Positions 1 to 64,000 of a DNA stretch of 64,000 nucleotides are shown piece by piece. The DNA is taken from sequence record NC_041919.1. One strand, written 5' to 3'. The position numbers were made by a program, and so were the translations under genes. The notes under the pieces were generated by a model, which had not been told where the DNA came from, ran no database searches, and was given only the letters and a program-made list of their open reading frames with translations. Positions within the stretch are counted from its first letter, which is position 1, and each line of letters begins with the position of its first letter. This stretch comes from Escherichia phage HP3.

Positions 1-54
1 ATTTTTAAAAGCTCGTAAAGCTAAAGTATGTCCTGTTATTGAATATAAGGCTGA

Positions 55-1068
55 ATGATGAAAACAGTAATGAAAAGCTATTTTGGTAGTCATCTTTATG
101 GAACTTCTACCCCAGAATCTGATGTAGATTTTAAAGAAATCTTTGTTCCTCCTGCTCGTGATATTCTTATCGGAAATGTTAAAGAGCACATGAGTAAAAA
201 CACTAACAACACATCATCTAAAAACACTAAAGATGATATTGACCATGAACTATACAGTCTTAAATATTTCTTTAAATTAGCAGCAGATGGTGAAACTGTA
301 GCGTTAGATATGCTTCACACTCCACCTGAACTAGTGGTTAAATCTGATTTGCCTGATGTGTGGAAGTTTATTCAAGACAACCGTTCTCGTTTTTATACGA
401 CTAACATGAAATCCTATTTAGGATATGTCCGTAAGCAAGCTTCTAAATACGGCGTTAAGGGTTCTCGTTTGGCTGCATTACGTGATGTATTGAAAGTAGT
501 TAATCAAATCCCTGAGCAATGGGTTGATTACCAAGAAGATGGTTCTATTAAGCAGCGTCGTACTAAAGTTGAAGATATTAAGCATCGTCTTCCAGAAAAC
601 GAATTCTGTGAATGGGTGTTCCATAATCATGAGAAAACAGGCCCACAGACGTTCTACACAGTGTTGGGTCGTAAATATCAGACAACGCTTTCTCTTATTG
701 AGCTTAAGCAGTCACTGAACAAATTAGATGCTGAATACGGTGAACGTGCTCGTAAGGCCGAAGCCAATGAAGGTATTGACTGGAAAGCTATGAGTCATGC
801 TTGCCGTGGTGGACTCCAACTATTGGAAATTTACAAAACTGGTGACTTGGTTTATCCACTCCAAGATGCTCCATTTATTCTCGACGTGAAGTTGGGTAAA
901 CATCCATTTAAAACGGTTCAAGAGTTTTTGGAAGATGTGGTCGATCAAGTAGAAGCAGCATCTACTGAAGCTTCTAAGAACGGTATGCAGCAAAAAGTAG
1001 ACATGGGTTTTTGGGATGACTTCCTTGAGAGGGTTTATCTTGAAAACCACCGAAGTTATTATAAATGA
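55..1068 (+). CDS. hypothetical protein, nucleotidyltransferase-fold candidate
   Basis: 337-aa ORF; N-terminal GSHLYGTSTPESDVD resembles the G[SG]..D.D minimal nucleotidyltransferase motif; AAGG RBS 6-9 nt upstream; hairpin terminator after stop. Confidence 0.6.
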   Translation: MMKTVMKSYFGSHLYGTSTPESDVDFKEIFVPPARDILIGNVKEHMSKNTNNTSSKNTKDDIDHELYSLKYFFKLAADGETVALDMLHTPPELVVKSDLPDVWKFIQDNRSRFYTTNMKSYLGYVRKQASKYGVKGSRLAALRDVLKVVNQIPEQWVDYQEDGSIKQRRTKVEDIKHRLPENEFCEWVFHNHEKTGPQTFYTVLGRKYQTTLSLIELKQSLNKLDAEYGERARKAEANEGIDWKAMSHACRGGLQLLEIYKTGDLVYPLQDAPFILDVKLGKHPFKTVQEFLEDVVDQVEAASTEASKNGMQQKVDMGFWDDFLERVYLENHRSYYK

Positions 1069-1070
1069 TA

Positions 1071-1098
1071 GGGAGCCTTCGGGCTCCCTTTTTTTATT
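1071..1098 (+). terminator. rho-independent terminator (GGGAGCC-TTCG-GGCTCCC + T8)
   Basis: 7-bp GC stem with UUCG tetraloop followed by T-run, directly after stop at 1068. Confidence 0.75.
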
Positions 1099-1119
1099 TC
1101 AAAAATTTTTCACAAAATT

Positions 1120-1149
1120 GTTTACAAGCATAAAGCTTTATGGTACTAT
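1120..1149 (+). promoter_or_regulatory. T4-type early (sigma70) promoter
   Basis: GTTTAC -35 at 1120-1125, 18-nt spacer, TGGTACTAT -10 at 1144-1149, A/T-rich upstream tract. Confidence 0.7.
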
Positions 1150-1186
1150 ACAACTATCAACTGATACGGATTTGGAGAATAAAATG
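1142..1186 (+). repeat. 45-nt conserved leader cassette (copy 1 of 3)
   Basis: GGTACTATACAACTATCAACTGATACGGATTTGGAGAATAAAATG; near-identical at 28211-28258 and 56072-56116. Confidence 0.85.
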
Positions 1187-2152
1187 AAAACTGTAACTAT
1201 CAATAAGGGTATCTACTTCGGTAAAGAAATCTCTGGAACTTTTGAGCTCTTAGGTGAATGGTTCCCAGATAATGCTCCGGTAGATGCACAAGGAGATGGT
1301 AAAGTTTTTGTTGAAATTGACGGTAAGCGTCGCGGTGTTTGGGTTTACAAATCAGACATTTCATATGATGGTGTAAAAGTTGAAGAAGTTAAAGAATCGT
1401 ATGAAGATATGAAAACCCGCATTAATAAAAGATTTAATGTTATGGGAATGATGACGAATGGTATTATTAACGGAAACATTCGTTCATTAATTATCTCTGG
1501 TGCGGCGGGTATTGGTAAAACGTATTCTTTAGATAAAGCTTTAAATAAAGCAAATGATATTGGATACATTGAATATAAAAGCATTAATGGTAAAATCTCT
1601 GGTATTGGTCTTTATGAGCAGCTTTGGAATAATCGTGAAGAGAATTCTGTACTTTTGATTGATGATGTGGATGTTTTCTCTGATATGGACATTCTTAATC
1701 TTCTGAAAGCTGCTCTGGACACCGGAGAGACCCGCAAAGTCTGCTGGAGCACTGCATCTTCTTACTTAGAAGAAAAAGGCATTGAGCGTGAGTTTGAATT
1801 TAAAGGAACGATTGTTTTTATCACAAACGTTGACATTGACCGCGAATTAGACCGTGGTACTAAACTTGCTCCACATTTACAAGCATTAGTTTCCCGCTCG
1901 GTTTATTTAGATTTGGGTGTTCACACTAATGAAGAAATTATGGTCAGGGTTGAAGATGTTATTCTTTCAACTGACATGATGCAAAAACGCGGTCTTTCTG
2001 ATGAAGAAACTTATAAAGCATTATCATGGATGAAAGTCAATGTTAATCGTTTACGCAATGTTTCACTGCGTACTGCACTTTATCTTGCTGACTTTATTAT
2101 GACCGACAAAAACGGTTGGGAAGAAATCGCTGAGGTTACTCTTCTGAAATAA
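1184..2152 (+). CDS. P-loop NTPase (AAA-like), hypothetical
   Basis: ATG at 1184 with GGAG RBS (track ORF 1016 is an upstream extension through the promoter); Walker A GAAGIGKT and Walker B LLIDDVD. Confidence 0.7.
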   Translation: MKTVTINKGIYFGKEISGTFELLGEWFPDNAPVDAQGDGKVFVEIDGKRRGVWVYKSDISYDGVKVEEVKESYEDMKTRINKRFNVMGMMTNGIINGNIRSLIISGAAGIGKTYSLDKALNKANDIGYIEYKSINGKISGIGLYEQLWNNREENSVLLIDDVDVFSDMDILNLLKAALDTGETRKVCWSTASSYLEEKGIEREFEFKGTIVFITNVDIDRELDRGTKLAPHLQALVSRSVYLDLGVHTNEEIMVRVEDVILSTDMMQKRGLSDEETYKALSWMKVNVNRLRNVSLRTALYLADFIMTDKNGWEEIAEVTLLK

Positions 2153-2253
2153 TTCATAAGAGGCCTTCTATGACAAAAAGGCAGTTCAGAAATAGATTAT
2201 ATGGACTGCCATCAAAAAGATGATTAGAATTAAACTGGTAAATGGAGGTAGTG

Positions 2254-2556
2254 ATGTTATACTCAAAGGCTCGTGAAATTTACGAAACTAAAATTAAAGA
2301 CGCGGTTCATCAGTTCGCAACGACAATGCGTTGGACAAATGACTGGGAATACTCCAAGAATCATAAGAAGCCCTTGGTGACAAGAAAGGCTCATATGTTA
2401 GTGTTAATAGACCGTGAGCAGATTAAAGCCCGAGAAGCCCTCCAGAATCATAAAAAGGCTGCCTTTGAATGGTTTATGGATAACACTGCTCCTGAGACTA
2501 AGAAAGCGGTAAGCGCATGGTTCAGTGGAAAAAATTGTGAAAGAAGTTTCTTTTAG
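2254..2556 (+). CDS. hypothetical protein (100 aa)
   Basis: second ATG of track ORF 2242, preceded by GGAGGT RBS. Confidence 0.5.
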   Translation: MLYSKAREIYETKIKDAVHQFATTMRWTNDWEYSKNHKKPLVTRKAHMLVLIDREQIKAREALQNHKKAAFEWFMDNTAPETKKAVSAWFSGKNCERSFF

Positions 2557-2558
2557 TG

Positions 2559-2588
2559 GTTTACAAGACTGTTCCTCTGTGGTACTAT
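2559..2588 (+). promoter_or_regulatory. T4-type early promoter within stem-loop cassette
   Basis: GTTTAC 2559-2564, TACTAT 2583-2588; inverted repeat TGTTCCTC (2570-2577) / GAGGAACA (2605-2612) brackets the -10. Confidence 0.65.
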
Positions 2589-2616
2589 ACAACTATCAAC
2601 TACGGAGGAACACAAA

Positions 2617-3144
2617 ATGAACGCTAAAGATATTTTCAACCTGGTAAATTACAACGATGGTAAATTTAAATCTGAAGCACAAAGCAAGTTCTTTAATGAC
2701 ATCTCAATCGGAGGTGAAATCACGGTTGACGGAGGACAAATTTACAAATCTCGTTGGAATTGGATCGTTATTATCGATGAGATTGGTATTGTAGAAATTT
2801 ACAAGAATACGAATAAAAATCGTACATTACACTGGTCTCGTGATACTAACGAACAGTACAAAAAGGATAAAGCATCTAAATTATCTCGTGTAACTCAAGA
2901 AGATATTGAGTTCATCAAGAAAGATATTTTGATGTATGATAACTTAATTGCTGAAGAGCAAGCTGTTATTGATAAATTTGATGAGATTAAAGCTTCTCGT
3001 GAAATTCCTGATTTTATGAAAGAATCAGTAAATGAACGATACACTCTCATTTCAGAGCGTATTGAAACTTACAAAAAGCAAAGAGCTGAACGCCAAAATA
3101 CTCTTCGGAAGTTTGAAGAACGGTTAAAGACGGTACTCGCATAA
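2617..3144 (+). CDS. hypothetical protein (175 aa)
   Basis: ORF with GGAGGAAC RBS upstream. Confidence 0.6.
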   Translation: MNAKDIFNLVNYNDGKFKSEAQSKFFNDISIGGEITVDGGQIYKSRWNWIVIIDEIGIVEIYKNTNKNRTLHWSRDTNEQYKKDKASKLSRVTQEDIEFIKKDILMYDNLIAEEQAVIDKFDEIKASREIPDFMKESVNERYTLISERIETYKKQRAERQNTLRKFEERLKTVLA

Positions 3145-3199
3145 CCGCTTTATACCAAGGATGGTATAATGGTTCTAAGCCCTTTTAATTGAGATTATT

Positions 3200-3607
3200 A
3201 TGAAACAGTTGATAATTAAAAGATTGAATTTATTGATATGTTGTTTATGTGTAGTAGTTGCATATGGTTATTACGCAATTAATGATTATATGCATTATAA
3301 AGATTATGATGTTACTGTAGTTAATACCTTTACAGGAACTCAAGGAAAGGGGTCTAGTTTATCGTTTATTGCTGTATATGAACTCAAAGACGGTTATAGA
3401 TTTAGCGAATATATTTCACCAGAGATGTATTCATCAATAGAAAAAGGCGATAATATTACTGTAAGTTTACGTCCTTTCGACGTAAAACAGACATTGTTTG
3501 ATAATATTGTTTGGTTCTTTGGAATGGTATTAGTTCAATCTGTGTGTGGTGCTTATATAGTCTGTTCCATCTTATTCTGTATATTTAGTAAAATTGAAAT
3601 TGAGTGA
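3200..3607 (+). CDS. hypothetical membrane protein (135 aa)
   Basis: ORF with hydrophobic N- and C-terminal segments. Confidence 0.5.
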   Translation: MKQLIIKRLNLLICCLCVVVAYGYYAINDYMHYKDYDVTVVNTFTGTQGKGSSLSFIAVYELKDGYRFSEYISPEMYSSIEKGDNITVSLRPFDVKQTLFDNIVWFFGMVLVQSVCGAYIVCSILFCIFSKIEIE

Positions 3608-3614
3608 GGAAAAT

Positions 3615-4502
3615 ATGTCAGTAGTAATTAATAATGTCAATGCAGTAATTAAATCTTTAGTTAATAAAAAATTGAATGAATGGACTGTACTTCGTCGTGG
3701 AGAGCCAGATAAATTTTTTCATAGATTTAACCCAACTTTGGATTTGAATGTTATTGACAGAGATGTTCATGCTGAAATTTTAGATAAATTTAAAGTTGAT
3801 ATTGGGTTTGGATTAGATAAACATTTACAACGAACAAACGGGTCTGGAATGGGTTTATCTAATCGCATCATGAAAGCCCTTAATAAAATTGGAGCGTTGT
3901 CTCGTATTAATGCGAGTGAAATCCTTCGCAATTATAATAAAGGATATGACCTTTATGGTCGATTAATGCCGAAATTATCATTTGACCAAATGATCGCAGA
4001 TTTGTGGGAAAATCAACGACGATTATTAGCATTAGGCGCTCGATTAGCTAAAGGTCTAGATAAACAAATGATTTTTAAGACCAATAATACAGAAGACCTT
4101 AAATGCTTTAAATTTAGTATTCGTGGCGATGATTATTATATCAGAGCTCACTCTACAGATTATGTTAATATGGGGCATCATCTCTGTTTAGCTTTTGAAG
4201 TTTTAAAAGAAGCCGGAACATTAGAATATTCATCTGGTGCAAAATGCCCTATTGGTTCAAGTTGTATTTTAATTTATCGCCCGGATGAATCCAGTTCAAC
4301 TAAATTGCCTACAAAACCTGTACCAGTTCGTAGTAATGAAAAACATTCTGAGCAAATTGATTATTTTAATAAGCAAATTGAAGAGCTGAATATTTCTATT
4401 CAACAATATGATGATGAAATTTTCAGACTATCTGGACTGAGTAGTAAAGCTAAATCTGAGCGTGAAAAGTTAATTAAAATTATCGATTTACTTAAATCTT
4501 AA
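3615..4502 (+). CDS. hypothetical protein, coiled-coil C-terminus (paralog family member)
   Basis: ATG 3615 after GAGGAAAATATG; track ORF 3594 starts at an upstream TTG. Confidence 0.6.
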   Translation: MSVVINNVNAVIKSLVNKKLNEWTVLRRGEPDKFFHRFNPTLDLNVIDRDVHAEILDKFKVDIGFGLDKHLQRTNGSGMGLSNRIMKALNKIGALSRINASEILRNYNKGYDLYGRLMPKLSFDQMIADLWENQRRLLALGARLAKGLDKQMIFKTNNTEDLKCFKFSIRGDDYYIRAHSTDYVNMGHHLCLAFEVLKEAGTLEYSSGAKCPIGSSCILIYRPDESSSTKLPTKPVPVRSNEKHSEQIDYFNKQIEELNISIQQYDDEIFRLSGLSSKAKSEREKLIKIIDLLKS

Positions 4503-4510
4503 GGAACACC

Positions 4511-5533
4511 ATGAAAACTCGTTCTCAAATTGAAGATATGGTTCGTAATGCCAGCTATACTCGTGATGCTATGACATTTTTGTGCGAAAATAATTTAGAC
4601 CTTGGTAAAGTTAATTGTTCCATTCACGCCTTTAAACATCTGAACAGCAGTGAATGGGTGCGTAATTTTAATGAAGCTGGGTATATTACTCAAATGACTG
4701 CTCGTGAACAGCTCACCGATTTCTGTAAAACTATTGATTATAAAAATCCTCTATTTGTTCAAGGTGTTGGTCAGAGTAAGGTCGATTTATCATCTGGATT
4801 TTTCAATCCAAATCATTATCGTATTGAATGGAGATTTATTGCTCTATTCCGTAAACAATTAAAGCAAATTTTGTCTACTGCTAGTCGATTAAAAGGTTCT
4901 GATATTAACTTAAAGAATCTGAAATTTGATGGTTATACTCTTCAGATGGAAGTAAGACCATTAAAAGAAAATAACAGAACTGCACGAATTAGCTTTAAAC
5001 CTAATACAAAAAATTCTCTTTCAATTTGTGAATGCCTTAAATCACAGTTGACAGAAGCATTTAAGTATATGGATGTAGTTGCCGCGGTTCAGTCTAAGAT
5101 TTTACCTCATTTTGAGCGAAATTGGGAACATACAACAACGTATGAACTTGATATGATCGTTTCATTTAAATACGATTTTTTGAGAAAGGACGAAGTCCCG
5201 CAAGAGAAAAAGCAGGAAGTGCAAGATATCTTAAATTTATCCAATTACTCATCAAACGATCCTAAATTTTGGATGTATAGTTCAGGTAATAAAGATACAT
5301 GGAAATTCAATAAAGTGAATTTTCTTCCTGTTGAAAATCCGAGTCTTAAACCTGTTGAAAAATGGCACGCGGATGCGATTGAGAAGTCTATCAAGGCAGT
5401 AGATGATGAACTCGTTAAAGCAACTAATGAAGTGTTAGAAGCTGAAAAGATGCTAGAAAAAGCTCAAGAAAAAGTCAAAAATCTTACGAAGCAACGTTCT
5501 AAACTGAACAACGCACTAAATGCACTAAACTAG
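4511..5533 (+). CDS. hypothetical protein, paralog family (340 aa)
   Basis: shares WRFIALFRKQLKQILSTASRL-type motif with the next ORF; coiled-coil C-terminus. Confidence 0.6.
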   Translation: MKTRSQIEDMVRNASYTRDAMTFLCENNLDLGKVNCSIHAFKHLNSSEWVRNFNEAGYITQMTAREQLTDFCKTIDYKNPLFVQGVGQSKVDLSSGFFNPNHYRIEWRFIALFRKQLKQILSTASRLKGSDINLKNLKFDGYTLQMEVRPLKENNRTARISFKPNTKNSLSICECLKSQLTEAFKYMDVVAAVQSKILPHFERNWEHTTTYELDMIVSFKYDFLRKDEVPQEKKQEVQDILNLSNYSSNDPKFWMYSSGNKDTWKFNKVNFLPVENPSLKPVEKWHADAIEKSIKAVDDELVKATNEVLEAEKMLEKAQEKVKNLTKQRSKLNNALNALN

Positions 5534-5562
5534 TTTACTTTGCCACAAGGATGTGGTATAAT
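5533..5562 (+). promoter_or_regulatory. T4-type early promoter
   Basis: GTTTAC 5533-5538, TATAAT 5557-5562; CCACA..TGTGG inverted repeat in spacer; near-identical to promoter at 51770. Confidence 0.65.
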
Positions 5563-5590
5563 GTTCTTACTTTCTACTGAGGAGATTAAT

Positions 5591-6592
5591 ATGACTCGTA
5601 ACGAATATATCAAATCATTCAATAGCGTTATTGATGATAAAGTTAAACCTGTGTTTAGTCAGAATAGTGTTATTTCCATTATCAATCAATGGCTCAATAA
5701 TATTGATGCAAGTATTGTTTCTTCAAGCAAATTTATTCATGAAGTTCATAAAATTTCTAGTCGCGAATATAAAGATGATATTAAGGAAACTTTTAAAGGT
5801 TCTCGTCTTCTTTCATATTTAGTTAATCAAGATATTCTTGGTAAATTTGGGAAAGAAATTAAACGAACTAAAGATGTAGTAGGATACAGTTGGTTCGGTG
5901 ATGTTAATTCTTATCATCTTAATAATAAAGAAGACCCTGAGAATATTTTTACTCGTCGTTGGATTAGTAATTTTAGACTTTTCAAGAAGCAAATTCTAAA
6001 ATCAGCTTCTAAATTATGCTATGGTGATTATCGTCAAATCCATCCTTGGGCTTCTGATATGATTATCATAAAAGAATATGAGCTTGATAAAAATAAAGCA
6101 GCTATTTTTGTGAATTATGAATTTTTTACACCAGAAGCTAATCAAAAGAACATTAATAAATTTTTCTCAATTGCTAGCGATATAACTCGTCAGTTAGAGA
6201 CCGCATTACTTTGTATGGAAACAGTAGAAAATATTCATACTTATCCTTTTAAGAATATATGCGGTTGGGAAGGATATAAAATTGTAGTTAGTCTCCGTGA
6301 AGTAAAGTGTGCGTACTCACCGACTGATAAAGAAATTTACCAACAAAAATGTGATGAAATTGTGAATACTCCTAAAGAAGAAACTACCCTTGAGGAACTA
6401 ATGGAATGTCTTGACGATTCGCCTGAACCAGTAGAAATTCGTCCAGAAGTTATTGCACTAGAAAAAGCTTATAAAGAAGTTCTAGAAATTTCTAATAAAG
6501 CGCAGAAAGAATATGAGCAGGCTAAAAAGATTTGGGAAGAATCCGTTAATCGTCTTGATCGTCTTGAACAAGCTTTACAGTTAATTAAGTAA
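5591..6592 (+). CDS. hypothetical protein, paralog family (333 aa)
   Basis: ATG 5591 after GAGGAGATTAAT; track ORF 5540 start lies inside the promoter. Confidence 0.6.
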   Translation: MTRNEYIKSFNSVIDDKVKPVFSQNSVISIINQWLNNIDASIVSSSKFIHEVHKISSREYKDDIKETFKGSRLLSYLVNQDILGKFGKEIKRTKDVVGYSWFGDVNSYHLNNKEDPENIFTRRWISNFRLFKKQILKSASKLCYGDYRQIHPWASDMIIIKEYELDKNKAAIFVNYEFFTPEANQKNINKFFSIASDITRQLETALLCMETVENIHTYPFKNICGWEGYKIVVSLREVKCAYSPTDKEIYQQKCDEIVNTPKEETTLEELMECLDDSPEPVEIRPEVIALEKAYKEVLEISNKAQKEYEQAKKIWEESVNRLDRLEQALQLIK

Positions 6593-6644
6593 TTTAAAGC
6601 CAAGGATGGCTCGGAGTATAAACCATTAACCAAGTGAGAAGAAT

Positions 6645-7574
6645 ATGAAAACTCGTAAACATTATATTGATTATTTTGACAGTCTTATTACTAAACACCG
6701 TAATTATCAGATCGGGCACAGAGCAGTAATCAATAATATTCTTCGTGATTTCCTTCAATATGTTGGTCAGGAAAATCATATCTGTAAAGATACTCAAAAC
6801 GCTTATTCTCATTCGTTAGGCAATTTGCTTGAATGGTTTAAACGTTCTCGTATGTTATCTTCTACTGTAGCTCATGAGAACATTAAAAACTTTATGAAGC
6901 CGAGCTTCATTAAATCTGAGACATCTATAACCGATTTGGTTGAATTTACTATTGTTAATGATGTTAAAAAGACTCATTTGGCTGATTGGTTTTCTACCAT
7001 TCCTGAAACTAAATTTGCTGATAAATTTGCTTGTCAATTCAATGACCAAGTGAATATGCTTTTTAAGCATGCTCGCAAACTATTTACCGCGGGCGATGAC
7101 CGTACAAATACAGTTCATGTTAAGGACTGGGTTATTGCTGATGAAGTAACACACAAGCCAGGTGGTTCATCAGTATTAATTAATATCCAGGTTCCTTATT
7201 ATTACTCACGTAATCTTGGCACCATGACAGCTAAAGAAATTAATAAGCACAACAAAACTATTCGTTCGTTGTCTTATAAACTCCGCATGATGTTAAAAAT
7301 TATGGACGTAGTGGAAATGTATGACGAAACCGAAGATAATGGTTCAATGTTATACAGTTCACGCATTCTAATTAAACTGAAGAACCCTAATACATATAAG
7401 ACAGTTGTAAAAGAGCCTAAAGTAGAAAAGGTTGATAATCTGAGTGAAGAACGTGAATATCTCAATGCCCGTTTGATTGAAGTTGAAGCCCAAATTGCAG
7501 AACACACCAAATTGTTAAAAGCTCTTAATGCAAAAGCAAATGGTTTACGTAATGCTATTGAGGTATTGAAATGA
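6645..7574 (+). CDS. hypothetical protein, coiled-coil C-terminus (309 aa)
   Basis: ORF, similar architecture to the three upstream ORFs. Confidence 0.6.
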   Translation: MKTRKHYIDYFDSLITKHRNYQIGHRAVINNILRDFLQYVGQENHICKDTQNAYSHSLGNLLEWFKRSRMLSSTVAHENIKNFMKPSFIKSETSITDLVEFTIVNDVKKTHLADWFSTIPETKFADKFACQFNDQVNMLFKHARKLFTAGDDRTNTVHVKDWVIADEVTHKPGGSSVLINIQVPYYYSRNLGTMTAKEINKHNKTIRSLSYKLRMMLKIMDVVEMYDETEDNGSMLYSSRILIKLKNPNTYKTVVKEPKVEKVDNLSEEREYLNARLIEVEAQIAEHTKLLKALNAKANGLRNAIEVLK

Positions 7575-7960
7575 AAAAGCGTTTATTAGAAGACATTGCA
7601 GCTTCAAGTAATTCCAGTTTAATTAAAATTATTATGGCTGGTGAGGAAGATGATATGGAAATGCGTGGAAAGATTCACGGCTGCGACGATTTAGATTTTA
7701 AACCTCCAGCATGGGATGCTATTATGGCTATGGTTGAACGACGTGAAAGAGCTTCTAAAAACGTTCCTAATTGCCCTGAATGCGGTACTGAACAAGTTCA
7801 GTTGATTAACTGGCGTAAACCAGAGCTTGAATATAAATGCCGTCAATGTAAACATAAATTCAGTAAGCATGCTCCGGAAATGGTTAAATTGCCTGACTCT
7901 ACTGAGTTCTTTAAAGAACTTGTGAGTGTTCAACCAATGCCTAATAATATTTTGGATTAA
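7571..7960 (+). CDS. hypothetical zinc-ribbon protein (129 aa)
   Basis: CPECG...CRQCKH Cys pairs; ATGA overlap with upstream stop. Confidence 0.55.
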
Positions 7961-7962
7961 AA

Positions 7963-8205
7963 ATGACCAAGCGTAAAGAATATATGGAGGCTGCTGAAAA
8001 GGCAGTCCGTGAATTAGCAATAGCTTATTATAATGAACACGGTAAATTTCCTGATAGATACAGCGTGCTTAAATCTGCTTTAACTCGTTCATATAAAAAT
8101 ATGCTATCAGAAGTAAGTGATATTATATACAAACATAAAGAACAAACGGGCCAAAGTCTTGATTACGACGAGACTTTTAAACAAGTACTAGGAATTAAGG
8201 AATAA
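7963..8205 (+). CDS. hypothetical protein (80 aa)
   Basis: ORF tightly packed between neighbours. Confidence 0.5.
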
Positions 8206-8206
8206 T

Positions 8207-8470
8207 ATGTTTAAAGTATATGGTTATGATAGCAACATTCATAAATGCGTGTATTGCGATAATGCAAAACGTCTTTTGACTGTGAAGAAACAGCCGTTTG
8301 AATTTATCAACATTATGCCGGAAAAAGGTGTTTTTGATGATGAGAAAATCGCTGAGCTTCTGACTAAACTAGGTCGTGATACTCAAATCGGCTTGACAAT
8401 GCCTCAGGTATTTGCTCCTGATGGAAGTCATATTGGTGGATTTGACCAACTGCGAGAATATTTTAAATGA
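8207..8470 (+). CDS. nrdC: phage thioredoxin/glutaredoxin NrdC
   Basis: 87 aa, MFKVYGYDSNIHKCVYCDNAKRLL with CxxC; matches remembered T4 NrdC sequence and length. Confidence 0.9.
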   Translation: MFKVYGYDSNIHKCVYCDNAKRLLTVKKQPFEFINIMPEKGVFDDEKIAELLTKLGRDTQIGLTMPQVFAPDGSHIGGFDQLREYFK

Positions 8471-8682
8471 TGCTCGAAGGAACTGACTATATTCATGATT
8501 ACCGCGGAAGCGCGGTATATGTAGGTGATGAAGTTGCAGTTTATTATGGGTATGGAACTTTGATGACAGCCAAGGTTATTCAAATTAAAAATAATCGTGC
8601 TAAACTCGAAGTTTATTATTCTAATGGCGAAAAGTCTATTTCTAAGTGGAAATACGGCGATTGCATGGTCAAACTGGGGTAA
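8467..8682 (+). CDS. hypothetical protein (71 aa)
   Basis: ORF with ATGA overlap with nrdC stop. Confidence 0.5.
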   Translation: MMLEGTDYIHDYRGSAVYVGDEVAVYYGYGTLMTAKVIQIKNNRAKLEVYYSNGEKSISKWKYGDCMVKLG

Positions 8683-8684
8683 AT

Positions 8685-8855
8685 ATGATTTACGATATTA
8701 ATGTATCACGAGCTCCGTCAATGGTTACTATTCCAGCCGAAGAACTAGATCGTCTTCAGAAAATTGAAGAACTTCTTTGGGAAATTGAATGTGACCTGCC
8801 ATCAGGACTAGAATCTTGGATTGATTATGAAGAACTTAATAAGCTTCGGGGTTAA
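8685..8855 (+). CDS. hypothetical protein (56 aa)
   Basis: ATG 8685 (internal Met of track ORF 8646) after GGGGTAAAT. Confidence 0.4.
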   Translation: MIYDINVSRAPSMVTIPAEELDRLQKIEELLWEIECDLPSGLESWIDYEELNKLRG

Positions 8856-8977
8856 ACCTTGGTGGGCGGCTAGATGGGAAACTGTAGAGCCAGAGCCGGA
8901 AGAACCGGTTTACACTGATGAAGAAACAATATATAATGAACCAACGATAAATGACTTAATTGATATGGAGATGGGAC

Positions 8978-9463
8978 ATGATTACAGTAGATAAGTGGTT
9001 TAGAATTAATCGTGCTGATACAGGGCTGTGTAATTACTGGCCGGAACTTAGTGCAGGTACTGTCTTTAAAGTTCGTGAACTTGCAAAAGAATGTGAAGAT
9101 GATATAGAGCCTGATACTGGAATTATTGAAATTGAACTTTCCGACGGAAAGATTATTAACATCTACGATAAGCCAATTACGTATTGGTGCTTGTGGAATA
9201 CTGAATCCATTGAAAATGGCGAAATTGAAGAAGTTGTAGAGCGAACTAATCAAGTTGTTCAGAAGCCTAAAGCCGATTTTCAAGGTGAACGTATTTCATA
9301 CGCATTAGCTAAATTAGCTGCACAAGAAAATAACGATGGCTATGAAGGAAATTTGATGCAAGCTGCGGCAGAATATATTGAATGGCTTGAAACCCAAATT
9401 TCTTTTTCTGACCAAAAGATTCGGCAATATAAGCGATTGAATCAAATGTTTTACAATACTTGA
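8978..9463 (+). CDS. pin: protease-inhibitor Pin-like protein (161 aa)
   Basis: ATG 8978 after GGAG; length and position between nrdC and gene 49 fit T4 pin; identity by synteny only. Confidence 0.5.
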   Translation: MITVDKWFRINRADTGLCNYWPELSAGTVFKVRELAKECEDDIEPDTGIIEIELSDGKIINIYDKPITYWCLWNTESIENGEIEEVVERTNQVVQKPKADFQGERISYALAKLAAQENNDGYEGNLMQAAAEYIEWLETQISFSDQKIRQYKRLNQMFYNT

Positions 9464-9466
9464 AAA

Positions 9467-9504
9467 TAATAAATACCCTTATCTATTTAAGGTAAGGGTT
9501 TATT
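9467..9504 (+). promoter_or_regulatory. hairpin over gene 49 translation-initiation region
   Basis: ACCCTTA (9475-9481) pairs with TAAGGGT (9493-9499), extendable with a bulge; encloses the AAGG RBS just before ATG 9505. Confidence 0.5.
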
Positions 9505-9978
9505 ATGTTATTGACTGGCAAATTATACAAAGAAGAAAAACAGAAATTTTATAATGCACAAAACGGTAAATGCTTAATTTGCCAACGAGAACTAAATCCT
9601 GATGTTCAAGCTAATCACCTTGACCATGATCATGAATTAAATGGACCAAAAGCAGGAAAGGTACGTGGATTGCTTTGTAATCTCTGCAATGCCGCAGAAG
9701 GTCAAATGAAGCATAAATTTAATCGTTCTGGCTTAAAGGGACAAGGTGTTGATTATCTTGAATGGTTAGAAAATTTACTTACTTATTTAAAATCCGATTA
9801 CACCCAAAATAATATTCACCCTAACTTTATTGGAGATAAATCAAAGGAATTTTCTCGTTTAGGAAAAGAGGAAATGATGGCTGAGATGCTTCAAAGAGGA
9901 TTTGAATATAATGAATCTGACACTAAAACACAGTTAATAGCTTCATTTAAGAAGCAGCTTAGAAAGAGTTTAAAATGA
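9505..9978 (+). CDS. 49: endonuclease VII (Holliday-junction resolvase)
   Basis: 157 aa, CLICQ..HLDHDHE..CNLCN zinc/His motifs; size and sequence fit T4 gp49. Confidence 0.85.
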   Translation: MLLTGKLYKEEKQKFYNAQNGKCLICQRELNPDVQANHLDHDHELNGPKAGKVRGLLCNLCNAAEGQMKHKFNRSGLKGQGVDYLEWLENLLTYLKSDYTQNNIHPNFIGDKSKEFSRLGKEEMMAEMLQRGFEYNESDTKTQLIASFKKQLRKSLK

Positions 9979-11792
9979 CAATTGAAAAAGAAATTGAAGG
10001 ATTGATTCATAAAACTAATAAAGACCTTTTGAACGAGAATGCTAATAAAGATTCTCGTGTTTTTCCAACTCAACGGGACCTTATGGCTGGTATTGTGTCT
10101 AAACACATTGCCAAAAATATGGTCCCGTCTTTTATTATGAAAGCGCATGAAAGCGGAATTATTCATTTCCATGATATTGATTATTCCCCTGCTCTTCCAT
10201 TTACTAATTGTTGTTTAGTAGATTTAAAAGGAATGCTTGAGAACGGATTTAAGCTTGGTAATGCGCAGATTGAAACTCCTAAATCAATCGGTGTTGCTAC
10301 TGCAATTATGGCACAAATTACTGCACAGGTTGCTTCCCATCAATATGGCGGAACGACTTTTGCGAATGTAGATAAAGTACTTTCTCCTTATGTTAAACGC
10401 ACATATGCAAAACATATTGAGGATGCAGAAAAATGGCAAATCGCTGATGCGTTGAATTATGCTCAATCTAAAACAGAAAAAGACGTATACGATGCATTCC
10501 AAGCTTATGAATATGAAGTAAATACTCTCTTTAGTTCAAACGGACAAACACCTTTTGTAACAATTACATTTGGTACGGGAACTGACTGGACTGAACGAAT
10601 GATTCAGAAAGCAATTCTGAAAAATCGTATTAAAGGTCTTGGTCGTGATGGGATAACTCCTATTTTCCCTAAGCTTGTTATGTTTGTTGAAGAAGGTGTT
10701 AATCTTTATAAAGACGATCCGAACTATGATATTAAGCAGCTTGCTCTAGAGTGTGCAAGCAAAAGGATGTATCCTGATATTATTTCAGCTAAGAACAATA
10801 AAGCTATCACTGGTTCATCTGTTCCTGTTTCTCCAATGGGTTGCCGTAGTTTCTTGAGCGTATGGAAAGATTCGACTGGTAATGAAATTCTTGATGGACG
10901 TAATAATCTTGGTGTTGTAACACTGAATCTTCCTCGTATTGCGTTGGATTCTTATATTGGAACACAGTTCAATGAACAGAAATTTGTTAAATTATTCAAT
11001 GAGCGAATGGATTTATGTTTTGAAGCTTTGATGTGTAGAATTAGTTCCTTAAAAGGAGTTAAAGCGACTGTTGCTCCTATTCTTTACCAAGAAGGTGCAT
11101 TCGGGGTTCGTCTTAAACCTGATGACGATATAATTGAGTTATTTAAAAATGGTAGAAGTTCAGTGTCTTTAGGATACATTGGTATTCACGAATTGAATAT
11201 TCTTGTCGGTCGTGATATTGGACAGGAAATTTTAACTAAAATGAATGCTCGTCTTAAACAGTGGACTGAAAGAACTGGGTTTGCTTTTAGCTTGTATTCT
11301 ACTCCTGCTGAAAACCTTTGCTATCGCTTCTGTAAACTTGATACAGAAAAATATGGAAGTGTAAAGGATGTTACTGATAAAGGCTGGTACACTAACAGTT
11401 TCCATGTTTCAGTAGAAGAAAATATTACTCCGTTTGAAAAGATTTCTCGCGAAGCCCCGTATCATTTCATTGCAACAGGTGGTCACATTTCTTATGTTGA
11501 ACTTCCTGATATGAAAAATAACTTAAAAGGTCTTGAGGCTGTATGGGATTATGCTGCACAACATTTAGATTATTTTGGTGTTAATATGCCAGTAGATAAA
11601 TGTTTTACGTGTGGAAGTACCCATGAAATGACTCCTACTGAAAACGGGTTTGTTTGTTCTATTTGTGGAGAAACTGATCCTAAAAAGATGAACACAATAA
11701 GAAGAACATGCGGTTATTTGGGAAACCCGAACGAACGCGGATTTAATCTCGGTAAAAATAAAGAAATCATGCATAGGGTTAAACACCAATGA
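9975..11792 (+). CDS. nrdD: anaerobic ribonucleoside-triphosphate reductase NrdD
   Basis: 605 aa, C-terminal glycyl-radical motif RRTCGYLG and Cys cluster CFTCGS..CSICG; uninterrupted frame. Confidence 0.95.
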   Translation: MTIEKEIEGLIHKTNKDLLNENANKDSRVFPTQRDLMAGIVSKHIAKNMVPSFIMKAHESGIIHFHDIDYSPALPFTNCCLVDLKGMLENGFKLGNAQIETPKSIGVATAIMAQITAQVASHQYGGTTFANVDKVLSPYVKRTYAKHIEDAEKWQIADALNYAQSKTEKDVYDAFQAYEYEVNTLFSSNGQTPFVTITFGTGTDWTERMIQKAILKNRIKGLGRDGITPIFPKLVMFVEEGVNLYKDDPNYDIKQLALECASKRMYPDIISAKNNKAITGSSVPVSPMGCRSFLSVWKDSTGNEILDGRNNLGVVTLNLPRIALDSYIGTQFNEQKFVKLFNERMDLCFEALMCRISSLKGVKATVAPILYQEGAFGVRLKPDDDIIELFKNGRSSVSLGYIGIHELNILVGRDIGQEILTKMNARLKQWTERTGFAFSLYSTPAENLCYRFCKLDTEKYGSVKDVTDKGWYTNSFHVSVEENITPFEKISREAPYHFIATGGHISYVELPDMKNNLKGLEAVWDYAAQHLDYFGVNMPVDKCFTCGSTHEMTPTENGFVCSICGETDPKKMNTIRRTCGYLGNPNERGFNLGKNKEIMHRVKHQ

Positions 11793-12421
11793 ATTATGAC
11801 AGAATCTATTCAAATCTAGTTAATTCTGCTGAACACCCATCTAAGCCCCGTCAAACTAAAGCCGGGTATGAACTTCATCATATAATTCCAAGAAGTATGG
11901 GTGGTTCAGATGATTTAGACAACTTAGTATTTTTAACTTATAAGGCCCACTATACTGCTCACCATTTATTGGCTAAAATATATGGTGGAAAGATGTATGA
12001 TGCATATTGGATAATGAGTAATAGTAAGCATAGAAAAGTTACTTCTTCACAATACGCGTATGCAAAAGCTAAGAAATTTGAAAATCAGCGTGGCGCAAAA
12101 AGAAGCGATAAAACTAAGAAGCTAATGAGCATAGCTAGGTCTAAAGTAACTCTTCCTGATGATTTTGGAAAAAGGATATCTGATGGGCTAACAGGAAGAA
12201 CTTTGTCTACTAGTCATAAAGAGCATATCAAAAATAGTTCTAGAAATCGCTTTAACACCAAAACGGTTATTGGCTATTCACCAGACGGAAATACAATAGA
12301 ACTAACTGGAGCAACTGAAATAAGAAATGCAGGATTTTTTCATTCTGCTGTTTATAAATGTTGCAAAGGAATTCAATCTATTCATAAGGGATATACTTGG
12401 AAATATAAAGATGAATTATGA
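11789..12421 (+). CDS. mobC: HNH homing-endonuclease-like protein (mobC-like)
   Basis: 210 aa with HHIIPRSMGGSDDLDNLVFL..HYTAHH HNH motif; sits between nrdD and nrdG; starts with the same seven residues as nrdG. Confidence 0.8.
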   Translation: MNYDRIYSNLVNSAEHPSKPRQTKAGYELHHIIPRSMGGSDDLDNLVFLTYKAHYTAHHLLAKIYGGKMYDAYWIMSNSKHRKVTSSQYAYAKAKKFENQRGAKRSDKTKKLMSIARSKVTLPDDFGKRISDGLTGRTLSTSHKEHIKNSSRNRFNTKTVIGYSPDGNTIELTGATEIRNAGFFHSAVYKCCKGIQSIHKGYTWKYKDEL

Positions 12422-12433
12422 TAGAATTTATCC
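11789..12433 (+). mobile_element. HNH endonuclease insertion flanked by 23-nt near-duplicate of the nrdG 5' end
   Basis: ATGAATTATGACAGAATCTATTC (11789-11811) vs ATGAATTATGATAGAATTTATCC (12411-12433), 20/23 identical. Confidence 0.6.
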
Positions 12434-12881
12434 ATGCGATTTCGTTAACGGCCCTGGATGTAGGGTCGTTCTCTTCGTCACTGGATGTTTGCATAAATGC
12501 GAAGGTTGTTATAATCGTAGTACTTGGAATGCTCGTAACGGACAGTTATTCACTATGAATACCGTTAAAGAACTTGCGTCCCATTTAAGCAAATCGTATA
12601 TCCAAGGCCTTACCTTAACCGGTGGTGACCCACTTTATCCACAGAACCGAGAAGAGATTTCAAATTTAGTTTCTTGGGTTAAAGCAAGATTTCCTGAGAA
12701 AGACATTTGGTTGTGGACAGGATATAAGTTTGAAGATATTAAACAACTAGAAATGCTTAAATATGTTGATGTTATTATTGATGGGAAGTATGAGAAAAAT
12801 CTTCCGACCAAAAAGCTGTGGCGAGGATCAGATAATCAGCGACTTTGGTCAAATACCGATGGGGTGTGGACACATGATTAA
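12411..12881 (+). CDS. nrdG: anaerobic RNR activating protein NrdG (radical SAM)
   Basis: 156 aa from ATG 12411; CxxxCxxC cluster (CLHKCEGC); overlaps mobC stop. Confidence 0.9.
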   Translation: MNYDRIYPCDFVNGPGCRVVLFVTGCLHKCEGCYNRSTWNARNGQLFTMNTVKELASHLSKSYIQGLTLTGGDPLYPQNREEISNLVSWVKARFPEKDIWLWTGYKFEDIKQLEMLKYVDVIIDGKYEKNLPTKKLWRGSDNQRLWSNTDGVWTHD

Positions 12882-12996
12882 ATTGAATTACATTATGGAT
12901 ACTATAAATGATATGATTTTTCATTTTGGTCCAGAATTTTATTCGCAGTATAGTTTAGTGCTTATCAATGCTTGGTTAATCAATTAAGGGTAAAAT

Positions 12997-13212
12997 ATGT
13001 ATAAATTTCGTAAAGGTTTAGCTGATTTTCTTACAACTGTAACGTTCTTTCTGTTTATGGCAGTTGGAGCTATTTTCCTTATTCCTTTTATTGCTATATT
13101 TTTCGTGATTAGTTTGATTTCTCCAGAAAAGAGTTTATCTTCTAGCGAGTTCAATGAGCGTCTGGATAAAATTACTAACAAGCTGAATTCTGTTCTTGAT
13201 AAAAAGGCTTAA
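12997..13212 (+). CDS. hypothetical membrane protein (71 aa)
   Basis: ORF with central hydrophobic segment. Confidence 0.45.
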   Translation: MYKFRKGLADFLTTVTFFLFMAVGAIFLIPFIAIFFVISLISPEKSLSSSEFNERLDKITNKLNSVLDKKA

Positions 13213-13214
13213 TT

Positions 13215-13526
13215 ATGATTAGTTTTGAGCGGTATGTGGTAGAGAGTTGGAAGGGTTTTGATATGTTCGGTAATGACTATTATTTTTACGAATGTAGTCT
13301 AAATCCTAGTTTTTGGGCTGGACGTGAACGAGATCTCGAAGAAATTAATGCTCGTGCCGAATTGTTAGGTGAACTGCCTACGGTTTATTTTACCTTTGAT
13401 GCATCTGGATTTGTTATCCAGGTTTATTTTCCTGAAGAAAACTCTGGTGAGGATTCTGTTAACCCGCCATACTGGGCTTATCAAGGAATTATTTCTCGTG
13501 GAACAAAACTCGAACTTAAAGAATAA
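13215..13526 (+). CDS. hypothetical protein (103 aa)
   Basis: ORF; stop TAA abuts the glutaredoxin-like frame. Confidence 0.5.
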   Translation: MISFERYVVESWKGFDMFGNDYYFYECSLNPSFWAGRERDLEEINARAELLGELPTVYFTFDASGFVIQVYFPEENSGEDSVNPPYWAYQGIISRGTKLELKE

Positions 13527-13527
13527 G

Positions 13528-13821
13528 ATTGAAATCTATGGCATCCCCGAAGAAGTAGGTCGTTGTCCTGGATGTCAATCAGTTACAAAACTTCTAAAGG
13601 AGCTCAATGCTCCTTTTACTTTCTATAAAGTTCTTACAAATAATGGTAAGATTGAGTATGATCGTCCACTGATTGTATCTCTTGCTAAACGTGCTGGATT
13701 CACATCTCTTAACATTCGTTATCCAGTCATTTTCATTAATGATTCTAGACAAAAGAACATTAAACACTTCAAAGAAACTCTCATTTCACTTGGATATGAT
13801 AGAGATATCATAGAAGATTAA
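13528..13821 (+). CDS. nrdH: glutaredoxin-like protein (NrdH-like), start codon unresolved
   Basis: about 98 codons encoding KIEIYGIPEEVGRCPGCQ...; CPGC redox motif; no ATG/GTG/TTG in frame between 13369 and the end, so 13528 (ATT) is a placeholder start. Confidence 0.45.
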   Translation: MEIYGIPEEVGRCPGCQSVTKLLKELNAPFTFYKVLTNNGKIEYDRPLIVSLAKRAGFTSLNIRYPVIFINDSRQKNIKHFKETLISLGYDRDIIED

Positions 13822-13824
13822 GAC

Positions 13825-13848
13825 GGGCCCTCTGGGCCTTTCTTTCTC
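13825..13848 (+). terminator. rho-independent terminator
   Basis: GGCCC-TCT-GGGCC hairpin followed by TTTCTTTCTC. Confidence 0.55.
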
Positions 13849-13919
13849 ACATTCTGTATATTACCATTCTAAGTTATCGTTCCCTTCTTATCATTCCCTA
13901 AAATATTTTTCACAAAGTT

Positions 13920-13949
13920 GTTTACAACAAGTTCAAACCGTGGTATTAT
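13920..13949 (+). promoter_or_regulatory. T4-type early promoter
   Basis: GTTTAC 13920-13925, TGGTATTAT -10 at 13944-13949, A/T-rich upstream tract. Confidence 0.65.
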
Positions 13950-13979
13950 TAACATATGAATTGCCTTTGAGGAATTGAT

Positions 13980-14156
13980 ATGGTTGATAAAGAGATTAAA
14001 AGAGATCAGTATTATCGTGTTAATGGACATATCGTTATTGTTACAGCAGTAGATGATTTTGAGGTTCACTATACTTTACTTAAATGGAATAAACGCTTGA
14101 TTTGCGATCGTGCTGCATTTAGTTCAGTTGCTAAGGAAATTAAACTCCATGGGTAA
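13980..14156 (+). CDS. hypothetical protein (58 aa)
   Basis: ATG 13980 after GAGGAATTGAT; below the 60-aa ORF-track cutoff. Confidence 0.4.
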   Translation: MVDKEIKRDQYYRVNGHIVIVTAVDDFEVHYTLLKWNKRLICDRAAFSSVAKEIKLHG

Positions 14157-14442
14157 AACGTATCGTCGTAAAGACTTGAAAGTTCGTGATTATGACTATT
14201 TCGGAAAGCGTAAAGCTCCTGATGGTGTAAGTCATAAAGATATGGTTGAAAACATTTTTCGCTCAGATAAATGGCGTAGAATGAAAGGTATTGATTCAGA
14301 AGTTAAAGATGAGTTAAATCGTCAATTACGCGGTGAAGTAAGAAAGTTGAAAAAATCAGTTTACATTGACGATGATTTTGATTATAATACTTCTCAACGA
14401 GTTGCTAAACGTAAATCAAACGAGTGTTATCGTTATAGCTGA
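14149..14442 (+). CDS. hypothetical basic protein (97 aa)
   Basis: ATG 14149 (internal Met of track ORF 14110); Lys/Arg-rich. Confidence 0.5.
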   Translation: MGKTYRRKDLKVRDYDYFGKRKAPDGVSHKDMVENIFRSDKWRRMKGIDSEVKDELNRQLRGEVRKLKKSVYIDDDFDYNTSQRVAKRKSNECYRYS

Positions 14443-14449
14443 GGAAAAT

Positions 14450-14581
14450 ATGAATATCAAACGAATGCTTTTTAAGCAGGGGTTATATACTTTAAATGTT
14501 ACTCCAAAAGGCGATACAACTAAGTGGTCAGTAAATGACTGGATTAAATTTATTGATGAAAATGGCAATTGGGAAATTTAA
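14450..14581 (+). CDS. hypothetical small protein (43 aa)
   Basis: ATG 14450 after GAGGAAAATATG. Confidence 0.35.
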   Translation: MNIKRMLFKQGLYTLNVTPKGDTTKWSVNDWIKFIDENGNWEI

Positions 14582-14782
14582 ATGAATCCTGAATCTAAAT
14601 TATCGCAGCGAATTGCTGAAGAACGCGCCAAATTTTTCCAGAACATGAAACACAATGGTATTGAGGATGAAGTTTTTCTAAATTGGTTCTGGAATAATAA
14701 GTACACAGCATGTGAAGGAGCTTTGTCATTGTCAGTCGCAATGATGTACGAAGGCTGGAAGGGTGCCAAAAAGTTTAGCTAA
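14582..14782 (+). CDS. hypothetical protein (66 aa)
   Basis: ORF with TAAATG stop-start junction; terminator follows. Confidence 0.45.
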   Translation: MNPESKLSQRIAEERAKFFQNMKHNGIEDEVFLNWFWNNKYTACEGALSLSVAMMYEGWKGAKKFS

Positions 14783-14800
14783 GGGCTTCGGCCCTTTTTT
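14781..14800 (+). terminator. rho-independent terminator (GGGC-TTCG-GCCC + T6)
   Basis: UUCG hairpin followed by TTTTTT. Confidence 0.7.
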
Positions 14801-14835
14801 GGATAATAAAATTTTAACGTAATTGAGGATAATGT

Positions 14836-15162
14836 ATGACTATTCAAATTAAAAACGCCATCAATTCTTACGCATATGATAAAGTAGTTTCTTTGCTAGA
14901 AAAAGGCGATATTGTAACTCCTCAAATTTTGGATAAATGGGAAAAAGAGCTTCATCAGACGATGAAACAGAATGATCAGAAGATTGGACGCAATACTGTC
15001 CGTGAATTGTTGGTTCAATATATCTTGTCAGAATTTGATGTTAAAGCTTTTGGTGTAGAATCTAAAGCTTATCAAAAGCATGAAATTTCCGATAAAACTA
15101 TTCGTCGCATGAAAAATCAACGCAAGAAAAAATTTGCTGACCTGAAAATTACTAAGGCATAA
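14836..15162 (+). CDS. hypothetical protein (108 aa)
   Basis: ORF with GAGGATAATGTATG RBS. Confidence 0.55.
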   Translation: MTIQIKNAINSYAYDKVVSLLEKGDIVTPQILDKWEKELHQTMKQNDQKIGRNTVRELLVQYILSEFDVKAFGVESKAYQKHEISDKTIRRMKNQRKKKFADLKITKA

Positions 15163-15164
15163 TT

Positions 15165-15380
15165 ATGAATGAAGCTCTTATTAACGATTTACGTCTTGCT
15201 GGGTATGAAGTAAATACAAACGGCAGTGGTTTAACTCAAATTGAAGGAAATGGATTCATTCTTGAGTATGAATTTAGCCAATGGTGGTTATATGCCAATT
15301 ACGGCGAATTGATTGAATATGTTGACCAATTTGATTCACTAGATGCAGCTCTTGAAGCGGCTAAGTTGATGAATGTATGA
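15165..15380 (+). CDS. hypothetical protein (71 aa)
   Basis: ORF. Confidence 0.5.
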   Translation: MNEALINDLRLAGYEVNTNGSGLTQIEGNGFILEYEFSQWWLYANYGELIEYVDQFDSLDAALEAAKLMNV

Positions 15381-15646
15381 AATTTATTAATATTTCTATT
15401 ACTATTGAAAATTATGGCATTTTCTATGTTGACCAATACATGAAAATTTCATTTTTCCCAAATAAGACTGGTGTTGGATATTGGGAAAGCCATGTTTCTG
15501 AATTAAATGAAAGTGAATATGTTAGTACACATGAAAAGTTTTTAGACTTTTTATATCATGCTGATCTAACTAGTCATTATATAGATATTCATGAATTTAA
15601 AAAGATGATGGAGAAAGTATTCCAAGCATACTGCTTACTTAGATAA
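15377..15646 (+). CDS. hypothetical protein (89 aa)
   Basis: ORF with ATGA overlap. Confidence 0.5.
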   Translation: MKFINISITIENYGIFYVDQYMKISFFPNKTGVGYWESHVSELNESEYVSTHEKFLDFLYHADLTSHYIDIHEFKKMMEKVFQAYCLLR

Positions 15647-15724
15647 CTGATATCCTCTATGCTTTAAGATAGATCTTCAAATATTATGATATAATAGATC
15701 TATGAATTGAGCTAAGAGGTGAAA

Positions 15725-16282
15725 ATGTCAGAAACTAAGCCTAAATATAATTACGTAAACAATAAAGAGCTTTTACAAGCTATTATTGATTGGAAAACAG
15801 AATTAGCAAATAATAAAGACCCAAATAAAGTAGTTCGTCAGAATGATACTATCGGATTAGCCATTATGCTTATTGCAGAAGGCTTATCTAAACGTTTCAA
15901 CTTTTCAGGATACACCCAGTCTTGGAAACAAGAAATGATTGCAGATGGTATAGAAGCTTCTATTAAGGGGCTTCACAATTTTGATGAAACGAAATATAAA
16001 AACCCGCATGCATATATAACTCAAGCTTGTTTTAATGCATTCGTCCAACGTATTAAAAAAGAACGTAAGGAAGTTGCAAAGAAATACAGTTACTTCGTTC
16101 ACAATGTCTATGACAGTCGTGACGACGATATGGTTGCGTTAGTAGATGAAACTTTTATTCAAGACATCTACGATAAAATGACGCATTACGAAGAATCAAC
16201 CTATAGAACACCGGGGGCTGAAAAGAAAAGTGTTGTAGACGATTCTCCTAGTTTGGATTTTTTATATGAGGCTAACGATTAA
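15725..16282 (+). CDS. 55: late-transcription sigma factor gp55
   Basis: 185 aa from ATG 15725 ([24 protein letters not shown]); matches remembered T4 gp55 N-terminus and length; track ORF begins at GTG 15719. Confidence 0.9.
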
Positions 16283-16484
16283 CCTCTCCGGATTCTTGGA
16301 AGAAATACCTGAAGTTGAAGCTATTCCCTATTTACTTAAAATGTATCTCAGGGAAGTTTTAGCTCTTGACATTGATATTGATCCAGAAAATCCGTATGAT
16401 ACCGCTTTTAAATCTAATGGTGTAGAATTAAACTATCGGTATCATTTAACAGATGATGATTTTTATTTTATATTAGAGAAATAA
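16266..16484 (+). CDS. hypothetical protein (72 aa)
   Basis: ORF overlapping gene 55 end. Confidence 0.5.
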
Positions 16485-16485
16485 T

Positions 16486-16803
16486 ATGACTGATAAACCC
16501 GAAATTAATGATGAAGTGAAAAAGCTTATTTCTTCTATTGAAGAAAAGAACCGTCTTGAAGCAGAAAGAAAAGCAAATAAGTTATTGTCTAAAAATAAAC
16601 GCGAACTGAATCGTCTTTATAAGCACGCTCAGATCGCAGCTGAAAATAATAATTTTGCTCAATACGAATATGCTATCAAGAAAAGTCGGGATATTCTAAA
16701 ACAGCCATATAACGATGAACTCATCAGTATTCTTTGGAAGACTACTAGATCGCAGATTGAGGATATGATTGATGCTTACACACGTAAAATTCAAGCGTCT
16801 TAA
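16486..16803 (+). CDS. hypothetical protein (105 aa)
   Basis: ORF. Confidence 0.5.
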   Translation: MTDKPEINDEVKKLISSIEEKNRLEAERKANKLLSKNKRELNRLYKHAQIAAENNNFAQYEYAIKKSRDILKQPYNDELISILWKTTRSQIEDMIDAYTRKIQAS

Positions 16804-16975
16804 AATTAATGCAGGATTTACTGAATCTTTGAATGGTCATCTTTGTGTGAAAATTTCTGAAAAAGAATACCATGATAGTTCAATTAAAGAAGTTAATCCT
16901 CCTATTGTAAGAGCAGACCCTAATATGAAAGTGTGGGTTGATTCTTATCAAGTCAAAAAATGGTGGCAGTTATGA
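16772..16975 (+). CDS. hypothetical protein (67 aa)
   Basis: ATG 16772 after GAGGAT; overlaps previous ORF. Confidence 0.4.
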   Translation: MLTHVKFKRLKINAGFTESLNGHLCVKISEKEYHDSSIKEVNPPIVRADPNMKVWVDSYQVKKWWQL

Positions 16976-17151
16976 AAGATGAACACCCAGACTTCTGAAA
17001 TAGATTATAATAAAATTCGTTCCTCTAAAGTAGAAATGATGAGACGCTTTAAAGAGTCTTACGATAAAGCTAAAGCAGAAGGAACTATAACATATAGGCG
17101 CAGAAAATTTAGAAGCTCTAATGAGCCTTTGTATGGCGTATTATGTGGATA

Positions 17152-17165
17152 GGAGCTTCGGCTCC
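17152..17165 (+). other. UUCG-tetraloop hairpin without T-run
   Basis: GGAGC-TTCG-GCTCC. Confidence 0.5.
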
Positions 17166-17168
17166 TAT

Positions 17169-17194
17169 ATTGCTTTATAAATTTTTGGTAAAAT
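17169..17194 (+). promoter_or_regulatory. MotA-dependent middle promoter candidate (alpha-gt)
   Basis: MotA box TTGCTTTA (17170-17177), 11-nt spacer, TAAAAT -10 (17189-17194). Confidence 0.55.
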
Positions 17195-17218
17195 AAACCA
17201 AAACAAAGAGGATATTAA

Positions 17219-18421
17219 ATGAAAGTATGTATTTTTATGGCTCGAGGTCTTGAAGGTTGTGGTGTAACAAAATTCTCACTCGAGCAACGTGATTGGTTTA
17301 TTAAGAATGGTCATGAAGTAACTTTGGTTTATGCTAAAGATAAATCATTTACTCGTACAAGTTCTCATGACCACAAATCATTTTCAATTCCAGTTATTTT
17401 AGCTAAAGAATACGATAAAGCACTTAAGCTGGTAAATGATTGTGATATTCTAATTATTAATTCTGTTCCTGCTACTTCCGTTCAAGAAGCCACGATTAAT
17501 AACTATAAAAAACTTTTAGATAATATTAAACCTTCTATTCGTGTTGTAGTTTATCAGCATGATCATTCTGTTCTTTCTTTGCGTCGAAATTTGGGATTAG
17601 AAGAAACTGTTCGTCGAGCTGATGTTATTTTTAGTCATTCTGATAATGGCGATTTTAATAAAGTTCTGATGAAAGAATGGTATCCAGAAACTGTTTCTCT
17701 GTTTGATGATATTGAAGAAGCACCAACAGTATATAATTTTCAGCCTCCTATGGATATTGCGAAAGTTCGATCAACCTACTGGAAAGATGTTTCTGAAATT
17801 AACATGAATATCAATCGTTGGATTGGTCGTACGACTACATGGAAAGGTTTTTACCAGATGTTTGATTTTCACGAAAAATTCTTAAAACCTGCTGGTAAAT
17901 CCACTGTAATGGAAGGTCTTGAACGTTCCCCTGCTTTTATTGCAATTAAGGAAAAAGGTATTCCGTATGAATATTACGGTAATCGTGAGATCGATAAAAT
18001 GAATCTCACGCCGAATCAACCGGCACAAATCCTAGATTGTTATATTAATAGTGAAATGCTTGAACGAATGAGTAAATCTGGCTTTGGATATCAGTTGAGT
18101 AAACTTAACCAGAAATACTTACAACGCTCACTAGAATATACTCATCTTGAATTAGGTGCTTGCGGTACAATTCCTGTTTTCTGGAAATCTACTGGCGAAA
18201 ATTTAAAATTCCGTGTTGATAATACTCCTTTGACCTCGCATGATAGCGGTATCATTTGGTTTGATGAAAATGACATGGAATCAACATTCGAGCGTATTAA
18301 AGAACTGTCATCTGACCGAGCTCTTTATGACCGTGAGCGAGAAAAAGCATATGAATTTTTGTATCAGCATCAAGATTCAAGCTTCTGCTTTAAAGAACAG
18401 TTTGACATTATTACAAAATAA
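17219..18421 (+). CDS. agt: DNA alpha-glucosyltransferase
   Basis: 400 aa; sequence (MKVCIFMARGLEGCGVTKFSLEQRDWFIKNGHEVTLVY...) matches remembered T4 alpha-gt. Confidence 0.9.
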   Translation: MKVCIFMARGLEGCGVTKFSLEQRDWFIKNGHEVTLVYAKDKSFTRTSSHDHKSFSIPVILAKEYDKALKLVNDCDILIINSVPATSVQEATINNYKKLLDNIKPSIRVVVYQHDHSVLSLRRNLGLEETVRRADVIFSHSDNGDFNKVLMKEWYPETVSLFDDIEEAPTVYNFQPPMDIAKVRSTYWKDVSEINMNINRWIGRTTTWKGFYQMFDFHEKFLKPAGKSTVMEGLERSPAFIAIKEKGIPYEYYGNREIDKMNLTPNQPAQILDCYINSEMLERMSKSGFGYQLSKLNQKYLQRSLEYTHLELGACGTIPVFWKSTGENLKFRVDNTPLTSHDSGIIWFDENDMESTFERIKELSSDRALYDREREKAYEFLYQHQDSSFCFKEQFDIITK

Positions 18422-18422
18422 A

Positions 18423-18462
18423 GGGCTTCGGCCCTTTAGCTTTATACGGAGTTTGATATAAT
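18423..18462 (+). promoter_or_regulatory. UUCG hairpin fused to MotA-box middle promoter
   Basis: GGGC-TTCG-GCCC then TTTAGCTTTA (18435-18444), 12-nt spacer, TATAAT (18457-18462); same module at 49885-49925. Confidence 0.55.
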
Positions 18463-18601
18463 GATATTTCTTGGATATGTGATACTTTTTCTCGCGTTTT
18501 ATCTATTCACTAGAGCATGTTGGATTGGGTTCTTTAGCACTCCAGATGGATTTATTTCAATAATTTTATTTTGCATTTCAATGACGGTTCTTGATATATG
18601 A
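18461..18601 (+). CDS. hypothetical small membrane protein (46 aa)
   Basis: ATG 18461, hydrophobic; stop overlaps gene 47 start (ATGA); the -10 above overlaps its start, so expression is uncertain. Confidence 0.35.
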   Translation: MIFLGYVILFLAFYLFTRACWIGFFSTPDGFISIILFCISMTVLDI

Positions 18602-19617
18602 AAATTTTAAATTTAGGTGATTGGCATTTAGGTGTTAAAGCTGATGATGAATGGATTCGCGGTATTCAAATTGATGGAATTAAGCAAGCGATAGAATATT
18701 CTAAGAAAAATGGAATTACTGTATGGATTCAATACGGTGATATTTTTGATGTACGAAAAGCGATCACGCATAAAACTATGGAGTTTGCCCGTGAAATAGT
18801 TCAAATGCTTGATGACGCTGGAATCACATTACATACTATTGTAGGAAATCACGATCTCCACTACAAAAATGTAATGCATCCAAATGCCTCTACTGAGCTT
18901 TTGGCTAAATATCCTAATGTTAAAGTATATGATAAGCCTACTACAGTAGATTTTGACGGATGTTTAATTGATTTAATTCCTTGGATGTGTGAAGAAAATA
19001 CTGGTGAAATTCTTGAGCACATCAAAACTTCATCTGCTTCTTTTTGTGTTGGTCACTGGGAACTGAATGGATTTTATTTTTATAAAGGAATGAAATCTCA
19101 TGGTCTTGAACCTGATTTCCTTAAGACTTATAAAGAAGTGTGGTCTGGTCACTTCCATACTATCTCTGAGGCTGCTAACGTCAGATATATTGGGACACCA
19201 TGGACACTAACTGCAGGTGACGAGAATGACCCTCGCGGGTTCTGGATGTTTGATACAGAAACAGAACGAATGGAATTTATTCCAAACAATACTACCTGGC
19301 ATCGTAGAATTCATTATCCATTTAAAGGAAAAATTGACTATAAAGATTTTACAAATCTATCAGTACGTGTTATAGTAACTGAAGTAGACAAAAATCTAAC
19401 GAAGTTCGAATCTGAACTAGAAAAAGTTGTGCATTCATTACGAGTTGTGTCAAAGATTGATAACTCTGTCGAGTCAGATGACAGTGAAGAAGTTGAAGTC
19501 CAATCGCTTCAGACATTAATGGAAGAGTATATTAATGCAATTCCAGACATCACTGATTCTGACCGTGAAGCACTTATTCAATATGCAAATCAGCTATATG
19601 TAGAGGCAACACAATGA
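18598..19617 (+). CDS. 47: recombination endonuclease subunit gp47 (Mre11-like)
   Basis: 339 aa; phosphoesterase motifs GDWH, GDIFD, GNHD, GHFH. Confidence 0.9.
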   Translation: MKILNLGDWHLGVKADDEWIRGIQIDGIKQAIEYSKKNGITVWIQYGDIFDVRKAITHKTMEFAREIVQMLDDAGITLHTIVGNHDLHYKNVMHPNASTELLAKYPNVKVYDKPTTVDFDGCLIDLIPWMCEENTGEILEHIKTSSASFCVGHWELNGFYFYKGMKSHGLEPDFLKTYKEVWSGHFHTISEAANVRYIGTPWTLTAGDENDPRGFWMFDTETERMEFIPNNTTWHRRIHYPFKGKIDYKDFTNLSVRVIVTEVDKNLTKFESELEKVVHSLRVVSKIDNSVESDDSEEVEVQSLQTLMEEYINAIPDITDSDREALIQYANQLYVEATQ

Positions 19618-19877
19618 CTTTTGATGAATTTAAAAATGTTATGATGAGTCAGCATTTTGAATGCGAAGTAAAAGATGATATTGGGCATAAAGAAATTATT
19701 GAATATTGGTTTGAACCGTTAGAGGTTGAAGATAATTGTATTAAAAAGGTTACAGTCTGCACTGACTGGGCTGTATCTTTTAACTTCAACATTTTAGATA
19801 ATGACACACCTAAATCATTACGAGATATGGCCGTATCTTGTATTAAGGATGCATACTGTGAAGTTTTCGACATTTGA
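19614..19877 (+). CDS. hypothetical protein (87 aa)
   Basis: ORF with ATGA overlap with gene 47. Confidence 0.5.
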   Translation: MTFDEFKNVMMSQHFECEVKDDIGHKEIIEYWFEPLEVEDNCIKKVTVCTDWAVSFNFNILDNDTPKSLRDMAVSCIKDAYCEVFDI

Positions 19878-20064
19878 CATTAATGATGAATTCATAGCAA
19901 ACATTGATTATACCGAAGAAGATTCTAGATATGTTGGAATAATTTATATTACATCGAAAACAGCACAAGGCGTTGTTTGCATGGCTGAATTTGATGAATA
20001 CTTTTTAGATTATGATGATATGATAGAATGGTCTAAAAGATACATTAAAAGGAATCTTTTGTGA
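19849..20064 (+). CDS. hypothetical protein (about 71 aa), start uncertain
   Basis: in-frame ATG 19849 or GTG 19858 inside track ORF 19801; AAGGA RBS. Confidence 0.4.
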   Translation: MHTVKFSTFDINDEFIANIDYTEEDSRYVGIIYITSKTAQGVVCMAEFDEYFLDYDDMIEWSKRYIKRNLL

Positions 20065-21743
20065 AGAATTTTAAACTAAACCGAGTTAGGTATCAAAATA
20101 TAATGTCAGTAGGTGGAAATCCTATTGACATTCAACTAGATAAGGTTCAAAAAACTCTTATTACTGGACGAAATGGCGGTGGTAAGTCTACTATGTTAGA
20201 AGCCATCACATTTGGGCTTTTTGGCAAGCCATTTCGTGATGTAAAGAAAGGTCAATTAATAAACAGCACAAATAAGAAAGAACTTTTAGTTGAACTGTGG
20301 ATGGAATATGATGAGAAAAAGTACTATATCAAAAGAGGACAAAAACCAAACGTTTTCGAAATCACCGTTAACGGTACACGTCTTAATGAATCTGCCAGCA
20401 GTAAAGATTTCCAAGCAGAATTTGAACAGCTTATCGGAATGTCATATGCCAGTTTCAAGCAGATTGTTGTCCTTGGTACAGCAGGGTATACCCCTTTCAT
20501 GGGTTTGTCGACCCCTGCGCGAAGAAAGCTTGTGGAAGACCTGCTTGAGGTAGGAACATTAGCTGAAATGGATAAGCTTAATAAAGCACTAATACGTGAA
20601 TTAAATTCACAAAACCAAGTGCTTGATGTTAAAAAAGATAGTATTATCCAACAAATTAAAATATATAATGATAACGTTGAACGCCAGAAAAAATTAACGG
20701 GTGACAACCTTACTCGTCTACAAAATATGTATGATGATTTGGCAAAAGAAGCTAGAACGCTAAAATCGGAAATAGAAGAAGCTAATGAAAGATTAGTTAA
20801 TATTGTTTTAGATGAAGACCCGACTGATGCATTTAATAAAATCGGTCAAGAAGCAGTTTTAATTAAATCAAAAATTGACTCGTATAATAAAGTCATTAAT
20901 ATGTATCACGAAGGTGGATTATGTCCAACCTGTTTGTCACAATTAAGTTCCGGTGATAAAGTTGTTTCTAAAATTAAAGATAAAGTTTCTGAATGTACGC
21001 ATTCGTTTGAACAGCTTTCAACGCACCGTGATAATTTAAAAGTTCTTGTTGATGAATACCGAGATAATATTAAAACCCAGCAGTCGTTGGCAAATGATAT
21101 TCGCAATAAAAAGCAATCTCTAATCACGACAGTAGATAAAGCTAAAAAAGTTAAAGCAGCTATAGAAAAAGCATCATCCGAGTTTATTGACCATGCTGAT
21201 GAAATAGCACTGCTTCAAGAAGAACTTGATAAAATTGTTAAGACAAAAACTAATTTAGTAATGGAAAAATACCACCGAGGAATTTTGACTGATATGCTCA
21301 AAGATTCTGGTATTAAAGGTGCTATTATTAAAAAGTACATTCCATTATTTAATAAGCAGATTAACCATTATCTTAAAATAATGGAAGCGGATTATGTGTT
21401 TACATTAGATGAAGAATTTAATGAGACAATTAAATCCCGTGGTCGTGAAGATTTTAGTTATGCTTCATTTAGTGAAGGTGAAAAGGCACGAATTGATATT
21501 GCTCTTTTATTTACTTGGCGTGATATTGCTTCTATCGTATCTGGTGTTAGTATTAGTACATTAATTCTTGATGAAGTGTTTGATGGGTCATTTGATGCCG
21601 AAGGTATTAAAGGTGTAGCTAATATTATAAATTCAATGAAAAACACTAATGTTTTTATAATTTCGCATAAAGACCATGACCCGCAAGAATATGGTCAGCA
21701 TCTTCAAATGAAGAAAGTTGGTCGATTTACTGTAATGGTTTAA
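20061..21743 (+). CDS. 46: recombination endonuclease subunit gp46 (Rad50-like ATPase)
   Basis: 560 aa; Walker A GRNGGGKST; coiled-coil middle with CPTC zinc hook; GTG start overlapping upstream stop. Confidence 0.9.
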   Translation: MKNFKLNRVRYQNIMSVGGNPIDIQLDKVQKTLITGRNGGGKSTMLEAITFGLFGKPFRDVKKGQLINSTNKKELLVELWMEYDEKKYYIKRGQKPNVFEITVNGTRLNESASSKDFQAEFEQLIGMSYASFKQIVVLGTAGYTPFMGLSTPARRKLVEDLLEVGTLAEMDKLNKALIRELNSQNQVLDVKKDSIIQQIKIYNDNVERQKKLTGDNLTRLQNMYDDLAKEARTLKSEIEEANERLVNIVLDEDPTDAFNKIGQEAVLIKSKIDSYNKVINMYHEGGLCPTCLSQLSSGDKVVSKIKDKVSECTHSFEQLSTHRDNLKVLVDEYRDNIKTQQSLANDIRNKKQSLITTVDKAKKVKAAIEKASSEFIDHADEIALLQEELDKIVKTKTNLVMEKYHRGILTDMLKDSGIKGAIIKKYIPLFNKQINHYLKIMEADYVFTLDEEFNETIKSRGREDFSYASFSEGEKARIDIALLFTWRDIASIVSGVSISTLILDEVFDGSFDAEGIKGVANIINSMKNTNVFIISHKDHDPQEYGQHLQMKKVGRFTVMV

Positions 21744-21798
21744 TTTATAAGAGATTATGCTTTAATTTATTAGAGTATAATCTCTATGGAGGAAAAAC

Positions 21799-21987
21799 AT
21801 GGAATATTCAACTGGACAGCATTTATTAACTTTTCCTGAAATAAAACGATATATTCTGAGAAATAATTTTTCTAATGAAGAGCATATAGTTACTGAATCT
21901 ATGCTTAGGAATGCATTTAAAGCAGAATATACAAAAATAATGTCCAATAGAAATGAAGCTTGGACTGTTACTGATTATTATGACTAA
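21799..21987 (+). CDS. hypothetical protein (62 aa)
   Basis: ORF with GGAGGAAAAAC RBS. Confidence 0.45.
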   Translation: MEYSTGQHLLTFPEIKRYILRNNFSNEEHIVTESMLRNAFKAEYTKIMSNRNEAWTVTDYYD

Positions 21988-21996
21988 AGGTGTATT

Positions 21997-22386
21997 ATGA
22001 CTAAAATTACTGTGAATTATACTGTTGATGTAAAAGATATTCAGCCAAAACACGTGCGTTCTGAATCAAATCCACAAAACCAAAATAAAATTCGTCGAGC
22101 ATGGGTTTTGTCTCTTTCTGATAACGCAATGGAAGTTATTCAGAACAAAATTAAATCTGCACCTGCTCGTCATGCGTATTATGAAGCTATCGATCGTGAA
22201 GTAAGTAATAAATGGATTGAACTAATGCGCAAACATACTACAGAATCCCTAAACGCCGGTGCTAAATTTATTATGACTTCATGTGGTGAACGCCTTGAAG
22301 ATGATTATTGTGGTAATGCAGATGAACGTCTGATTGTTGCTGCACAAATTGTTGCCGAAACAATCGCAACTGATTTTAATCGTTAA
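21997..22386 (+). CDS. rpbA: RNA polymerase binding protein RpbA-like
   Basis: 129 aa; size and position between 46 and 45 fit T4 rpbA; identity by synteny. Confidence 0.65.
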
Positions 22387-22412
22387 TTGCTTTATTAAAT
22401 TAGTTATAAAAT
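22386..22412 (+). promoter_or_regulatory. MotA-dependent middle promoter (gene 45)
   Basis: MotA box TTGCTTTA (22387-22394), 12-nt spacer, TAAAAT (22407-22412). Confidence 0.65.
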
Positions 22413-22441
22413 TAAATCTCATTTGAATTGAAGGAAATTAC

Positions 22442-23128
22442 ATGAAACTGTCTAAAGATACACTGAATATTTTGAAAAATTTCGCTACTATTAACTCTGG
22501 CATTATGCTTAAATCCGGTCAATTTATTATGACTCGCGCAGTTAATGGTACAACTTACGCGGAAGCAAATATTTCTGACGTTATTGATTTTGATGTAGCA
22601 ATTTACGATTTGAACGGTTTTCTCGGTATTCTGTCGCTAGTTAATGATGATGCAGAAATTTCCCAGTCAGAAGATGGAAATATTAAAATTGCTGATGCTC
22701 GTTCAACAATTTTTTGGCCAGCAGCCGATCCGAGTACAGTAGTTGCTCCTAATAAACCAATTCCATTTCCGGTAGCATCTGTTGTTACTGAAATTAAAGC
22801 TGAAGACCTTCAACAACTGTTGCGTGTATCTCGTGGTCTGCAAATTGATACAATTGCTATCACGGTAAAAGAAGGTAAAATCGTAATTAACGGTTTTAAT
22901 AAAGTAGAAGATTCTGCTCTGACCCGTGTTAAATATTCTTTGACTCTTGGTGATTATGATGGTGAAAATACATTTAATTTCATTATCAATATGGCAAATA
23001 TGAAAATGCAACCAGGAAATTATAAACTTCTGCTCTGGGCAAAAGGTAAACAAGGTGCTGCTAAATTTGAAGGTGAACACGCGAATTATGTGGTAGCTCT
23101 TGAAGCTGATTCTACCCACGATTTTTAA
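22442..23128 (+). CDS. 45: sliding clamp gp45
   Basis: 228 aa; sequence matches remembered T4 gp45. Confidence 0.95.
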   Translation: MKLSKDTLNILKNFATINSGIMLKSGQFIMTRAVNGTTYAEANISDVIDFDVAIYDLNGFLGILSLVNDDAEISQSEDGNIKIADARSTIFWPAADPSTVVAPNKPIPFPVASVVTEIKAEDLQQLLRVSRGLQIDTIAITVKEGKIVINGFNKVEDSALTRVKYSLTLGDYDGENTFNFIINMANMKMQPGNYKLLLWAKGKQGAAKFEGEHANYVVALEADSTHDF

Positions 23129-23131
23129 TAA

Positions 23132-23146
23132 AGGGCTTCGGCCCTT
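23132..23146 (+). terminator. UUCG hairpin (GGGC-TTCG-GCCC) with short T tract
   Basis: immediately after gene 45 stop. Confidence 0.5.
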
Positions 23147-23179
23147 TATAATTTACACTAAAACTTGAATGAGGAAATT

Positions 23180-24139
23180 ATGATTACCGTAAATGAAAAA
23201 GAACACATTCTTGAACAGAAATATCGTCCATCTACTATCGATGAATGTATTCTTCCCGCCTTTGATAAAGAAACCTTTAAATCTATTACAAGTAAAGGTA
23301 AGATTCCACATATTATTCTTCATTCTCCTTCTCCAGGAACAGGTAAAACAACTGTAGCAAAAGCATTGTGTCATGATGTAAATGCTGATATGATGTTTGT
23401 GAATGGATCAGATTGTAAAATTGATTTCGTTCGCGGTCCTTTGACTAATTTTGCCAGCGCCGCTTCATTTGATGGTCGTCAAAAAGTAATCGTTATTGAT
23501 GAATTTGACCGCTCAGGATTAGCAGAGTCTCAGCGACATCTTCGTTCCTTTATGGAAGCTTATAGTTCAAACTGTAGTATTATTATTACTGCTAACAATA
23601 TTGATGGTATTATTAAACCACTTCAGTCACGCTGCCGAGTTATTACGTTCGGTCAACCGACCGATGAAGATAAAATTGAAATGATGAAGCAGATGATTCG
23701 TCGATTGACTGAAATCTGTAAGCATGAAGGAATTGCTATAGCTGATATGAAAGTTGTAGCAGCTTTGGTTAAAAAGAATTTTCCTGATTTTCGTAAAACT
23801 ATTGGCGAGCTCGATAGTTATTCATCTAAAGGTGTTTTGGATGCTGGTATTTTATCACTGGTTACTAACGATCGTGGTGCTATTGATGATGTTCTTGAGT
23901 CTCTCAAAAATAAAGATGTTAAACAACTCAGAGCTTTAGCACCAAAATATGCAGCTGATTATTCGTGGTTCGTAGGTAAACTTGCCGAAGAAATCTATTC
24001 ACGTGTAACTCCGCAGAGTATTATTCGTATGTACGAAATTGTCGGCGAAAATAATCAGTATCATGGTATTGCAGCTAATACTGAATTGCATTTAGCTTAT
24101 CTTTTCATTCAGTTAGCATGTGAAATGCAGTGGAAGTGA
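23180..24139 (+). CDS. 44: clamp-loader large subunit gp44 (AAA+)
   Basis: 319 aa from ATG 23180 ([17 protein letters not shown]); Walker [10 protein letters not shown]; GAGGAAA RBS. Confidence 0.95.
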
Positions 24140-24140
24140 T

Positions 24141-24704
24141 ATGAGCTTATTTGAAGATGATATTCAATTAAACGAGCATCAAGTTGCTTGGTATTCAAAA
24201 GATTGGACAGCTGTCCAATCCGCTGCTGATTCTTTTAAAGAAAAAGCTGAAAATGAGTTTTTTGAAATAATTGGAGCTATTAATAATAAAACTAAATGCT
24301 CTATTGCTCAAAAAGATTATTCAAAATACATGGTTGAGAATGCATTATCACAATTTCCAGAGTGCATGCCAGCTGTATATGCTATGAATTTAATCGGTTC
24401 TGGATTAAGTGATGAAGCTCATTTTAATTATCTGATGGCTGCTGTTCCTCGGGGTAAAAGATATGGTAAATGGGCAAAACTGGTTGAAGATTCCACCGAA
24501 GTATTGATTATTAAGTTACTTGCTAAGCGGTATCAAGTTAATACAAATGATGCAATTAACTATAAATCAATTCTTACTAAAAATGGAAAACTATCTTTAG
24601 TATTAAAAGAACTAAAAGGTTTAGTCACGGATGATTTTTTGAAAGAAGTGACTAAGAACGTAAAAGAACAGAAACAACTCAAAAAACTAGCATTGGAATG
24701 GTAA
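24141..24704 (+). CDS. 62: clamp-loader small subunit gp62
   Basis: 187 aa from ATG 24141; adjacent to gene 44 stop. Confidence 0.9.
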
Positions 24705-24705
24705 A

Positions 24706-25074
24706 ATGATTGAAATTACTCTTAAAAAACCTGAAGATTTTCTGAAAGTAAAAGAAACTTTGACTCGTATGGGAATTGCTAATAATAAAGATAAAGTTCT
24801 GTATCAGTCCTGTCATATTCTTCAGAAAAAAGGACTATACTATATCGTTCATTTTAAAGAAATGCTTCGTATGGATGGTCGCCAAGTTGAAATGACAGAA
24901 GAAGATGAAGTTCGTCGTGATTCGATTGCATGGCTGTTAGAAGATTGGGGACTGATTGAAATCGTTCCTGGTCAAAGAACTTTTATGAAAGATTTAACTA
25001 ATAATTTCCGAGTTATTTCTTTTAAACAAAAACATGAATGGAAACTCGTTCCTAAATATACGATTGGTAATTAA
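24706..25074 (+). CDS. regA: translational repressor RegA
   Basis: 122 aa; sequence matches remembered T4 RegA. Confidence 0.9.
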   Translation: MIEITLKKPEDFLKVKETLTRMGIANNKDKVLYQSCHILQKKGLYYIVHFKEMLRMDGRQVEMTEEDEVRRDSIAWLLEDWGLIEIVPGQRTFMKDLTNNFRVISFKQKHEWKLVPKYTIGN

Positions 25075-25075
25075 T

Positions 25076-25297
25076 ATGACTGCTATAACTCCGCAAGAAT
25101 ACATGGCGTCTCTTAAAGAAAAATATAATCTTTCTGCAACAGAAACACTTTTCGATTTACCAGAAAACCTTCAACTAAAATTTCAGGTAGAATTTCAAAA
25201 ATTAATTCACCCAGAACAAAAACACTTTACTGCAGTCGTTAAGTCAATTAATGCAGATGGAATGACAATTTTTCACCGACAAATAGTACTAATTTAA
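25076..25297 (+). CDS. hypothetical protein (73 aa)
   Basis: ATG 25076 (internal Met of track ORF 25034), TAATATG junction with regA. Confidence 0.45.
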   Translation: MTAITPQEYMASLKEKYNLSATETLFDLPENLQLKFQVEFQKLIHPEQKHFTAVVKSINADGMTIFHRQIVLI

Positions 25298-25301
25298 GCA
25301 A

Positions 25302-25320
25302 GGGGCTTCGGCCCCTTATT
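25302..25320 (+). terminator. UUCG hairpin (GGGGC-TTCG-GCCCC) with TTATTT
   Basis: follows ORF end at 25297. Confidence 0.55.
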
Positions 25321-25339
25321 TGGAGTATAATATATCAAG

Positions 25340-25375
25340 AGCCTAATAACTCGGGCTATAAACTAAGGAATATCT
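25340..25375 (+). promoter_or_regulatory. candidate gene 43 translational operator
   Basis: short hairpin AGCC..GGCT (25340-25357) then AAGGAA RBS before ATG 25376; T4 gp43 autoregulates via a hairpin at this position. Confidence 0.4.
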
Positions 25376-28072
25376 ATGAAAGAATTTTATATCTCTATTG
25401 AAACAGTCGGAAATAACATTGTTGAACGTTATATTGATGAAAACGGAAAGGAACGTACTCGTGAAGTAGAATATCTTCCGACTATGTTTAGGCATTGTAA
25501 GGAAGAGTCAAAATACAAAGACATCTATGGTAAAAACTGCGCTCCTCAAAAATTTCCATCAATGAAAGATGCTCGAGATTGGATGAAACGAATGGAAGAC
25601 ATCGGTCTCGAAGCTCTCGGTATGAACGATTTTAAACTCGCTTATATCAGTGATACATATGGTTCAGAAATTGTTTATGACCGAAAATTTGTTCGTGTAG
25701 CTAACTGTGACATTGAGGTTACTGGTGATAAATTTCCTGACCCAATGAAAGCAGAATATGAAATTGATGCTATTACTCATTATGATTCAATTGATGATCG
25801 TTTTTATGTTTTCGACCTTTTGAATTCAATGTACGGTTCAGTATCAAAATGGGATGCAAAGTTAGCTGCTAAGCTTGACTGTGAAGGTGGTGATGAAGTT
25901 CCTCAAGAAATTCTTGACCGAGTAATTTATATGCCATTCGATAATGAGCGTGATATGCTCATGGAATATATCAATCTCTGGGAACAGAAACGACCTGCTA
26001 TTTTTACTGGTTGGAATATTGAGGGATTTGACGTTCCGTATATCATGAATCGTGTTAAAATGGTTCTCGGTGAACGTAGTATGAAACGCTTCTCTCCAAT
26101 CGGTCGAGTAAAATCTAAACTAATTCAAAATATGTACGGTAGCAAAGAAATTTATTCTATTGATGGCGTATCTATTCTTGATTATTTAGATTTGTACAAG
26201 AAATTCGCTTTTACTAATTTGCCGTCATTCTCTTTGGAATCAGTTGCTCAACATGAAACCAAAAAAGGTAAATTACCGTATGATGGTCCTATTAATAAAC
26301 TTCGTGAGACTAATCATCAACGATACATTAGTTATAACATCATTGACGTAGAATCAGTTCAAGCAATTGATAAAATTCGCGGGTTTATCGATCTAGTTTT
26401 AAGTATGTCTTATTATGCTAAAATGCCTTTTTCTGGTGTAATGAGTCCTATTAAAACTTGGGATGCTATTATTTTTAACTCATTGAAAGGTGAACATAAG
26501 GTTATTCCTCAACAAGGTTCGCATGTTAAACAGAGTTTTCCGGGTGCATTTGTGTTTGAACCTAAACCAATTGCTCGTCGATATATTATGAGTTTTGACT
26601 TGACGTCTCTGTATCCGAGCATTATTCGTCAGGTTAACATTAGTCCTGAGACTATTCGTGGACAATTTAAAGTTCATCCAATTCATGAATATATCGCAGG
26701 AACAGCTCCTAAGCCAAGTGAAGAATATTCTTGTTCTCCGAATGGATGGATGTATGATAAGCATCAAGAAGGTATCATTCCAAAGGAAATCGCTAAAGTA
26801 TTTTTCCAGCGTAAAGACTGGAAAAAGAAAATGTTCGCTGAAGAAATGAATGCCGAAGCTATTAAAAAGATTATTATGAAAGGCGCAGGGTCTTGTTCAA
26901 CTAAACCAGAAGTTGAACGATATGTTAAGTTCAGTGATGATTTCTTAAATGAACTGTCGAATTATACTGAATCTGTTCTCAATAGTTTGATTGAAGAATG
27001 TGAAAAAGCTGCTACACTTGCTAACACAAATCAGCTGAACCGTAAAATTCTCATTAACAGTCTTTATGGTGCTCTTGGTAATATTCATTTCCGTTACTAT
27101 GATTTGCGAAATGCTACTGCTATCACAATTTTTGGCCAAGTTGGTATTCAGTGGATTGCTCGTAAAATTAATGAATATCTGAATAAAGTATGCGGAACTA
27201 ATGGCGAAGATTTCATTGCAGCAGGTGATACTGATTCGGTATATGTTTGTGTAGATAAAGTTATTGAAAAAGTTGGTCTTGACCGATTCAAAGAGCAGAA
27301 CGATTTGGTTGAATTTATGAATCAGTTCGGTAAGAAAAAGATGGAACCTATGATTGATGTTGCATATCGTGAGTTATGTGATTATATGAATAACCGCGAG
27401 CATCTGATGCATATGGACCGTGAAGCTATTTCTTGCCCTCCACTTGGTTCAAAGGGTATTGGTGGATTTTGGAAAGCGAAAAAGCGTTATGCTCTGAACG
27501 TTTATGATATGGAAGATAAACGATTTGCTGAACCGCATCTAAAAATCATGGGTATGGAAACTCAGCAGAGTTCAACACCAAAAGCAGTACAAGAAGCTCT
27601 CGAAGAAAGTATTCGTCGTATTCTTCAGGAAGGTGAAGAGTCTGTCCAAGAATATTACAAGAACTTCGAGAAAGAATATCGTCAACTCGACTATAAAGTT
27701 ATTGCTGAAGTAAAAACTGCGAACGATATAGCGAAATATGATGATAAAGGTTGGCCAGGATTTAAATGTCCGTTCCATATTCGTGGTGTGCTAACTTATC
27801 GTCGAGCTGTTAGCGGTTTAGGTGTAGCTCCAATTTTGGATGGAAATAAAGTAATGGTTCTTCCATTGCGTGAAGGAAATCCATTTGGTGACAAATGCAT
27901 TGCTTGGCCGTCGGGTACAGAACTTCCAAAAGAAATTCGTTCTGACGTACTGTCTTGGATTGACTACTCAACTTTGTTCCAAAAATCGTTTGTTAAACCG
28001 CTTGCGGGCATGTGTGAATCGGCTGGTATGGACTATGAAGAAAAAGCTTCGTTAGACTTCCTGTTTGGCTGA
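25376..28072 (+). CDS. 43: DNA polymerase gp43 (family B)
   Basis: 898 aa; exonuclease and polymerase motifs (DIE, YGDTDS). Confidence 0.97.
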   Translation: MKEFYISIETVGNNIVERYIDENGKERTREVEYLPTMFRHCKEESKYKDIYGKNCAPQKFPSMKDARDWMKRMEDIGLEALGMNDFKLAYISDTYGSEIVYDRKFVRVANCDIEVTGDKFPDPMKAEYEIDAITHYDSIDDRFYVFDLLNSMYGSVSKWDAKLAAKLDCEGGDEVPQEILDRVIYMPFDNERDMLMEYINLWEQKRPAIFTGWNIEGFDVPYIMNRVKMVLGERSMKRFSPIGRVKSKLIQNMYGSKEIYSIDGVSILDYLDLYKKFAFTNLPSFSLESVAQHETKKGKLPYDGPINKLRETNHQRYISYNIIDVESVQAIDKIRGFIDLVLSMSYYAKMPFSGVMSPIKTWDAIIFNSLKGEHKVIPQQGSHVKQSFPGAFVFEPKPIARRYIMSFDLTSLYPSIIRQVNISPETIRGQFKVHPIHEYIAGTAPKPSEEYSCSPNGWMYDKHQEGIIPKEIAKVFFQRKDWKKKMFAEEMNAEAIKKIIMKGAGSCSTKPEVERYVKFSDDFLNELSNYTESVLNSLIEECEKAATLANTNQLNRKILINSLYGALGNIHFRYYDLRNATAITIFGQVGIQWIARKINEYLNKVCGTNGEDFIAAGDTDSVYVCVDKVIEKVGLDRFKEQNDLVEFMNQFGKKKMEPMIDVAYRELCDYMNNREHLMHMDREAISCPPLGSKGIGGFWKAKKRYALNVYDMEDKRFAEPHLKIMGMETQQSSTPKAVQEALEESIRRILQEGEESVQEYYKNFEKEYRQLDYKVIAEVKTANDIAKYDDKGWPGFKCPFHIRGVLTYRRAVSGLGVAPILDGNKVMVLPLREGNPFGDKCIAWPSGTELPKEIRSDVLSWIDYSTLFQKSFVKPLAGMCESAGMDYEEKASLDFLFG

Positions 28073-28085
28073 TAGAATAAATCTA

Positions 28086-28106
28086 GGGACCTCCGGGTCC
28101 CTTTTT
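28086..28106 (+). terminator. rho-independent terminator (GGGACC-TCCG-GGTCCC + T5)
   Basis: hairpin plus T-run after gene 43. Confidence 0.7.
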
Positions 28107-28188
28107 CATACAAGTAATATAAATCTATACTTATGAAAAACAGATGATTCTGGACATTTAGAATTCCCTAAAAAATTTTCACAAAACT

Positions 28189-28218
28189 GTTTACATCTCT
28201 GTTCTTCCATGGTACTAT
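28189..28218 (+). promoter_or_regulatory. T4-type early promoter
   Basis: GTTTAC 28189-28194, TACTAT 28213-28218, A/T-rich upstream tract. Confidence 0.7.
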
Positions 28219-28258
28219 ACAACTATCAACTACTGATACGGATTTGGAGAATAAAATG
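28211..28258 (+). repeat. conserved leader cassette (copy 2 of 3)
   Basis: same as 1142-1186 with a 3-nt insertion; ends in ATG of the downstream ORF. Confidence 0.85.
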
Positions 28259-28492
28259 AAAATTGTTATGGGTTGCTTAGCAGTTTGTTTAGTTGCATTA
28301 GCAGCAGTTCCATTTGTTAGTGTTGAAAATGATACTCAACCTGTGATTGAATCTAGCACTGTTATTCACACTAATGGTAAAATATCAGTTAAAATTGATG
28401 ATAATCTTCATGTGAATACAAATGGATCTTTAGGTGTGCAAATGGGTAATACCTGCATAAGCACTACTGGAGTAATTACTACTTGTATTTGA
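28256..28492 (+). CDS. hypothetical secreted/membrane protein (78 aa)
   Basis: ATG 28256; N-terminal signal-like segment MKIVMGCLAVCLVALAAVPF. Confidence 0.5.
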   Translation: MKIVMGCLAVCLVALAAVPFVSVENDTQPVIESSTVIHTNGKISVKIDDNLHVNTNGSLGVQMGNTCISTTGVITTCI

Positions 28493-28502
28493 GGAAATTA
28501 TT

Positions 28503-28883
28503 ATGAAAATCGCTATTTTGGTTATTGCATTAGGTCTTACTGGTTGTGTAGCTCAAGGACCGGTAGTAAATCAGTCTGATGTAGGAAAAATTGTAAACTG
28601 TTCAAGCAAATTTTATAATCCTAATGTCAAGTGTTATAAAGAAGCTCCAAAACAGACAGTAGAACAAATGCAGGCGAATTTTGACGAGGCTATTCGTCCA
28701 GATGAATCTGCTCAAGCATATCGTAATTCGGATGTAATTACACGCGAAGAAAAAATTGAAAACTACTGCGCCGAGCTTTGGGCTAATTGGGCCAATAATT
28801 ACCAATGGCGTACTGGTAAAAATGCTCCGATGGAGTATGTAGTGAATTCTTATAATTCATGTGTAAAAAATTTGACTAAGTGA
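28503..28883 (+). CDS. putative lipoprotein (126 aa)
   Basis: signal peptide with lipobox LTGC; Cys-containing mature part. Confidence 0.55.
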   Translation: MKIAILVIALGLTGCVAQGPVVNQSDVGKIVNCSSKFYNPNVKCYKEAPKQTVEQMQANFDEAIRPDESAQAYRNSDVITREEKIENYCAELWANWANNYQWRTGKNAPMEYVVNSYNSCVKNLTK

Positions 28884-28890
28884 GGAAAAT

Positions 28891-29142
28891 ATGGAAACTT
28901 TAGTAACAGGTTCAATTTTTATGGTTTTAGTTTCAGGTGTGTTGGCTATTATTATATACATGCTTCCATGGTTTATCGCCTTGATGCGTGGGTCAAAATC
29001 GACAGTAGGAATCTTTTTCACATCTTTACTGTTTAACTGGTCAATTATTGGTTGGTTTATTACATTTATTTGGTCAATTGCGGGTGAAACTAAAAAGTCT
29101 GCACAGCCAAATCAAGTAATTATCATCAGAGAGAAGGAATGA
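28891..29142 (+). CDS. imm: immunity to superinfection membrane protein
   Basis: 83 aa, two hydrophobic segments; size and position between 43 and 42 fit T4 imm. Confidence 0.65.
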   Translation: METLVTGSIFMVLVSGVLAIIIYMLPWFIALMRGSKSTVGIFFTSLLFNWSIIGWFITFIWSIAGETKKSAQPNQVIIIREKE

Positions 29143-29288
29143 AAAGCAAAATTATAGCAGTGTTGCTTTTAATCTTGATGATTATAATAAGTATATACTA
29201 TAGTGTAACGGTTCCTCTTATGATTCCAACTATTATTTTAGGTTGGAGTTTATTACTGTTACAAGTTAAATATGAATGTATCAATTGA
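29139..29288 (+). CDS. hypothetical small membrane protein (49 aa)
   Basis: ATG 29139 overlapping imm stop (ATGA); strongly hydrophobic. Confidence 0.3.
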   Translation: MKSKIIAVLLLILMIIISIYYSVTVPLMIPTIILGWSLLLLQVKYECIN

Positions 29289-29295
29289 GGTTTAA

Positions 29296-30036
29296 ATGAT
29301 TAGTGACTCTATGACAGTTGAAGAAATCCGTCTTCATTTGGGGCTTGCATTAAAAGAAAAAGATTTCGTAGTTGATAAAACTGGTGTTAAAACTATTGAA
29401 ATTATTGGCGCATCATTTGTAGCAGATGAACCGTTTATTTTTGGCGCTCTTAATGATGAATACATTCAGCGTGAACTTGAATGGTATAAATCTAAGAGTT
29501 TGTTTGTTAAAGATATTCCAGGTGAAACACCAAAGATTTGGCAGCAGGTAGCATCTTCTAAAGGCGAAATTAACTCGAATTATGGTTGGGCTATTTGGTC
29601 AGAAGATAACTATGCCCAGTATGATATGTGTTTAGCTGAACTTGGTCAAAATCCTGATTCTCGACGTGGTATCATGATTTATACTCGTCCATCTATGCAG
29701 TTTGACTACAATAAAGATGGTATGTCAGATTTCATGTGTACTAATACAGTACAGTACTTGATTCGTGATAAGAAAGTCAATGCGGTAGTAAGCATGCGCT
29801 CAAATGACGTGGTCTTCGGATTCCGTAATGATTATGCATGGCAAAAATACGTATTAGATAAATTAGTATCTGATTTGAATGCAGGCGATTCAACTCGTCA
29901 GTATAAAGCAGGTTCTATTATATGGAATGTTGGAAGTCTTCATGTATATTCTCGTCATTTTTATTTGGTTGATCATTGGTGGAATACTGGCGAAACTCAT
30001 ATTGTGAAAAAAGACTATAAAGGTGAGTGGAAATGA
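29296..30036 (+). CDS. 42: dCMP hydroxymethylase gp42
   Basis: 246 aa; thymidylate-synthase-like fold sequence matching remembered T4 gp42. Confidence 0.95.
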   Translation: MISDSMTVEEIRLHLGLALKEKDFVVDKTGVKTIEIIGASFVADEPFIFGALNDEYIQRELEWYKSKSLFVKDIPGETPKIWQQVASSKGEINSNYGWAIWSEDNYAQYDMCLAELGQNPDSRRGIMIYTRPSMQFDYNKDGMSDFMCTNTVQYLIRDKKVNAVVSMRSNDVVFGFRNDYAWQKYVLDKLVSDLNAGDSTRQYKAGSIIWNVGSLHVYSRHFYLVDHWWNTGETHIVKKDYKGEWK

Positions 30037-30875
30037 TTCAATTCGTAATTCCAAGTTATCAACGTGTCGGGGCAGTTTCTGCCCTTAATATGTTTCCGAC
30101 TGATTATGAACCCCATATTGTGGTGCGTGAACACGAAGAAAAAGCTTATTATGATGCTTATGGGTCTAGAGCTAAAATTGTAACTATTCCTGATGATGTT
30201 AATGGAATTGCCGGTACTCGTAAAGCAATTACTGATATGTATGCAGGTCAACGAATCTGGATGATTGATGATGATACTACTATTCGTATGAGTTCAATAC
30301 GAAAGAGAGACGATAAACGGCGTGTAGATAAAATTAATCAATTAACTCGTGAACAGTTCTATGAATTAATTCAATACGTTGAAGATGCCATGGATTGCGG
30401 GTATTATCACGGTCATGCTCGTCTACCAATTTTTAAAATTACTTCATCTTGGGGCAATTATCGTGAAAACTCATATGGATTCACGAATACATGGTATGAC
30501 CTCGGAAAACTTACGACAGAACAAATTGGGTATGGAAAAATTGATTTATGCGAAGATATGTATGCATTTCTCAATTTAATTAATCAAGGTTATCCGCATT
30601 TGGCCTTGTTCAAATATCTAGTTGTATCTGGAAAATCACACGCTCCCGGTGGGTGTAGTTCAATTCGTAGTAATTCTAAACATAATAGAGCGCTTGAGCA
30701 AATCAATAGAGAGTTTCCAGAGCAAGCTCGTTGGAAAACATCGAATATTGAAAAACGAAAATCGTTGGGTGAAGAAGACGAGCCATTAAAGGTTCTTCGC
30801 ATGTGTGTTTCGCGTAAAGAAAAATCAGAAGCATTTCATAAGTTTAATGCTATTCATCCAATAGCAGTTGATTAA
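30033..30875 (+). CDS. glycosyltransferase at the beta-gt locus (candidate beta-glucosyl-HMC-alpha-glucosyltransferase)
   Basis: 280 aa from ATG 30033 (ATGA overlap with gene 42); DxD-like WMIDDDTT motif; unrelated to remembered T4 beta-gt sequence (351 aa). Confidence 0.65.
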   Translation: MIQFVIPSYQRVGAVSALNMFPTDYEPHIVVREHEEKAYYDAYGSRAKIVTIPDDVNGIAGTRKAITDMYAGQRIWMIDDDTTIRMSSIRKRDDKRRVDKINQLTREQFYELIQYVEDAMDCGYYHGHARLPIFKITSSWGNYRENSYGFTNTWYDLGKLTTEQIGYGKIDLCEDMYAFLNLINQGYPHLALFKYLVVSGKSHAPGGCSSIRSNSKHNRALEQINREFPEQARWKTSNIEKRKSLGEEDEPLKVLRMCVSRKEKSEAFHKFNAIHPIAVD

Positions 30876-30899
30876 TGCCTAAATTTATTGTGTTATAAT
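30874..30899 (+). promoter_or_regulatory. possible middle promoter upstream of uvsX
   Basis: imperfect MotA box ATGCCTAAA (30875-30883), 10-nt spacer, TATAAT (30894-30899). Confidence 0.3.
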
Positions 30900-30952
30900 T
30901 ACTATATCTTTAACCAGTGAGGAAAATATAATGATGCCTATGGAAAAAATGA

Positions 30953-32134
30953 ATGTCTATTGCAGATTTAAAATCCCGTTTGATTAAAGCTTCCACTTCT
31001 AAAATGACTGCTGAACTGACTACATCTAAATTCTTTAATGAAAAGGATGTAATTCGTACAAAAATTCCAATGCTTAATATCGCTATTTCTGGTGCGATTG
31101 ATGGCGGTATGCAGTCTGGTTTAACTATTTTTGCAGGGCCTTCTAAACACTTTAAATCAAATATGTCTTTGACTATGGTTGCGGCATATTTGAACAAATA
31201 TCCTGACGCGGTTTGTCTATTCTATGATAGCGAATTTGGTATTACTCCAGCTTATTTGCGATCCATGGGAGTTGACCCGGAACGTGTAATTCATACGCCA
31301 ATTCAATCAGTTGAACAGCTGAAAATTGATATGGTGAATCAGCTTGAAGCTATTGAGCGTGGTGAAAAAGTTATTGTATTCATCGATTCAATTGGTAATA
31401 TGGCTTCTAAGAAAGAAACTGAAGATGCCTTGAATGAAAAATCTGTGGCAGATATGACTCGTGCTAAATCACTGAAGTCATTATTCCGTATCGTTACTCC
31501 TTATTTTAGCATTAAAAATATTCCATGCGTTGCGGTTAACCATACAATTGAAACAATTGAAATGTTTAGTAAAACCGTGATGACAGGTGGTACAGGCGTA
31601 ATGTATTCGGCTGATACCGTATTCATTATCGGTAAGCGTCAGATTAAAGATGGTTCTGATCTTCAGGGGTATCAATTTGTTCTAAATGTAGAAAAATCTC
31701 GTACCGTTAAAGAAAAAAGTAAATTCTTTATTGATGTTAAATTTGACGGTGGTATCGATCCTTATTCTGGATTGTTAGATATGGCTCTAGAATTAGGATT
31801 TGTAGTAAAACCTAAGAATGGTTGGTATGCTCGTGAATTTCTTGACGAAGAAACCGGCGAGATGATTCGCGAAGAAAAATCTTGGCGTGCAAAAGATACT
31901 AACTGCACTACATTCTGGGGTCCTTTATTTAAGCATCAACCATTCCGAGATGCTATTAAACGTGCTTATCAGTTAGGTGCTATTGATAGTAATGAAATTG
32001 TTGAAGCTGAAGTTGATGAATTGATTAACTCAAAGGTTGAAAAATTTAAATCTCCAGAAAGTAAAAGTAAATCAGCTGCTGATTTAGAAACTGACCTCGA
32101 ACAGTTAAGTGATATGGAAGAATTTAATGAATAA
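30953..32134 (+). CDS. uvsX: recombinase UvsX (RecA-like)
   Basis: 393 aa; Walker A GPSKHFKS; matches remembered T4 UvsX. Confidence 0.95.
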   Translation: MSIADLKSRLIKASTSKMTAELTTSKFFNEKDVIRTKIPMLNIAISGAIDGGMQSGLTIFAGPSKHFKSNMSLTMVAAYLNKYPDAVCLFYDSEFGITPAYLRSMGVDPERVIHTPIQSVEQLKIDMVNQLEAIERGEKVIVFIDSIGNMASKKETEDALNEKSVADMTRAKSLKSLFRIVTPYFSIKNIPCVAVNHTIETIEMFSKTVMTGGTGVMYSADTVFIIGKRQIKDGSDLQGYQFVLNVEKSRTVKEKSKFFIDVKFDGGIDPYSGLLDMALELGFVVKPKNGWYAREFLDEETGEMIREEKSWRAKDTNCTTFWGPLFKHQPFRDAIKRAYQLGAIDSNEIVEAEVDELINSKVEKFKSPESKSKSAADLETDLEQLSDMEEFNE

Positions 32135-32471
32135 AGATGATTTAGACTTAGATCTAGAAATTATCGATGAATCCCCCTCTTCGGAGGGGGAAGAAGAAAG
32201 AAAAGAACGTCTTTTTAATGAGTCTCTTAAGATAATTAAATCCGCTATGGAAAATGTTATCCAGGAGATTGTCATTAAACTAGAAGATGGTTCTACACAC
32301 ATTGTGTATGTGACAAAATTAGATTGGGTTGATGGAAAAGTCGTAATGGACTTTGCTGTTCTTGACCAAGAAAGAAAAGCTGAGTTAGCTCCTCATGTAG
32401 AAAAATGTATTACAATGCAACTACAAGATGCATTTAATAAAAGGTCAAAGAAAAAGTTTAAATTCTTTTAA
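32127..32471 (+). CDS. 40: head vertex assembly chaperone gp40-like
   Basis: 114 aa from ATG 32127, overlapping uvsX stop; position between uvsX and 41. Confidence 0.65.
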   Translation: MNKDDLDLDLEIIDESPSSEGEEERKERLFNESLKIIKSAMENVIQEIVIKLEDGSTHIVYVTKLDWVDGKVVMDFAVLDQERKAELAPHVEKCITMQLQDAFNKRSKKKFKFF

Positions 32472-32480
32472 GGAGTAAGT

Positions 32481-33908
32481 GTGGTAGAAATTATTCTTTC
32501 TCATCTCATATTTGATCAAGCTTATTTTTCAAAAGTTTGGCCATATATGGATTCAGAATATTTTGAAAGTGGTCCAGCTAAAAATACATTCAAATTAATT
32601 AAATCTCATGTCAATGAGTATCATAGCGTTCCATCTATTAATGCGTTAAATGTTGCATTAGAAAATAGTTCATTTACTGAAACAGAATATTCTGGTGTAA
32701 AAACACTTATTTCAAAACTGGCTGATTCTCCGGAAGACCACAGCTGGTTAGTAAAAGAAACAGAAAAATATGTTCAGCAAAGGGCGATGTTTAATGCTAC
32801 GTCTAAAATAATCGAAATTCAAACTAATGCTGAGCTTCCTCCGGAAAAACGAAATAAGAAAATGCCAGATGTAGGTGCTATTCCTGACATCATGCGCCAA
32901 GCATTATCAATTTCATTTGATAGCTACGTTGGTCATGATTGGATGGATGACTATGAAGCGCGTTGGCTATCTTATATGAATAAAGCTCGTAAGGTTCCAT
33001 TTAAACTCAGAATTCTAAACAAAATTACTAAAGGCGGAGCTGAAACTGGAACACTGAACGTTTTAATGGCTGGTGTTAACGTTGGTAAGTCATTAGGACT
33101 TTGTTCATTAGCAGCAGATTATTTGCAGCTTGGTCATAACGTTCTTTATATCTCCATGGAAATGGCAGAAGAAGTCTGTGCTAAACGTATTGATGCTAAT
33201 ATGCTTGATGTTTCTCTTGATGACATTGATGACGGGCATATTTCTTACGCTGAGTATAAAGGAAAAATGGAAAAATGGCGCGAGAAATCTACTCTCGGTC
33301 GTTTAATCGTTAAACAGTATCCTACTGGTGGAGCAGACGCTAATACATTTCGATCACTTTTAAACGAATTGAAGCTCAAGAAGAATTTTGTTCCAACAAT
33401 CATTATTGTCGACTATCTAGGTATTTGTAAATCTTGTCGCATCCGAGTTTATTCAGAAAATAGTTACACAACTGTTAAAGCTATTGCAGAGGAATTGCGT
33501 GCTCTGGCTGTTGAAACCGAAACTGTTCTTTGGACTGCAGCACAGGTTGGTAAACAAGCTTGGGATTCTTCTGATGTTAACATGAGTGATATCGCAGAAT
33601 CTGCCGGTCTTCCAGCAACAGCTGATTTTATGCTTGCGGTCATTGAAACCGAGGAGTTAGCAGCTGCTGAACAACAACTTATTAAGCAAATCAAATCACG
33701 ATATGGTGATAAGAATAAATGGAATAAGTTTTTGATGGGTGTTCAAAAAGGAAATCAGAAATGGGTAGAAATTGAACAAGATTCTACTCCAACTGAAGTG
33801 AGTGAGGTAGCAGGTTCACAACAGATACAAGCTGAGCAGAATCGCTATCAAAGAAACGAATCGACTCGAGCTCAGTTAGATGCTTTGGCAAATGAATTAA
33901 AATTTTAG
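32481..33908 (+). CDS. 41: replicative DNA helicase gp41 (DnaB-like)
   Basis: 475 aa; Walker A GVNVGKS; GTG start after AAGGAG RBS. Confidence 0.95.
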   Translation: MVEIILSHLIFDQAYFSKVWPYMDSEYFESGPAKNTFKLIKSHVNEYHSVPSINALNVALENSSFTETEYSGVKTLISKLADSPEDHSWLVKETEKYVQQRAMFNATSKIIEIQTNAELPPEKRNKKMPDVGAIPDIMRQALSISFDSYVGHDWMDDYEARWLSYMNKARKVPFKLRILNKITKGGAETGTLNVLMAGVNVGKSLGLCSLAADYLQLGHNVLYISMEMAEEVCAKRIDANMLDVSLDDIDDGHISYAEYKGKMEKWREKSTLGRLIVKQYPTGGADANTFRSLLNELKLKKNFVPTIIIVDYLGICKSCRIRVYSENSYTTVKAIAEELRALAVETETVLWTAAQVGKQAWDSSDVNMSDIAESAGLPATADFMLAVIETEELAAAEQQLIKQIKSRYGDKNKWNKFLMGVQKGNQKWVEIEQDSTPTEVSEVAGSQQIQAEQNRYQRNESTRAQLDALANELKF

Positions 33909-33944
33909 TTTACAAGCTGACAAGACTATGGTATAGTAGTCTTG
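33908..33944 (+). promoter_or_regulatory. T4-type early promoter with inverted repeat around -10
   Basis: GTTTAC 33908-33913 (overlaps gene 41 stop), TATAGT 33932-33937; CAAGACTA (33921-33928) / TAGTCTTG (33937-33944). Confidence 0.65.
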
Positions 33945-33966
33945 TTGGTTAAATGAGGAGATTGTT

Positions 33967-34149
33967 ATGGAATTGGTAAAGGTAGTTTTTATGGGGTGGT
34001 TTAAGAATGAAAGCATGTTTACTAAAGAGATCACAATGATGAAAGATGACGTTCAATGGGCTACTACTCAATATGCTGAAGTTAATAAAGCACTAGTTAA
34101 AGCTTTCATTGATGACAAGAAGGTATGTGAAGTGGATTGCCGAGGATAA
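33967..34149 (+). CDS. dmd: Dmd-like protein (antitoxin against host RnlA/LsoA in T4)
   Basis: 60 aa, immediately downstream of gene 41 as in T4. Confidence 0.6.
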   Translation: MELVKVVFMGWFKNESMFTKEITMMKDDVQWATTQYAEVNKALVKAFIDDKKVCEVDCRG

Positions 34150-34150
34150 T

Positions 34151-34408
34151 ATGCATATCGTTTTATTTAAACCTACTCCGTATAATGTCAGGAAAAATAC
34201 TCAATTCAAAGCACTTATTGCAGATACGTGGGAATTAGTATTAGATATTCCGGCAGAAGAAAGCCCTCCATTTGGTCGAGTGGAATTTATTAAGTTTGCT
34301 GTGCGCCCTACAAAGCGACAGATTCGTCAATGCAAAAGATACTTTCGTAAAATCGCCAAGTTAGAGAAACAGTTTGTAACATGTGATTACGCAAAAGTTT
34401 TAAAATAA
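34151..34408 (+). CDS. hypothetical protein (85 aa)
   Basis: ATG 34151 after GAGGA; track ORF 34109 is an upstream extension. Confidence 0.45.
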   Translation: MHIVLFKPTPYNVRKNTQFKALIADTWELVLDIPAEESPPFGRVEFIKFAVRPTKRQIRQCKRYFRKIAKLEKQFVTCDYAKVLK

Positions 34409-34410
34409 CT

Positions 34411-34440
34411 GTTTACTTTTATTGGAAATTGAGATACTAT
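34411..34440 (+). promoter_or_regulatory. T4-type early promoter
   Basis: GTTTAC 34411-34416, TACTAT 34435-34440. Confidence 0.6.
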
Positions 34441-34468
34441 ATAAACATAAACTACTGAGGAGATTATC

Positions 34469-34762
34469 ATGAAAAAATTTATCTTTGCTGCAATTTTTGC
34501 TTTATCTTCTTGCGCTGCTCAGCCTGCTATGGCGGGTTATGACAAAGATTTGTGCGAATGGTCTATGACTGCGGATCAGACTGAAGTTGAAACTCAAATT
34601 GAAGCAGATATTATGAATATCGTTGAACGTGATCGTCCTGAAATGAAAGCTGAAGTGCAAAAACAGCTTAAGTCTGGTGGTGTAATGCAGTATAATTATG
34701 TTCTGTATTGCGATAAAAACTTTAATAATAAAAATATCATCGCTGAAGTGGTAGGTGAATAA
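34469..34762 (+). CDS. sp: spackle-like periplasmic protein
   Basis: 97 aa with signal peptide MKKFIFAAIFALSSCAAQPAMA; size and position fit T4 sp. Confidence 0.65.
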   Translation: MKKFIFAAIFALSSCAAQPAMAGYDKDLCEWSMTADQTEVETQIEADIMNIVERDRPEMKAEVQKQLKSGGVMQYNYVLYCDKNFNNKNIIAEVVGE

Positions 34763-35388
34763 TGCTTTATCAAATGCACAAGTGTAAAGACACGTACAAA
34801 TATAAAGGTGCCCAGTGTTATATCATTAATCGTGAAAACGCAGGTCCAGGCCATTCGCATCAATCACGGTTTGTATTCGTTAAAAATAATGAAATTATAG
34901 CAGTTGCTAATTATATGCTTGTGACCAATGATGTTAATCCGGTGCCTTTCACATATGACAATCTAATGGACTTGGCATATGATTATAATTGGTTTAATCA
35001 TGACAATTTAGTTCATATTGAAGGCGTAGGATTTGACATCTCTTATTCTAGTTATTCGTTGTGCCCTATGAGCCGAGCTCATAAAGAGCCTGAATATTTT
35101 TCATTTCGTCGGCGTGTAGACTTTAAACGCAGTACAGAGTATGTCGGTGGAATCTTTGTTAAAGATAATCGAATTACTCGCATTATTTATCCTTTGGGCT
35201 TTGGTCAAAAAGATATTGATGTTGATTTAGACTTTACTGAAAGCAGCATTAATCATATTGCTTCTGTGTATTTTGATATTGATCACAAAATTGTAATATG
35301 TGGATATGAATTACCATCCGAAAAACAGTCTAAAGTAAATGTTTCTATTGATGACCAAATTTTTAATGCTTTTATGAATAGAGGTTAA
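34762..35388 (+). CDS. hypothetical protein (208 aa)
   Basis: ORF with TAATG junction. Confidence 0.55.
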   Translation: MLYQMHKCKDTYKYKGAQCYIINRENAGPGHSHQSRFVFVKNNEIIAVANYMLVTNDVNPVPFTYDNLMDLAYDYNWFNHDNLVHIEGVGFDISYSSYSLCPMSRAHKEPEYFSFRRRVDFKRSTEYVGGIFVKDNRITRIIYPLGFGQKDIDVDLDFTESSINHIASVYFDIDHKIVICGYELPSEKQSKVNVSIDDQIFNAFMNRG

Positions 35389-35389
35389 T

Positions 35390-35554
35390 ATGAAAACATT
35401 TAAAGAATTTATTAAAGAAGATATGGTCGCTGGAGATTCAGGTGGTAATCCTGAAAATATCTCTACTGGAACAACATCAGGCGCTGTAGTAAATAAAGGT
35501 CCTGAACAGATTCCTAAAAAGAAAAAAGAGGAATCTAAAGAAAAAGAAGAGTAA
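35390..35554 (+). CDS. hypothetical small protein (54 aa)
   Basis: ATG 35390 after AGAGG; Lys/Glu-rich tail. Confidence 0.4.
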   Translation: MKTFKEFIKEDMVAGDSGGNPENISTGTTSGAVVNKGPEQIPKKKKEESKEKEE

Positions 35555-35556
35555 AA

Positions 35557-36585
35557 ATGTCATCAATACCTTGGATTGATAATGAGTTTGCGTATCGTGC
35601 ATTAGCTCATTTACCTAAATTCACACAAGTAAATAATAGTTCAACTTTTAAATTACGGTTTAGATGCCCAGTGTGTGGAGATTCAAAAACCGACCAAAAT
35701 AAAGCCCGTGGATGGTATTATGGTGATAATAATGAAGGAAATATTCATTGTTATAACTGTAACTATCATGCACCAATCGGAATATATTTAAAGGAGTTTG
35801 AACCTGATTTATATCGTGAGTATATCTTTGAAATAAGAAAAGAAAAAGGTAAAAGTCGTCCAGTAGAAAAACCTAAAGAACTTCCTAAACAACCTGAGAA
35901 GAAAATAATTAAATCTCTTCCGTCATGCGTTAGATTAGATAAACTGGCGGAAGACCATCCAATTATAAAATATGTAAAAGCTCGTTGTATTCCAAATGAT
36001 AAATGGAAATATCTTTGGTTTACAACCGAATGGCCTAAATTAGTTAATAGCATAGCACCAGGAACATACAAAAAGGAAATTTCTGAGCCTCGTCTTGTTA
36101 TTCCAATTTATAATGCTAATGGAAAAGCTGAGTCTTTTCAAGGACGTGCATTAAAGAAAGATGCTCCTCAAAAATATATCACCATTAAAGCTTATCCTGA
36201 GGCAACAAAAATATATGGAGTCGAACGAGTTAAAGATGGTGATGTATATGTTCTAGAAGGACCTATAGATTCACTTTTTATTGAAAATGGTATAGCTATT
36301 ACGGGTGGTCAATTAGACCTAGAAGTTGTTCCATTTAAAGATAGACGAGTGTGGGTTTTAGATAATGAACCTCGTCACCCTGACACTATCAAACGAATGA
36401 CTAAATTAGTTGATGCAGGAGAAAGAGTTATGTTTTGGGATAAATCTCCCTGGAAATCAAAAGATGTTAATGATATGATTAGAAAGGAAGGTGCAACCCC
36501 TGAACAAATTATGGAATATATGAAAAATAATATTGCCCAAGGGTTGATGGCTAAAATGCGGTTATCTAAATATGCCAAGATTTAA
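35557..36585 (+). CDS. 61: DNA primase gp61
   Basis: 342 aa; zinc ribbon CPVCGDS..CYNC; matches remembered T4 gp61 N-terminus. Confidence 0.95.
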   Translation: MSSIPWIDNEFAYRALAHLPKFTQVNNSSTFKLRFRCPVCGDSKTDQNKARGWYYGDNNEGNIHCYNCNYHAPIGIYLKEFEPDLYREYIFEIRKEKGKSRPVEKPKELPKQPEKKIIKSLPSCVRLDKLAEDHPIIKYVKARCIPNDKWKYLWFTTEWPKLVNSIAPGTYKKEISEPRLVIPIYNANGKAESFQGRALKKDAPQKYITIKAYPEATKIYGVERVKDGDVYVLEGPIDSLFIENGIAITGGQLDLEVVPFKDRRVWVLDNEPRHPDTIKRMTKLVDAGERVMFWDKSPWKSKDVNDMIRKEGATPEQIMEYMKNNIAQGLMAKMRLSKYAKI

Positions 36586-36782
36586 ATTAACCCAACTAAA
36601 GCAAATGCTAGATCTACGAATGTATCAAGAGTAATTACTGGAATATTAACACCATGAGCAATAGCAATTGGTGATAAAACAAAATTCCAGAGTAAAATTC
36701 CTACCATAGCAGAAATAGTAAAAGCTATACGTTTTTTATTACCTTTTATGGCATTAACAAGTGCCATTAATTTTTGTGCCAT
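36582..36782 (-). CDS. hypothetical small membrane protein (66 aa), convergent with gene 61
   Basis: ATG with strong AGGAGG RBS on - strand; two hydrophobic segments; no competing + strand ORF. Confidence 0.4.
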   Translation of the reverse strand: MAQKLMALVNAIKGNKKRIAFTISAMVGILLWNFVLSPIAIAHGVNIPVITLDTFVDLAFALVGLI

Positions 36783-36809
36783 ATGTCCTCCTTTAAATTA
36801 ATATTTATC

Positions 36810-36828
36810 ACAAATTTCATAAATTTGT
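36810..36828. repeat. perfect palindrome ACAAATTT-CAT-AAATTTGT
   Basis: 8-bp inverted repeat with 3-nt centre, abutting the -35 of the promoter at 36827. Confidence 0.9.
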
Positions 36829-36856
36829 TTACTTTCTCAGCTTGTTATGGTATTAT
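36827..36856 (+). promoter_or_regulatory. T4-type early promoter
   Basis: GTTTAC 36827-36832, TGGTATTAT -10 at 36851-36856. Confidence 0.65.
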
Positions 36857-36881
36857 AAAATAAATTGCTGAGGATGATATA

Positions 36882-38221
<1,340 letters not shown>

Positions 38222-38281
38222 TTGCTTACATACTCAAATGATATAATTATTTAACTTATTAATGAATTGAAAGGAAAAATA

Positions 38282-38800
38282 ATGGCTTACTTTAACGAAT
38301 GTAGTCAACTGATCGAAGGCGCTGATAAAGCTCAAAATGAATACTGGGATATTCTCGGTGATGAAAAAGACCCGCTGCAAGTTATGCTTGATATGCAGAA
38401 ATCTTTGCAGGTTCGTTTAGCTAAAGATAAACCTGAATATAACCGTCATCCTGATGATTTGGCTACTGCAGGCGAAGTTGTCGATTGGCTGCGTAATCAG
38501 AAAGATTACATTGATGATGAATTCCGCGAACTATTGACTTCTCTTGGTGGTATGAGCAATGGTGAAAAAGATGCATCTGCTGTATGGAAGCCTTGGAAGT
38601 CGCAGCATGGTGAACGTCGTGAAACTCTAATTACTGATTTGTCACCACAAGACCAATTGGAAATTAAATTCGAAATGATTGATATTCTTCATTTCGTTCT
38701 GAACATGTTCCAAGGTCTCGGTCTTACGGCTGAAGAAATCTTTAAACTTTATTATCTGAAAAATGCTGAAAACTTCGCTCGTCAAGACCGAGGTTATTAA
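38282..38800 (+). CDS. 56: dCTPase/dUTPase gp56 (MazG-like)
   Basis: 172 aa from ATG 38282; position next to dam. Confidence 0.8.
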   Translation: MAYFNECSQLIEGADKAQNEYWDILGDEKDPLQVMLDMQKSLQVRLAKDKPEYNRHPDDLATAGEVVDWLRNQKDYIDDEFRELLTSLGGMSNGEKDASAVWKPWKSQHGERRETLITDLSPQDQLEIKFEMIDILHFVLNMFQGLGLTAEEIFKLYYLKNAENFARQDRGY

Positions 38801-39000
38801 TGGCTCGTTTAAATAAACGCCAGCTTAAGAAAGCCCACAAGAAACGTATTGACCAGCTATTTAAAAATTATGACAAGGAGCTCACATACGAGCTCCTATC
38901 TAATCAGCTCCACAAAGCTTACACAATTAAAACTGGACATATACAATTAGGTAAGGTGCATGAAGAAGCCTTAAAATTAATTATAGAGCATTCAAAATGA
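38800..39000 (+). CDS. hypothetical basic protein (66 aa)
   Basis: ORF with TAATG overlap with gene 56. Confidence 0.5.
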   Translation: MARLNKRQLKKAHKKRIDQLFKNYDKELTYELLSNQLHKAYTIKTGHIQLGKVHEEALKLIIEHSK

Positions 39001-39020
39001 AATTTGATTTTTATGCATGG

Positions 39021-39046
39021 CAAAAAGCCGGGAGACCGGCTTTTTG
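39021..39046 (+). terminator. rho-independent terminator
   Basis: AAAAAGCCGG-GAGA-CCGGCTTTTT, symmetric A/T flanks. Confidence 0.6.
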
Positions 39047-39184
39047 AGCATTTGGTTCTGATGGATATAATATTAGAGCTCATTGGAAGTTTAATGCTCC
39101 AGCCGATTATTCTCCGGTAATTATTAACGGTGATGTTGTTATATTAACTAAAATTGGGTATTTTAACGTTCCGCAAGAATTTAT

Positions 39185-39192
39185 TATAAATA
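39185..39192 (+). promoter_or_regulatory. late promoter (TATAAATA) for soc
   Basis: exact TATAAATA about 30 nt upstream of soc ATG. Confidence 0.7.
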
Positions 39193-39221
39193 GTCATGTA
39201 ATTTAAATAAAGGAGAATTAC

Positions 39222-39467
39222 ATGACTAGTACTCGCGGTTATGTTAATATTAAAACATTTGAGCAAAAATTAGATGGAAATAAGAAAATTGAAGGAAAGG
39301 AAATTTCTGTAGCTTTCCCTCTTTATTCTGACGTTCACAAAATTTCTGGCGCTCATTATCAGATATTCCCTTCAGAAAAAGCAGCATATTCTACAGTATA
39401 TGAAGAAAATCAACGTACTGAATGGATTACTGCAAACGAAGATTTGTGGAAAGTAACTGGTGAATAA
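39222..39467 (+). CDS. soc: small outer capsid protein Soc
   Basis: 81 aa; MTSTRGYVNIKTFEQKLDGNKKIEG matches remembered T4 Soc. Confidence 0.9.
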   Translation: MTSTRGYVNIKTFEQKLDGNKKIEGKEISVAFPLYSDVHKISGAHYQIFPSEKAAYSTVYEENQRTEWITANEDLWKVTGE

Positions 39468-39473
39468 ATTCAA

Positions 39474-39497
39474 GGACTCCTTCGGGAGTCCTTTTTT
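39474..39497 (+). terminator. rho-independent terminator (GGACTCC-TTCG-GGAGTCC + T6)
   Basis: 7-bp stem, UUCG loop, T-run. Confidence 0.75.
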
Positions 39498-39507
39498 CAT
39501 TTTACCG

Positions 39508-39538
39508 GTTTACTTTCCAAAATGAGTATGGTATAATA
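39508..39538 (+). promoter_or_regulatory. T4-type early promoter
   Basis: GTTTAC 39508-39513, TGGTATAAT -10 at 39533-39538. Confidence 0.65.
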
Positions 39539-39563
39539 AAATTATCTTATAGAGGAGAGCACT

Positions 39564-39776
39564 ATGTTAAATCGCTGGATTAAACCAAATGAAGACCTCC
39601 AGAAGGTTCTTGATAAAGCTATCTCTGATAAATGGGGTATGAAAAGCTGGGATTGTGATATCGTCACGCATTCATTCATGATGCATGCAGATGGTTCAGT
39701 CGAGTTCAATGCTGAAATGCGATACACTGATTGGGGTGGATTTCAAAGAGTCGAATTTCAAAGAGGCTTTTTGTAA
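39564..39776 (+). CDS. hypothetical protein (70 aa)
   Basis: ORF with GAGGAGAG RBS. Confidence 0.5.
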   Translation: MLNRWIKPNEDLQKVLDKAISDKWGMKSWDCDIVTHSFMMHADGSVEFNAEMRYTDWGGFQRVEFQRGFL

Positions 39777-40114
39777 TGTTTATCTTTAATTGGTTTAAAA
39801 GTTTCTTTACGGATTTTTTCTCTACAACTCCCGGAGAAGGTGTAGTTCCTATTTCAAATGACTACCTTCCTTTAACTGTAGTTGAATATGTTTATATGGG
39901 AGATGGAACAGTAGAAGCGGTTACTATGACTTATGAAGAAGCCCAGGAATATTATAAAAATCCTTGGCGTTGGTCAACACCTACATCATCTAATACGCAG
40001 AATACACAGTCTAGTTCTGATTCATATGATACTAATGTTCCTGTTCATGTGTGGACGGGCGATTCATGTGGAAGTTCTTGTGATTCTAGTTGTTCATCTA
40101 CATCTTGTGATTGA
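39776..40114 (+). CDS. hypothetical protein with Cys/Ser-rich C-terminal tail (112 aa)
   Basis: ATG 39776 (TAATG junction); tail [18 protein letters not shown]. Confidence 0.5.
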
Positions 40115-40122
40115 GGAAAATT

Positions 40123-40608
40123 ATGGAAGCGATTTTGTTTGAAATGTATATTAGCAGTAATAGTTTGTCATTTGCTAAAGATGTTCCAATTACTGTAGCA
40201 GTAATGATTGATAAGGGTTATTGTGACCCAATGTATCTCGTAGAAAATTTCGTTTCAATGCCAGTTCCAGAAGATGCTGAAATAAAACTTAAAAAGATTG
40301 GTATTATTGAAACTGTACCAAATATTCCATTTAGAGCAATTGAAGCATTTACTAAATCCGAATACATTAATGTTAGCGCAGAACAATATAATGATAAGCC
40401 TTTATCTTTTTATTCGTACGATTCACTATATAGTTGGAAAATAGATAAAGGAAATAAATTTATAATTGCAAGTGAAGATGCGTTATCATACTTTATTTCT
40501 TCTGTATGGAATAGTTTACATCCAAATTTGCTAAAAATTCATGAATTTGATGATGCTCCTACTGTTGTTTTAGGTAAAACAAATGAAAGTTCTGAAGAAA
40601 ATGTTTGA
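40123..40608 (+). CDS. hypothetical protein (161 aa)
   Basis: ATG 40123 after GAGGAAAATT. Confidence 0.5.
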
Positions 40609-40786
40609 ATGGTTCAATAGACCAAACTCAATGTATATTGATGATGGCTGGGTTGAACAAGCAAATAAAGAAATGCAGAACGAATCGGAAGAATGGATGA
40701 AATCAATGATTAGTGCTGAGAAAGAAAAGAAATTAGAACGCTCAGCGCTTAAATTGATGAGAGACATCTATGGTGATAAATCATGA
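40583..40786 (+). CDS. hypothetical protein (67 aa), start uncertain
   Basis: ORF overlapping previous gene end. Confidence 0.35.
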
Positions 40787-40947
40787 ACAAAGATATGACG
40801 TTAGAAGAGGCCAAGGCTAAAGCAAATGAAGCACTGGATTTGCTTCTTAAAATTGGCAGTAAAATGATGGAAGAAAATGAGAAATATATCCAGGAAAACA
40901 AAATTCCTGACGGCCCATTAGTAGGCAAAAGGAAATCACATGATTGA
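40783..40947 (+). CDS. hypothetical small protein (54 aa)
   Basis: ATG 40783 overlapping upstream stop (ATGA); below track cutoff. Confidence 0.3.
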
Positions 40948-41422
40948 AGTAGCAAAACATTATTCAATAGAATTTATGTCTAAAGAAGGTAAATCAGTAA
41001 ATGCACTTGATAAAAAATGCTCATTAATTATTCCTTTAGCAGAAAATCCGGATCTTTTAATTAAAGATATAAAAGAAAGAAAATATCCAGAAAATGTTAT
41101 TCTAATTATAAAGCATACTGAAGATATTTTACAGAATACTGATTCACCGTTTTCTTCTTCTGAAGCTTTAACTATTAAAGGCTATAAAAGAGCTCATGAA
41201 TATGGTCTTTTTGCCCTGTTTGAAGACGATAAAGTTAAATTAGCACTTAATTTAGCAGGTCAACCTTCTAAAAGTAAAACATTCATTATTGAAGATATTA
41301 AAGATATAAATGCATTTGTTAAGATGGTCTGGGCTCATTTTGATGTTGGACTACGCTGGAGAATGTCCGAAGAAGAAAGAAAGATTATTGAAGCTAATCG
41401 TCATTTTGGTTTTTATCGCTAG
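40940..41422 (+). CDS. hypothetical protein (160 aa)
   Basis: ORF. Confidence 0.55.
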
Positions 41423-41430
41423 GAATTAAT

Positions 41431-41613
41431 ATGGATTTATTTGAGATGTTAGAAGATAATCATTCTACGAATAACCAGAATGATTCTAGTGATTATAAGA
41501 AAGAGTACCGTATAGTATTACAGAATTATGGAATTGAAGCCCCAGATGCTCTTCTAGAAGAACTAGCTTCATACCATCTTGACCCTCCGCCCTGGGCTCC
41601 CTGGGCAAAATAA
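41431..41613 (+). CDS. hypothetical protein (60 aa)
   Basis: ORF. Confidence 0.4.
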   Translation: MDLFEMLEDNHSTNNQNDSSDYKKEYRIVLQNYGIEAPDALLEELASYHLDPPPWAPWAK

Positions 41614-41624
41614 TTCAAAAAGTT

Positions 41625-41654
41625 GTTTACTTTCCTTTCTAACGATGATATGAT
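41625..41654 (+). promoter_or_regulatory. T4-type early promoter
   Basis: GTTTAC 41625-41630, TATGAT 41649-41654. Confidence 0.6.
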
Positions 41655-41681
41655 AGCTTCTGAAGTATACGGGAGGCTATC

Positions 41682-42305
41682 ATGATTATTAATCTCGCAG
41701 ATGTTGAACAGTTATCTATAAAAGCTGAAAGCGTTGATTTTCAATATGATATGTATAAAAAGGTCTGTGAAAAATTTACTGACTTTGAACAGTCAATTCT
41801 TTGGCAATGTATGGAAGCCAAAAAGAATGAAGCTCTTCATAGGCAGTTGAATAAAATCGTTAAAAAGCATTTAACTAAATCGCCTTATCAGCTATATCGT
41901 GGTATATCAAAATCGACAAAAGAACTCATTAAAGATTTACAAGTCGGAGAAGTGTTTTCAACGAACAGAGTAGATTCATTTACTACTAGTTTGCACACAG
42001 CATGTGGTTTTTCTTATGTTGAGTATTTCACTGAAATAATATTTCGCTTAAAAACTGATAAAGCTTTTAATTATTCTGACCATATCAGCGATATTATACT
42101 TTCTTCTCCTAATACTGAATTTAAGTATACATATGAAGATACTGATGGATTAGATTCAGAGCGTACTGATAACTTAATGATGATTGTGCGTGAACAAGAA
42201 TGGATGATTCCAATTGGAAAGTATAGAATAACTTCTATTTCAAAAGAAAAATTACACGATTCATTTGGAACATTTAAAGTTTATGATATTGAGGTAGTTG
42301 AATGA
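41682..42305 (+). CDS. modB: ADP-ribosyltransferase ModB
   Basis: 207 aa; R (YRG), STN and QEW (REQEW) ADP-ribosyltransferase triad. Confidence 0.75.
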   Translation: MIINLADVEQLSIKAESVDFQYDMYKKVCEKFTDFEQSILWQCMEAKKNEALHRQLNKIVKKHLTKSPYQLYRGISKSTKELIKDLQVGEVFSTNRVDSFTTSLHTACGFSYVEYFTEIIFRLKTDKAFNYSDHISDIILSSPNTEFKYTYEDTDGLDSERTDNLMMIVREQEWMIPIGKYRITSISKEKLHDSFGTFKVYDIEVVE

Positions 42306-42904
42306 AATATTCAGCAATGCAATTAAAAGATTTTAAAATCAAATCAATGGATGCATCTGTGCGTGCTTCTATTCGTGAAGAATTACTTTCTGAAGGATTT
42401 AATTTATCTGAAATTGAACTTTTAATTCATTGTATTACTAATAAACCAGACGATCATTCTTGGTTAAATGAAATAGTCAAATCTCGTTTGGAACCAAACG
42501 ATAAACCTCTTTGGAGAGGTGTTCCAGCTGAGACTAAGCAGGTGTTAAATCAAGGAATTGATATTATTACATTTGATAAAGTCGTATCAGCTTCATATGA
42601 TAAAAATATAGCTCTACATTTTGCTTCTGGATTAGAATACAACACACAAGTTATTTTTGAATTCAAAGCTCCTATGGTGTTTAATTTCCAGGAGTATGCT
42701 ATAAAAGCTTTACGTTGTAAAGAATATAGTCCGAGTTTTAAGTTTCCGGATAGCCATCGCTATCGTAATATGGAATTAGTTTCAGATGAACAAGAAGTAA
42801 TGATACCAGCTGGAAGTGTATTTAGAATTGCGGATAGATACGAGTATAAAAAGTATTCAACATACACTATCTATACTCTTGATTTTGAAGGATTTAATCT
42901 ATAA
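42302..42904 (+). CDS. modA: ADP-ribosyltransferase ModA
   Basis: 200 aa paralog of the preceding ORF (LWRGV, SASYD, EQEVMIP). Confidence 0.75.
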   Translation: MKYSAMQLKDFKIKSMDASVRASIREELLSEGFNLSEIELLIHCITNKPDDHSWLNEIVKSRLEPNDKPLWRGVPAETKQVLNQGIDIITFDKVVSASYDKNIALHFASGLEYNTQVIFEFKAPMVFNFQEYAIKALRCKEYSPSFKFPDSHRYRNMELVSDEQEVMIPAGSVFRIADRYEYKKYSTYTIYTLDFEGFNL

Positions 42905-42960
42905 TGGAAGGACTTAGATTCATTATACCATGAAAGTTTTAAAGCATTTTTCATAAAGTT

Positions 42961-42990
42961 GTTTACAAGCTGAAGTAAAAATGTTATAGT
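42961..42990 (+). promoter_or_regulatory. T4-type early promoter
   Basis: GTTTAC 42961-42966, TATAGT 42985-42990. Confidence 0.65.
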
Positions 42991-43020
42991 ATAAGTAGTT
43001 AACCCGTCCGTGAGAAAAAT

Positions 43021-43767
43021 ATGAAACTGTCTAAAAATCAAATTCGTAAAATTACACGTCGTCTAGAGCATACTCAGGCATCTGCTAAAAGACGTTCTAA
43101 AGATTTTAACTTAGACTTCAATTACATTAAGAACATTTTAGATCAGAAAGTTTGCGCTTACTCAGGAGAACCTTTTGATAATCGTATTGAAGGAGAGAAA
43201 TTATCATTAGAACGTTTTGATAATAACGTTGGATACATTAAAGGGAATGTTATTGCAGTAAAGAAAAAGTACAATACATTTCGTTCTGATTATACTTTAG
43301 AAGAGTTGATTGAAAAGCGTGATTTATTTGCTTTGCGAATTGGTCGTTCATCTGCGAAAAAAGTTCATAAACTAAATTTAGATGAAAAGAAATGGGCTAA
43401 AATCAAAAAGACTTATAATCAAATTAAAGCTATACAGAAAAAACGTGAAAACCGAATTGAACACATTTCTCAGCTTTCTAAATCAAAACAGACCTCTGAC
43501 ATTAAGCTAAGGATTATAGCACTTAAAGCACGTATTGATGGTTCTCGCATAGCAGAAGGCGCTGAAGTTGTTAAATTGAACGTTCTTCTTAAAGGCTCGG
43601 ATTGGAAAATTGTGAAAAAGCTGTCAGAAGCAGAAATGCAATATGATATGTGTGATAAAATTATTCAAGGTGTAGAGCGGTATCAAAATTTGTCTTTTAT
43701 TGATAAACTTAAACTGAAAAGAGGATACCCGCTAAATTGTTCAATTTTTAAACTTATCCGAGGATAA
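43021..43767 (+). CDS. hypothetical protein (248 aa); position corresponds to T4 srd
   Basis: ORF between modA and dda.1/dda; identity by synteny only. Confidence 0.45.
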   Translation: MKLSKNQIRKITRRLEHTQASAKRRSKDFNLDFNYIKNILDQKVCAYSGEPFDNRIEGEKLSLERFDNNVGYIKGNVIAVKKKYNTFRSDYTLEELIEKRDLFALRIGRSSAKKVHKLNLDEKKWAKIKKTYNQIKAIQKKRENRIEHISQLSKSKQTSDIKLRIIALKARIDGSRIAEGAEVVKLNVLLKGSDWKIVKKLSEAEMQYDMCDKIIQGVERYQNLSFIDKLKLKRGYPLNCSIFKLIRG

Positions 43768-43768
43768 T

Positions 43769-44080
43769 ATGGTTTATGTATATGCGATAGTTTACCGAGA
43801 CAAAGACGGATTTACGGCGCCAGTTCCACTTGATGAACATCGTCCTGCTGTATTTTTTGAAAGGGAGATTGCTGATAAAGTATTTACTACTCTTAAAGAG
43901 CAGTATCGACTAGCTTTAGGTAAAGGAATTCCAAGATTAGTTGAGACTCCACGTAAATTTTGGTTTAATAAAATAGAAGTTAAACATGTTAAGCCTGATG
44001 TAGATACACAAAGATTATATCAACGAATTCTAGATACTGGGCGTATTGTTAGTATTCCAATTGCAGGGACTTTCCGATGA
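43769..44080 (+). CDS. hypothetical protein (103 aa)
   Basis: ORF immediately upstream of dda. Confidence 0.5.
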   Translation: MVYVYAIVYRDKDGFTAPVPLDEHRPAVFFEREIADKVFTTLKEQYRLALGKGIPRLVETPRKFWFNKIEVKHVKPDVDTQRLYQRILDTGRIVSIPIAGTFR

Positions 44081-45396
44081 CATTTGATGATTTGACAGAA
44101 GGCCAGAAAAATGCCTTTAACATCGTTATGAGGGCTATTAAAGAAAAGAAACATCATGTAACTATTAATGGACCTGCTGGTACCGGTAAGACTACTCTTA
44201 CTAAGTTCATCATTGAAGCTTTAATATCTACGGGTGAAACTGGTATTATTTTAGCAGCTCCTACTCATGCAGCTAAAAAGATTCTTTCAAAACTATCAGG
44301 GAAAGAAGCAAGTACTATTCATAGCATTCTTAAAATTAACCCAGTAACATATGAAGAAAACGTTCTTTTTGAACAAAAAGAAGTACCGGATTTAGCTAAA
44401 TGCAGAGTATTAATCTGCGACGAAGTGTCAATGTATGATAGAAAGCTATTTAAAATTCTGCTTTCAACTATCCCGCCGTGGTGTACTATAATTGGAATAG
44501 GTGATAATAAGCAGATTAGACCTGTTGACCCAGGAGAAAACACTGCTTATATCAGTCCATTCTTTACACACAAAGATTTTTATCAGTGTGAACTTACTGA
44601 AGTTAAACGCAGTAATGCTCCTATTATTGATGTAGCTACTGACGTTCGTAACGGTAAGTGGATTTATGATAAAATTGTTGACGGGCATGGAGTACGTGGA
44701 TTTACAGGTGATACCGCTTTACGCGATTTTATGGTAAATTATTTTTCAATCGTAAAATCACTAGATGATTTGTTTGAAAATCGCGTAATGGCATTTACGA
44801 ATAAATCTGTTGACAAGTTAAATAGCATTATTCGTAAAAAGATTTTTGAAACTGATAAAGATTTTATTGTCGGTGAAATTATTGTAATGCAGGAACCATT
44901 AATTAAAACATATAAAATTGATGGAAAGCCTGTGCCAGAAATTATTTTTAATAACGGACAATTAGTTCGTATTATAGAAGCAGAGTATACATCGACGTTT
45001 GTTAAAGCTCGTGGTGTTCCTGGAGAATACTTAATTCGTCATTGGGATTTAACAGTAGAAACTTATGGCGATGATGAATATTATCGTGAAAAGATTAAAA
45101 TAATTTCATCTGATGAAGAACTGTATAAGTTTAACCTATTTTTAGGTAAAACGGCAGAAACTTATAAAAATTGGAACAAAGGCGGAAAAGCTCCATGGAG
45201 TGATTTTTGGGATGCTAAATCACAGTTTAGTAAAGTGAAAGCACTTCCTGCATCAACATTCCATAAAGCACAGGGCATGTCTGTAGACCGTGCTTTCATT
45301 TATACGCCTTGTATTCATTATGCAGATGCTGAATTGGCTCAACAACTTCTTTATGTTGGTGTTACCCGTGGTCGTTATGATGTGTTTTATGTATGA
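44077..45396 (+). CDS. dda: DNA helicase Dda (SF1B)
   Basis: 439 aa; Walker A GPAGTGKTT; matches remembered T4 Dda N-terminus. Confidence 0.95.
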   Translation: MTFDDLTEGQKNAFNIVMRAIKEKKHHVTINGPAGTGKTTLTKFIIEALISTGETGIILAAPTHAAKKILSKLSGKEASTIHSILKINPVTYEENVLFEQKEVPDLAKCRVLICDEVSMYDRKLFKILLSTIPPWCTIIGIGDNKQIRPVDPGENTAYISPFFTHKDFYQCELTEVKRSNAPIIDVATDVRNGKWIYDKIVDGHGVRGFTGDTALRDFMVNYFSIVKSLDDLFENRVMAFTNKSVDKLNSIIRKKIFETDKDFIVGEIIVMQEPLIKTYKIDGKPVPEIIFNNGQLVRIIEAEYTSTFVKARGVPGEYLIRHWDLTVETYGDDEYYREKIKIISSDEELYKFNLFLGKTAETYKNWNKGGKAPWSDFWDAKSQFSKVKALPASTFHKAQGMSVDRAFIYTPCIHYADAELAQQLLYVGVTRGRYDVFYV

Positions 45397-45417
45397 TTAA
45401 ATTTGAGGAAGCTATTC

Positions 45418-45663
45418 GTGGAAATAACTAAAGATCAGTTTTATCTTCTTCAAGATAAAGTAAGCGAAATTTATGAAATTGCTTATAGCAAAAATCGTGA
45501 AACTGTAAAAATAGAATCTAGTAAGTTGATGCTTCAATTAGAAGAAATTGAACGAGATTTAATTGCGTTAGAATTCTTTTGTGGTGAAGTGAAAACTGTT
45601 ACAATCAATGATTATATTTTAGGCGAAATTAGCTATCTTTATAAGGCGATTATTAATGATTGA
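45418..45663 (+). CDS. hypothetical protein (81 aa)
   Basis: probable GTG start 45418 after GAGGAAG. Confidence 0.45.
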   Translation: MEITKDQFYLLQDKVSEIYEIAYSKNRETVKIESSKLMLQLEEIERDLIALEFFCGEVKTVTINDYILGEISYLYKAIIND

Positions 45664-45898
45664 ATTGAGTTGGTACCAGTTTAAATCTCTTATGACAAAT
45701 GTTAAAACTGTCATTGAAGAAAATCAGGGTCCTGAAAATATTACTATTCGCGAAAAAGCTTTAAAGATAGTATACAGTCTTGAAGAAATACAAAAAGATA
45801 TTGAATCTATGGCAAAATTTATTGATGAACCTATTAATAAAGTTTATATTCAAGATTATACTGTAGGTCAAATTCGCGATTTAGCAAGGAAAATTTAA
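45656..45898 (+). CDS. hypothetical protein (80 aa), paralog of preceding ORF
   Basis: shared E(I/L)..(I/L)E.D(I/L)..(M/L)..F pattern with 45418 ORF. Confidence 0.5.
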   Translation: MIELSWYQFKSLMTNVKTVIEENQGPENITIREKALKIVYSLEEIQKDIESMAKFIDEPINKVYIQDYTVGQIRDLARKI

Positions 45899-46581
45899 TG
45901 TTTGATTTTATTATAGATTTTGAAACAATGGGAAGTGGTGAAAAAGCAGCTGTTATTGATTTAGCTGTAATTGCTTTTGACCCTAATCCAGAAGTAGTTG
46001 AAACATTTGATGAATTAGTTTCACGCGGCATTAAAATCAAGTTTGATTTAAAAAGCCAAAAAGGACATCGTCTTTTTACTAAAAGCACTATCGAATGGTG
46101 GAAGAATCAATCTCCTGAAGCTCGAAAAAATATTGCACCATCAGATGAAGATGTAAGCACTATCGATGGTATTGCAAAATTTAATGATTACATCAATGCA
46201 CATAATATCGATCCTTGGAAATCTCAAGGCTGGTGCCGTGGAATGTCGTTTGATTTTCCAATTTTAGTCGATCTTATTCGTGATATTCAACGTTTTAATG
46301 GTGTTTCTGAGAATGAGCTTGACACATTTAAGTTAGAACCATGTAAATTCTGGAATCAGCGTGATATTCGTACCAGAATTGAAGCACTTCTGCTTGTTCG
46401 TGATATGACCACGTGTCCTCTTCCAAAAGGAACTTTAGATGGATTCGTTGCGCATGATTCTATTCATGACTGTGCGAAAGACATCCTGATGATGAAGTAC
46501 GCTTTGCGATATGCTATGGGTCTTGAAGATGCTCCATCAGAGGAAGATTGCGATCCTCTATCTCTTCCAACAAAACGATAA
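45898..46581 (+). CDS. dexA: exonuclease A (DEDD 3'-5' exonuclease)
   Basis: 227 aa; N-terminal DFETMG exonuclease motif; position after dda. Confidence 0.85.
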   Translation: MFDFIIDFETMGSGEKAAVIDLAVIAFDPNPEVVETFDELVSRGIKIKFDLKSQKGHRLFTKSTIEWWKNQSPEARKNIAPSDEDVSTIDGIAKFNDYINAHNIDPWKSQGWCRGMSFDFPILVDLIRDIQRFNGVSENELDTFKLEPCKFWNQRDIRTRIEALLLVRDMTTCPLPKGTLDGFVAHDSIHDCAKDILMMKYALRYAMGLEDAPSEEDCDPLSLPTKR

Positions 46582-46587
46582 AAAGTT

Positions 46588-46617
46588 GTTTACTTCCTCG
46601 GTTAGTTGTGGTATTAT
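46588..46617 (+). promoter_or_regulatory. T4-type early promoter
   Basis: GTTTAC 46588-46593, TGGTATTAT -10 at 46612-46617. Confidence 0.65.
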
Positions 46618-46644
46618 AACACCATAGCTACTGAGGATAATAAA

Positions 46645-47145
46645 ATGAAAATTTATCGTGTTGAATCATCGTTTAGTATTCTTGATTATGAAGATGCTAT
46701 AACAATACGTCGAAATCTTTGTGTTCAAATAACGCCGTACAGGAGTATAATAGATTCATGGAGCGAAGAGTGGCTATTACACGTAGGTTATGACAGACCT
46801 AATTTTATGCATCATAGCGATAATAATAAAAGAATTCCTTTACCACACGAAGATAAACTATTAGTTAAAAACGCTAATATAGTAATTAATACTAAGTTCA
46901 AGAAAGATTATGTTGGAGTAGAATATCATATTCCAGGATGGTTTATAGGTCTTTATCATTTTGCTTTCGCTAGTGAATATGATATGATGAGATGGTTCAC
47001 ACGAGAAGAGCGTGAAGAATTAGCTTCGAAAGGATTTTATCTTGCTGTATACGAAGTACCAGATGACCAAGTTATCATTGGCGGGCATCAAGTAATGTTC
47101 CGTAAATCCCATGCTGAACTTGTAGATTTTATTGAAATGAGATAA
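46645..47145 (+). CDS. hypothetical protein (166 aa)
   Basis: ATG 46645 after GAGGATAAT. Confidence 0.5.
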   Translation: MKIYRVESSFSILDYEDAITIRRNLCVQITPYRSIIDSWSEEWLLHVGYDRPNFMHHSDNNKRIPLPHEDKLLVKNANIVINTKFKKDYVGVEYHIPGWFIGLYHFAFASEYDMMRWFTREEREELASKGFYLAVYEVPDDQVIIGGHQVMFRKSHAELVDFIEMR

Positions 47146-47147
47146 TT

Positions 47148-47693
47148 ATGAAATTTAATTATAATCCTGAATACACACCGAATCCGGCAGCTAAACTGAT
47201 TGATTTTGACGTTGTAAGTACTTATGTATGCCCTGTTAAACCACTGGAAATTAAGGAACCTACTATGACTACCGCTATTGAAATCGGCAAAACCTACAAA
47301 CTGGTTGAACCTAAAATTAAAACTAATGCCTTGATTTCTGGTCATAAAACTCTGACTGATGTTTTTGGCGAAGGCGAATTTATTGTTGAAGAATTTGCCA
47401 AAAGTGAGTGGTTTGACAAATCTTACGTCATCCACGGTCGCCGGTTAGATAATAACAAAATAAAGAAAAACCTGGTTTATGAAGATGAGTTCATCCTGTT
47501 CCAAGAAGTTGAAGAACAAGACCCTACAGACCTGTTGTGTGCTGCTGTGTCTATCCGTCGTCCTTTTGATAATCCTATCTGTGGTTGGGTAACAGACCAG
47601 TGGATTGAAGATGGTGTTGAGCTTCTGAACGTTGTCCATGCAGGAGATTTTAGTGTAGTACCTCGTAGTGCGGTGGTAGCTATTTTGAATTAA
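47148..47693 (+). CDS. hypothetical protein (181 aa), tandem paralog A
   Basis: C-terminal TDQWIEDGVEL shared with next ORF. Confidence 0.55.
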   Translation: MKFNYNPEYTPNPAAKLIDFDVVSTYVCPVKPLEIKEPTMTTAIEIGKTYKLVEPKIKTNALISGHKTLTDVFGEGEFIVEEFAKSEWFDKSYVIHGRRLDNNKIKKNLVYEDEFILFQEVEEQDPTDLLCAAVSIRRPFDNPICGWVTDQWIEDGVELLNVVHAGDFSVVPRSAVVAILN

Positions 47694-47695
47694 TA

Positions 47696-47730
47696 GTTTA
47701 CAAACTCTTGGGACCAGAGTATAATGGTCC
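47696..47730 (+). promoter_or_regulatory. T4-type early promoter with inverted repeat around -10
   Basis: GTTTAC 47696-47701, TATAAT 47720-47725; GGACCA (47711-47716) / TGGTCC (47725-47730). Confidence 0.65.
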
Positions 47731-47769
47731 TGTGGAGTATAAAATCTTTTTAACAAGTGAGAGATAACT

Positions 47770-48261
47770 ATGATTATTAATATTGGTGAAATTGCTCGTG
47801 TATCTGATAAATCCCGTTCTAAAGCAGCAGGAAAATTGGTCGAAATTGTAAGCATTCAGCTTAAACACGGCGTTAAAGATGAAGATTCTGAAGTAAAAGT
47901 GCGTATCATTCCTAAAGATGGAAAGTCTAAACCTCAGTTTGGTTATGTTCGCGCGAAATTTCTTGAATCTGCGTTTTTGAAAGCTGTTCCCGCTAAAGGA
48001 ATTGAAACGATTGATACTTCGCATGTAGGTGTAGACTTTAAGTGGAAACTCGGTCAAGCTATTAAGTTCATTGCTCCTTATGAGTTTGAATTTATCGAAG
48101 GTGGACAACCACTTCCTCGGCGTACTCGCGCTATGTGCGCATACATTACTGATCAATGGGTAGAAGATGGCGTTAAGTTATACAACGCGGTATTTTTAGG
48201 AACATACAAAGTCATTCCTGAAAGTTGGATTAAACACTACAGCAAAGCTCGCTATGCATAA
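47770..48261 (+). CDS. hypothetical protein (163 aa), tandem paralog B
   Basis: C-terminal TDQWVEDGVKL. Confidence 0.55.
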   Translation: MIINIGEIARVSDKSRSKAAGKLVEIVSIQLKHGVKDEDSEVKVRIIPKDGKSKPQFGYVRAKFLESAFLKAVPAKGIETIDTSHVGVDFKWKLGQAIKFIAPYEFEFIEGGQPLPRRTRAMCAYITDQWVEDGVKLYNAVFLGTYKVIPESWIKHYSKARYA

Positions 48262-48291
48262 AGTTTAAAATTTTTTCATAAAACTATATAC

Positions 48292-48334
48292 ATCAGTAGT
48301 TGATTATGGTACTATATCAATATCAACTACTGAT
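48292..48334. repeat. perfect 13-bp inverted repeat enclosing a -10-like element
   Basis: ATCAGTAGTTGAT (48292-48304), 17-nt loop TATGGTACTATATCAAT, ATCAACTACTGAT (48322-48334). Confidence 0.9.
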
Positions 48335-48432
48335 ACAGAAAACAACTTGGAGAATAAAATGGATAATTCGTTAAAGGTGCGCTGATACTCTTCTGAAACG
48401 CATCGCTCCAATGTTCAATTAATGAGGAAATT

Positions 48433-48651
48433 ATGATGAAACGTAAAATTATTCAGAATTGCACTAATGATGAATTTGAAGATGTGTTATTCGATCCAGA
48501 TTTGGTAGTAGTTCAAAAGGAACACACTGCTAAGTTTACTCACTTGACTTCGGTTTATGTGTATGAAAAGGTTGGGGATAAACAACCAATTTACGGTGTA
48601 TTTCGTGAAATCACTGAAGATGGTACAACTTACTGGAAGGAAATTTATTAA
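48433..48651 (+). CDS. hypothetical protein (72 aa)
   Basis: ORF after GAGGAAATT. Confidence 0.5.
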
Positions 48652-49064
48652 TGGCTATTAAATTTGAAGTTAATAAATGGTATCAATTTAAAAATAAACA
48701 AGCTCAAGAAAATTTTATTAAAGACCATACTGATAACGGAATCTATGCACGCCGTTTAGGTATGCATCCTTTTAAAATTTTAGATGTGGATGCTCTTGGG
48801 CGTCCTATTAAAATTATGTCATTTGCTGGAAATTTAGTACTATCTTCTGGTAAAGATATTTTGGATGAAGATTTTATTTGGCTTTCATCGAATGAAGCTG
48901 AATTCTTTAATGAAGTTGAAAATCCATACCAGGCAGCTGAAGAGCAGGAAGAATCTGCACCGATAATTGATCAATCTAAATTCCCTGTAATGAAAGTTAC
49001 TATTGAAAATGATGAACAGGCATGGTCCTTGTATCAGATGTTGAAAGCTCACTTTAAGGAATAA
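48651..49064 (+). CDS. hypothetical acidic protein (137 aa)
   Basis: ORF with TAATG junction. Confidence 0.55.
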
Positions 49065-49066
49065 TT

Positions 49067-49243
49067 ATGCCGCTTTATGATTATAAATGTCAATCAAAAG
49101 ACTGCGCAAAAGAATACGAAAAAATCAAGAAAATTTCTGAAAGAGATACTGATGTATGTCCTGATTGTCATCGGATTGCTGTTCGGTTAGTTTCCGCTCC
49201 TAGACATGTGAATGGTGGTTTTTACGACTTGCTTAAAGGGTGA
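49067..49243 (+). CDS. small zinc-ribbon protein (58 aa)
   Basis: CQSKDC...CPDC Cys pairs; below track cutoff. Confidence 0.45.
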   Translation: MPLYDYKCQSKDCAKEYEKIKKISERDTDVCPDCHRIAVRLVSAPRHVNGGFYDLLKG

Positions 49244-49245
49244 TT

Positions 49246-49617
49246 ATGTTTAAAATCGGTAAGAAATATCGCATTCGCGAAGGTGAAGAAAAGAAATATC
49301 TATTTTCTGCTATTTATAGGAATGGTTCTATTAGTAATGTAATATCTACAAGCGAATTTATCGTTGAAGATATGAAAGGTAATAACGTTACAATGATTAG
49401 TACAGCATCTGGAAATGACGGAAAAATTCTTCACAGTTTTCAGAGTAATGTTCTAATATATGATGAAGAATTTAATCTATTCGAAGAAGTTCCCGAAGAT
49501 TTTGATTTTGAATGCACTATCACTATGAAATCTGGTGACCCTCTTTCTTTTACAGTTAAAGATGAAAGAAGCCGCTTGAGAGTTATTAGTCTTCTTCAAG
49601 CCATTAAATTTAAGTGA
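49246..49617 (+). CDS. hypothetical protein (123 aa)
   Basis: ATG 49246 inside track ORF 49240. Confidence 0.5.
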   Translation: MFKIGKKYRIREGEEKKYLFSAIYRNGSISNVISTSEFIVEDMKGNNVTMISTASGNDGKILHSFQSNVLIYDEEFNLFEEVPEDFDFECTITMKSGDPLSFTVKDERSRLRVISLLQAIKFK

Positions 49618-49622
49618 AAATT

Positions 49623-49883
49623 ATGAAATATATTAATCGTTCTATCGCAGCATTAGTATTAGCAGTGTCTTTAATAGGATGTACTGATGCTGATAATGCA
49701 ACCAAAGTTTTGTCTTCAAGTGGTTTTACTAATATTGAAATCACTGGATATAATTGGTTCGGTTGCTCTGAAAATGATTTCCAGCATACTGGATTTCGTG
49801 CTATTGGACCTACTGGGCAGAAAGTAGAAGGAACAGTATGTTCTGGACTATTCTTCAAGGATTCGACTATTCGTTTTAAATAA
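49623..49883 (+). CDS. putative lipoprotein (86 aa)
   Basis: ATG 49623; signal peptide with lipobox LIGC. Confidence 0.5.
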   Translation: MKYINRSIAALVLAVSLIGCTDADNATKVLSSSGFTNIEITGYNWFGCSENDFQHTGFRAIGPTGQKVEGTVCSGLFFKDSTIRFK

Positions 49884-49884
49884 A

Positions 49885-49925
49885 AGGCCTTCGGGCCTTT
49901 AGCTTTATGATTACCGGAGTATAAT
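49885..49925 (+). promoter_or_regulatory. UUCG hairpin fused to MotA-box middle promoter (gene 39)
   Basis: AGGCC-TTCG-GGCCT then TTTAGCTTTA (49898-49907), 12-nt spacer, TATAAT (49920-49925). Confidence 0.55.
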
Positions 49926-49952
49926 ATTCCCGAAACCAAACGAGGATAAGTG

Positions 49953-51770
49953 ATGATTAAGAATGAAATTAAAATTCTGAGCGATATTGAACATATCAAA
50001 AAGCGTAGCGGCATGTATATTGGCTCTTCTGCTAATGAAATGCATGAGCGCTTTCTGTTTGGTAAATGGGAAAGTGTTCAGTATGTACCTGGTCTTGTTA
50101 AGCTTATTGATGAAATTATCGATAACTCAGTAGATGAAGGTATTCGTACTAAGTTTAAATTCGCAAATAAAATTAATGTTACTATTAAAAACAATCAAGT
50201 AACAGTTGAAGATAACGGTCGCGGTATTCCACAAGCGATGGTCAAAACACCTACCGGTGAAGAAATTCCTGGTCCTGTTGCTGCATGGACTATTCCAAAA
50301 GCAGGTGGTAACTTTGGTGATGATAAAGAACGTGTCACCGGTGGTATGAATGGTGTTGGTTCTAGTTTGACAAACATTTTTTCTGTGATGTTTGTCGGTG
50401 AAACTGGTGATGGTCAAAATAATATTGTAGTTCGTTGTTCAAATGGCATGGAAAATAAATCATGGGAAGATATTCCTGGAAAATGGAAAGGAACTCGTGT
50501 TACTTTCATTCCTGATTTTATGTCATTTGAAACTAATGAGCTGTCTCAGGTTTATCTTGACATTACACTGGACCGTCTCCAGACACTCGCAGTAGTTTAT
50601 CCTGATATTCAATTTACCTTTAATGGTAAAAAGGTTCAGGGCAATTTTAAGAAATATGCACGCCAATATGATGAGCATGCTATTGTTCAAGAACAAGAAA
50701 ATTGTTCTATTGCGGTTGGTCGTTCACCGGATGGTTTTCGTCAATTAACATACGTTAATAACATTCATACTAAGAATGGTGGCCATCACATTGACTGTGT
50801 TATGGATGATATTTGTGAAGACCTTATTCCACAAATCAAACGTAAGTTCAAAATTGATGTGACTAAAGCACGCGTTAAAGAATGTTTGACTATCGTTATG
50901 TTTGTCCGTGATATGAAAAACATGCGATTTGATTCTCAAACTAAAGAGCGTTTGACTTCTCCATTTGGTGAAATCCGTAGTCATATTCAACTTGATGCTA
51001 AAAAGATTTCACGTGCTATTCTAAATAATGAAGCAATTCTAATGCCGATTATTGAAGCTGCTTTGGCTCGTAAATTGGCGGCAGAAAAAGCAGCAGAAAC
51101 TAAAGCAGCTAAAAAGGCTTCTAAAGCTAAGGTTCATAAACATATCAAAGCGAATCTTTGTGGTAAAGATGCTGACACTACTCTTTTCTTGACTGAGGGT
51201 GATTCGGCTATCGGATATCTTATTGATGTTCGTGATAAAGAACTTCATGGTGGTTATCCATTGCGCGGTAAAGTTCTCAACAGTTGGGGTATGTCATATG
51301 CTGATATGCTTAAAAACAAAGAATTGTTTGATATTTGCGCAATCACTGGATTAGTTCTCGGTGAAAAAGCTGAAAACTTGAATTATCATAATATCGCTAT
51401 TATGACTGATGCTGACCATGATGGTCTAGGAAGCATTTATCCTTCTCTGCTCGGGTTTTTTAGTAATTGGCCAGAACTGTTTGAGCAAGGAAGAATTCGT
51501 TTTGTCAAAACTCCTGTAATCATCGCTCAGGTCGGTAAAAAACAAGAATGGTTTTATACAGTCGCTGAATATGAGAGTGCTAAAGATGCTCTACCTAAAC
51601 ATAGCATCCGTTATATTAAAGGACTTGGCTCTTTGGAAAAATCTGAATATCGTGAGATGATTCAAAATCCAGTATATGATGTTGTTAAACTTCCTGAGAA
51701 CTGGAAAGAGCTTTTTGAAATGCTCATGGGAGATAATGCTGACCTTCGTAAAGAATGGATGAGCCAGTAG
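49953..51770 (+). CDS. 39: DNA topoisomerase II large subunit gp39 (GyrB-like), unsplit
   Basis: 605 aa from ATG 49953; GHKL ATPase and Toprim (EGDSA) motifs in one frame. Confidence 0.95.
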   Translation: MIKNEIKILSDIEHIKKRSGMYIGSSANEMHERFLFGKWESVQYVPGLVKLIDEIIDNSVDEGIRTKFKFANKINVTIKNNQVTVEDNGRGIPQAMVKTPTGEEIPGPVAAWTIPKAGGNFGDDKERVTGGMNGVGSSLTNIFSVMFVGETGDGQNNIVVRCSNGMENKSWEDIPGKWKGTRVTFIPDFMSFETNELSQVYLDITLDRLQTLAVVYPDIQFTFNGKKVQGNFKKYARQYDEHAIVQEQENCSIAVGRSPDGFRQLTYVNNIHTKNGGHHIDCVMDDICEDLIPQIKRKFKIDVTKARVKECLTIVMFVRDMKNMRFDSQTKERLTSPFGEIRSHIQLDAKKISRAILNNEAILMPIIEAALARKLAAEKAAETKAAKKASKAKVHKHIKANLCGKDADTTLFLTEGDSAIGYLIDVRDKELHGGYPLRGKVLNSWGMSYADMLKNKELFDICAITGLVLGEKAENLNYHNIAIMTDADHDGLGSIYPSLLGFFSNWPELFEQGRIRFVKTPVIIAQVGKKQEWFYTVAEYESAKDALPKHSIRYIKGLGSLEKSEYREMIQNPVYDVVKLPENWKELFEMLMGDNADLRKEWMSQ

Positions 51771-51799
51771 TTTACTTTACCACAAGGATGTGGTATAAT
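51770..51799 (+). promoter_or_regulatory. T4-type early promoter
   Basis: GTTTAC 51770-51775 (overlaps gene 39 stop), TATAAT 51794-51799; 31/33 identical to promoter at 5533. Confidence 0.65.
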
Positions 51800-51824
51800 T
51801 AATTGGGCAAATGAGGATATTGAA

Positions 51825-52028
51825 ATGAAATCATATAAAGTAAATTTAGAACTTTTTGATAAAGCAGTTCATCGAGAATATAGAATCATTCAACGCTTTT
51901 TCGATATGGGAGAAGCCGAAGAATTTAAAAACCGCTTTAAAGATATTAGAGATAAAATTCAATCCGACACTGCAACTAAAGATGAATTACTAGAAGTTGC
52001 TGAAGTTATTAAGCGTAATATGAATTAA
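51825..52028 (+). CDS. hypothetical protein (67 aa)
   Basis: ORF between gene 39 and rIIA. Confidence 0.5.
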
Positions 52029-52038
52029 TGAGGAAATT

Positions 52039-54216
52039 ATGATTATCACCACTGAAAAAGAAACAATTCTTGGCAATGGTTCTAAATCAAAAGCATTTAG
52101 CATCACAGCATCTCCTAAAGTATTTAAAATTCTGTCATCTGATTTGTATACAAACAAGATTCGTGCAGTAGTCCGTGAATTAATTACTAATATGATTGAT
52201 GCCCATGCACTTAATGGAAATCCTGAAAAATTTATCATACAAGTTCCAGGACGATTAGATCCGCGATTTGTTTGTCGAGATTTTGGTCCGGGTATGAGTG
52301 ATTTTGATATTCAGGGTGATGATAATTCTCCTGGGTTATATAATTCATACTTCAGTTCATCTAAGGCTGAATCTAATGACTTTATTGGCGGGTTTGGTTT
52401 AGGTTCTAAATCTCCGTTTAGTTATACTGATACATTTAGTATTACTTCGTATCATAAAGGTGAAATTCGTGGTTATGTAGCTTACATGGATGGTGATGGT
52501 CCACAGATTAAACCTACATTCGTAAAAGAAATGGGTCCAGATGATAAAACTGGTATTGAAATCGTAGTTCCAGTTGAAGAAAAAGACTTTAGAAACTTTG
52601 CTTATGAAGTTTCTTATATCATGCGACCATTCAAAGATTTGGCTATCATTAATGGTCTTGACCGCGAAATTGATTATTTTCCGGATTTTGATGACTATTA
52701 CGGTGTAAATCCAGAAAGATACTGGCCTGATCGTGGTGGATTATATGCTATCTATGGCGGTATTGTTTATCCTATCGATGGTGTTATTAGAGACCGTAAC
52801 TGGCTAAGCATTCGCAATGAAGTGAATTACATTAAGTTTCCAATGGGTTCACTTGATATTGCTCCATCTCGCGAGGCTCTTTCACTGGATGATCGTACTC
52901 GTAAAAATATTATTGAACGAGTTAAAGAACTCAGTGAGAAAGCATTTAATGAAGATGTAAAACGATTTAAAGAATCCACATCTCCCCGTCATACATATCG
53001 TGAATTGATGAAGATGGGATATTCTGCTCGAGATTATATGATTAGTAATTCAGTCAAATTTACGACTAAAAATCTGTCATATAAGAAGATGCAAAGCATG
53101 TTTGAACCTGATAGTAAGTTATGCAATGCAGGAGTTGTGTATGAAGTAAATCTTGACCCTCGACTGAAGCGCATTAAGCAAAGTCATGAAACTTCAGCCG
53201 TTGCATCAAGTTATCGTCTGTTTGGTATTAATGCAACAAAAATTAATATCGTTATTGATAATATTAAAAATCGTGTTAATATTGTCCGTGGATTAGCACA
53301 TGCGTTAGATGATAGTGAATTTAATAACACTTTGAATATTCATCACAACGAACGCCTTCTGTTTATTAATCCAGAAGTAGAATCGCAGATTGATTTGCTT
53401 CCTGATATTATGGCGATGTTTGAAAGTGATGAAGTTAACATTCATTATTTGTCAGAAATCGAAGCTTTAGTTAAAAGCTATATTCCAAAGGTAGTTAAAA
53501 GTAAAGCTCCTCGTCCTAAAGCTGCTACAGCATTTAAGTTTGAAATTAAAGACGGGCGCTGGGAAAAAGAGGAATTATTTACGCTCACATCAGAAGCAGA
53601 TGAAATTACTGGGTATGTAGCGTATATGCATCGTTCTGATATTTTCTCTATGGATGGTACTACATCTCTTTGTCATCCATCTATGAATATTTTGATTCGT
53701 ATGGCTAATCTTATTGGCATTAATGAGTTTTATGTTATTCGTCCGCTTTTGCAGAAAAAGGTAAAAGAACTCGGTCAGTGCCAATGTATTTTTGAAACTC
53801 TGCGTGATTTATATGTAGATGCTTTTGATGATGTAGATTATGATAAGTACGTAGGTTATTCAAGTTCAGCTCAACGATATATTGATAAAATTATCAAGTA
53901 TCCTGAACTAGATTTTATGATGAAGTACTTCAGTACAGATGAAGTTTCTGAAGAATATACACGACTCGCTAATATAGTTAGTTCATTGCGCGGTGTATAT
54001 TTTAATGGTGGAAAAGATACCATCGGTCATGACATCTGGACAGTAACTAATCTCTTTGATGAATTATCACGTAATGCTTCAAAAAATAGTGATAAAATGG
54101 TTGCTGAGTTTACCAAGAAATTCCGTATTGTTTCCGACTTCATCGGTTATCGTAACTCTTTGAGTGATGATGAAGTTTCCCAAATCGCTAAAACTATGAA
54201 GGCCCTTGCGGCCTAA
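52039..54216 (+). CDS. rIIA: rIIA protein
   Basis: 725 aa; GHKL-like ATPase N-terminus; size and position fit T4 rIIA. Confidence 0.95.
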
Positions 54217-54227
54217 TAAGGAAAATT

Positions 54228-55166
54228 ATGTACAATATTAAATGCCTGACCAAAAACGAACAAGCTGAAATTGTTAAGCTGTATTCAAGTGGTAATTACA
54301 CCCAACAGGAATTGGCTGATTGGCAAGGTGTATCGGTTGACACAATCCGTCGTGTTTTGAAAAATGCTGAAGAAGCTAAACGCTCTAAAGTTACTATTAG
54401 CGGTGATATTACAGTTAAAGTTAATAGCGATGTAGCTATTGCTCCAGTTGCTAAATCTGACATTATTTGGAATGCATCTAAAAAATTCATTTCAATTACT
54501 GTTGACGGTGTAACTTATAACGCAACTCCTAATACTCATTCAAACTTCCAGGAAATTCTTAATCTGCTTGTAGCGGATAAGTTGGAAGAAGCGGCACAAA
54601 AAATTAATGTTCGTCGCGCTGTTGAAAAATATATTTCTGGTGATGTTCGAATTGAAGGCGGAAGCTTGTTCTATCAAAATATCGAATTACGGTCTGGTCT
54701 GGTTGATCGTATTCTCGATTCGATGGAAAAAGGTGAAAACTTTGAATTTTATTTTCCGTTCTTGGAAAATCTGCTGGAAAACCCAAGCCAAAAAGCGGTA
54801 TCTCGACTCTTTGATTTCTTGGTAGCAAATGATATTGAAATTACAGAAGATGGTTACTTCTATGCTTGGAAAGTAGTTCGTGACAACTACTTTGACTGTC
54901 ACTCAAACACCTTTGATAACAGTCCGGGTAAAGTAGTTAAAATGCCACGTACTCGTGTGAATGACGATGATACACAAACTTGTTCTCGTGGTCTGCATGT
55001 GTGTTCTAAATCTTATATTCGTCACTTTGGCAGTTCAACTAGTCGAGTTGTAAAAGTTAAAGTACATCCGCGTGATGTAGTATCAATTCCGATTGATTAC
55101 AACGATGCTAAAATGCGTACCTGCCAATACGAAGTAGTTGAAGACGTTACTGAACAATTTAAATAA
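54228..55166 (+). CDS. rIIB: rIIB protein
   Basis: 312 aa immediately downstream of rIIA. Confidence 0.95.
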   Translation: MYNIKCLTKNEQAEIVKLYSSGNYTQQELADWQGVSVDTIRRVLKNAEEAKRSKVTISGDITVKVNSDVAIAPVAKSDIIWNASKKFISITVDGVTYNATPNTHSNFQEILNLLVADKLEEAAQKINVRRAVEKYISGDVRIEGGSLFYQNIELRSGLVDRILDSMEKGENFEFYFPFLENLLENPSQKAVSRLFDFLVANDIEITEDGYFYAWKVVRDNYFDCHSNTFDNSPGKVVKMPRTRVNDDDTQTCSRGLHVCSKSYIRHFGSSTSRVVKVKVHPRDVVSIPIDYNDAKMRTCQYEVVEDVTEQFK

Positions 55167-55178
55167 GGGCTTCGGCCC
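55167..55178 (+). other. UUCG hairpin (GGGC-TTCG-GCCC) without T-run
   Basis: immediately after rIIB stop. Confidence 0.5.
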
Positions 55179-55194
55179 TTAACTAAGGAAAATT

Positions 55195-55389
55195 ATGTTA
55201 GGTTATCAAGCACGAGTAAAAGAAGAATACGATCAATTAATGCTCAAAATTAATGCACTGAGCAAATTTTTAGAAAGCGCAAAGTTTCTAACAGTTAATG
55301 CAGTTGAGCAAGAACTGTTACTTTCGCAGTTTATCTCAATGAAATCTTATGCTGAATGTCTAGAGAAAAGAATTGCACAATTCAAATAA
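55195..55389 (+). CDS. hypothetical protein (64 aa)
   Basis: ORF after AAGGAAAATT. Confidence 0.5.
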   Translation: MLGYQARVKEEYDQLMLKINALSKFLESAKFLTVNAVEQELLLSQFISMKSYAECLEKRIAQFK

Positions 55390-55394
55390 AATAA

Positions 55395-55415
55395 GGGCTT
55401 CGGCCCTTTTGTTTT
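55395..55415 (+). terminator. rho-independent terminator (GGGC-TTCG-GCCC + TTTTGTTTT)
   Basis: hairpin plus U-run. Confidence 0.7.
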
Positions 55416-55475
55416 AAGAGAAATTATGATTTATTATATGAATACTAGTGATTCAGACATAAAAGGAAAGTTTAA

Positions 55476-56033
55476 ATGCAGAAAACGAATCCGGGGTTAC
55501 AGAGACTATTTCAGATTCCGACATTTACCCTATCGAACAGTGACTTGACTAGTGAAATGAAGGTCAAAATTGTTGATACTGCAAGATACTCTTTAAAACA
55601 AAACCCAAATCAGGATAAGGCAGAAGTTATCGAAAGATGCCGTATCGCTGTGTACGCAGAGTTTTTTGTAGCAGATTGGCTGAGCGGGTATGTTAACAAA
55701 GGTCAAGAAGATGTCGATGATCCGTACACATATGCATGGGATGTATTGGCGCATCCAAGATACTGCGGGCTTCGTGTAGAAGTTAAGACACATCAAACTG
55801 ACTCACGTTGGATTTCGGTGACAACAGGATGCAGTGGAGAGTATCCATATGGTTCTGGAATAAATCTAGGGCCCATTCTAAATCATCAAGTCGCTGACTG
55901 TATAATTATATTCAACACTAAAGAAATTCATCCAGGTGTCATCCAATACACTCCGAAGTTCATCGGTGATAGAGAAGACCTTCGTAAGGTTGTAAGAAAA
56001 AGCAACTACAGCGGATGGTATCTTTCCATTTAA
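55476..56033 (+). CDS. denB: endonuclease IV DenB-like
   Basis: 185 aa; size and position downstream of rIIB fit T4 denB. Confidence 0.7.
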   Translation: MQKTNPGLQRLFQIPTFTLSNSDLTSEMKVKIVDTARYSLKQNPNQDKAEVIERCRIAVYAEFFVADWLSGYVNKGQEDVDDPYTYAWDVLAHPRYCGLRVEVKTHQTDSRWISVTTGCSGEYPYGSGINLGPILNHQVADCIIIFNTKEIHPGVIQYTPKFIGDREDLRKVVRKSNYSGWYLSI

Positions 56034-56049
56034 AAAATTTCACAAAATG

Positions 56050-56079
56050 GTTTACATACCACAAGGACCGTGGTACTAT
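56050..56079 (+). promoter_or_regulatory. T4-type early promoter
   Basis: GTTTAC 56050-56055, TACTAT 56074-56079. Confidence 0.7.
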
Positions 56080-56116
56080 ACAACTATCAACTGATACGGA
56101 TTTGGAGAGTAAAATG
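56072..56116 (+). repeat. conserved leader cassette (copy 3 of 3)
   Basis: 44/45 identical to 1142-1186, including RBS and ATG. Confidence 0.85.
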
Positions 56117-56377
56117 AAATTTAAATTTTATTATGCTAAGCATAAAATAACTGATGAGTTTGTGTCAGTTGAATATTCTAGCGATGATGAAGGCATGATT
56201 TATACTCGCTTAGGATTATCGCATTGGGAGTCCGATCAGCCTTATTTTTCAACTCCTGAAGAAATTACACGCTTAGTTAATGGTCATATGAATGACCACT
56301 GGAATGTAATTCTTTCAGATAGTCTTAAAGAGGCTATTAATAGTAATGAAATGAAAATCGTTGAGATTGAACTATGA
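56114..56377 (+). CDS. hypothetical protein (87 aa)
   Basis: ATG 56114 inside track ORF 56015. Confidence 0.5.
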   Translation: MKFKFYYAKHKITDEFVSVEYSSDDEGMIYTRLGLSHWESDQPYFSTPEEITRLVNGHMNDHWNVILSDSLKEAINSNEMKIVEIEL

Positions 56378-56562
56378 GTTCATTATGGTGGTGTTTTGTT
56401 TGGTTAATTAGTATTCCAGTAATTTGTTTAACATTTACTTTTGTGATGAGGTTATTATGAAAATTTTGAATTCTGTACTTATTGCTTGTGCGTGGTGGGT
56501 TGCACAGGTTTCAGCGGTAGTAGTTGGTATTCACATTTATTACGAATATTTTTAAAAAAGTT

Positions 56563-56592
56563 GTTTACAAGACTGTTCTTCCGTGGTACTAT
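56563..56592 (+). promoter_or_regulatory. T4-type early promoter within stem-loop cassette
   Basis: GTTTAC 56563-56568, TACTAT 56587-56592; TGTTCTTCC (56574-56582) / GGAGGAACA (56608-56616). Confidence 0.65.
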
Positions 56593-56620
56593 TACCCTAT
56601 CAACTACGGAGGAACAGAAA

Positions 56621-56734
56621 ATGAAAAAGATTATTAAAGCTATATGGAATGTAGTTATAATACTAATAGTTTTGAGTATATTCCCAATCGTTTTAATGAT
56701 TGATGTATTAAACGTTTACTTTGGATTTATGTGA
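56621..56734 (+). CDS. hypothetical small membrane peptide (37 aa)
   Basis: ATG 56621 after GGAGGAAC; hydrophobic. Confidence 0.35.
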   Translation: MKKIIKAIWNVVIILIVLSIFPIVLMIDVLNVYFGFM

Positions 56735-56741
56735 GGAAAAT

Positions 56742-56939
56742 ATGAAACGTAAACGCAATGCTTTTACATTTATTGAATGGTTTTTCGATAATATTTTTCC
56801 GGCTTTATTCATTTTCATGCTGATTTTTGCCTTAGGTTCAGTTGTAGTTGGAATCTATTTGATGACAGTAGTCGGAATTGATATTCATCAAAATGGTTTA
56901 AAATCCGTAGTTGAAACAATTTGGAATGGTGTAAAATGA
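56742..56939 (+). CDS. hypothetical membrane protein (65 aa)
   Basis: ATG 56742 after GAGGAAAATATG. Confidence 0.45.
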   Translation: MKRKRNAFTFIEWFFDNIFPALFIFMLIFALGSVVVGIYLMTVVGIDIHQNGLKSVVETIWNGVK

Positions 56940-57054
56940 TGAATTTGCTGAGCGGTTGGTTTTATATTCTCATGTTTTACATTGGTGCAAATTTCCCATA
57001 TTGGATGGGATGGTCAACAACTGCATTCGGATTTTATATTCCTTGAGGTGAATT

Positions 57055-57270
57055 ATGAAAATTTTTAAAGATGTAAAAGTTGGTGAAATTTTTTGTTTAG
57101 ATAACGGTGATCAGTTAATTCGTATTTCACCTCTTAAGAGCACTAGCGAGAAACCGACAGTTAATGCTACTTTAGCAAATAACAGTAATGAACGTTTCTG
57201 TATTGAAAATGATACTGAAACTTATACCGTAGAAGAGTTTTGGGAATTGAGCGTCGACTGCGACGATTAA
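57055..57270 (+). CDS. hypothetical protein (71 aa)
   Basis: ORF after GAGGTGAATT. Confidence 0.45.
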
Positions 57271-57328
57271 TTTAATGGCCGCGTATTCATGCGGCCTTGG
57301 AGTAGAAAATAATTTAGAGGAAATTAAT

Positions 57329-57787
57329 ATGAAATACATGACTGTTACTGATCTGAATAATGCAGGCGCTACTGTTATTGGTACAATCAAGGGTGGTGAG
57401 TGGTTTTTGGGAACTCCGCATAAAGATATTTTATCTAAACCTGGATTTTATTTTTTAGTAAGTAAATTAAATGGTCGTCCATTTAGTAATCCATGTGTGT
57501 CTGCACGATTTTATGTAGGTAATCAGCGTTCTAAGCAAGGATTCAGTGCAGTTCTAAGTCATATTCGTCAACGTCGGTCTCAGCTTGCACGTACTATTGC
57601 AAATAACAATATGGTATACACAGTATTTTATCTGCCTGCTTCTAAGATGAAACCTCTGACGACGGGATTTGGAAAAGGACAGTTAGCTTTAGCGTTTACT
57701 CGTAATCATCATTCTGAGTATCAAACACTTGAAGAAATGAACCGTATGTTGGCTGATAATTTTAAATTCGTTTTGCAGGCATATTAA
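57329..57787 (+). CDS. ndd: nucleoid disruption protein Ndd
   Basis: 152 aa from ATG 57329; matches remembered T4 Ndd. Confidence 0.75.
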
Positions 57788-57846
57788 TGAGTAATTTCCA
57801 CAACGAACACGTGATGCAGTTCTATCGTAATAATCTTAAAACTAAA

Positions 57847-57862
57847 GGCGTCTTCGGACGCC
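57847..57862 (+). other. UUCG hairpin (GGCGTC-TTCG-GACGCC) upstream of an RBS
   Basis: 6-bp GC stem, no T-run. Confidence 0.5.
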
Positions 57863-57874
57863 AGTGAGGAAAAT

Positions 57875-58033
57875 ATGAATATCGCAAAATTATTAGGAGT
57901 TATTTCATTTATTTGTTGGATAGTAGCATGTGTTTTAACTATCTGTATCGATGCTAGCAGTGTGTTTTCACAAGCTTTAGCCCAGGGTATGTGTGCATAT
58001 TTAACATTTGTGTTGTTATCTACTAATGATTAA
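57875..58033 (+). CDS. hypothetical small membrane protein (52 aa)
   Basis: ATG 57875 after GAGGAAAATATG; hydrophobic. Confidence 0.35.
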   Translation: MNIAKLLGVISFICWIVACVLTICIDASSVFSQALAQGMCAYLTFVLLSTND

Positions 58034-58166
58034 GAAAATCTTGGGCTATTCATTAGCCCTTGCTATTTTATTGATAGCATTATATTACGGAATAATGTTC
58101 GGATTAATTCAAGTCGTGCTTTTCATTTCTGATGTTATTATGGCACTACATTCACTAGTATGGTAA
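58026..58166 (+). CDS. hypothetical small membrane protein (46 aa)
   Basis: ATG 58026 overlapping upstream stop; ends 4 nt before gene 52. Confidence 0.3.
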   Translation: MIKKILGYSLALAILLIALYYGIMFGLIQVVLFISDVIMALHSLVW

Positions 58167-58170
58167 ATTT

Positions 58171-59499
58171 ATGCAACTGAATAATCGTGATTTAAAAAGT
58201 ATCATTGATAATGAAGCATTGGCTTATGCTATGTACACGGTTGAAAATCGTGCCATTCCAAATATGATTGACGGATTTAAGCCAGTTCAACGATTTGTTA
58301 TTGCTCGAGCTCTTGATTTGGCACGAGGAAATAAAGATAAGTTTCACAAACTCGCTTCTATCGCAGGCGGTGTAGCGGACCTTGGATATCATCATGGTGA
58401 AAACTCTGCGCAAGACGCAGGTGCTTTGATGGCTAACACTTGGAATAATAACTTTCCTCTGTTAGACGGTCAAGGAAACTTCGGTTCTCGTACTGTCCAA
58501 AAGGCAGCAGCAAGTCGTTATATTTTTGCTCGTGTAAGTAAAAATTTCTATAACGTATATAAAGATACTGAATATGCTCCGGTACATCAAGATAAAGAAC
58601 ACATTCCGCCTGCTTTCTATTTGCCTGTTATTCCTACTGTTCTTCTTAATGGCGTTTCCGGTATTGCAACTGGTTATGCAACTTACATTCTTCCTCATAG
58701 TGTTTCTTCTGTCAAGAAAGCTGTACTGCAAGCTCTTCAAGGAAAGAAAGTAACTAAACCGAAGGTAGAATTCCCAGAATTTCGTGGTGAAGTCGTTGAA
58801 ATTGATGGGCAATATGAAATTCGTGGAACATATAAGTTTACTTCACGAACTCAAATGCATATCACTGAGATTCCATATAAGTATGATCGTGAAACTTACG
58901 TGAGTAAAATCTTAGACCCACTTGAAGATAAAGGCTTCATTACATGGGATGATGCTTGTGGTGAGCATGGCTTTGGCTTCAAAGTTAAATTCCGAAAAGA
59001 ATACTCTTTGAGCGATAATGAAGAAGAACGCCATGCAAAAATTATGAAAGACTTCGGACTGATTGAGCGTCGTTCTCAGAATATTACAGTCATTAATGAG
59101 AAAGGAAAGCTGCAAGTTTACGATAACGTAGTTGATTTAATCAAAGACTTCGTTGAAGTTCGTAAAACTTATGTCCAAAAACGAATTGATAACAAAATCA
59201 AAGAAACTGAATCAGCATTTCGTTTAGCTTTTGCCAAGGCACATTTCATTAAGAAAGTAATTTCAGGTGAAATTGTTGTACAAGGTAAAACTCGCAAAGA
59301 ACTGACCGAAGAACTTTCTAAAATTGATATGTATTCTTCTTATGTTGATAAACTAGTTGGAATGAACATTTTTCATATGACTTCCGACGAAGCAAAGAAA
59401 CTTGCTGAAGAAGCTAAAGCCAAAAAAGAAGAAAACGAATATTGGAAAACTACTGATGTAGTTACAGAATACACCAAAGATTTAGAGGAAATCAAATGA
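58171..59499 (+). CDS. 52: DNA topoisomerase II medium subunit gp52 (GyrA-like)
   Basis: 442 aa; size and sequence fit T4 gp52. Confidence 0.95.
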   Translation: MQLNNRDLKSIIDNEALAYAMYTVENRAIPNMIDGFKPVQRFVIARALDLARGNKDKFHKLASIAGGVADLGYHHGENSAQDAGALMANTWNNNFPLLDGQGNFGSRTVQKAAASRYIFARVSKNFYNVYKDTEYAPVHQDKEHIPPAFYLPVIPTVLLNGVSGIATGYATYILPHSVSSVKKAVLQALQGKKVTKPKVEFPEFRGEVVEIDGQYEIRGTYKFTSRTQMHITEIPYKYDRETYVSKILDPLEDKGFITWDDACGEHGFGFKVKFRKEYSLSDNEEERHAKIMKDFGLIERRSQNITVINEKGKLQVYDNVVDLIKDFVEVRKTYVQKRIDNKIKETESAFRLAFAKAHFIKKVISGEIVVQGKTRKELTEELSKIDMYSSYVDKLVGMNIFHMTSDEAKKLAEEAKAKKEENEYWKTTDVVTEYTKDLEEIK

Positions 59500-59645
59500 G
59501 TCCATTCATTGGTATCACAAGCGCTGCATTAGTATCTGGTGGCATTTTACTGGCGGGTTTAGGTGTTGTTCCTGCCGTAGCAGGAGGTCTTCTTGCGTTC
59601 GGAATTCAACGTGTTATCATGACAGTTATCACAGTCATGCAGTAA
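59496..59645 (+). CDS. hypothetical small membrane protein (49 aa)
   Basis: ATG 59496 overlapping gene 52 stop (ATGA); Gly/Ala-rich hydrophobic. Confidence 0.35.
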   Translation: MSPFIGITSAALVSGGILLAGLGVVPAVAGGLLAFGIQRVIMTVITVMQ

Positions 59646-59650
59646 TTTTA

Positions 59651-59680
59651 GGGAGAGCCGAGGCTCTCCCTTTTTTATTT
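59651..59680 (+). terminator. rho-independent terminator (GGGAGAGCC-GA-GGCTCTCCC + T6)
   Basis: 9-bp stem plus T-run. Confidence 0.75.
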
Positions 59681-59701
59681 CAAAAATTTTTTCACAAAAC
59701 G

Positions 59702-59731
59702 GTTTACAACCAAAGCATACTGTGGTACTAT
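59702..59731 (+). promoter_or_regulatory. T4-type early promoter
   Basis: GTTTAC 59702-59707, TACTAT 59726-59731. Confidence 0.7.
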
Positions 59732-59780
59732 ACAACTATCAAATAAATGAACTGAAACAAACAACCCGGAGATACAAAAA

Positions 59781-60008
59781 ATGAAATTTAAAATCGAAAA
59801 CGAAATCGTTAAAGCTAAAAATGCTCTGACTGCTAACAAACTGGTTGTAGATGGTATTGAATATGATATCTGTGGAGTTCGTGAAGAAAAACCTGGTGTT
59901 CTGACTTTCTTCACAATGATTTTTAAATTTAAAGGTGACACAGAATTCAAACAGTTTGATTTTGCCCATGAAGACGAAATCGAAGTTCGTAATCTGAACA
60001 TTAAGTAA
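59781..60008 (+). CDS. hypothetical protein (75 aa)
   Basis: ORF after CCGGAGATAC. Confidence 0.5.
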   Translation: MKFKIENEIVKAKNALTANKLVVDGIEYDICGVREEKPGVLTFFTMIFKFKGDTEFKQFDFAHEDEIEVRNLNIK

Positions 60009-60047
60009 GTACTTTATTAGAGCTCTTGAAAAAGAGTGCAAAAAAGT

Positions 60048-60076
60048 GTTTACTTCTGCTTTAAACATGATACTAT
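60048..60076 (+). promoter_or_regulatory. T4-type early promoter (motA)
   Basis: GTTTAC 60048-60053, TACTAT 60071-60076. Confidence 0.65.
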
Positions 60077-60113
60077 AGACCTATCAAATAAATGAACTGA
60101 AACGGAGATTAAA

Positions 60114-60749
60114 ATGTCTAAAGTAACTTACATCATCAAAGCTTCTAACGATGTTCTGAATGAAAAAACTGCTGCGATTTTAATTACCATTGCTAAGAAA
60201 GATTTCATTACAGCCGCAGAAGTTCGTGAGGTGCATCCAGATTTAGGTAATGCAGTAGTTAATAGTAATATTGGGGTATTGATTAAAAAAGGCCTGGTGG
60301 AGAAATCTGGTGATGGATTAATCATTACTGGTGAAGCTCAGGATATTATTTCAAATGCAGCAACTTTATACGCACAGGAAAACGCTCCGGAACTGCTGAA
60401 AAAACGAGCAACTCGTAAAGCTCGTGAGATTACTTCTGATATGGAAGAAGATAAAGACTTCATGTTAAAACTTTTAGATGAAAATGGATTTGTTCTTAAA
60501 AAGGTTGAAACTTACCGCAGTAACTATCTCGCTATTTTAGAAAAACGCACTCACGGAATTCGTAATTTTGAAATTAACAACAATGGAAATATGCGAATTT
60601 TTGGATACAAAATGATGGAACATCATATTCAGAAATTTACTGACATCGGAATGTCATGTAAAATCGCTAAAAACGGTAATGTGTATCTTGACATTAAACG
60701 CTCGGCAGAAAACATTGAAGCTGTAATCACTGTAGCATCTGAACTGTGA
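60114..60749 (+). CDS. motA: middle-transcription activator MotA
   Basis: 211 aa; matches remembered T4 MotA. Confidence 0.9.
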   Translation: MSKVTYIIKASNDVLNEKTAAILITIAKKDFITAAEVREVHPDLGNAVVNSNIGVLIKKGLVEKSGDGLIITGEAQDIISNAATLYAQENAPELLKKRATRKAREITSDMEEDKDFMLKLLDENGFVLKKVETYRSNYLAILEKRTHGIRNFEINNNGNMRIFGYKMMEHHIQKFTDIGMSCKIAKNGNVYLDIKRSAENIEAVITVASEL

Positions 60750-60759
60750 GGAATAAATA

Positions 60760-61089
60760 ATGAACAAGTTAGAAATTGTTAATGAACTTCGTCGTTGTGC
60801 AGAACCTACTCAAGAGGGTTGGGATATTTGGTACCATGGAGCTTATCTTGGAACTATTGTAAAGATTAAGACTGGTAAATACATGATTATTCGTGAAAGT
60901 AAAGATGCTCCAGTAGGTATTCGCAATAATTTTATGGCAGCGATAAGTTCATTTACGGATGCAGCTTACGAAATTTACCTTGCTGATTATAAAGAATTCC
61001 AGGAATCTCAACCAGTTATTCGTTCAATTGGTGTTAACAAAGCTCAACAGAAAACTTTATGGCAACGTATTAAAGGATGGTTTAAATGA
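60760..61089 (+). CDS. hypothetical protein (109 aa)
   Basis: ORF. Confidence 0.5.
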   Translation: MNKLEIVNELRRCAEPTQEGWDIWYHGAYLGTIVKIKTGKYMIIRESKDAPVGIRNNFMAAISSFTDAAYEIYLADYKEFQESQPVIRSIGVNKAQQKTLWQRIKGWFK

Positions 61090-61237
61090 AAACATTTAAA
61101 ATTGTCGTAGAATTTTATAACGGCGAAGGTGTAGTCCATCTTAAAGCGGCCAACCAGTTTGATGCGGTAAGAGTATATTGTCAATGCTTTGAAAGTTCTA
61201 AACAAGCTATAAAAATTAAAAGTGTTGAGGAAACCAA

Positions 61238-61705
61238 ATGAAAACCTTCAAAGAGCGTCTTGAATTATTAGACCTAGCTTTATTACGTGAAACTCCAGAA
61301 AGTCTAGCAGCTAAATTACAGGCCTATGGCGACTACACCGAATATACGGAAGAGGATGTTTTAGAAGAGGTTCCTGAAATCTGTTGGCAAGTAGCTCATT
61401 GGAACAATAATGAAAAATATCAACGTCGAATTGTGTGTGCAGCCAACCGCTTTAAGTTAAAAGATGGTGGGACTCTGGTTATTCCTGGTGCTCGTCATTA
61501 TTCTAAAGATATGGCTGAAGTTCTTGACCAGGTAAGTGATAAACTTGTATCAGACCATGTTTGTGGTGAAGACCAAGGATTTATTGACCAGTATAGCAAT
61601 TACTGGACACGTGAAGAAGCAATGATTATTGCAACTTACGCTGGACAAGTGCGTATTGAACGTGGTGGTAGTGAAAAAGAACTTTACTCTGAGGACCTTT
61701 ACTAA
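61238..61705 (+). CDS. hypothetical protein (155 aa)
   Basis: ORF. Confidence 0.5.
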
Positions 61706-62001
61706 TGAATATTAAAAAGTTTCAAATTGATGGAATTAAGAATCAAATCCAGGCGTTGGAATATGCCAATAAAATGATGTCAACTAATTGGGGAATTTAT
61801 GCCAATGAACCGGCATTTCAGTTCTGTGATATGGAATTCACCAAAAAGCTCGTAGGAAAAGATTATGTATGTCCATTTAGTTCTCCAGTAAATGGAATGT
61901 TAAAACCTGCTTTACGCGATCTTTATATTGCGATGAACGAAGAAATGATAAAAGAACTAAAACGTCAACTGAAGGTGATTCAATTTGGCCAGGGAAATTA
62001 A
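61705..62001 (+). CDS. hypothetical protein (98 aa)
   Basis: ORF with TAATG junction. Confidence 0.5.
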   Translation: MNIKKFQIDGIKNQIQALEYANKMMSTNWGIYANEPAFQFCDMEFTKKLVGKDYVCPFSSPVNGMLKPALRDLYIAMNEEMIKELKRQLKVIQFGQGN

Positions 62002-62203
62002 TTCAAAATCTGATTATTTTAATTCTCTCAATGATAAAGATAAAAATCTAATAAGGCATTTTATTGTTGAGATGGGATATACTGATACACGTGATTTAAG
62101 AGAACATATATTTGAATGTGGTGTAGCTAAAAAGTTTTCATTCACATGCAAATGTTTAAGAGAGGTAATTCAGCACTATGAACAATTTAGTCGCAAAGCA
62201 TAA
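61985..62203 (+). CDS. hypothetical protein (72 aa), start uncertain
   Basis: ORF overlapping previous gene end. Confidence 0.35.
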   Translation: MAREINSKSDYFNSLNDKDKNLIRHFIVEMGYTDTRDLREHIFECGVAKKFSFTCKCLREVIQHYEQFSRKA

Positions 62204-62286
62204 TTTTAATAAAGCTTCTGTTCATAAGGATAAGAAGAAAGCGTTTAAAGAATCTAATCGCAAACAGAAACATAAGGGGAAGGTCT

Positions 62287-62565
62287 ATGATTATTGATTC
62301 TCAGTCTGTGGTTCAATACACAATCAAAATTGATATTCTAGAAAAGCTATATAAGTTTCTACCAAACCTATACCATTCAATTGTCAATGAATTAGTTGAA
62401 GAGTTACATCTTGAGAATAATGATTTCTTGATTGGAACTTATAAAGACCTCTCAAAAGCAGGATATTTTTACGTAATTCCAGCTCCAGGAAAAAGTATTG
62501 ATGATGTATTAAAAACTATAATGATTTATGTCCATGATTACGAAATTGAAGATTATTTCGAATGA
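62287..62565 (+). CDS. arn: Arn-like anti-restriction protein
   Basis: 92 aa acidic protein next to asiA, matching T4 arn in size and position. Confidence 0.55.
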   Translation: MIIDSQSVVQYTIKIDILEKLYKFLPNLYHSIVNELVEELHLENNDFLIGTYKDLSKAGYFYVIPAPGKSIDDVLKTIMIYVHDYEIEDYFE

Positions 62566-62726
62566 GTCATAATCTTGAAATGGTAATCGAGCATAATGTA
62601 GCTCAGGAACGCGAGTCGTTCAAGGAATTCGTAGAAAAAATTTTTGAAGAAAATAACACAGACCAGTTTACAAATCAAGCGTCTGATGATATTATAACAA
62701 AGTCAACTAATTGAGTGGTATAGTTA

Positions 62727-62999
62727 ATGAATAAAAACATTGATACAGTTCGTGAAATTATTACTGTTGCATCTATTTTGATTAAATTTTCCAGAGAAGA
62801 TATTGTTGAGAATCGTGCTAATTTTATTGCATTTCTTAATGAGATTGGAGTAACGCATGAAGGTAGAAAGTTAAATCAGAATTCATTTCGTAAAATTGTT
62901 TCTGAATTAACTCAAGAAGATAAGAAAACCCTCATCGATGAATTCAACGAGGGTTTTGAGGGTGTATATCGATATCTAGAAATGTATACGAACAAATAA
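62727..62999 (+). CDS. asiA: anti-sigma70 factor AsiA
   Basis: 90 aa; MNKNIDTVREIITVASILIKFSREDIVENRANFIAFLNEIG matches remembered T4 AsiA. Confidence 0.9.
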   Translation: MNKNIDTVREIITVASILIKFSREDIVENRANFIAFLNEIGVTHEGRKLNQNSFRKIVSELTQEDKKTLIDEFNEGFEGVYRYLEMYTNK

Positions 63000-63656
63000 T
63001 TATTTAGCCCTTCCTAATATTCTGGCCGCCTGAGCACATATTGATTCAAGGCGGTCATTACTTATATGATCATTTCTATACCAGTACATGGTTATCGTTC
63101 CAGCATAGATATTATCCAAATTAAAATATGGACAACTGTACATGTAGTTTATTTCGGGAGTAGGCTTTTTAGTTGGTAAAAAAGCAAATTTTGAGTCGGA
63201 ATAATAATGACGTCCATTTAAATGAACTGCATATTCATCCATAGTTTTATCAACAGGATATCCTCCAAGTGATTTTTCGCTTATTGTTGAAGGTAATTTT
63301 CCTTCGTATGCTATAATATCAACAAAATAGTTTAAGTTTTTAGGGCGGAAAGAATATACCGCACTAAAGTCTGCCTCAGATGATATATGAACTATCTGGA
63401 GTTGTTCCAGGGCGACAGATTCAAAGCGTGCATTTCTTTCCTTTTCAATAATTTCGCTGTATGTTTCATACTTTGATTGCTTATAGTACTCAAAGAAACT
63501 ATCTCCCCTATACCAAACAATCGCCATCATAAATAAAAGAATTACGACAGCTACCCGGGAAGCAAGAACATTCCCGGTAGCGTTATCTTTGAACAAGCGA
63601 TCTAGAACACCCAACAGAATATCAGAGGGCGAAAATGATATTCTAGGTGCTGCCAT
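63000..63656 (-). CDS. t: holin T
   Basis: 218 aa on - strand, single N-terminal transmembrane segment; size and sequence fit T4 holin; AAGGAGG RBS. Confidence 0.9.
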   Translation of the reverse strand: MAAPRISFSPSDILLGVLDRLFKDNATGNVLASRVAVVILLFMMAIVWYRGDSFFEYYKQSKYETYSEIIEKERNARFESVALEQLQIVHISSEADFSAVYSFRPKNLNYFVDIIAYEGKLPSTISEKSLGGYPVDKTMDEYAVHLNGRHYYSDSKFAFLPTKKPTPEINYMYSCPYFNLDNIYAGTITMYWYRNDHISNDRLESICAQAARILGRAK

Positions 63657-63686
63657 AGACCCTCCTTTTAAGGATATTTATTCAAA

Positions 63687-64000
63687 TTATACTCTTGGAC
63701 CATATATTGCTCCAACGTTTTGCCATGTCGGCGTAGACCCTATGACGGCATAACCGGCAGCTCCGCCATCGTATTCATATCCTTGACCACGAATATTACA
63801 TCTACCTCCCGCTGAACCTACTTCACCGCCGTTTCCACCATTATATATACCATTCACGGATCCTGAGCCAGGTGCAGAAATAGTACCGCCAGTCGCGCCT
63901 GATTGCATATCAATAGATCCGCCTGGCGCACCAAAAGGACGACCGCCACCGCCGCCAAAGGTCAATCTCATTTGTGAAAAAGGAGAATAATATCCGCCGC
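63687..64000 (-). CDS. 38: gene 38 product, 3' portion (adhesin-type, glycine-rich); truncated by window end
   Basis: - strand frame with poly-Gly tracts (GGGGGRPFGAPGG, GGNGGEVGSAGG) upstream of holin t; N-terminus lies beyond 64000. Confidence 0.65.
   Translation of the reverse strand, partial: GGYYSPFSQMRLTFGGGGGRPFGAPGGSIDMQSGATGGTISAPGSGSVNGIYNGGNGGEVGSAGGRCNIRGQGYEYDGGAAGYAVIGSTPTWQNVGAIYGPRV

Follow-up and report, generated by a model that had tools for sequence, protein, structure and literature searches.

In the 64-kb window analysed here, a stretch of Escherichia phage HP3 (NC_041919.1), the gap that follows primase gene 61 raises two linked questions: is the 66-codon open reading frame (ORF) that runs there on the − strand a gene, and does the perfect palindrome upstream of it have a regulatory function? 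The initial annotation had noted that almost all genes in this DNA lie on the + strand, and this holds, since the long ORFs are nearly all + and the exceptions, including holin t (63000-63656), lie at the right end of the window. The − strand ORF, with its two hydrophobic segments and its AGGAGG ribosome-binding site, was likewise recovered from the ORF listing and from Kyte-Doolittle profiles. By its sequence the window is Tequatrovirus (T4-like), and the 1.2 kb around the small ORF and the palindrome are 100% identical to Escherichia phage HP3.2 and 99% identical to many other Tequatrovirus genomes. The local gene order on the + strand is sp, 61.2, 61.1, 61, the 186-aa ORF, dam and 56 (Table 1). 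The explanation that we develop below, and that we consider likely as a whole, is that the 99-bp gap at 36783-36881 consists of back-to-back divergent T4-type promoters, a late one directed to the − strand and an early one directed to the + strand.

Table 1. Features between gene 61 and dam, in window coordinates
Feature	Position	Strand	Remarks
Primase gene 61	35557..36585	+	Convergent partner of the small ORF
Terminator-like hairpin with T tail for the gene 61 transcript	36748..36777	+	Within the 5' codons of the small gene
Small gene, predicted membrane protein of 66 aa	36582..36782	−	ATG start; phrog_2024 / RB69ORF029w family
Shine-Dalgarno sequence AGGAGG of the small gene	36787-36792	−	4 nt before the ATG; AGGAGG/AGGAG in all lineages
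Late-promoter-like motif GATAAATA of the small gene	36809-36802	−	Putative late start ~36796
Perfect 8-3-8 palindrome ACAAATTT-CAT-AAATTTGT	36810-36828	unstranded	
Early (sigma-70) promoter core	36827..36856	+	−35 GTTTAC 36827-36832, TGG 36848-36850, −10 TATTAT 36851-36856; putative start ~36863
Hairpin UUCUCAGC...GCUGAGGA	36834..36874	+	Encloses the −10 and the transcription start; pairs the Shine-Dalgarno sequence of the 186-aa ORF
186-aa restriction-endonuclease-like ORF (phrog_8706)	36882..37442	+	Downstream of the early promoter; overlaps the dam start
dam	37442-38221	+	

The small ORF was matched by tblastn in 691 phage records, in 685 of them near full length, and every match lay under or beside the primase annotation. 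Approximately 500 of these records are Tequatrovirus, with 89-100% identity, and approximately 190 are Mosigvirus or Gaprivervirus, with 48-56% identity; T4-like phages of Klebsiella, Citrobacter and Enterobacter were added when a more divergent query was used. The gene neighbourhood is conserved as well. In RB69, VR25 and T2 the ORF sits beside primase and its other neighbour is either gene 56 or the restriction-endonuclease-like ORF with dam, in Karamvirus CkP1 and in a Jiaodavirus (where the ORF is labelled phrog_2024) the order is 56 (<-), small ORF (->), 61 (<-), and in two metagenomic lineages the ORF is likewise found beside primase. The window ORF itself matches phrog_2024 with E = 5.8e-31 over residues 3-66. 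Gaprivervirus VR25 carries a tandem paralog of the ORF, and the second copy in TH40 looks degraded. The family is a narrow one, as a profile search against 1.84 billion representative proteins returned only 6 matches, all of them from this same family.

Between genera the synonymous sites of the small ORF are saturated (pS 0.55-0.86), with pN of 0.23-0.39 and dN/dS of 0.05-0.5. Across the same genera the frame is 63-69 codons long, and 26 columns are invariant in an alignment of seven sequences, including AIKGNK, LWNF, P38, G44 and P48. Since cross-genus conservation, purifying selection and conserved synteny together go beyond what chance would produce, the small ORF is, on these comparative grounds, a real gene conserved in at least five genera of the Tevenvirinae, and the convergent small membrane-protein gene placed after primase by the initial annotation is therefore genuine.

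A different account of the same region would be that the − strand ORF is not translated, and that the DNA is kept because it supplies gene 61 with a 3' untranslated region or a terminator, or because it specifies a non-coding antisense RNA. The terminator-like hairpin that lies inside the ORF on the + strand speaks for this, as does the fact that the T4 curators left the ORF unannotated, and the sources searched contained no transcript, ribosome or protein support for the small gene. However, this hairpin is confined to Tequatrovirus, so it cannot explain why the region is conserved outside that genus. Moreover, invariant protein motifs and frame length have been kept in at least five genera despite saturation at synonymous sites, a strong Shine-Dalgarno sequence stands at the correct distance in every lineage, and Gaprivervirus has a paralog that is recognisable at the protein level, all of which makes an untranslated ORF very improbable.

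The small gene is already annotated in most relatives as hypothetical, and the T4 reference is without it. The T4 ortholog (MVQKLMAL...) occupies 17738-17938 on the + strand of NC_000866, within the 309-bp gap between 61 and dam; it is unannotated in both NC_000866.4 and AF158101.6, and no NCBI accession for the exact T4 protein was found in a collection of 15 billion proteins. The presence of the ORF in T4 had been overlooked in the initial annotation, as had the late-promoter core that adjoins the palindrome. Elsewhere members of the family are labelled "hypothetical protein", "putative membrane protein" or "Phage protein", with single records using "Holin" and "virion structural protein [STEP3]", names that we take as automatic or unsupported submitter labels. 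RB69ORF029w was listed as a novel ORF with a transmembrane segment at residues 21-41 by TMHMM (Nolan et al. 2006, PMC1524935 supplement). Literature searches on T4 Ribo-seq, unannotated ORFs, antisense RNA, RB69ORF029w and phrog_2024 found nothing relevant.

How might this gene be expressed? Late promoters of T4 carry the consensus TATAAATA at −13 to −6 (PMC1524935, PMC2988020) and are without a conserved upstream element (PMC2988020). In the published lists the least conserved position is the T at −13 (PMC1524935), and the 50 listed late sites comprise 32 perfect ones, 9 with A at −13 and a remainder that includes other single deviations (PMC2988020). The motif GATAAATA upstream of the small gene matches TATAAATA at 7 of 8 positions, with a perfect ATAAATA core and, at −13, a G that was unseen at the proven sites sampled. 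It stands 19 nt before the ATG, the corresponding distance being 12-22 nt in the other lineages and 12-35 nt at known late genes. The ATAAATA core is kept upstream of the small gene in 6 of 8 lineages, and the other two, L009 and Karamvirus CkP1, have one-mismatch cores (TATTAATA and ATTAAATA). The sequence flanking the core cannot be aligned between genera. As for the base at −13, it is G in Tequatrovirus (T4, T2), A in RB69 and L011, and C in VR25, TH40 and Jiaodavirus.

ATAAATA is strongly depleted in the window, where each strand has 4 occurrences although 23 +/- 5 would be expected. Apart from the copy at the small gene the − strand has three, and one of these precedes holin t, with the layout AATAAATATCCTTAAAAGGAGGGTCTATG, to be compared with GATAAATATTAATTTAAAGGAGGACATATG at the small gene. 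In the 3.7-3.8 kb loci of RB69, VR25, TH40, T2 and L011 the core upstream of the small gene is the only ATAAATA on its strand, and most of the occurrences on the opposite strand in the examined loci lie just upstream of soc. Since soc is a known late gene, these occurrences act as a positive control within the loci. A late region of T4 spanning 50 kb has NATAAATA 12-35 nt before 53, 9, 15, 18, 19, 20, 22, 24, 51, 26, 4 and inh; the same region contains three GATAAATA sites that are not obviously used. In the predictions of Nolan et al. (2006, PMC1524935) late promoters stood exclusively in front of orthologs of late T4 genes, and hence not at RB69ORF029w; none was found near RB69ORF029w in the coordinate files of that study.

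From the conservation of the core, the depletion of ATAAATA and a layout like that of known late genes we infer that the small gene probably has a gp55-type late promoter. On the − strand GATAAATA would then direct a start near 36796, and a leader of approximately 14 nt containing AGGAGG would lead into the 66-codon gene. Other promoter classes were also considered for this gene: the only − strand sigma-70 candidate (36901-36874, 9/12 matches) is at chance level, and no MotA box was seen by eye upstream of the gene.

The small gene ends inside the primase stop codon, the TAA codons of the two genes overlapping in TTAA at 36582-36585, and no − strand terminator is predicted downstream, in 35400-36582; the late RNA may consequently extend antisense into gene 61. 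This leads to a further possibility, namely that the late promoter mainly makes RNA antisense to primase and that the peptide is secondary. Stop codons that overlap or nearly abut are found in all lineages, leaving no room for a terminator between the two genes, and T4 has sites at which both strands are known to be transcribed, at different times (PMC2988020). An antisense function, however, needs neither a Shine-Dalgarno sequence nor an open frame, and the strong constraint seen at the protein level argues against a secondary peptide, so we regard this possibility as quite unlikely. The reading that we prefer is still that of a late promoter that serves a protein-coding gene.

On the + strand the picture is that of a canonical early promoter. 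At 36827 there is a GTTTAC −35 followed by a 17-18-nt spacer and by TGn with a TATTAT −10, which are the features that define the T4 early family, and the promoter is already annotated in phages JB75 and fPS-65. Promoters of this kind have been described as UP/−35/TGn/−10 promoters with extra consensus regions (Hinton 2010, PMC2988021), and the one in the window is predicted to serve the restriction-endonuclease-like ORF and dam. The hairpin at 36834..36874 has a free energy of −12.6 kcal/mol and a z score of −1.6, which alone is not significant, and it forms only in RNA that reads through from gene 61.

The perfect 8-3-8 palindrome described in the initial annotation is present in the sequence and, as had been claimed, abuts the −35 of this early promoter for the nuclease-like/dam pair, overlapping GTTTAC by 2 nt; on its other side it abuts the late-promoter motif. 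Given this position, its perfect 8-bp arms and its 3-bp spacer, it could be an operator to which a dimeric protein, of the phage or of the host, binds so as to regulate the early promoter, the divergent pair or both, and a repressor operator was indeed one of the functions that the initial annotation had suggested. Repeats of this type are, however, no more frequent than chance predicts: Markov-1 simulations give 1.9 +/- 1.4 perfect 8-3-8 inverted repeats for the window, and 2 were counted. Nor is there a second copy or near copy above chance in the 64 kb, where 5 related copies were found at up to 3 mismatches and 3.6 were expected.

The early-promoter family itself accounts for each arm base by base. 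The + strand of the window contains 17 sites that fit GTTTAC-N-TGnTAnnnT, and the consensus built from all 17, this site included, reads AAATATTTCACAAAGTTGT over the 19 positions that correspond to the palindrome; the palindrome matches 15 of these. Measured from the putative start, the palindrome spans approximately −54 to −36, which is the UP-element zone, and it would thus constitute the UP-element region of the early promoter. Self-complementarity is common in this block: AAATATTTCACAAAGTTGT itself is 5/8 self-complementary and other early promoters reach up to 6/8, with 9 of these 16 at 5 or 6. The symmetry can be traced to two sources, since the family consensus (A-tract, T-tract, CAC, AAAGTTGT) is half self-complementary and the tandem repeat ACAAATTTC/ATAAATTTG completes the rest. 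Judged by this match to the consensus, the palindrome belongs to the upstream region of an early promoter of the ordinary T4 kind, and an operator is unnecessary to explain it. The late promoter of the small gene does not need the palindrome either, as promoters of that class are without a conserved upstream element. A terminator or RNA hairpin was also considered and rejected for the palindrome, because its hairpin reaches only −3.2 to −3.7 kcal/mol, has one G-C pair and no G+C-rich stem, and is absent from the terminator scan.

Natural alleles point in the same direction. Among approximately 146 records with this intergenic region, approximately 108 match it at at least 95% identity over the full 116 nt and probably represent the long, palindrome-bearing allele, a frequency that would fit an operator. 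However, T2, Sf24 and S2_01 have an allele from which 9 bp (TATC followed by ATAAATTTG) are missing; they lack one arm and hence the palindrome, yet retain both flanking genes and both promoter cores. In this short allele the upstream block is partly the complement of the adjacent late-promoter motif. A third allele, GCAAATTTTACAAAATTTGT in G28 and HZ_ZJUN4, has 7/8 matching arms and a 4-nt loop, with no compensating change. T4 and Elenatom have lost 549 bp by deletion between direct repeats of 8 bp (ATCACAAA, 36806-36813 and 37355-37362), and with this stretch most of the palindrome, the early promoter and approximately 160 codons of the 186-aa ORF. This variation indicates that the symmetry is dispensable and, together with the chance frequency, the lack of recurrence and the match to the early consensus, leaves the operator with very little probability. 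As for the suggestion of a bidirectional element, the intergenic region is bidirectional in that it holds two divergent promoters, but for the palindrome itself as that element there is no support. The earlier interpretation of the locus is thus partly supported.

What, then, does the small gene encode? Residues 19-41 and 48-66 are hydrophobic (Kyte-Doolittle, 19-residue windows > 1.6), all five K/R residues fall within residues 4-18, and an AlphaFold2 model (mean pLDDT 74.6) places helices at 2-13, 16-42 and 52-62. The basic N-terminus, the modelled helices and the positive-inside rule together lead to a predicted helical hairpin in the inner membrane. In this prediction the helix at residues 2-13 is basic, all five K/R occurring by residue 18, and would face the cytoplasm. 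It would be followed by a first transmembrane segment, at approximately residues 19-41, that bears the invariant W-N, and by a short periplasmic loop (HGxNxP) that includes the conserved H-G together with a P. Another hydrophobic helix, in which acidic residues (D/E) are conserved, would then reach the C-terminus. The two-segment topology is uncertain, because this last hydrophobic stretch extends over only about 18 residues, two of them Asp. Searches with the 66-aa sequence or its profile found no relative in Pfam, NCBIfam, PADLOC or the PDB, the only hit being a hydrophobic-helix match to NqrE (E = 0.035). A Foldseek search of viral models recovered a family member and, besides noise, two weak matches of 63 aa with 25-27% identity, one from the T4-like Enterobacter phage CIP9 and the other without a name.

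A protein of 66 aa with two hydrophobic helices and probably late expression could contribute to lysis as a class II, pinholin-like holin or antiholin, and one database entry does name a family member 'Holin'. That name is nevertheless an unsupported submitter or automatic label, and neither Pfam holin families nor PHROG functions gave a match. The C-terminus (...DLAFALVGLI) is without a charged hydrophilic tail, and Met6 is not conserved, so there is no dual-start motif. In addition, the neighbours of the gene are primase and the restriction-endonuclease-like ORF with dam, or gene 56, not an endolysin/spanin cassette, and the same window already contains holin T. We therefore judge a holin to be unlikely.

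The product can instead be pictured as a late-made accessory inner-membrane protein, and our best guess is that it would act in the control of the envelope or of lysis timing, or in superinfection control. A more specific proposal, which we put forward only tentatively, is that this is an overlooked late gene convergent with primase, that its inner-membrane product of 63-69 aa has a specific late role, and that its transcript may run antisense into 61. Such a role would be, for example, lysis inhibition or superinfection control, or attachment to a membrane protein of the host by way of the invariant W-N / H-G / P / acidic motif.

The main value of these results is corrective, as a palindrome that looks regulatory turns out to be ordinary early-promoter sequence. 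They also have a consequence for T4 itself, whose reference annotations (NC_000866, AF158101) miss a conserved 66-codon gene that probably has its own late promoter. Hundreds of related genomes and omics studies take the T4 annotation as their template, so the missing gene is invisible to expression, proteomic and knock-down screens that use this annotation. For studies of late membrane events in T4 the small gene is a cheap candidate for deletion or tagging.

The locus can be compared with four known systems. One is the RB69ORF029w / phrog_2024 family, of which the window ORF is a full-length member with approximately 52% identity to RB69ORF029w; the two share the predicted transmembrane segment, the position and the orientation relative to primase, and there is no substantive difference between them. 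The class II holins and pinholins (such as phage 21 S68) resemble the small protein in size (approximately 65-70 aa), in having two hydrophobic helices, the second of which is short here, and in probable late expression, but the small protein lacks their charged C-terminal domain, conserved dual start and linkage to endolysin, and shows no sequence similarity to them.

Among promoters, the putative late site resembles the T4 late promoters (gp55/gp33/gp45) in its order of motif, Shine-Dalgarno sequence and ATG, which it shares with holin t in this window and with 26, 51, 4 and inh of T4. It differs from them at −13, where Tequatrovirus has G and other genera have A or C, and in two lineages the core has one mismatch. 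On the other strand, the predicted early promoter shares with the T4 early ('uber' sigma-70) promoters the −35, the TGn/−10, the spacer, the A/T-rich upstream block, the early strand and a position upstream of a Shine-Dalgarno sequence and gene, and it departs from them in that three substitutions from the consensus, or an imperfect 9-bp tandem repeat, give it a perfect 8-3-8 palindrome.

The small gene (a 66-aa ORF for a predicted membrane protein, convergent with primase gene 61) has a counterpart of 66 codons in T4, where it is accompanied by an SD and by GATAAATA. This copy lies in the 309-bp gap between genes 61 and dam, an interval over which the reference record contains no feature, and no NCBI accession was found for the exact T4 protein. 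In Gapriverviruses the gene is present as two tandem paralogs, the second of which adjoins primase and appears disrupted in TH40. More distant members, with 28-32% identity by tblastn, were found in Karamvirus CkP1 and a Jiaodavirus; as both retain the position and the motif W-N-[FY]...P...H-G...P...[DE], the family now spans at least five Tevenvirinae genera.

Features of the 61-dam region and its counterparts
Feature	Sequence record	Position	Strand	Sequence
Terminator-like hairpin	HP3	36748-36777	+	ATGGCATTAACAAGTGCCAT + TAATTTTTGT
Inverted repeat	HP3	36834-36841 and 36867-36874	+	UUCUCAGC...GCUGAGGA
Small gene, 66 codons	T4, NC_000866.4 (= locus L004)	17738-17938 (= 3239-3439)	+	
Small gene, tandem paralogs	Gaprivervirus VR25 (L006)	1795-1992 and 2001-2201		
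Small gene, distant member	Karamvirus CkP1 (L021)	1480-1689		
Small gene, distant member	Jiaodavirus (L022)	1501-1692		

The terminator-like hairpin begins the table; it lies 165 nt past the gene 61 stop, within the opening codons of the small gene, and is annotated as a terminator in fPS-65. It was also found in T4; it was not present in RB69 or in two further lineages carrying the small gene (L009 and L011), and the only hairpin in this region of VR25 was unrelated and lay at another place.

Directly upstream of dam, and overlapping its start, is the 186-aa ORF (36882-37442, +), for which weak matches to Type II restriction endonucleases were obtained (PADLOC REase_II, 9e-5; Pfam DpnII, 0.0045, and BanI, 0.009), with no PDB relative detected by sequence search. 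If this ORF is the remnant of a DpnII-like, GATC-specific nuclease, its place beside a GATC methylase would give T-even phages an R-M-like pair. A stretch of 549 bp, bordered in the window by the 8-bp direct repeat ATCACAAA (36806-36813 and 37355-37362), is missing from T4-type phages, and the corresponding T4 junction reads TATTTATCGCAAAACGTG. What remains of the ORF in T4 is roughly its final 20 codons, without the early promoter, so T4 dam must be transcribed from further upstream.

The spacing between this early promoter and the divergent late motif is altered by a 9-bp indel polymorphism (36810-36827 in the window versus the T2-type allele; tandem ACAAATTTC|ATAAATTTG). In the short allele, the late motif's complement (TATTTATC) also supplies the T-tract in the upstream block of the early promoter. 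Across the whole window and both strands the heptamer ATAAATA is depleted about six-fold (4 per strand versus 23 +/- 5 in Markov-1 simulations), which would fit counter-selection of stray late promoters. A further GATAAATA lies at 35191 (-), antisense within gene 61.2.

The inverted repeat, kept in all alleles without covariation, encloses the -10 element and start site of the early promoter. Its hairpin (-12.6 kcal/mol, z -1.6), in which the 186-aa ORF has its SD base-paired, would form only in RNA reading through from gene 61. The arrangement resembles a layout known from T4, in which a promoter lies inside an SD-masking hairpin.

Follow-up and report, generated by a model that had tools for sequence, protein, structure and literature searches.

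The spacer between motB and cef of T4-like phages raises the question of what is done by a perfect inverted repeat that encloses the -10 element of a predicted early promoter, and of why this promoter leads into an ORF of only eight codons. The locus was examined within a window of 64 kb (i.e. the whole stretch of DNA analysed), the genus of which is Tequatrovirus. Positions 47600-49100 exhibited >90% identity to hundreds of T4-like genomes and 100% identity to HP3.1. The upstream gene, motB (47770-48261, on the + strand, as are the other parts of this locus), was recognised from its ORF and a Pfam motB match (E = 3.9e-99) and has an early promoter of its own (TTTACA-17-TATAAT, 47697-47725). 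On the other side, cef (48433-48651; Pfam T4_Cef, E = 2e-35, and annotation) is the first real gene now served by the predicted promoter and is followed by goF (48651-49064). The inverted repeat is located in the 171-nt spacer separating motB from cef; the T4 counterpart is a near-identical spacer of 170 nt with the same inverted repeat (NC_000866, complement 6582-6624). This region was reportedly first sequenced by Sanson and Uzan in 1992, and tables of T4 promoters are said to have been given by Miller et al. in 2003.

A sequence-only reading of the window had described a perfect 13-bp inverted repeat with a -10 element in its 17-nt loop, and both features were found. The left arm (ATCAGTAGTTGAT, 48292-48304) and the right arm (ATCAACTACTGAT, 48322-48334) are complementary at 13/13 positions, and the intervening loop of 17 nt (TATGGTACTATATCAAT) includes TGGTACTAT (48307-48315). 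The stem has four G-C pairs among its 13, and, with mismatches allowed, pairing continues to arms of 20 nt (85% complementarity) separated by 3 nt. As RNA, the hairpin has a folding energy of -19.4 kcal/mol and is present in both the MFE and the centroid structures of a 184-nt read-through RNA (z = -3.5). The window contains two perfect 13-bp inverted repeats with loops of 3-30 nt as compared to a mean of 0.055 for 200 dinucleotide-preserving shuffles, of which 3.5% hold any such repeat (i.e. these repeats are ~40 times rarer in shuffled sequence). The sole other example is the soc hairpin (39191-39228). No Rfam covariance model matched 48100-48600 on either strand at E <= 1. An intrinsic terminator was considered and rejected, as A/U pairs predominate in the stem, ACAGAAAAC rather than a U-tract comes after it, and a terminator scan was negative.

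The surroundings of the repeat recur elsewhere in the window. A BLAST search of the spacer against the window, combined with visual alignment, located copies on the + strand at ~1098, 2580, 28169, 34435, 56071, 56584 and 59683. Common to these copies are an A/T tract (AAAAATTTTTCACAAAAC), GTTTACA, a variable spacer of 17 nt, TGGTACTAT, a transcript start of the form ACAACTATCAACTAC(T)GATACGG and then GGAGAATAAAATG. In the motB-cef copy, an A/T-rich, UP-like region (AGTTTAAAATTTTTTCATAAAACTA, 48262-48286) aligns with AAAAATTTTTCACAAAAC at 1098, 28169, 56071 and 59683. Next to it is a weak -35 hexamer (TATACA, 48287-48292), placed 17 nt upstream of TACTAT and having one mismatch to the family consensus TTTACA; TATACA or TGTACA is also present at the cef promoters of Dhakavirus and Muldoon relatives. 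The -10 hexamer (TACTAT, 48310-48315) carries a TGn extension and the N17 spacing fits the consensus. This extended -10 recurs unchanged in seven other cassettes of the window and exactly matches the -10 annotated for the T4 motA promoter (Z48569), a promoter whose annotated -35 and -10 signals mark it as a paralogue in the cassette family. The left arm of the repeat fills the spacer that is normally free to vary among cassettes. Since the cassette alignment exhibits a shared start sequence, the right arm corresponds to the conserved initial transcribed sequence; its 13-mer recurs in a paralogous cassette at 28225-28237. The cassette ends in a Shine-Dalgarno sequence and ATG (GGAGAATAAAATG, 48349-48361, with GGAG at 48349-48352 and the ATG at 48359), a leader that also stands before real genes at 1184, 28256 and 56114.

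The homology with other cassettes and the geometry of the -10 element suggest that the promoter is active and that transcription would start at 48322 +/- 2 (i.e. at the first base of the right arm), which corresponds to ~6594 on the minus strand of T4 (NC_000866). A simple sigma-70 scan omitted the promoter, with a score of 8 of 12 across both hexamers, because of the one mismatch of its -35 to TTTACA. A literature search found no usable T4 5'-end or transcript map covering the site. A MotA-dependent middle promoter was ruled out by eye, there being no TGCTT box near -30.

Cassettes of this anatomy have been described in T4-type phages as PeSLs, for promoter-early stem-loop (Arbiol et al. 2010, PMC2839356; Comeau et al. 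2014, PMC4122927), which consist of an A/T region, a promoter, a stem-loop and a Shine-Dalgarno sequence with ATG and are divided into subclasses by the position of the stem-loop. A terminator or attenuator role and a link with gene shuffling have been proposed, and A/T-rich T-even analogues were mentioned (PMC2839356, PMC4122927). At motB-cef, the A/T-rich upstream region is provided by 48262-48286. The predicted sigma-70-type promoter (TATACA-N17-TACTAT) differs at one -35 position from the early-promoter consensus of T4/PST (TTTACW-N17-TAYWAT), and the stem-loop has 13 bp with the -10 in its loop. A Shine-Dalgarno sequence and start codon form the 3' end, with the gene intact in T2 and KIT03 and a stump here, and at least seven further copies are dispersed in the window in association with accessory-gene indels. 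The resemblance extends to the occurrence of many intergenic copies per genome among small accessory genes, with differences in gene presence or absence alongside, to a described subclass that overlaps the -10 box, and to G-T stem pairs noted in the original figure legend. There are differences in that the RB49/phi1 stems are G/C-rich whereas the motB-cef stem is A/T-rich without a U-tract, terminator activity having been assigned to one G/C-rich RB49 stem-loop that was strong-terminator-like in a reporter (PMC2839356). The stem-loops of PST/T4 are placed just upstream of the promoter (PMC4122927) whereas that of motB-cef straddles the -10, and the gene loss at motB-cef was by microhomology deletion in an ORF and not by cassette-to-cassette exchange. 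By its alignments, the segment 48262-48361 is clearly recognisable as one copy of a repeated T4-type early-promoter cassette of the PeSL kind and of the subclass whose stem-loop overlaps the -10.

The second part of the question concerns what this cassette leads into. As the sequence-only reading had pointed out, the ATG at 48359 opens only an eight-codon ORF (MDNSLKVR*, 48359-48385, with the TGA at 48383-48385), and the real gene at 48433 is cef. Among the 21 cassettes of the window, the motB-cef copy is the only one with an ATG opening <37 codons, the other 20 leading into ORFs of 37-322 aa. In T2, KIT03, VEc74, L010 and about half of the relatives sampled, a 270-nt gene encoding 89 aa (family phrog_3720; no Pfam match) begins at the ATG corresponding to 48359. 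HP3.1 and T4 retain ATGGAAAA plus the last ~54 nt (…KFAKGAATLLKRIAPLFN*) of this gene in an out-of-frame join. In the short ORF, the opening 8 nt of the lost gene run directly into its 3' end in another reading frame, and the non-coding 3' remnant (48367-48422) aligns with T2/KIT03 (...AAATTCGCTAAAGGTGCTGCTACTCTTCTGAAACG...TTCAATTAA) and includes the old TAA stop at 48420-48422. These alignments identify the mini-ORF as the stump left when 208 bp were deleted from within the 89-aa gene, the junction lying at an AAAA microhomology. The earlier conjecture of a cassette whose downstream gene start had decayed was correct in that the original gene is lost; its start, however, was kept, and it was the middle that the internal deletion removed.

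That reading had also proposed comparison with orthologous loci, with an intact gene at 48359 in relatives being taken to signify a sequencing or assembly artefact. The comparison yielded an intact 89-aa gene in some relatives (T2, KIT03 and VEc74 included) and a common deletion junction in others, yet this did not lead to the anticipated conclusion. The junction is the same in all deleted genomes, including the T4 reference and many independently sequenced genomes, which rules out an artefact. Later indels have accumulated in the stump (+2 nt here, -1 in L009 and +3 in L006), and the mini-ORF has 8 codons here, 11 in T4, 4 in L009 and 11 in L007. As both length and sequence vary among genomes, the mini-ORF is not conserved as a peptide; a functional leader peptide is ruled out by this variation of 4-11 codons through indels among close relatives. 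The slot is occupied by the 89-aa gene in T2, the stump in T4 and HP3.1, a 22-aa ORF in UP19 and an extra MotB-like gene in F13076. The comparisons depict a stump that is real, old and decaying, and the mini-ORF has no function of its own. For annotation, the 'empty' spacer of ~170 nt between motB and cef in T4 and its relatives can be read as a cassette of promoter and hairpin with a gene stump behind it, and genome annotators should leave the mini-ORF uncalled.

Conservation of the hairpin was assessed with cef loci gathered from IMG/VR (24 loci) and GenBank phages, with Cef identities down to 39%. Divergent relatives were drawn singly from the GenBank phages because IMG/VR gave only 24 cef loci. 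In most relatives, cef is immediately preceded by an early promoter whose -10 hexamer contains the centre of an inverted repeat, the arms being unrelated in sequence (i.e. GGTGTAGGAG/CTCCTACACC, GGTGTAGGAAC/GTTCCTACAC, GGTAGGAGC/GCTCCTACC, GATAGGGTA/TACCCTATC, GGGCTAT/ATAGCCC, GGGTTAT/ATAACCC and GGTCTAT/ATAGACC). Covariation was examined in two alignments that are small (11 and 5 sequences) and made up of members related to one another. In the first of these, 93.2% of cells were paired as compared to 85.5% for shuffled alignments, with 0/500 shuffles reaching the observed value and slid controls giving 35-51%; three pairs change on both sides. The non-Watson-Crick cells of this alignment, partly read by eye, comprised six G·U, one A·C and five pyrimidine-pyrimidine combinations. 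The second alignment had 97.5% of cells paired and two compensatory pairs. VR25 keeps the hairpin between motB and cef without a promoter inside it. Other arrangements were also encountered: Jiaodavirus has a palindrome within the spacer, and in L022 the -35 lies in the loop of a terminator hairpin.

Within Tequatrovirus, a 53-nt core is identical in 432/514 phage records, and the adjoining stump gathers indels. The 13-bp arms were unchanged in all five variant genomes read, a set beyond which lie ~19 records with <95% identity in the 53-nt core. Substitutions A48290G and A48335G in VEc74 each turn a flanking mismatch into a G-C pair, so that the stem grows from 13 to 16 bp and the energy changes from -20.2 to -27.8 kcal/mol. 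The same A·C mismatch is converted into an A-U pair by C48336T in G4500, ESh24 and ZN18, and a loop base is changed in JE01. The compensatory arm changes across genera, the stem-lengthening variants and the conserved core indicate that the hairpin, as had been supposed from the repeat, is real and not a coincidence, and they argue strongly that it is under selection as a structure.

These data also bear on whether the repeat could be a neutral by-product, in which one templated (strand-switch, quasipalindrome) event gave the spacer a complementary copy of the transcript start and the result persists by kinship. A one-step origin would fit the combination of perfect arms here and an unrelated spacer in the closest paralogous cassette (e.8 of RB69/RB3), and the arms, being invariant within the genus, offer no internal covariation. 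Kinship, however, does not explain the same architecture with unrelated compensating arms at the orthologous promoter of at least five other lineages. Furthermore, the rare in-genus variants all lengthen the stem (among the variants read), the stump decays freely while 432/514 genomes keep the core, and the excess of cognate pairing between spacer and leader described below is family-wide. A neutral origin of this kind is therefore considered very unlikely.

Selection for pairing could act on RNA or on DNA, and the two were compared across the promoter family. For 21 early promoters of the window, each spacer was paired with the 45 nt downstream of it and, for comparison, with the corresponding 45 nt of the remaining promoters. 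Cognate combinations averaged -10.6 kcal/mol as compared to -7.3 kcal/mol for non-cognate combinations (permutation p < 1/20000). Strong spacer hairpins were found at 2560, 33909, 36828, 46589, 47697, 48287 and 56564, and four of them use the Shine-Dalgarno region, at a distance of 30-40 nt, as their 3' arm, an arrangement that makes sense in RNA alone. Folding energies were better for the sense than for the antisense strand in 20/24 strong hairpins (Wilcoxon p = 8e-4), and the strand asymmetry was -2.30 kcal/mol for cognate as compared to -0.67 kcal/mol for non-cognate pairings (p = 5.5e-4). The stronger pairing of the sense strand is due to G·U pairs. Action in RNA is further favoured by VR25, where the hairpin persists although it encloses no promoter, and by the soc hairpin, which follows the same promoter-inside-hairpin logic. 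The motB-cef stem itself has no sense advantage (-19.3 vs -20.3 kcal/mol antisense), because its 13 bp are all Watson-Crick, and the argument for action at the RNA level is thus carried by the family and the relatives. Together these results support a hairpin in sense RNA over a cruciform or a protein operator.

The DNA-level alternative is that the repeat extrudes as a cruciform or hairpin in supercoiled DNA, where it would either bare or mask the -10, thereby tuning promoter firing, or would be a target of recombination or endonuclease VII in cassette shuffling. Several features are compatible with this: the centre of symmetry is inside the -10 hexamer in every lineage, the T4-type repeat is near-palindromic (20-nt arms with 3 nt between), the motB-cef locus is an indel hotspot, and the PeSL authors, who mapped one crossover to a stem-loop's loop, raised the speculative idea of a DNA-binding recombination factor (PMC2839356). 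A cruciform, however, requires both strands to be paired, whereas G·U pairs make the sense strand pair better, and the stems (7-12 bp) and loops (6-12 nt) of the relatives are poor for extrusion. A 3' arm that coincides with a Shine-Dalgarno region 30-40 nt off, as at several sister promoters, is sensible only in RNA, and the junction of the 208-bp deletion is at the AAAA microhomology within the ORF, outside the stem-loop. A DNA-level role is accordingly regarded as unlikely.

Less probable still, by a wide measure, is a palindromic operator at which a dimeric phage or host DNA-binding protein would occupy the 13-bp half-sites and shut the promoter off. Symmetry about the -10 and strong conservation within the genus would be expected of such a site. 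The left arm, however, has no other repeat partner in the window, other promoters of the same genome bear wholly different arms, and the arms of the relatives change in a compensatory way that includes G·U pairs. Such changes in both arms point to base pairing rather than protein recognition.

If the hairpin acts in RNA, the question becomes which RNA can form it. The left arm lies upstream of the expected start at ~48322, so that RNA from the cassette's own promoter would be unable to fold the hairpin and both arms would come together only in motB read-through RNA or in extruded DNA. The proposal of the sequence-only reading that the hairpin sequesters the 5' end of its own mRNA would fail on this point, as the left arm is promoter spacer. 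The promoter's own RNA would start at the right arm without a 5' arm and stay open, whereas sense read-through RNA from the motB promoter (47697) would contain both arms and fold an intercistronic hairpin of ~-19 kcal/mol.

Hairpins with an internal promoter are known for T4 e, soc, 49 and I-TevI (reviewed in PMC3014915). Their promoters sit within or beside the 5' arm and only upstream-derived transcripts fold, as would also be expected at motB-cef. The hairpins of these genes, however, bury the Shine-Dalgarno sequence and/or AUG and have late or middle internal promoters, whereas motB-cef has a predicted early promoter inside its hairpin and 15 nt remain between the 3' arm and the Shine-Dalgarno sequence. 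The motB-cef element was filed with the known PeSL kind because its anatomy matches that of PeSLs and its expected promoter-in-hairpin logic is that of e, soc, 49 and I-TevI. No new category is opened, since its class has already been described, and in the most thoroughly studied phage.

On balance, the element is probably a PeSL cassette whose hairpin forms in motB read-through RNA and insulates the motB message, with the mini-ORF as a deletion stump. Of the roles open to such a hairpin, insulation through attenuation and/or protection of the motB 3' end seems the most likely. The hairpin would mark off the motB message either by attenuating read-through or by protecting its 3' end after cleavage by RegB, and the cef-goF unit would be expressed mainly from hairpin-free transcripts. 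A candidate RegB site is present, in that GGAGAATAAAA (48349-48359), in this early intergenic leader, fits the strong-site consensus GG*AGRAYARAA (PMC3014915) at every position. Its mean unpaired probability was predicted to be 0.42-0.61. Cleavage at 48350/48351, in the GGAG 15 nt past the hairpin, would leave a motB 3' end protected by the hairpin. In contrast to other RegB sites, the candidate precedes a dead mini-ORF rather than a gene, and a cut would therefore separate motB RNA from cef RNA and not inactivate a used ribosome-binding site.

Intercistronic stem-loops shield upstream mRNA from 3' exonucleases, as exemplified by the REP elements in malE-malF. The motB-cef hairpin is comparable in being a stable hairpin without a U-tract that lies ~30 nt past the motB stop and before the next ribosome-binding site. 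It is, however, not a repeated REP sequence, and the likeness would be one of function.

An effect on translation was weighed against insulation of motB. Under a switch of the e/soc/49/I-TevI type, the downstream gene would be translated only from own-promoter RNA. Several sister spacers do pair with the Shine-Dalgarno region (i.e. at 2560, -20.8 kcal/mol; 36828, -13.7 kcal/mol; 46589, -23.1 kcal/mol; and 56564, -23.3 kcal/mol). When the motB-cef read-through RNA is folded, the Shine-Dalgarno region of cef (48421-48431) is predicted to be paired with 48270-48280 (AAUUUUUUCAU), although this long-range pairing depends on generic A/U-tract and Shine-Dalgarno sequences. The predicted unpaired probability falls from 0.61 in own-promoter RNA to 0.42 in read-through RNA for the Shine-Dalgarno/ATG of the cassette, and from 0.46 to 0.26 for cef. 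These shifts are, however, modest and, for the T2 gene, disappear in a longer context (0.55 vs 0.53). The right arm, moreover, ends at 48334, 15 nt before the GGAG, and leaves the Shine-Dalgarno sequence and ATG uncovered. Direct sequestration of a ribosome-binding site by the motB-cef hairpin was rejected, its predicted effect being weak. A translational switch at this locus is hence thought improbable. The roles would then rank with insulation of the motB message first, a longer-range translational effect second and DNA-level roles third.

The findings have implications beyond this spacer. Promoter-embedded stem-loops of T-even phages were taken in earlier work mainly as terminators or recombination sites. 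The cross-genus compensatory changes, the stem-lengthening variants and the G·U bias of the sense strand provide computational support for their selection as RNA structures. A broader possibility, to which slightly less than even confidence is attached, is that in T4-type phages early-promoter spacers routinely double as the 5' arms of hairpins in sense RNA, so that each such promoter yields two RNA species. If so, folded read-through RNA and open self-initiated RNA would differ in translation, cleavage or stability, and the logic of e and soc, known for a few late genes, would apply to much of the early transcriptome as well. The best conserved case would be the motB-cef hairpin, with covariation maintaining it in several Tevenvirinae genera, and it would be more than the terminator-like appendage or recombination site of the first description of PeSLs. 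Confirmation would mean that the expression of an early gene depends on which promoter its mRNA came from. Among the promoters of the window, those after canonical terminators tend to lack spacer hairpins (-6.9 kcal/mol, as compared to -11.8 kcal/mol for promoters with no such terminator upstream), a difference that is a trend only (p = 0.14).

The nearest paralogue of the leader of the motB–cef early-promoter cassette was located upstream of gene e.8 in phages RB69 (L061, positions 250-360) and RB3 (L062), where the leader reads …ACTAC(C/T)GATACAGAAAA(A)ACTTGGAGAAT(G/A)AAATGGATAAT…. As this paralogue is genomically far from the motB–cef cassette and has an unrelated spacer, sequence comparison suggests that the motB–cef cassette was moved by recombination and that the left arm of its inverted repeat was acquired later. 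In Salmonella phage F13076, an additional MotB-like gene (L005, 649-1068) lies between motB and the cassette with its 89-aa gene, and this insertion is a further indel at the same motB–cassette junction. The position between cassette and cef, which is filled by the 89-aa gene in T2 and by a stump in T4, has a third occupant in the Dhakavirus UP19 (L047, ~310-390), namely a 22-codon hydrophobic ORF (MFAPYIMIAVIVICLYLLIKAC*) preceded by GGAGAATAAAAATG and situated between the cef-proximal cassette and cef.

Other hairpin layouts were observed upstream of cef. The motB–cef spacer of the Gaprivervirus VR25 (L054, ~340-380) is only ~50 nt long and consists of a hairpin, GATAGGGTAATTTTGCCCTATC, immediately 5' of the cef ribosome-binding site; no recognisable -35 or -10 was found within this hairpin. 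In a more distant relative (L022 / L046), a canonical terminator (AGAGGT-TTACA-ACCTCT, then TTTTATTTT) is present ~60-90 nt upstream of cef. The promoter that follows has its -35 hexamer within the loop of this terminator and the terminator's T-run within its spacer, an arrangement that is a compact overlap of terminator and promoter.

Complementarity between a promoter spacer and its own leader was found at six further early promoters of the window (2560-2620, 33909-33950, 36828-36885, 46589-46650, 47697-47740 and 56564-56625), with energies of -13.7 to -23.3 kcal/mol. The partner of the spacer was the Shine-Dalgarno region in four of the six (2560, 36828, 46589 and 56564). The promoters at 2560 and 56564 are a paralogous pair, and the transitions between them preserve pairing via G·U. 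Several early promoters (window 5534-5562, 51771-51799 and 56051-56079, and the Jiaodavirus cef promoter, L053) share a small palindrome, CCACAAGGATGTGG or CCACAAGGACCGTGG, lying entirely within the spacer; these match the subclass of PeSL (promoter-early stem-loop) cassettes whose stem-loop is placed between the -35 and -10 elements.

For the read-through RNA, a U-tract at 48270-48280 (AAUUUUUUCAU), part of the promoter's upstream A/T region, was predicted to pair with the cef ribosome-binding site at 48421-48431 (AUGAGGAAAUU) in both the MFE and centroid structures. This predicted pairing includes two U·G pairs and may be generic complementarity between an A/U-tract and a Shine-Dalgarno sequence.

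The sole other perfect 13-bp inverted repeat within the window, TAGTCATGTAATT / AATTACATGACTA at 39184-39228, carries AAGGAG in its loop and, in its right arm, the ATG of an 81-aa ORF (MTSTRGYVNIKTFEQ...), the soc gene. A sequence resembling a late promoter, TATAAATA, is located at its 5' edge. This repeat is the textbook soc hairpin, in which the ribosome-binding site is hidden in early read-through RNA.

Follow-up and report, generated by a model that had tools for sequence, protein, structure and literature searches.

An uninterrupted topoisomerase II large-subunit gene (gene 39), without a MobA element, in Escherichia phage HP3

Gene 39, which encodes the large subunit of topoisomerase II, was found to be a single open reading frame of 605 codons in a 64,000-nt stretch of the genome of Escherichia phage HP3 (NC_041919.1; this whole stretch is referred to as the window). 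We regard it as the ordinary, uninvaded "parental" gene 39 allele of a T4-like phage, with the MobA element absent from the locus and from the window, and place the probability of this reading at roughly 97%. The one 605-aa gp39 is predicted to pair with gp52 to give a two-subunit type IIA topoisomerase like that of T2 and T6. In T4, gene 39 is split by a MobA homing-endonuclease element, which also introduces a 50-nt translational bypass. The gene, its signals and the neighbours that bear on this reading are as follows.

49942..49946, plus strand: Shine-Dalgarno sequence GAGGA, six bases 5' of the gene 39 ATG (read from the sequence)
49953..51770, plus strand: gene 39, topoisomerase II large subunit, 605 codons and a stop (ORF listing, Pfam, PHROGs and PDB match)
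51408..51422, plus strand: codons of the TOPRIM DxDxD metal-binding motif, D486, D488 and D490 (numbered as in the T6 structure paper, PMC11461880)
51825..52028, plus strand: rIIA.1, 67 aa (Pfam PF24210, T4_RIIA1, E-value 1.4e-33; phrog_1683)
52039..54216, plus strand: rIIA, 725 aa (annotated as RIIA lysis inhibitor in the 100%-identical record of phage Pinarejo)
54228..55166: ORF after rIIA, expected from its location to be rIIB (ORF listing and Pinarejo record)
58171..59499, plus strand: gene 52, topoisomerase II medium subunit, 442 aa (phrog_551, E-value 6e-221; PDB 8YO3_A and 8YLU_A over residues 1-442)

The ORF listing gives a plus-strand frame at 49950..51770 that begins with GTG and encodes 606 aa; an ATG lies one codon further on, at 49953, and yields the 605-aa product, which opens with MIKNEIK, the N-terminus of gp39 in T4, T2 and T6. 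An internal stop codon was sought across the 605 codons of gene 39 and none was found. The predicted protein combines GHKL ATPase, transducer and TOPRIM domains in a single chain: Pfam matches, all above the gathering score, were obtained for HATPase_c (residues 47-149), DNA_gyraseB (250-384) and TOPRIM_C (519-604), and residues 1-605 were assigned to phrog_543 ("DNA topoisomerase II large subunit") with an E-value of 2e-295. Of the TOPRIM residues, E415 was located within an EGDSA motif, and D486, D488 and D490 within DADHDG; in T6 numbering, E415, D486 and D488 bind metal and D490 contacts DNA (PMC11461880). When 49000..52300 was scanned for promoters and terminators, the number of sites was no higher than in shuffled controls.

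The position of rIIA matches that in T4, T2 and T6, and the coding sequence of gp52 lies 6.4 kb downstream of gene 39 in the same window. On the upstream side, a 125-aa ORF of unknown function (phrog_622) occurs on the plus strand at 49240..49617, between 39.2 and 39.1; its counterpart is of similar size in T6 and shorter in T2, and none is annotated there in T4. It is followed at 49614..49883 (plus strand) by an 89-aa homologue of gp39.1 (phrog_902) with a lipoprotein-like signal at its start (…LAVSLIGC), compared with the 65 aa annotated for 39.1 in T4. In addition, a 134-aa antisense ORF at 49610..50014 (minus strand) runs across part of gene 39.1 and the first codons of gene 39. Pinarejo lists it as a "hypothetical protein"; Pfam returned nothing for it, and the call is probably spurious.

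Both T2 and T6 carry an 1818-nt gene 39 at 2447..4264 of their genomes, followed by a 204-nt rIIA.1 and a 2178-nt rIIA. Alignment of the window's gp39 with the T6 and T2 proteins filled 605 columns with zero gaps, and revealed one amino acid difference from T2 (F70 in the window, L70 in T2) and two from T6 (D173 and Q526 in the window, T173 and H526 in T6). At the nucleotide level, gene 39 aligned with that of T6 without gaps over 1818/1818 positions, with 48 differences (97.4% identity); the comparison with T2 consisted of the full protein alignment together with 131 nt around the junction at the nucleotide level. Among PDB entries, T6 gp39 (8YLU chain C) covered residues 1-605 of the window's gp39 in one stretch, and an artificial T4 gp39-gp60 fusion (8YO3) aligned to it in two. 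Gene 39 of the window shares with that of T2 and T6 its length (605 aa), its neighbours rIIA.1 and rIIA, and its catalytic residues, and departs from them in point differences alone. The topoisomerase II of T2 and T6 is a two-subunit enzyme of gp39 and gp52, represented by T6 structures 8YLU, 8YO5 and 8YOD, and work on T6 has gone as far as purifying the protein, assaying it and solving its structure (PMC11461880). Since the window's protein differs at only one or two residues from those of T2 and T6, and the T6 protein has been assayed, we infer that the gp39-gp52 enzyme of this phage would be active.

These results bear out an earlier note, made from the sequence alone, which had described the large subunit as a single 605-aa frame followed by a small ORF and rIIA, in an uninterrupted arrangement of the T2/T6 type. 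The ORF listing and the gapless alignment agree on the frame, the small ORF is rIIA.1 (PF24210), and T2 and T6 share both the 1818-nt gene and its neighbours. A frameshift or gap in the 3' third of the ORF, which the note had named as the observation that would speak against it, was sought by alignment and was not seen. The "T2/T6-type" label stands in that the locus matches both phages, with the nuance that the intact form is not peculiar to them and is carried by the majority of sequenced Tequatrovirus.

The T4 record shows, in transcription order, gene 39 (516 aa), mobA and 60.1, gene 60, rIIA.1 and rIIA. Its gene 60 is joined from two pieces, and a "non-coding translational bypass region" of 50 nt is annotated at 2803..2852. 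What the earlier note had said of T4, namely that the homologous region is split into genes 39 and 60 around mobA and that gene 60 contains a 50-nt bypass, is thus what the record contains. Alignment with T4 genes 39 and 60, which the note had proposed as a check, placed both halves on one continuous protein: by BLASTP, residues 1-473 of the window's gp39 corresponded to residues 1-473 of T4 gp39 (466/473 identical) and residues 472-605 to residues 27-160 of T4 gp60 (128/134 identical). BLASTN resolved the DNA into three blocks, window 49621..51370 against T4 5661..3911 (96.8% identity), 51379..51424 against T4 2899..2854 (46 nt, just 78%) and 51435..52300 against T4 2793..1928 (97.8%). Nucleotides 3910..2900 of T4 (~1.0 kb), which encode mobA together with the tail of gp39 and the head of gp60, had no counterpart between window positions 51370 and 51379. 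The junctions relative to T4 fall at 51370/51379 and 51425/51426, and the following features of the window mark them.

51369..51371, plus strand: codon Ala473, the last residue common to T4 gp39; in T4 the MobA element starts right after it (BLASTN end at 51370, junction sequences)
51372..51425, plus strand: codons 474-491 (ENLNYHNIAIMTDADHDG), the native counterpart of T4 homR (BLASTN and codon comparison)
51423..51428, plus strand: GGT CTA (Gly491-Leu492), contiguous in the window; the 50-nt coding gap of T4 sits between these codons (codon comparison with T4 gene 60)

At the left junction the window reads GGT GAA AAA GCT and continues GAA AAC TTG AAT TAT, whereas T4, homologous up to and including the GCN codon for Ala473, then runs through 43 foreign codons before a stop. 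Codons 474-491 are replaced in T4 by homR, an element-borne look-alike that is about 75-78% identical; compared with homR of phage T4T, this region of the window was identical at 36/48 nt. At the bypass site, the window reads GAC CAT GAT GGT CTA GGA AGC, which encodes D488-H-D490-G491-L492-G-S without interruption, whereas T4 gene 60 reads GAT CAC GAT GGA, then 50 nt that begin with TAG and end with GGA, and then TTA GGT TCT. The take-off glycine codon of T4 is therefore a GGA followed by UAG, and at the same place the window has GGT followed by CTA. Overall, the coding parts common to the window and to T4 genes 39, mobA and 60 were 97% identical as DNA and 96-99% identical as protein, and gene order was alike on both sides. 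T4 has in addition the 43-aa gp39 tail (CTE), mobA, the 30-aa gp60 head (NTE), the homR copy and the 50-nt coding gap, all of which are missing from the window; its topoisomerase II is a three-subunit enzyme made with a 50-nt translational bypass, in contrast to the two-subunit enzyme predicted for the window phage.

Some peculiarities of the T4 reference sequence (NC_000866) were seen in the course of these alignments. Its gp39 has L-I-R at residues 326-328 and D at residue 355, where T4T has F-D-S and A; the window (codons 50928..50936 for residues 326-328), T2 and T6 side with T4T at these positions. Over the element region, the reference was 98.7% identical to 13 other records of T4, T4T, RB55 and RB59 and 11 nt longer, and its mobA is labelled defective (in AF158101, a pseudogene). 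These oddities could be errors in an old reference sequence or strain-specific changes.

The whole 64-kb window was searched for the element by tblastn with queries taken from phage T4T, namely its intact MobA (272 aa), its CTE (43 aa) and the 30 aa that are unique to its NTE. Matches to the two extensions were at chance level only (E above 1) and lay elsewhere in the window, and with MobA no match was obtained at the gene 39 locus; the sole MobA-like match in the window lay at 11789..12400, with 30% identity and an E-value of 2e-16, and corresponds to mobC. A blastn search of the window with the element DNA gave two matches only, one to mobC and one to the 46 nt that correspond natively to homR. 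The take-off stem-loop motif, allowing up to 3 mismatches, had 0 matches in the entire window. The statement that this genome has no gene 60, no mobA and no bypass element was thus upheld for the 64-kb window by the tblastn, blastn and motif searches. The possibility that a fragment of the element had moved to another part of the window was also considered and rejected, the mobC paralogue and the 46-nt homR counterpart being all that turned up.

The ORF that gave the MobA-like match (11789..12421, plus strand) encodes a 210-aa HNH homing endonuclease (phrog_655, E-value 4e-43; Pfam HNH) and is situated between nrdD and nrdG. Its DNA is 99.8% identical to T4 mobC, and its protein is 30% identical to MobA; it is mobC, a paralogue of MobA, and not MobA itself. 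Since mobC DNA was present in just 30 phage records, the window phage has the rare mobC of T4 and lacks mobA. The adjacent nrdD (9975..11792, plus strand), which encodes the large subunit of the anaerobic ribonucleotide reductase, is likewise a continuous ORF of 605 aa (1818 nt). The T4 nrdD extends over 2851 nt, its extra length being due to a group I intron that encodes I-TevII. This intron appears to be absent from the window, and if so, nrdD would be another empty homing site.

The region 49600..52300 of the window was 100% identical over its 2.7 kb to Escherichia phages Pinarejo, HP3.1 and HP3.2. A further 487 records matched it at 95-99% identity, and almost all of these are T4-like phages of Escherichia, Shigella, Yersinia or Salmonella. 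In Pinarejo, the gene 39 ORF is annotated as "DNA topoisomerase II large subunit". When a 301-nt probe spanning both junctions (51250..51550) was used to count intact loci, the junction was uninterrupted in 454/498 matching phage records (~91%), and the T4 insertion (T4 2794..3910) was present in 43 records, whose carriers are T4 isolates, RB55, RB59, HY01, HY03, vB_EcoM_112 and a few others. An intact gene 39 is the rule among sequenced Tequatrovirus, and the T4 state is the exception. The unsplit gene reported here is already known, in that identical genomes have been deposited, the T2/T6 arrangement is textbook knowledge, and parental and invaded states have been published. The correct annotation is one full-length topoisomerase II large subunit, without gene 60 and without recoding.

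The MobA element has been described as a mobile cassette of 1097-1106 nt that enters "Topo2L" at aa 466-473 and ends just after D490/G491 (Manning and Atkins, bioRxiv 10.1101/2022.08.31.505936). Its entry removes 55-75 nt of native gene sequence, in place of which come a diverged homR (67-81% identical) and the bypass cassette, and each invaded clade has "parental" genomes that are 96-99% identical and lack the element (bioRxiv 10.1101/2022.08.31.505936). Compared with the "parental Topo2L" of that work (e.g., RB14), the junctions in the window, after A473 and after G491, fall inside the published ranges, and the 46-nt block (78%) and the 97% identical flanks reproduce the published description. 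Its DNA identity to the invaded relative likewise lies at 96-99%, the level published for parental/invaded pairs. No difference of substance was found, and the window phage is one more member of the parental group.

An unsplit gene could also arise by reversion, if an ancestor had carried the MobA element and then lost it, either through precise excision or when an intact allele recombined into its place. Progressive loss of MobA and "hit-and-run" refusions are documented in Aeromonas phages (bioRxiv 10.1101/2022.08.31.505936), and the presence of T4's rare mobC in the window at 99.8% identity implies that exchange with T4-like genomes has happened. The documented refusions, however, retain CTE and NTE, whereas the window lacks any CTE/NTE remnant and its gp39 shows nothing inserted when set against T2 and T6. 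In addition, codons 474-491 belong to the T2/T6 type (a single synonymous change separates them from T2) and not to the T4 homR type (36/48 nt), and the intact form is the large majority (454/498). Taken as a whole, these observations make secondary loss improbable. A hit-and-run refusion like those of the Aeromonas clade, or another imprecise loss, was ruled out, as no CTE- or NTE-derived residues are present. The variant in which the split gene was swapped for an empty allele would leave no trace, and the present nature of the locus would be unchanged by it.

Nothing was found in favour of an assembly or consensus error that had collapsed or skipped an insertion of ~1.1 kb. The same uninterrupted junction is present in 454 independent phage records, T2 and T6 included, three deposited genomes are 100% identical to the window over 2.7 kb, and the reading frame and catalytic motif are intact across the junction, so the chance of such an artefact is close to nil. 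A frameshift or bypass needed elsewhere in the ORF, for which nothing was found either, is scarcely credible given 605 codons without an internal stop and a zero-frame translation that lines up unbroken, from residue 1 to 605, with the solved and expressed T6 protein, with two residues differing from T6 gp39 and one from T2 gp39.

An uninvaded gene 39 raises the matter of its standing as a target for MobA. According to Bonocora et al. (2011), as related by Manning and Atkins (bioRxiv 10.1101/2022.08.31.505936), the nick that MobA makes in T2 gene 39 lies about midway along the homR-equivalent region, a bypass insert 20 nt downstream of the nick protects invaded genomes, and MobA efficiently converts MobA-free phage in mixed infection. 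Cleavage by MobA and uptake of the element in mixed infection have been reported for T2 only (bioRxiv 10.1101/2022.08.31.505936). Between 51371 and 51454, the window differs from T2 at one synonymous position, 51395 (ATC in the window, ATT in T2), where it shares its base with T6, and the candidate MobA site has no bypass insertion 20 nt downstream. Because this stretch is one synonymous base from the T2 sequence nicked by MobA and is not interrupted by a bypass, the gene 39 locus is, on sequence grounds, probably an uninvaded and susceptible MobA homing site.

The emptiness of the site could instead be maintained, either because the MobA element is selected against or because some feature of the lineage, possibly the synonymous C at 51395, lowers homing. 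This suggestion derives from mobC, whose 99.8% identity to the T4 gene shows exchange with T4-like genomes, yet the MobA site is empty. We consider it unlikely; if it were true, there would be more to the empty locus than MobA not having invaded it yet.

As an uninvaded parental allele, the gene 39 locus of this phage could be used as a natural empty target in MobA homing experiments. It also provides one more data point indicating that the split gene and ribosomal bypass of T4 are a minority state, recently acquired, among T4-like phages.

Follow-up and report, generated by a model that had tools for sequence, protein, structure and literature searches.

The product of gene 38 can be either a receptor-recognising adhesin, as in phages T2 and T6, or a tail-fibre assembly chaperone, as in phage T4. 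The 3′ part of such a gene is located at the very end of the 64,000-nt stretch of Escherichia phage HP3 DNA analysed here (NC_041919.1; hereafter, the window), which raises the question of which of the two proteins is encoded there and, in the case of an adhesin, which host receptor it recognises. On the minus strand, positions 63687–64000 almost certainly cover the last 40% (3′ part) of gene 38 in a Tequatrovirus of the HP3 lineage, encoding an adhesin of the T2/T6-type gp38.

Gene 38 reading frame and family assignment

The minus-strand frame 63998–63690 is open, translates to GGYYSPFSQMRLTFGGGGGRPFGAPGGSIDMQSGATGGTISAPGSGSVNGIYNGGNGGEVGSAGGRCNIRGQGYEYDGGAAGYAVIGSTPTWQNVGAIYGPRV and runs past the window edge at 64000. 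Together with the stop codon (63687–63998), it comprises the final 103 residues of gp38. A glycine-rich minus-strand frame upstream of holin gene t had been proposed in the original prediction and is indeed present: Gly accounts for 31 of the 103 residues (30%), whereas it makes up 11% of the first 114 residues in a full-length relative, and t is located 30 nt downstream. The coordinate from which the feature had been drawn, 63687, is exactly the final base of the stop codon. The poly-Gly segments proposed for this frame are found in part; a G5 run (residues 172–176) is present as a whole and a G9 run with its final two codons, but the other motifs consist of GG or GxGG pairs (GGNGGEVG, GGAAG). 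Gene asiA is convergent with t and completes the canonical 38–t–asiA order. Two plus-strand ORFs, 63589–63753 and 63720–63815, were rejected, being short and antisense to the conserved coding frame. A 14-bp terminator-like hairpin with a T-rich tail is located at 62925–62957 (minus strand), about 45 nt 3′ of the t stop codon and within the 3′ end of asiA; a promoter and terminator scan of 62900–64000 gave counts equal or close to shuffle expectation.

The 103-aa fragment alone matches the Pfam family PF05268, ‘Phage tail fibre adhesin Gp38’ (E = 1.2e-19; 71.5 bits, with a cut-off of 25 bits; profile positions 121–218 of 218), and phrog_2056, ‘tail fiber protein; host specificity’ (E = 1e-24); the glycine-rich frame is thus more than a chance occurrence. 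A chance low-complexity ORF is also ruled out by sequence matches in the PDB, namely the receptor-binding domain of PP01 gp38 (9V85, E = 2e-79) and S16 gp38 (6F45_D, E = 2e-49). A homologue search with the fragment yielded three matches only, the glycine-rich sequence sharing few index words, and a full-length relative was used as the query. This relative matches PF05268 with E = 4.7e-71 (239.5 bits). In tblastn searches against the phage collection, many alignments stop at residue ~142 owing to the low-complexity filter, and those identities were disregarded for the C-terminal domain. The N-terminal gp37-attachment domain Gp38_N (PF21721) is found in the full-length gene of Escherichia phage Pinarejo (E = 6e-20), in the part beyond the window, and also in an independent SRA assembly (L011). 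Directly upstream of gene 38, both Pinarejo and L011 encode a T2/S16-type gp37 that has PF13884, an intramolecular chaperone domain, at its C-terminus. The locus order is gene 37 (PF13884)–gene 38–holin t, with t seen in the window and gp37 in Pinarejo and L011.

A T4-type gp38, a chaperone for gp37 trimerisation that is absent from the virion, can be dismissed with near certainty. In T4, it is the gp37 tip that binds the receptor, and gp38 is not part of the virion. Such an assignment is favoured only by the name of the gene and by its location between gene 37 and t, upstream of the latter, which are the same in T4; the proteins themselves are unrelated. BLASTP comparison of T4 gp38 (NP_049864, 183 aa) with the full-length relative detected no similarity, the best alignment spanning 12 residues with E = 2.0, and T4 gp38 gave no hit to any Pfam family, PF05268 included. 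The gp37 of the relatives is also not of the T4 needle type: in T4, the gp37 tip has Collar and fibre-repeat domains, unlike gp37 of the window-identical relatives. The proposal of an adhesin-type gp38 is therefore upheld by the PF05268, PF21721, 9V85 and 6F45_D matches and the lack of any match to T4 gp38, and the full-length comparison suggested with it, carried out on genes identical over the window part, gave no alignment to T4-type gp38. Membership in the T2/T6/K3-type family can be narrowed to the T6 subgroup. The closest classical relative is the receptor-recognising, Tsx-specific T6 gp38, with 93% identity over 260 aa, compared with 81% for M1 gp38 and 52% for T2 gp38.

Two atypical database entries were encountered among the homologues. 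P0004, the representative of its cluster (98% identical), bears the NCBI label ‘Bacillus cereus’, seemingly through contamination or mislabelling. The 303-aa P0037 contains both PF13884 and Gp38 domains and is apparently a gp37 C-terminus/gp38 fusion or an ORF-calling artefact.

Modular architecture and predicted fold

Drexler, Tetart and Trojet (PMC3157838) described the modular design of gp38, in which glycine-rich motifs (GRMs) alternate with hypervariable segments (HVSs); the window reproduces this pattern. The layout comprises five GRMs and four HVSs; the region from the end of GRM2 to GRM5 is contained in the window, and for GRM1, HVS1 and the greater part of GRM2, window-identical relatives were used. 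The boundaries listed in Table 1 are approximate; we drew them ourselves on the basis of the Trojet scheme. Conservation was expressed as mean column entropy across 57 homologues.

Table 1. Features of the gene 38 locus and its neighbours. Entropy values are mean column entropies.
Feature	Position	Strand	Remarks
GRM2 end: last two complete Gly codons (G158–G159) of the (GGN)9 tract and a 2-nt partial codon	63993..64000	-	full-length relative reads ...AIAGGGGGGGGGYY...
HVS2, YYSPFSQMRLTF, residues 160–171	63957..63992	-	entropy 2.44 bits, most variable segment, 29% identity to reference
Gln166 codon CAA, in HVS2	63972..63974	-	CGA (Arg) in HP3.1
GRM3, GGGGGRPFG, residues 172–180	63930..63956	-	entropy 0.07 bits, 99% identity, nearly invariant
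HVS3, APGGSIDMQSGATGGTISAPGSGSVNGIYN, residues 181–210	63840..63929	-	entropy 1.67 bits, 7 inserted alignment columns
GRM4, GGNGGEVG, residues 211–218	63816..63839	-	entropy 0.96 bits; G212, G214, G215 and G218 (near-)invariant
HVS4, SAGGRCNIRGQGYEYD, residues 219–234	63768..63815	-	entropy 1.99 bits
GRM5, GGAAGYAV, residues 235–242	63744..63767	-	entropy 0.86 bits; G235/G236 and A238/G239 conserved
Conserved C-terminal segment IGSTPTWQNVGAIYGPRV, residues 243–260	63690..63743	-	predicted β-strands 242–244, 248–251 and 254–256
TAA stop codon of gene 38	63687..63689	-	read from sequence
Spacer between gene 38 and t, 30 nt, with Shine–Dalgarno AAGGAGG for t	63657..63686	-	read from sequence
Holin gene t, 218 aa	63000..63656	-	PF11031, E = 2.9e-116; follows gene 38, as it does in T2, T6 and T4
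asiA, anti-sigma factor	62727..62999	+	annotations of records identical over this stretch; PF09010 for the same gene in L011

The segments between the glycine tracts are variable, as had been predicted: the entropy of the GRMs is 0.07–0.96 bits (0.45 bits for GRM2) vs. 1.67–2.44 bits for HVS2–4, and indels are concentrated in the HVSs of the 57 homologues. The further claim that these segments determine host range agrees with published work (PMC3157838, PMC12032242, bioRxiv 10.64898/2026.04.02.716166). In an exchange of gp38 parts between CM8 and EV240, swapping only the half ‘from HVS2 onwards’ was enough for a switch from Tsx to OmpA (bioRxiv 10.64898/2026.04.02.716166), and the window holds HVS2, HVS3 and HVS4, precisely the part exchanged in that swap. 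The 14-nt direct repeat GGCGGCGGTGGCGG (63943–63956, in GRM3; repeat family D1) is found in GRM2 as well (L001:7095-7120) and is plausibly a substrate for slippage or recombination. The gp38 of Yersinia phage PYps47T (P0135, 278 aa) contains an 18-aa tandem duplication, GGYYSPFSQMRLTFGGGG, which corresponds to HVS2 and the flanking GRM.

The AlphaFold model of P0004, built on a 57-sequence alignment, has a mean pLDDT of 86.3, with values above 90 over most of residues 50–260. Residues ~173–229 are modelled with high confidence and assigned neither helix nor strand, as expected for polyglycine-II helices. A Foldseek search with this model retrieved the crystal structures 9V85_C (E = 6e-27, target-normalised TM-score 0.87, RMSD 2.4 Å) and 6F45_D (E = 2e-21); every match beyond these two had E > 3. 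The predicted fold, taken from the model and not from a solved structure, is a polyglycine-II sandwich combined with a β-helix. The gp38 proteins of Salmonella phage S16 (PDB 6F45, chain D) and the E. coli O157 phage PP01 (PDB 9V85) have the same fold, comprising an attachment domain, a β-helix and a polyglycine-II sandwich with protruding loops, but their HVS loops are unrelated in sequence to those of the window, and overall identity in the structural alignment is 44% and 67%, respectively. Both S16 and PP01 gp38 bind OmpC.

Polyglycine-II helices presenting variable loops are a structure-based picture of these adhesins (PMC12032242, PMC12892980), the β-helix domain being formed by the N- and C-terminus (PMC12032242). 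In the HP3-lineage protein, the N-terminal ~45 residues would attach gp38 to the tip of the gp37 trimer, and residues ~47–114, together with the C-terminal strands, would form a small β-helix. GRM1–5 would form polyglycine-II helices stacked in a flat sandwich, from which the HVS loops would project to contact extracellular loops of an outer-membrane β-barrel protein.

Full-length gene in the HP3 lineage

Over positions 62900–64000, the window shows no difference from Escherichia phages Pinarejo and HP3.2 (100% identity) and has 99.9% identity with HP3.1; the last 25 kb are 100% identical to HP3.2. A single mismatch with HP3.1 is found over positions 1–44656, whereas HP3.2 lacks positions 19639–20122 and has about 25 mismatches over the same region. 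These sequence comparisons assign the window to an HP3-lineage Tequatrovirus, which, given the mismatches with HP3.1 and the deletion and ~25 mismatches in HP3.2, is identical to neither of these deposited derivatives. No mention of HP3.2 was found in the literature.

The distant mismatch with HP3.1, at position 37159 (G vs. A), is located in the hypothetical protein gene HP31_0139 and is, besides the one in gene 38, the only window/HP3.1 mismatch in 64 kb. The 484-nt stretch 19639–20122, present in the window and HP3.1 and absent from HP3.2, lies between two ‘recombination-related endonuclease’ genes (gp46/gp47-like), and two small ORFs are annotated there in HP3.1. In the HP3.2 and HP3.1 records (L008 and L009, respectively; window ~1–8000), about 12 consecutive genes are annotated as ‘Thioredoxin, phage-associated’ and three as ‘molybdenum ABC transporter ModA’; both labels are evidently propagated mis-annotations.

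Gene 38 has 783 nt (260 aa) in Pinarejo, HP3.1, C2-3 and the independent SRA assembly L011, which has an identical holin; an intact window gene would be expected to start with MAVVGVPGWIGSS. From the relatives identical over the window part, we infer that the full protein has 260 aa and that the N-terminal domain, GRM1, HVS1 and the intactness of the gene apply to the window as well. The HP3 RefSeq gp38, YP_010278715.1, has 187 aa and ends, after eight glycines, in the out-of-frame tail RRILFSFFTNEIDLWRRWRSSFWCARRIY. This tail is encoded by window positions 63999–63913 (minus strand) in another frame, with a stop codon at 63912–63910; therefore, the HP3 record has a frameshift in the (GGN)9 tract, directly past the window end. 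In HP3.2, which like HP3.1 was obtained by directed evolution (L002:7438-7600), an 11-nt deletion affects codons 51–54 of gene 38, between the attachment domain and the β-helix, and the annotated CDS starts at TTG; this may represent loss of function, re-initiation or an error.

With the window belonging to the HP3 lineage, the short RefSeq product and the HP3.2 deletion could both be taken to mean that gene 38 is a pseudogene or is disrupted here, by the (GGN)9 frameshift or by an upstream deletion, and that the window frame is not translated within a full adhesin. This is improbable. A sequencing or assembly error is the likelier cause of the frameshift in the HP3 record, because the gene is intact in HP3.1, Pinarejo, C2-3 and L011, and (GGC)n tracts are a typical site of indel errors in assemblies. 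The frame in the window itself is intact and 100% conserved. Amber mutants of T6 truncated at GRM3 or GRM5 produce particles that look normal but have lost adsorption (PMC3157838), yet HP3 is a viable therapeutic phage.

Receptor specificity and the Q166R substitution

The family, the fold, the GRM/HVS modules and the host-range role of this protein are all established, and an identical protein is already deposited; the locus is thus already known. The practical value of its analysis is annotational, consisting of the recognition of a T6-type member in the HP3 lineage and a receptor prediction (Tsx), and the residual interest lies in the discrepancy between Tsx and OmpA and in the parallel between Q166R and phage PST.

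Relatives of the T6 group (RB5, CM8, Bas35/WilhelmHis and FL23/FL44) have the GRM/HVS layout and the gene 37–38–t position in common with the window. The T6-type set of HVS alleles is present in the window gp38: it has the same HVS2 and HVS3 as the Tsx-dependent phages Bas35, FL23/44 and CM8, and HVS4 differs from that of CM8, Bas35 and FL23 by Y231S, as well as by D234N in Bas35 and FL23 (Table 2). Tyr231 is the only HVS residue unlike all the compared Tsx-verified relatives, being replaced by Ser in T6, RB5, CM8, Bas35/WilhelmHis, FL23/FL44 and PST. Other differences include S165, D187 and A199 in the window vs. Pro, Asn and Ser in T6, and T246 vs. Ala in most T6-group relatives. The gp38 proteins of T2 and M1 belong to the same family and share the GRMs and the N-terminal domain, but their HVS2–4 are other alleles. 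FadL and OmpF are the receptors of T2 gp38.

Table 2. Receptors of gp38-bearing phages and differences from the window gp38 fragment (103 aa).
Phage	Receptor	Differences in 103 aa
CM8	Tsx/HepI by RB-TnSeq (bioRxiv 10.64898/2026.04.02.716166)	2 (Y231S, T246A)
Bas35/WilhelmHis	tsx dependency complemented (PMC8594841)	3
FL23 (FL23/44)	Tsx (PMC12032242)	4
T6	Tsx	5
RB5	Tsx	5
PST	Tsx and OmpA	8
M1	OmpA	44

Given that HVS2 and HVS3 match the Tsx-verified set exactly, the nucleoside channel Tsx is predicted, with somewhat better than even confidence, to be the primary receptor on E. coli K-12. The host factors experimentally implicated for HP3, however, are LPS and OmpA, in contrast to Tsx for the T6 group. 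HP3-resistant isolates of ST131 ExPEC had LPS-core lesions in 19 of 21 cases and ompA lesions in 2 of 21, with no tsx mutation mentioned, and in the case of HP3.1, resistance came about through a truncated ompA (PMC8092219). These genetics conflict with the Tsx prediction but neither confirm nor exclude it; a 2025 paper on HP3 contains nothing on receptors. It is possible that OmpA is an additional or alternative receptor on ExPEC hosts.

Hence the protein could be a member of the same gp38 family whose working receptor is OmpA, alone or with Tsx and LPS, as in PST, although this is rather doubtful. The truncations found in HP3 and HP3.1 resisters point in this direction, as does Yersinia phage PST, which infects Y. 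pseudotuberculosis and whose gp38, only three residues away from that of T6, recognises Tsx, OmpA and LPS (PMC3157838). The PST protein has the T6-type loop set and the window residues Q166, M167 and G207 are replaced in it by R, I and I; a PST-like Q166R was acquired by HP3.1, and Tyr231 is absent from the compared Tsx-verified relatives. Single substitutions in an HVS can change the receptor, as exemplified by Q206L in RB68 (bioRxiv 10.64898/2026.04.02.716166). On the other hand, HVS2 and HVS3 match those of three adhesins with strict, complemented Tsx dependence (PMC8594841, PMC12032242), the OmpA adhesin of M1 is far removed in sequence, and position 166 of the window is Gln, not Arg. The lesions in the resisters could also act indirectly; according to the authors of that study, the loss of LPS or ompA genes may have its effect through a disturbed cell surface (PMC8092219). 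Tsx is thus retained as the predicted primary receptor.

The window includes the codon altered during laboratory evolution of the therapeutic phage HP3 to overcome resistance. Within the last 25 kb, the window and HP3.1 differ solely by T63973C (plus strand), which results in gp38 Q166R in HVS2; the source paper of HP3.1 does not mention gp38. The gp38 of PST was reported to differ from that of T6 by Q167R, M168I and G208I (PMC3157838), and these three substitutions were confirmed from the PST genome, position 167 of T6 corresponding to position 166 here. The agreement between HP3.1 Q166R and PST Q167R is suggestive of convergence, but is not proof of it. It can be conjectured, at a rather low probability, that a near-pure T6/Tsx loop set works via OmpA and LPS on pandemic ST131 ExPEC and that residues 166 (HVS2) and 231 (HVS4) switch between Tsx and OmpA. 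If true, Q166R in HP3.1 would independently repeat the natural T6-to-PST substitution Q167R, indicating that host-range expansion can follow a convergent, predictable route, and the locus offers a testable hypothesis of a single-residue receptor switch. A natural YYSPFPRMRLTF allele is also present (P0005).
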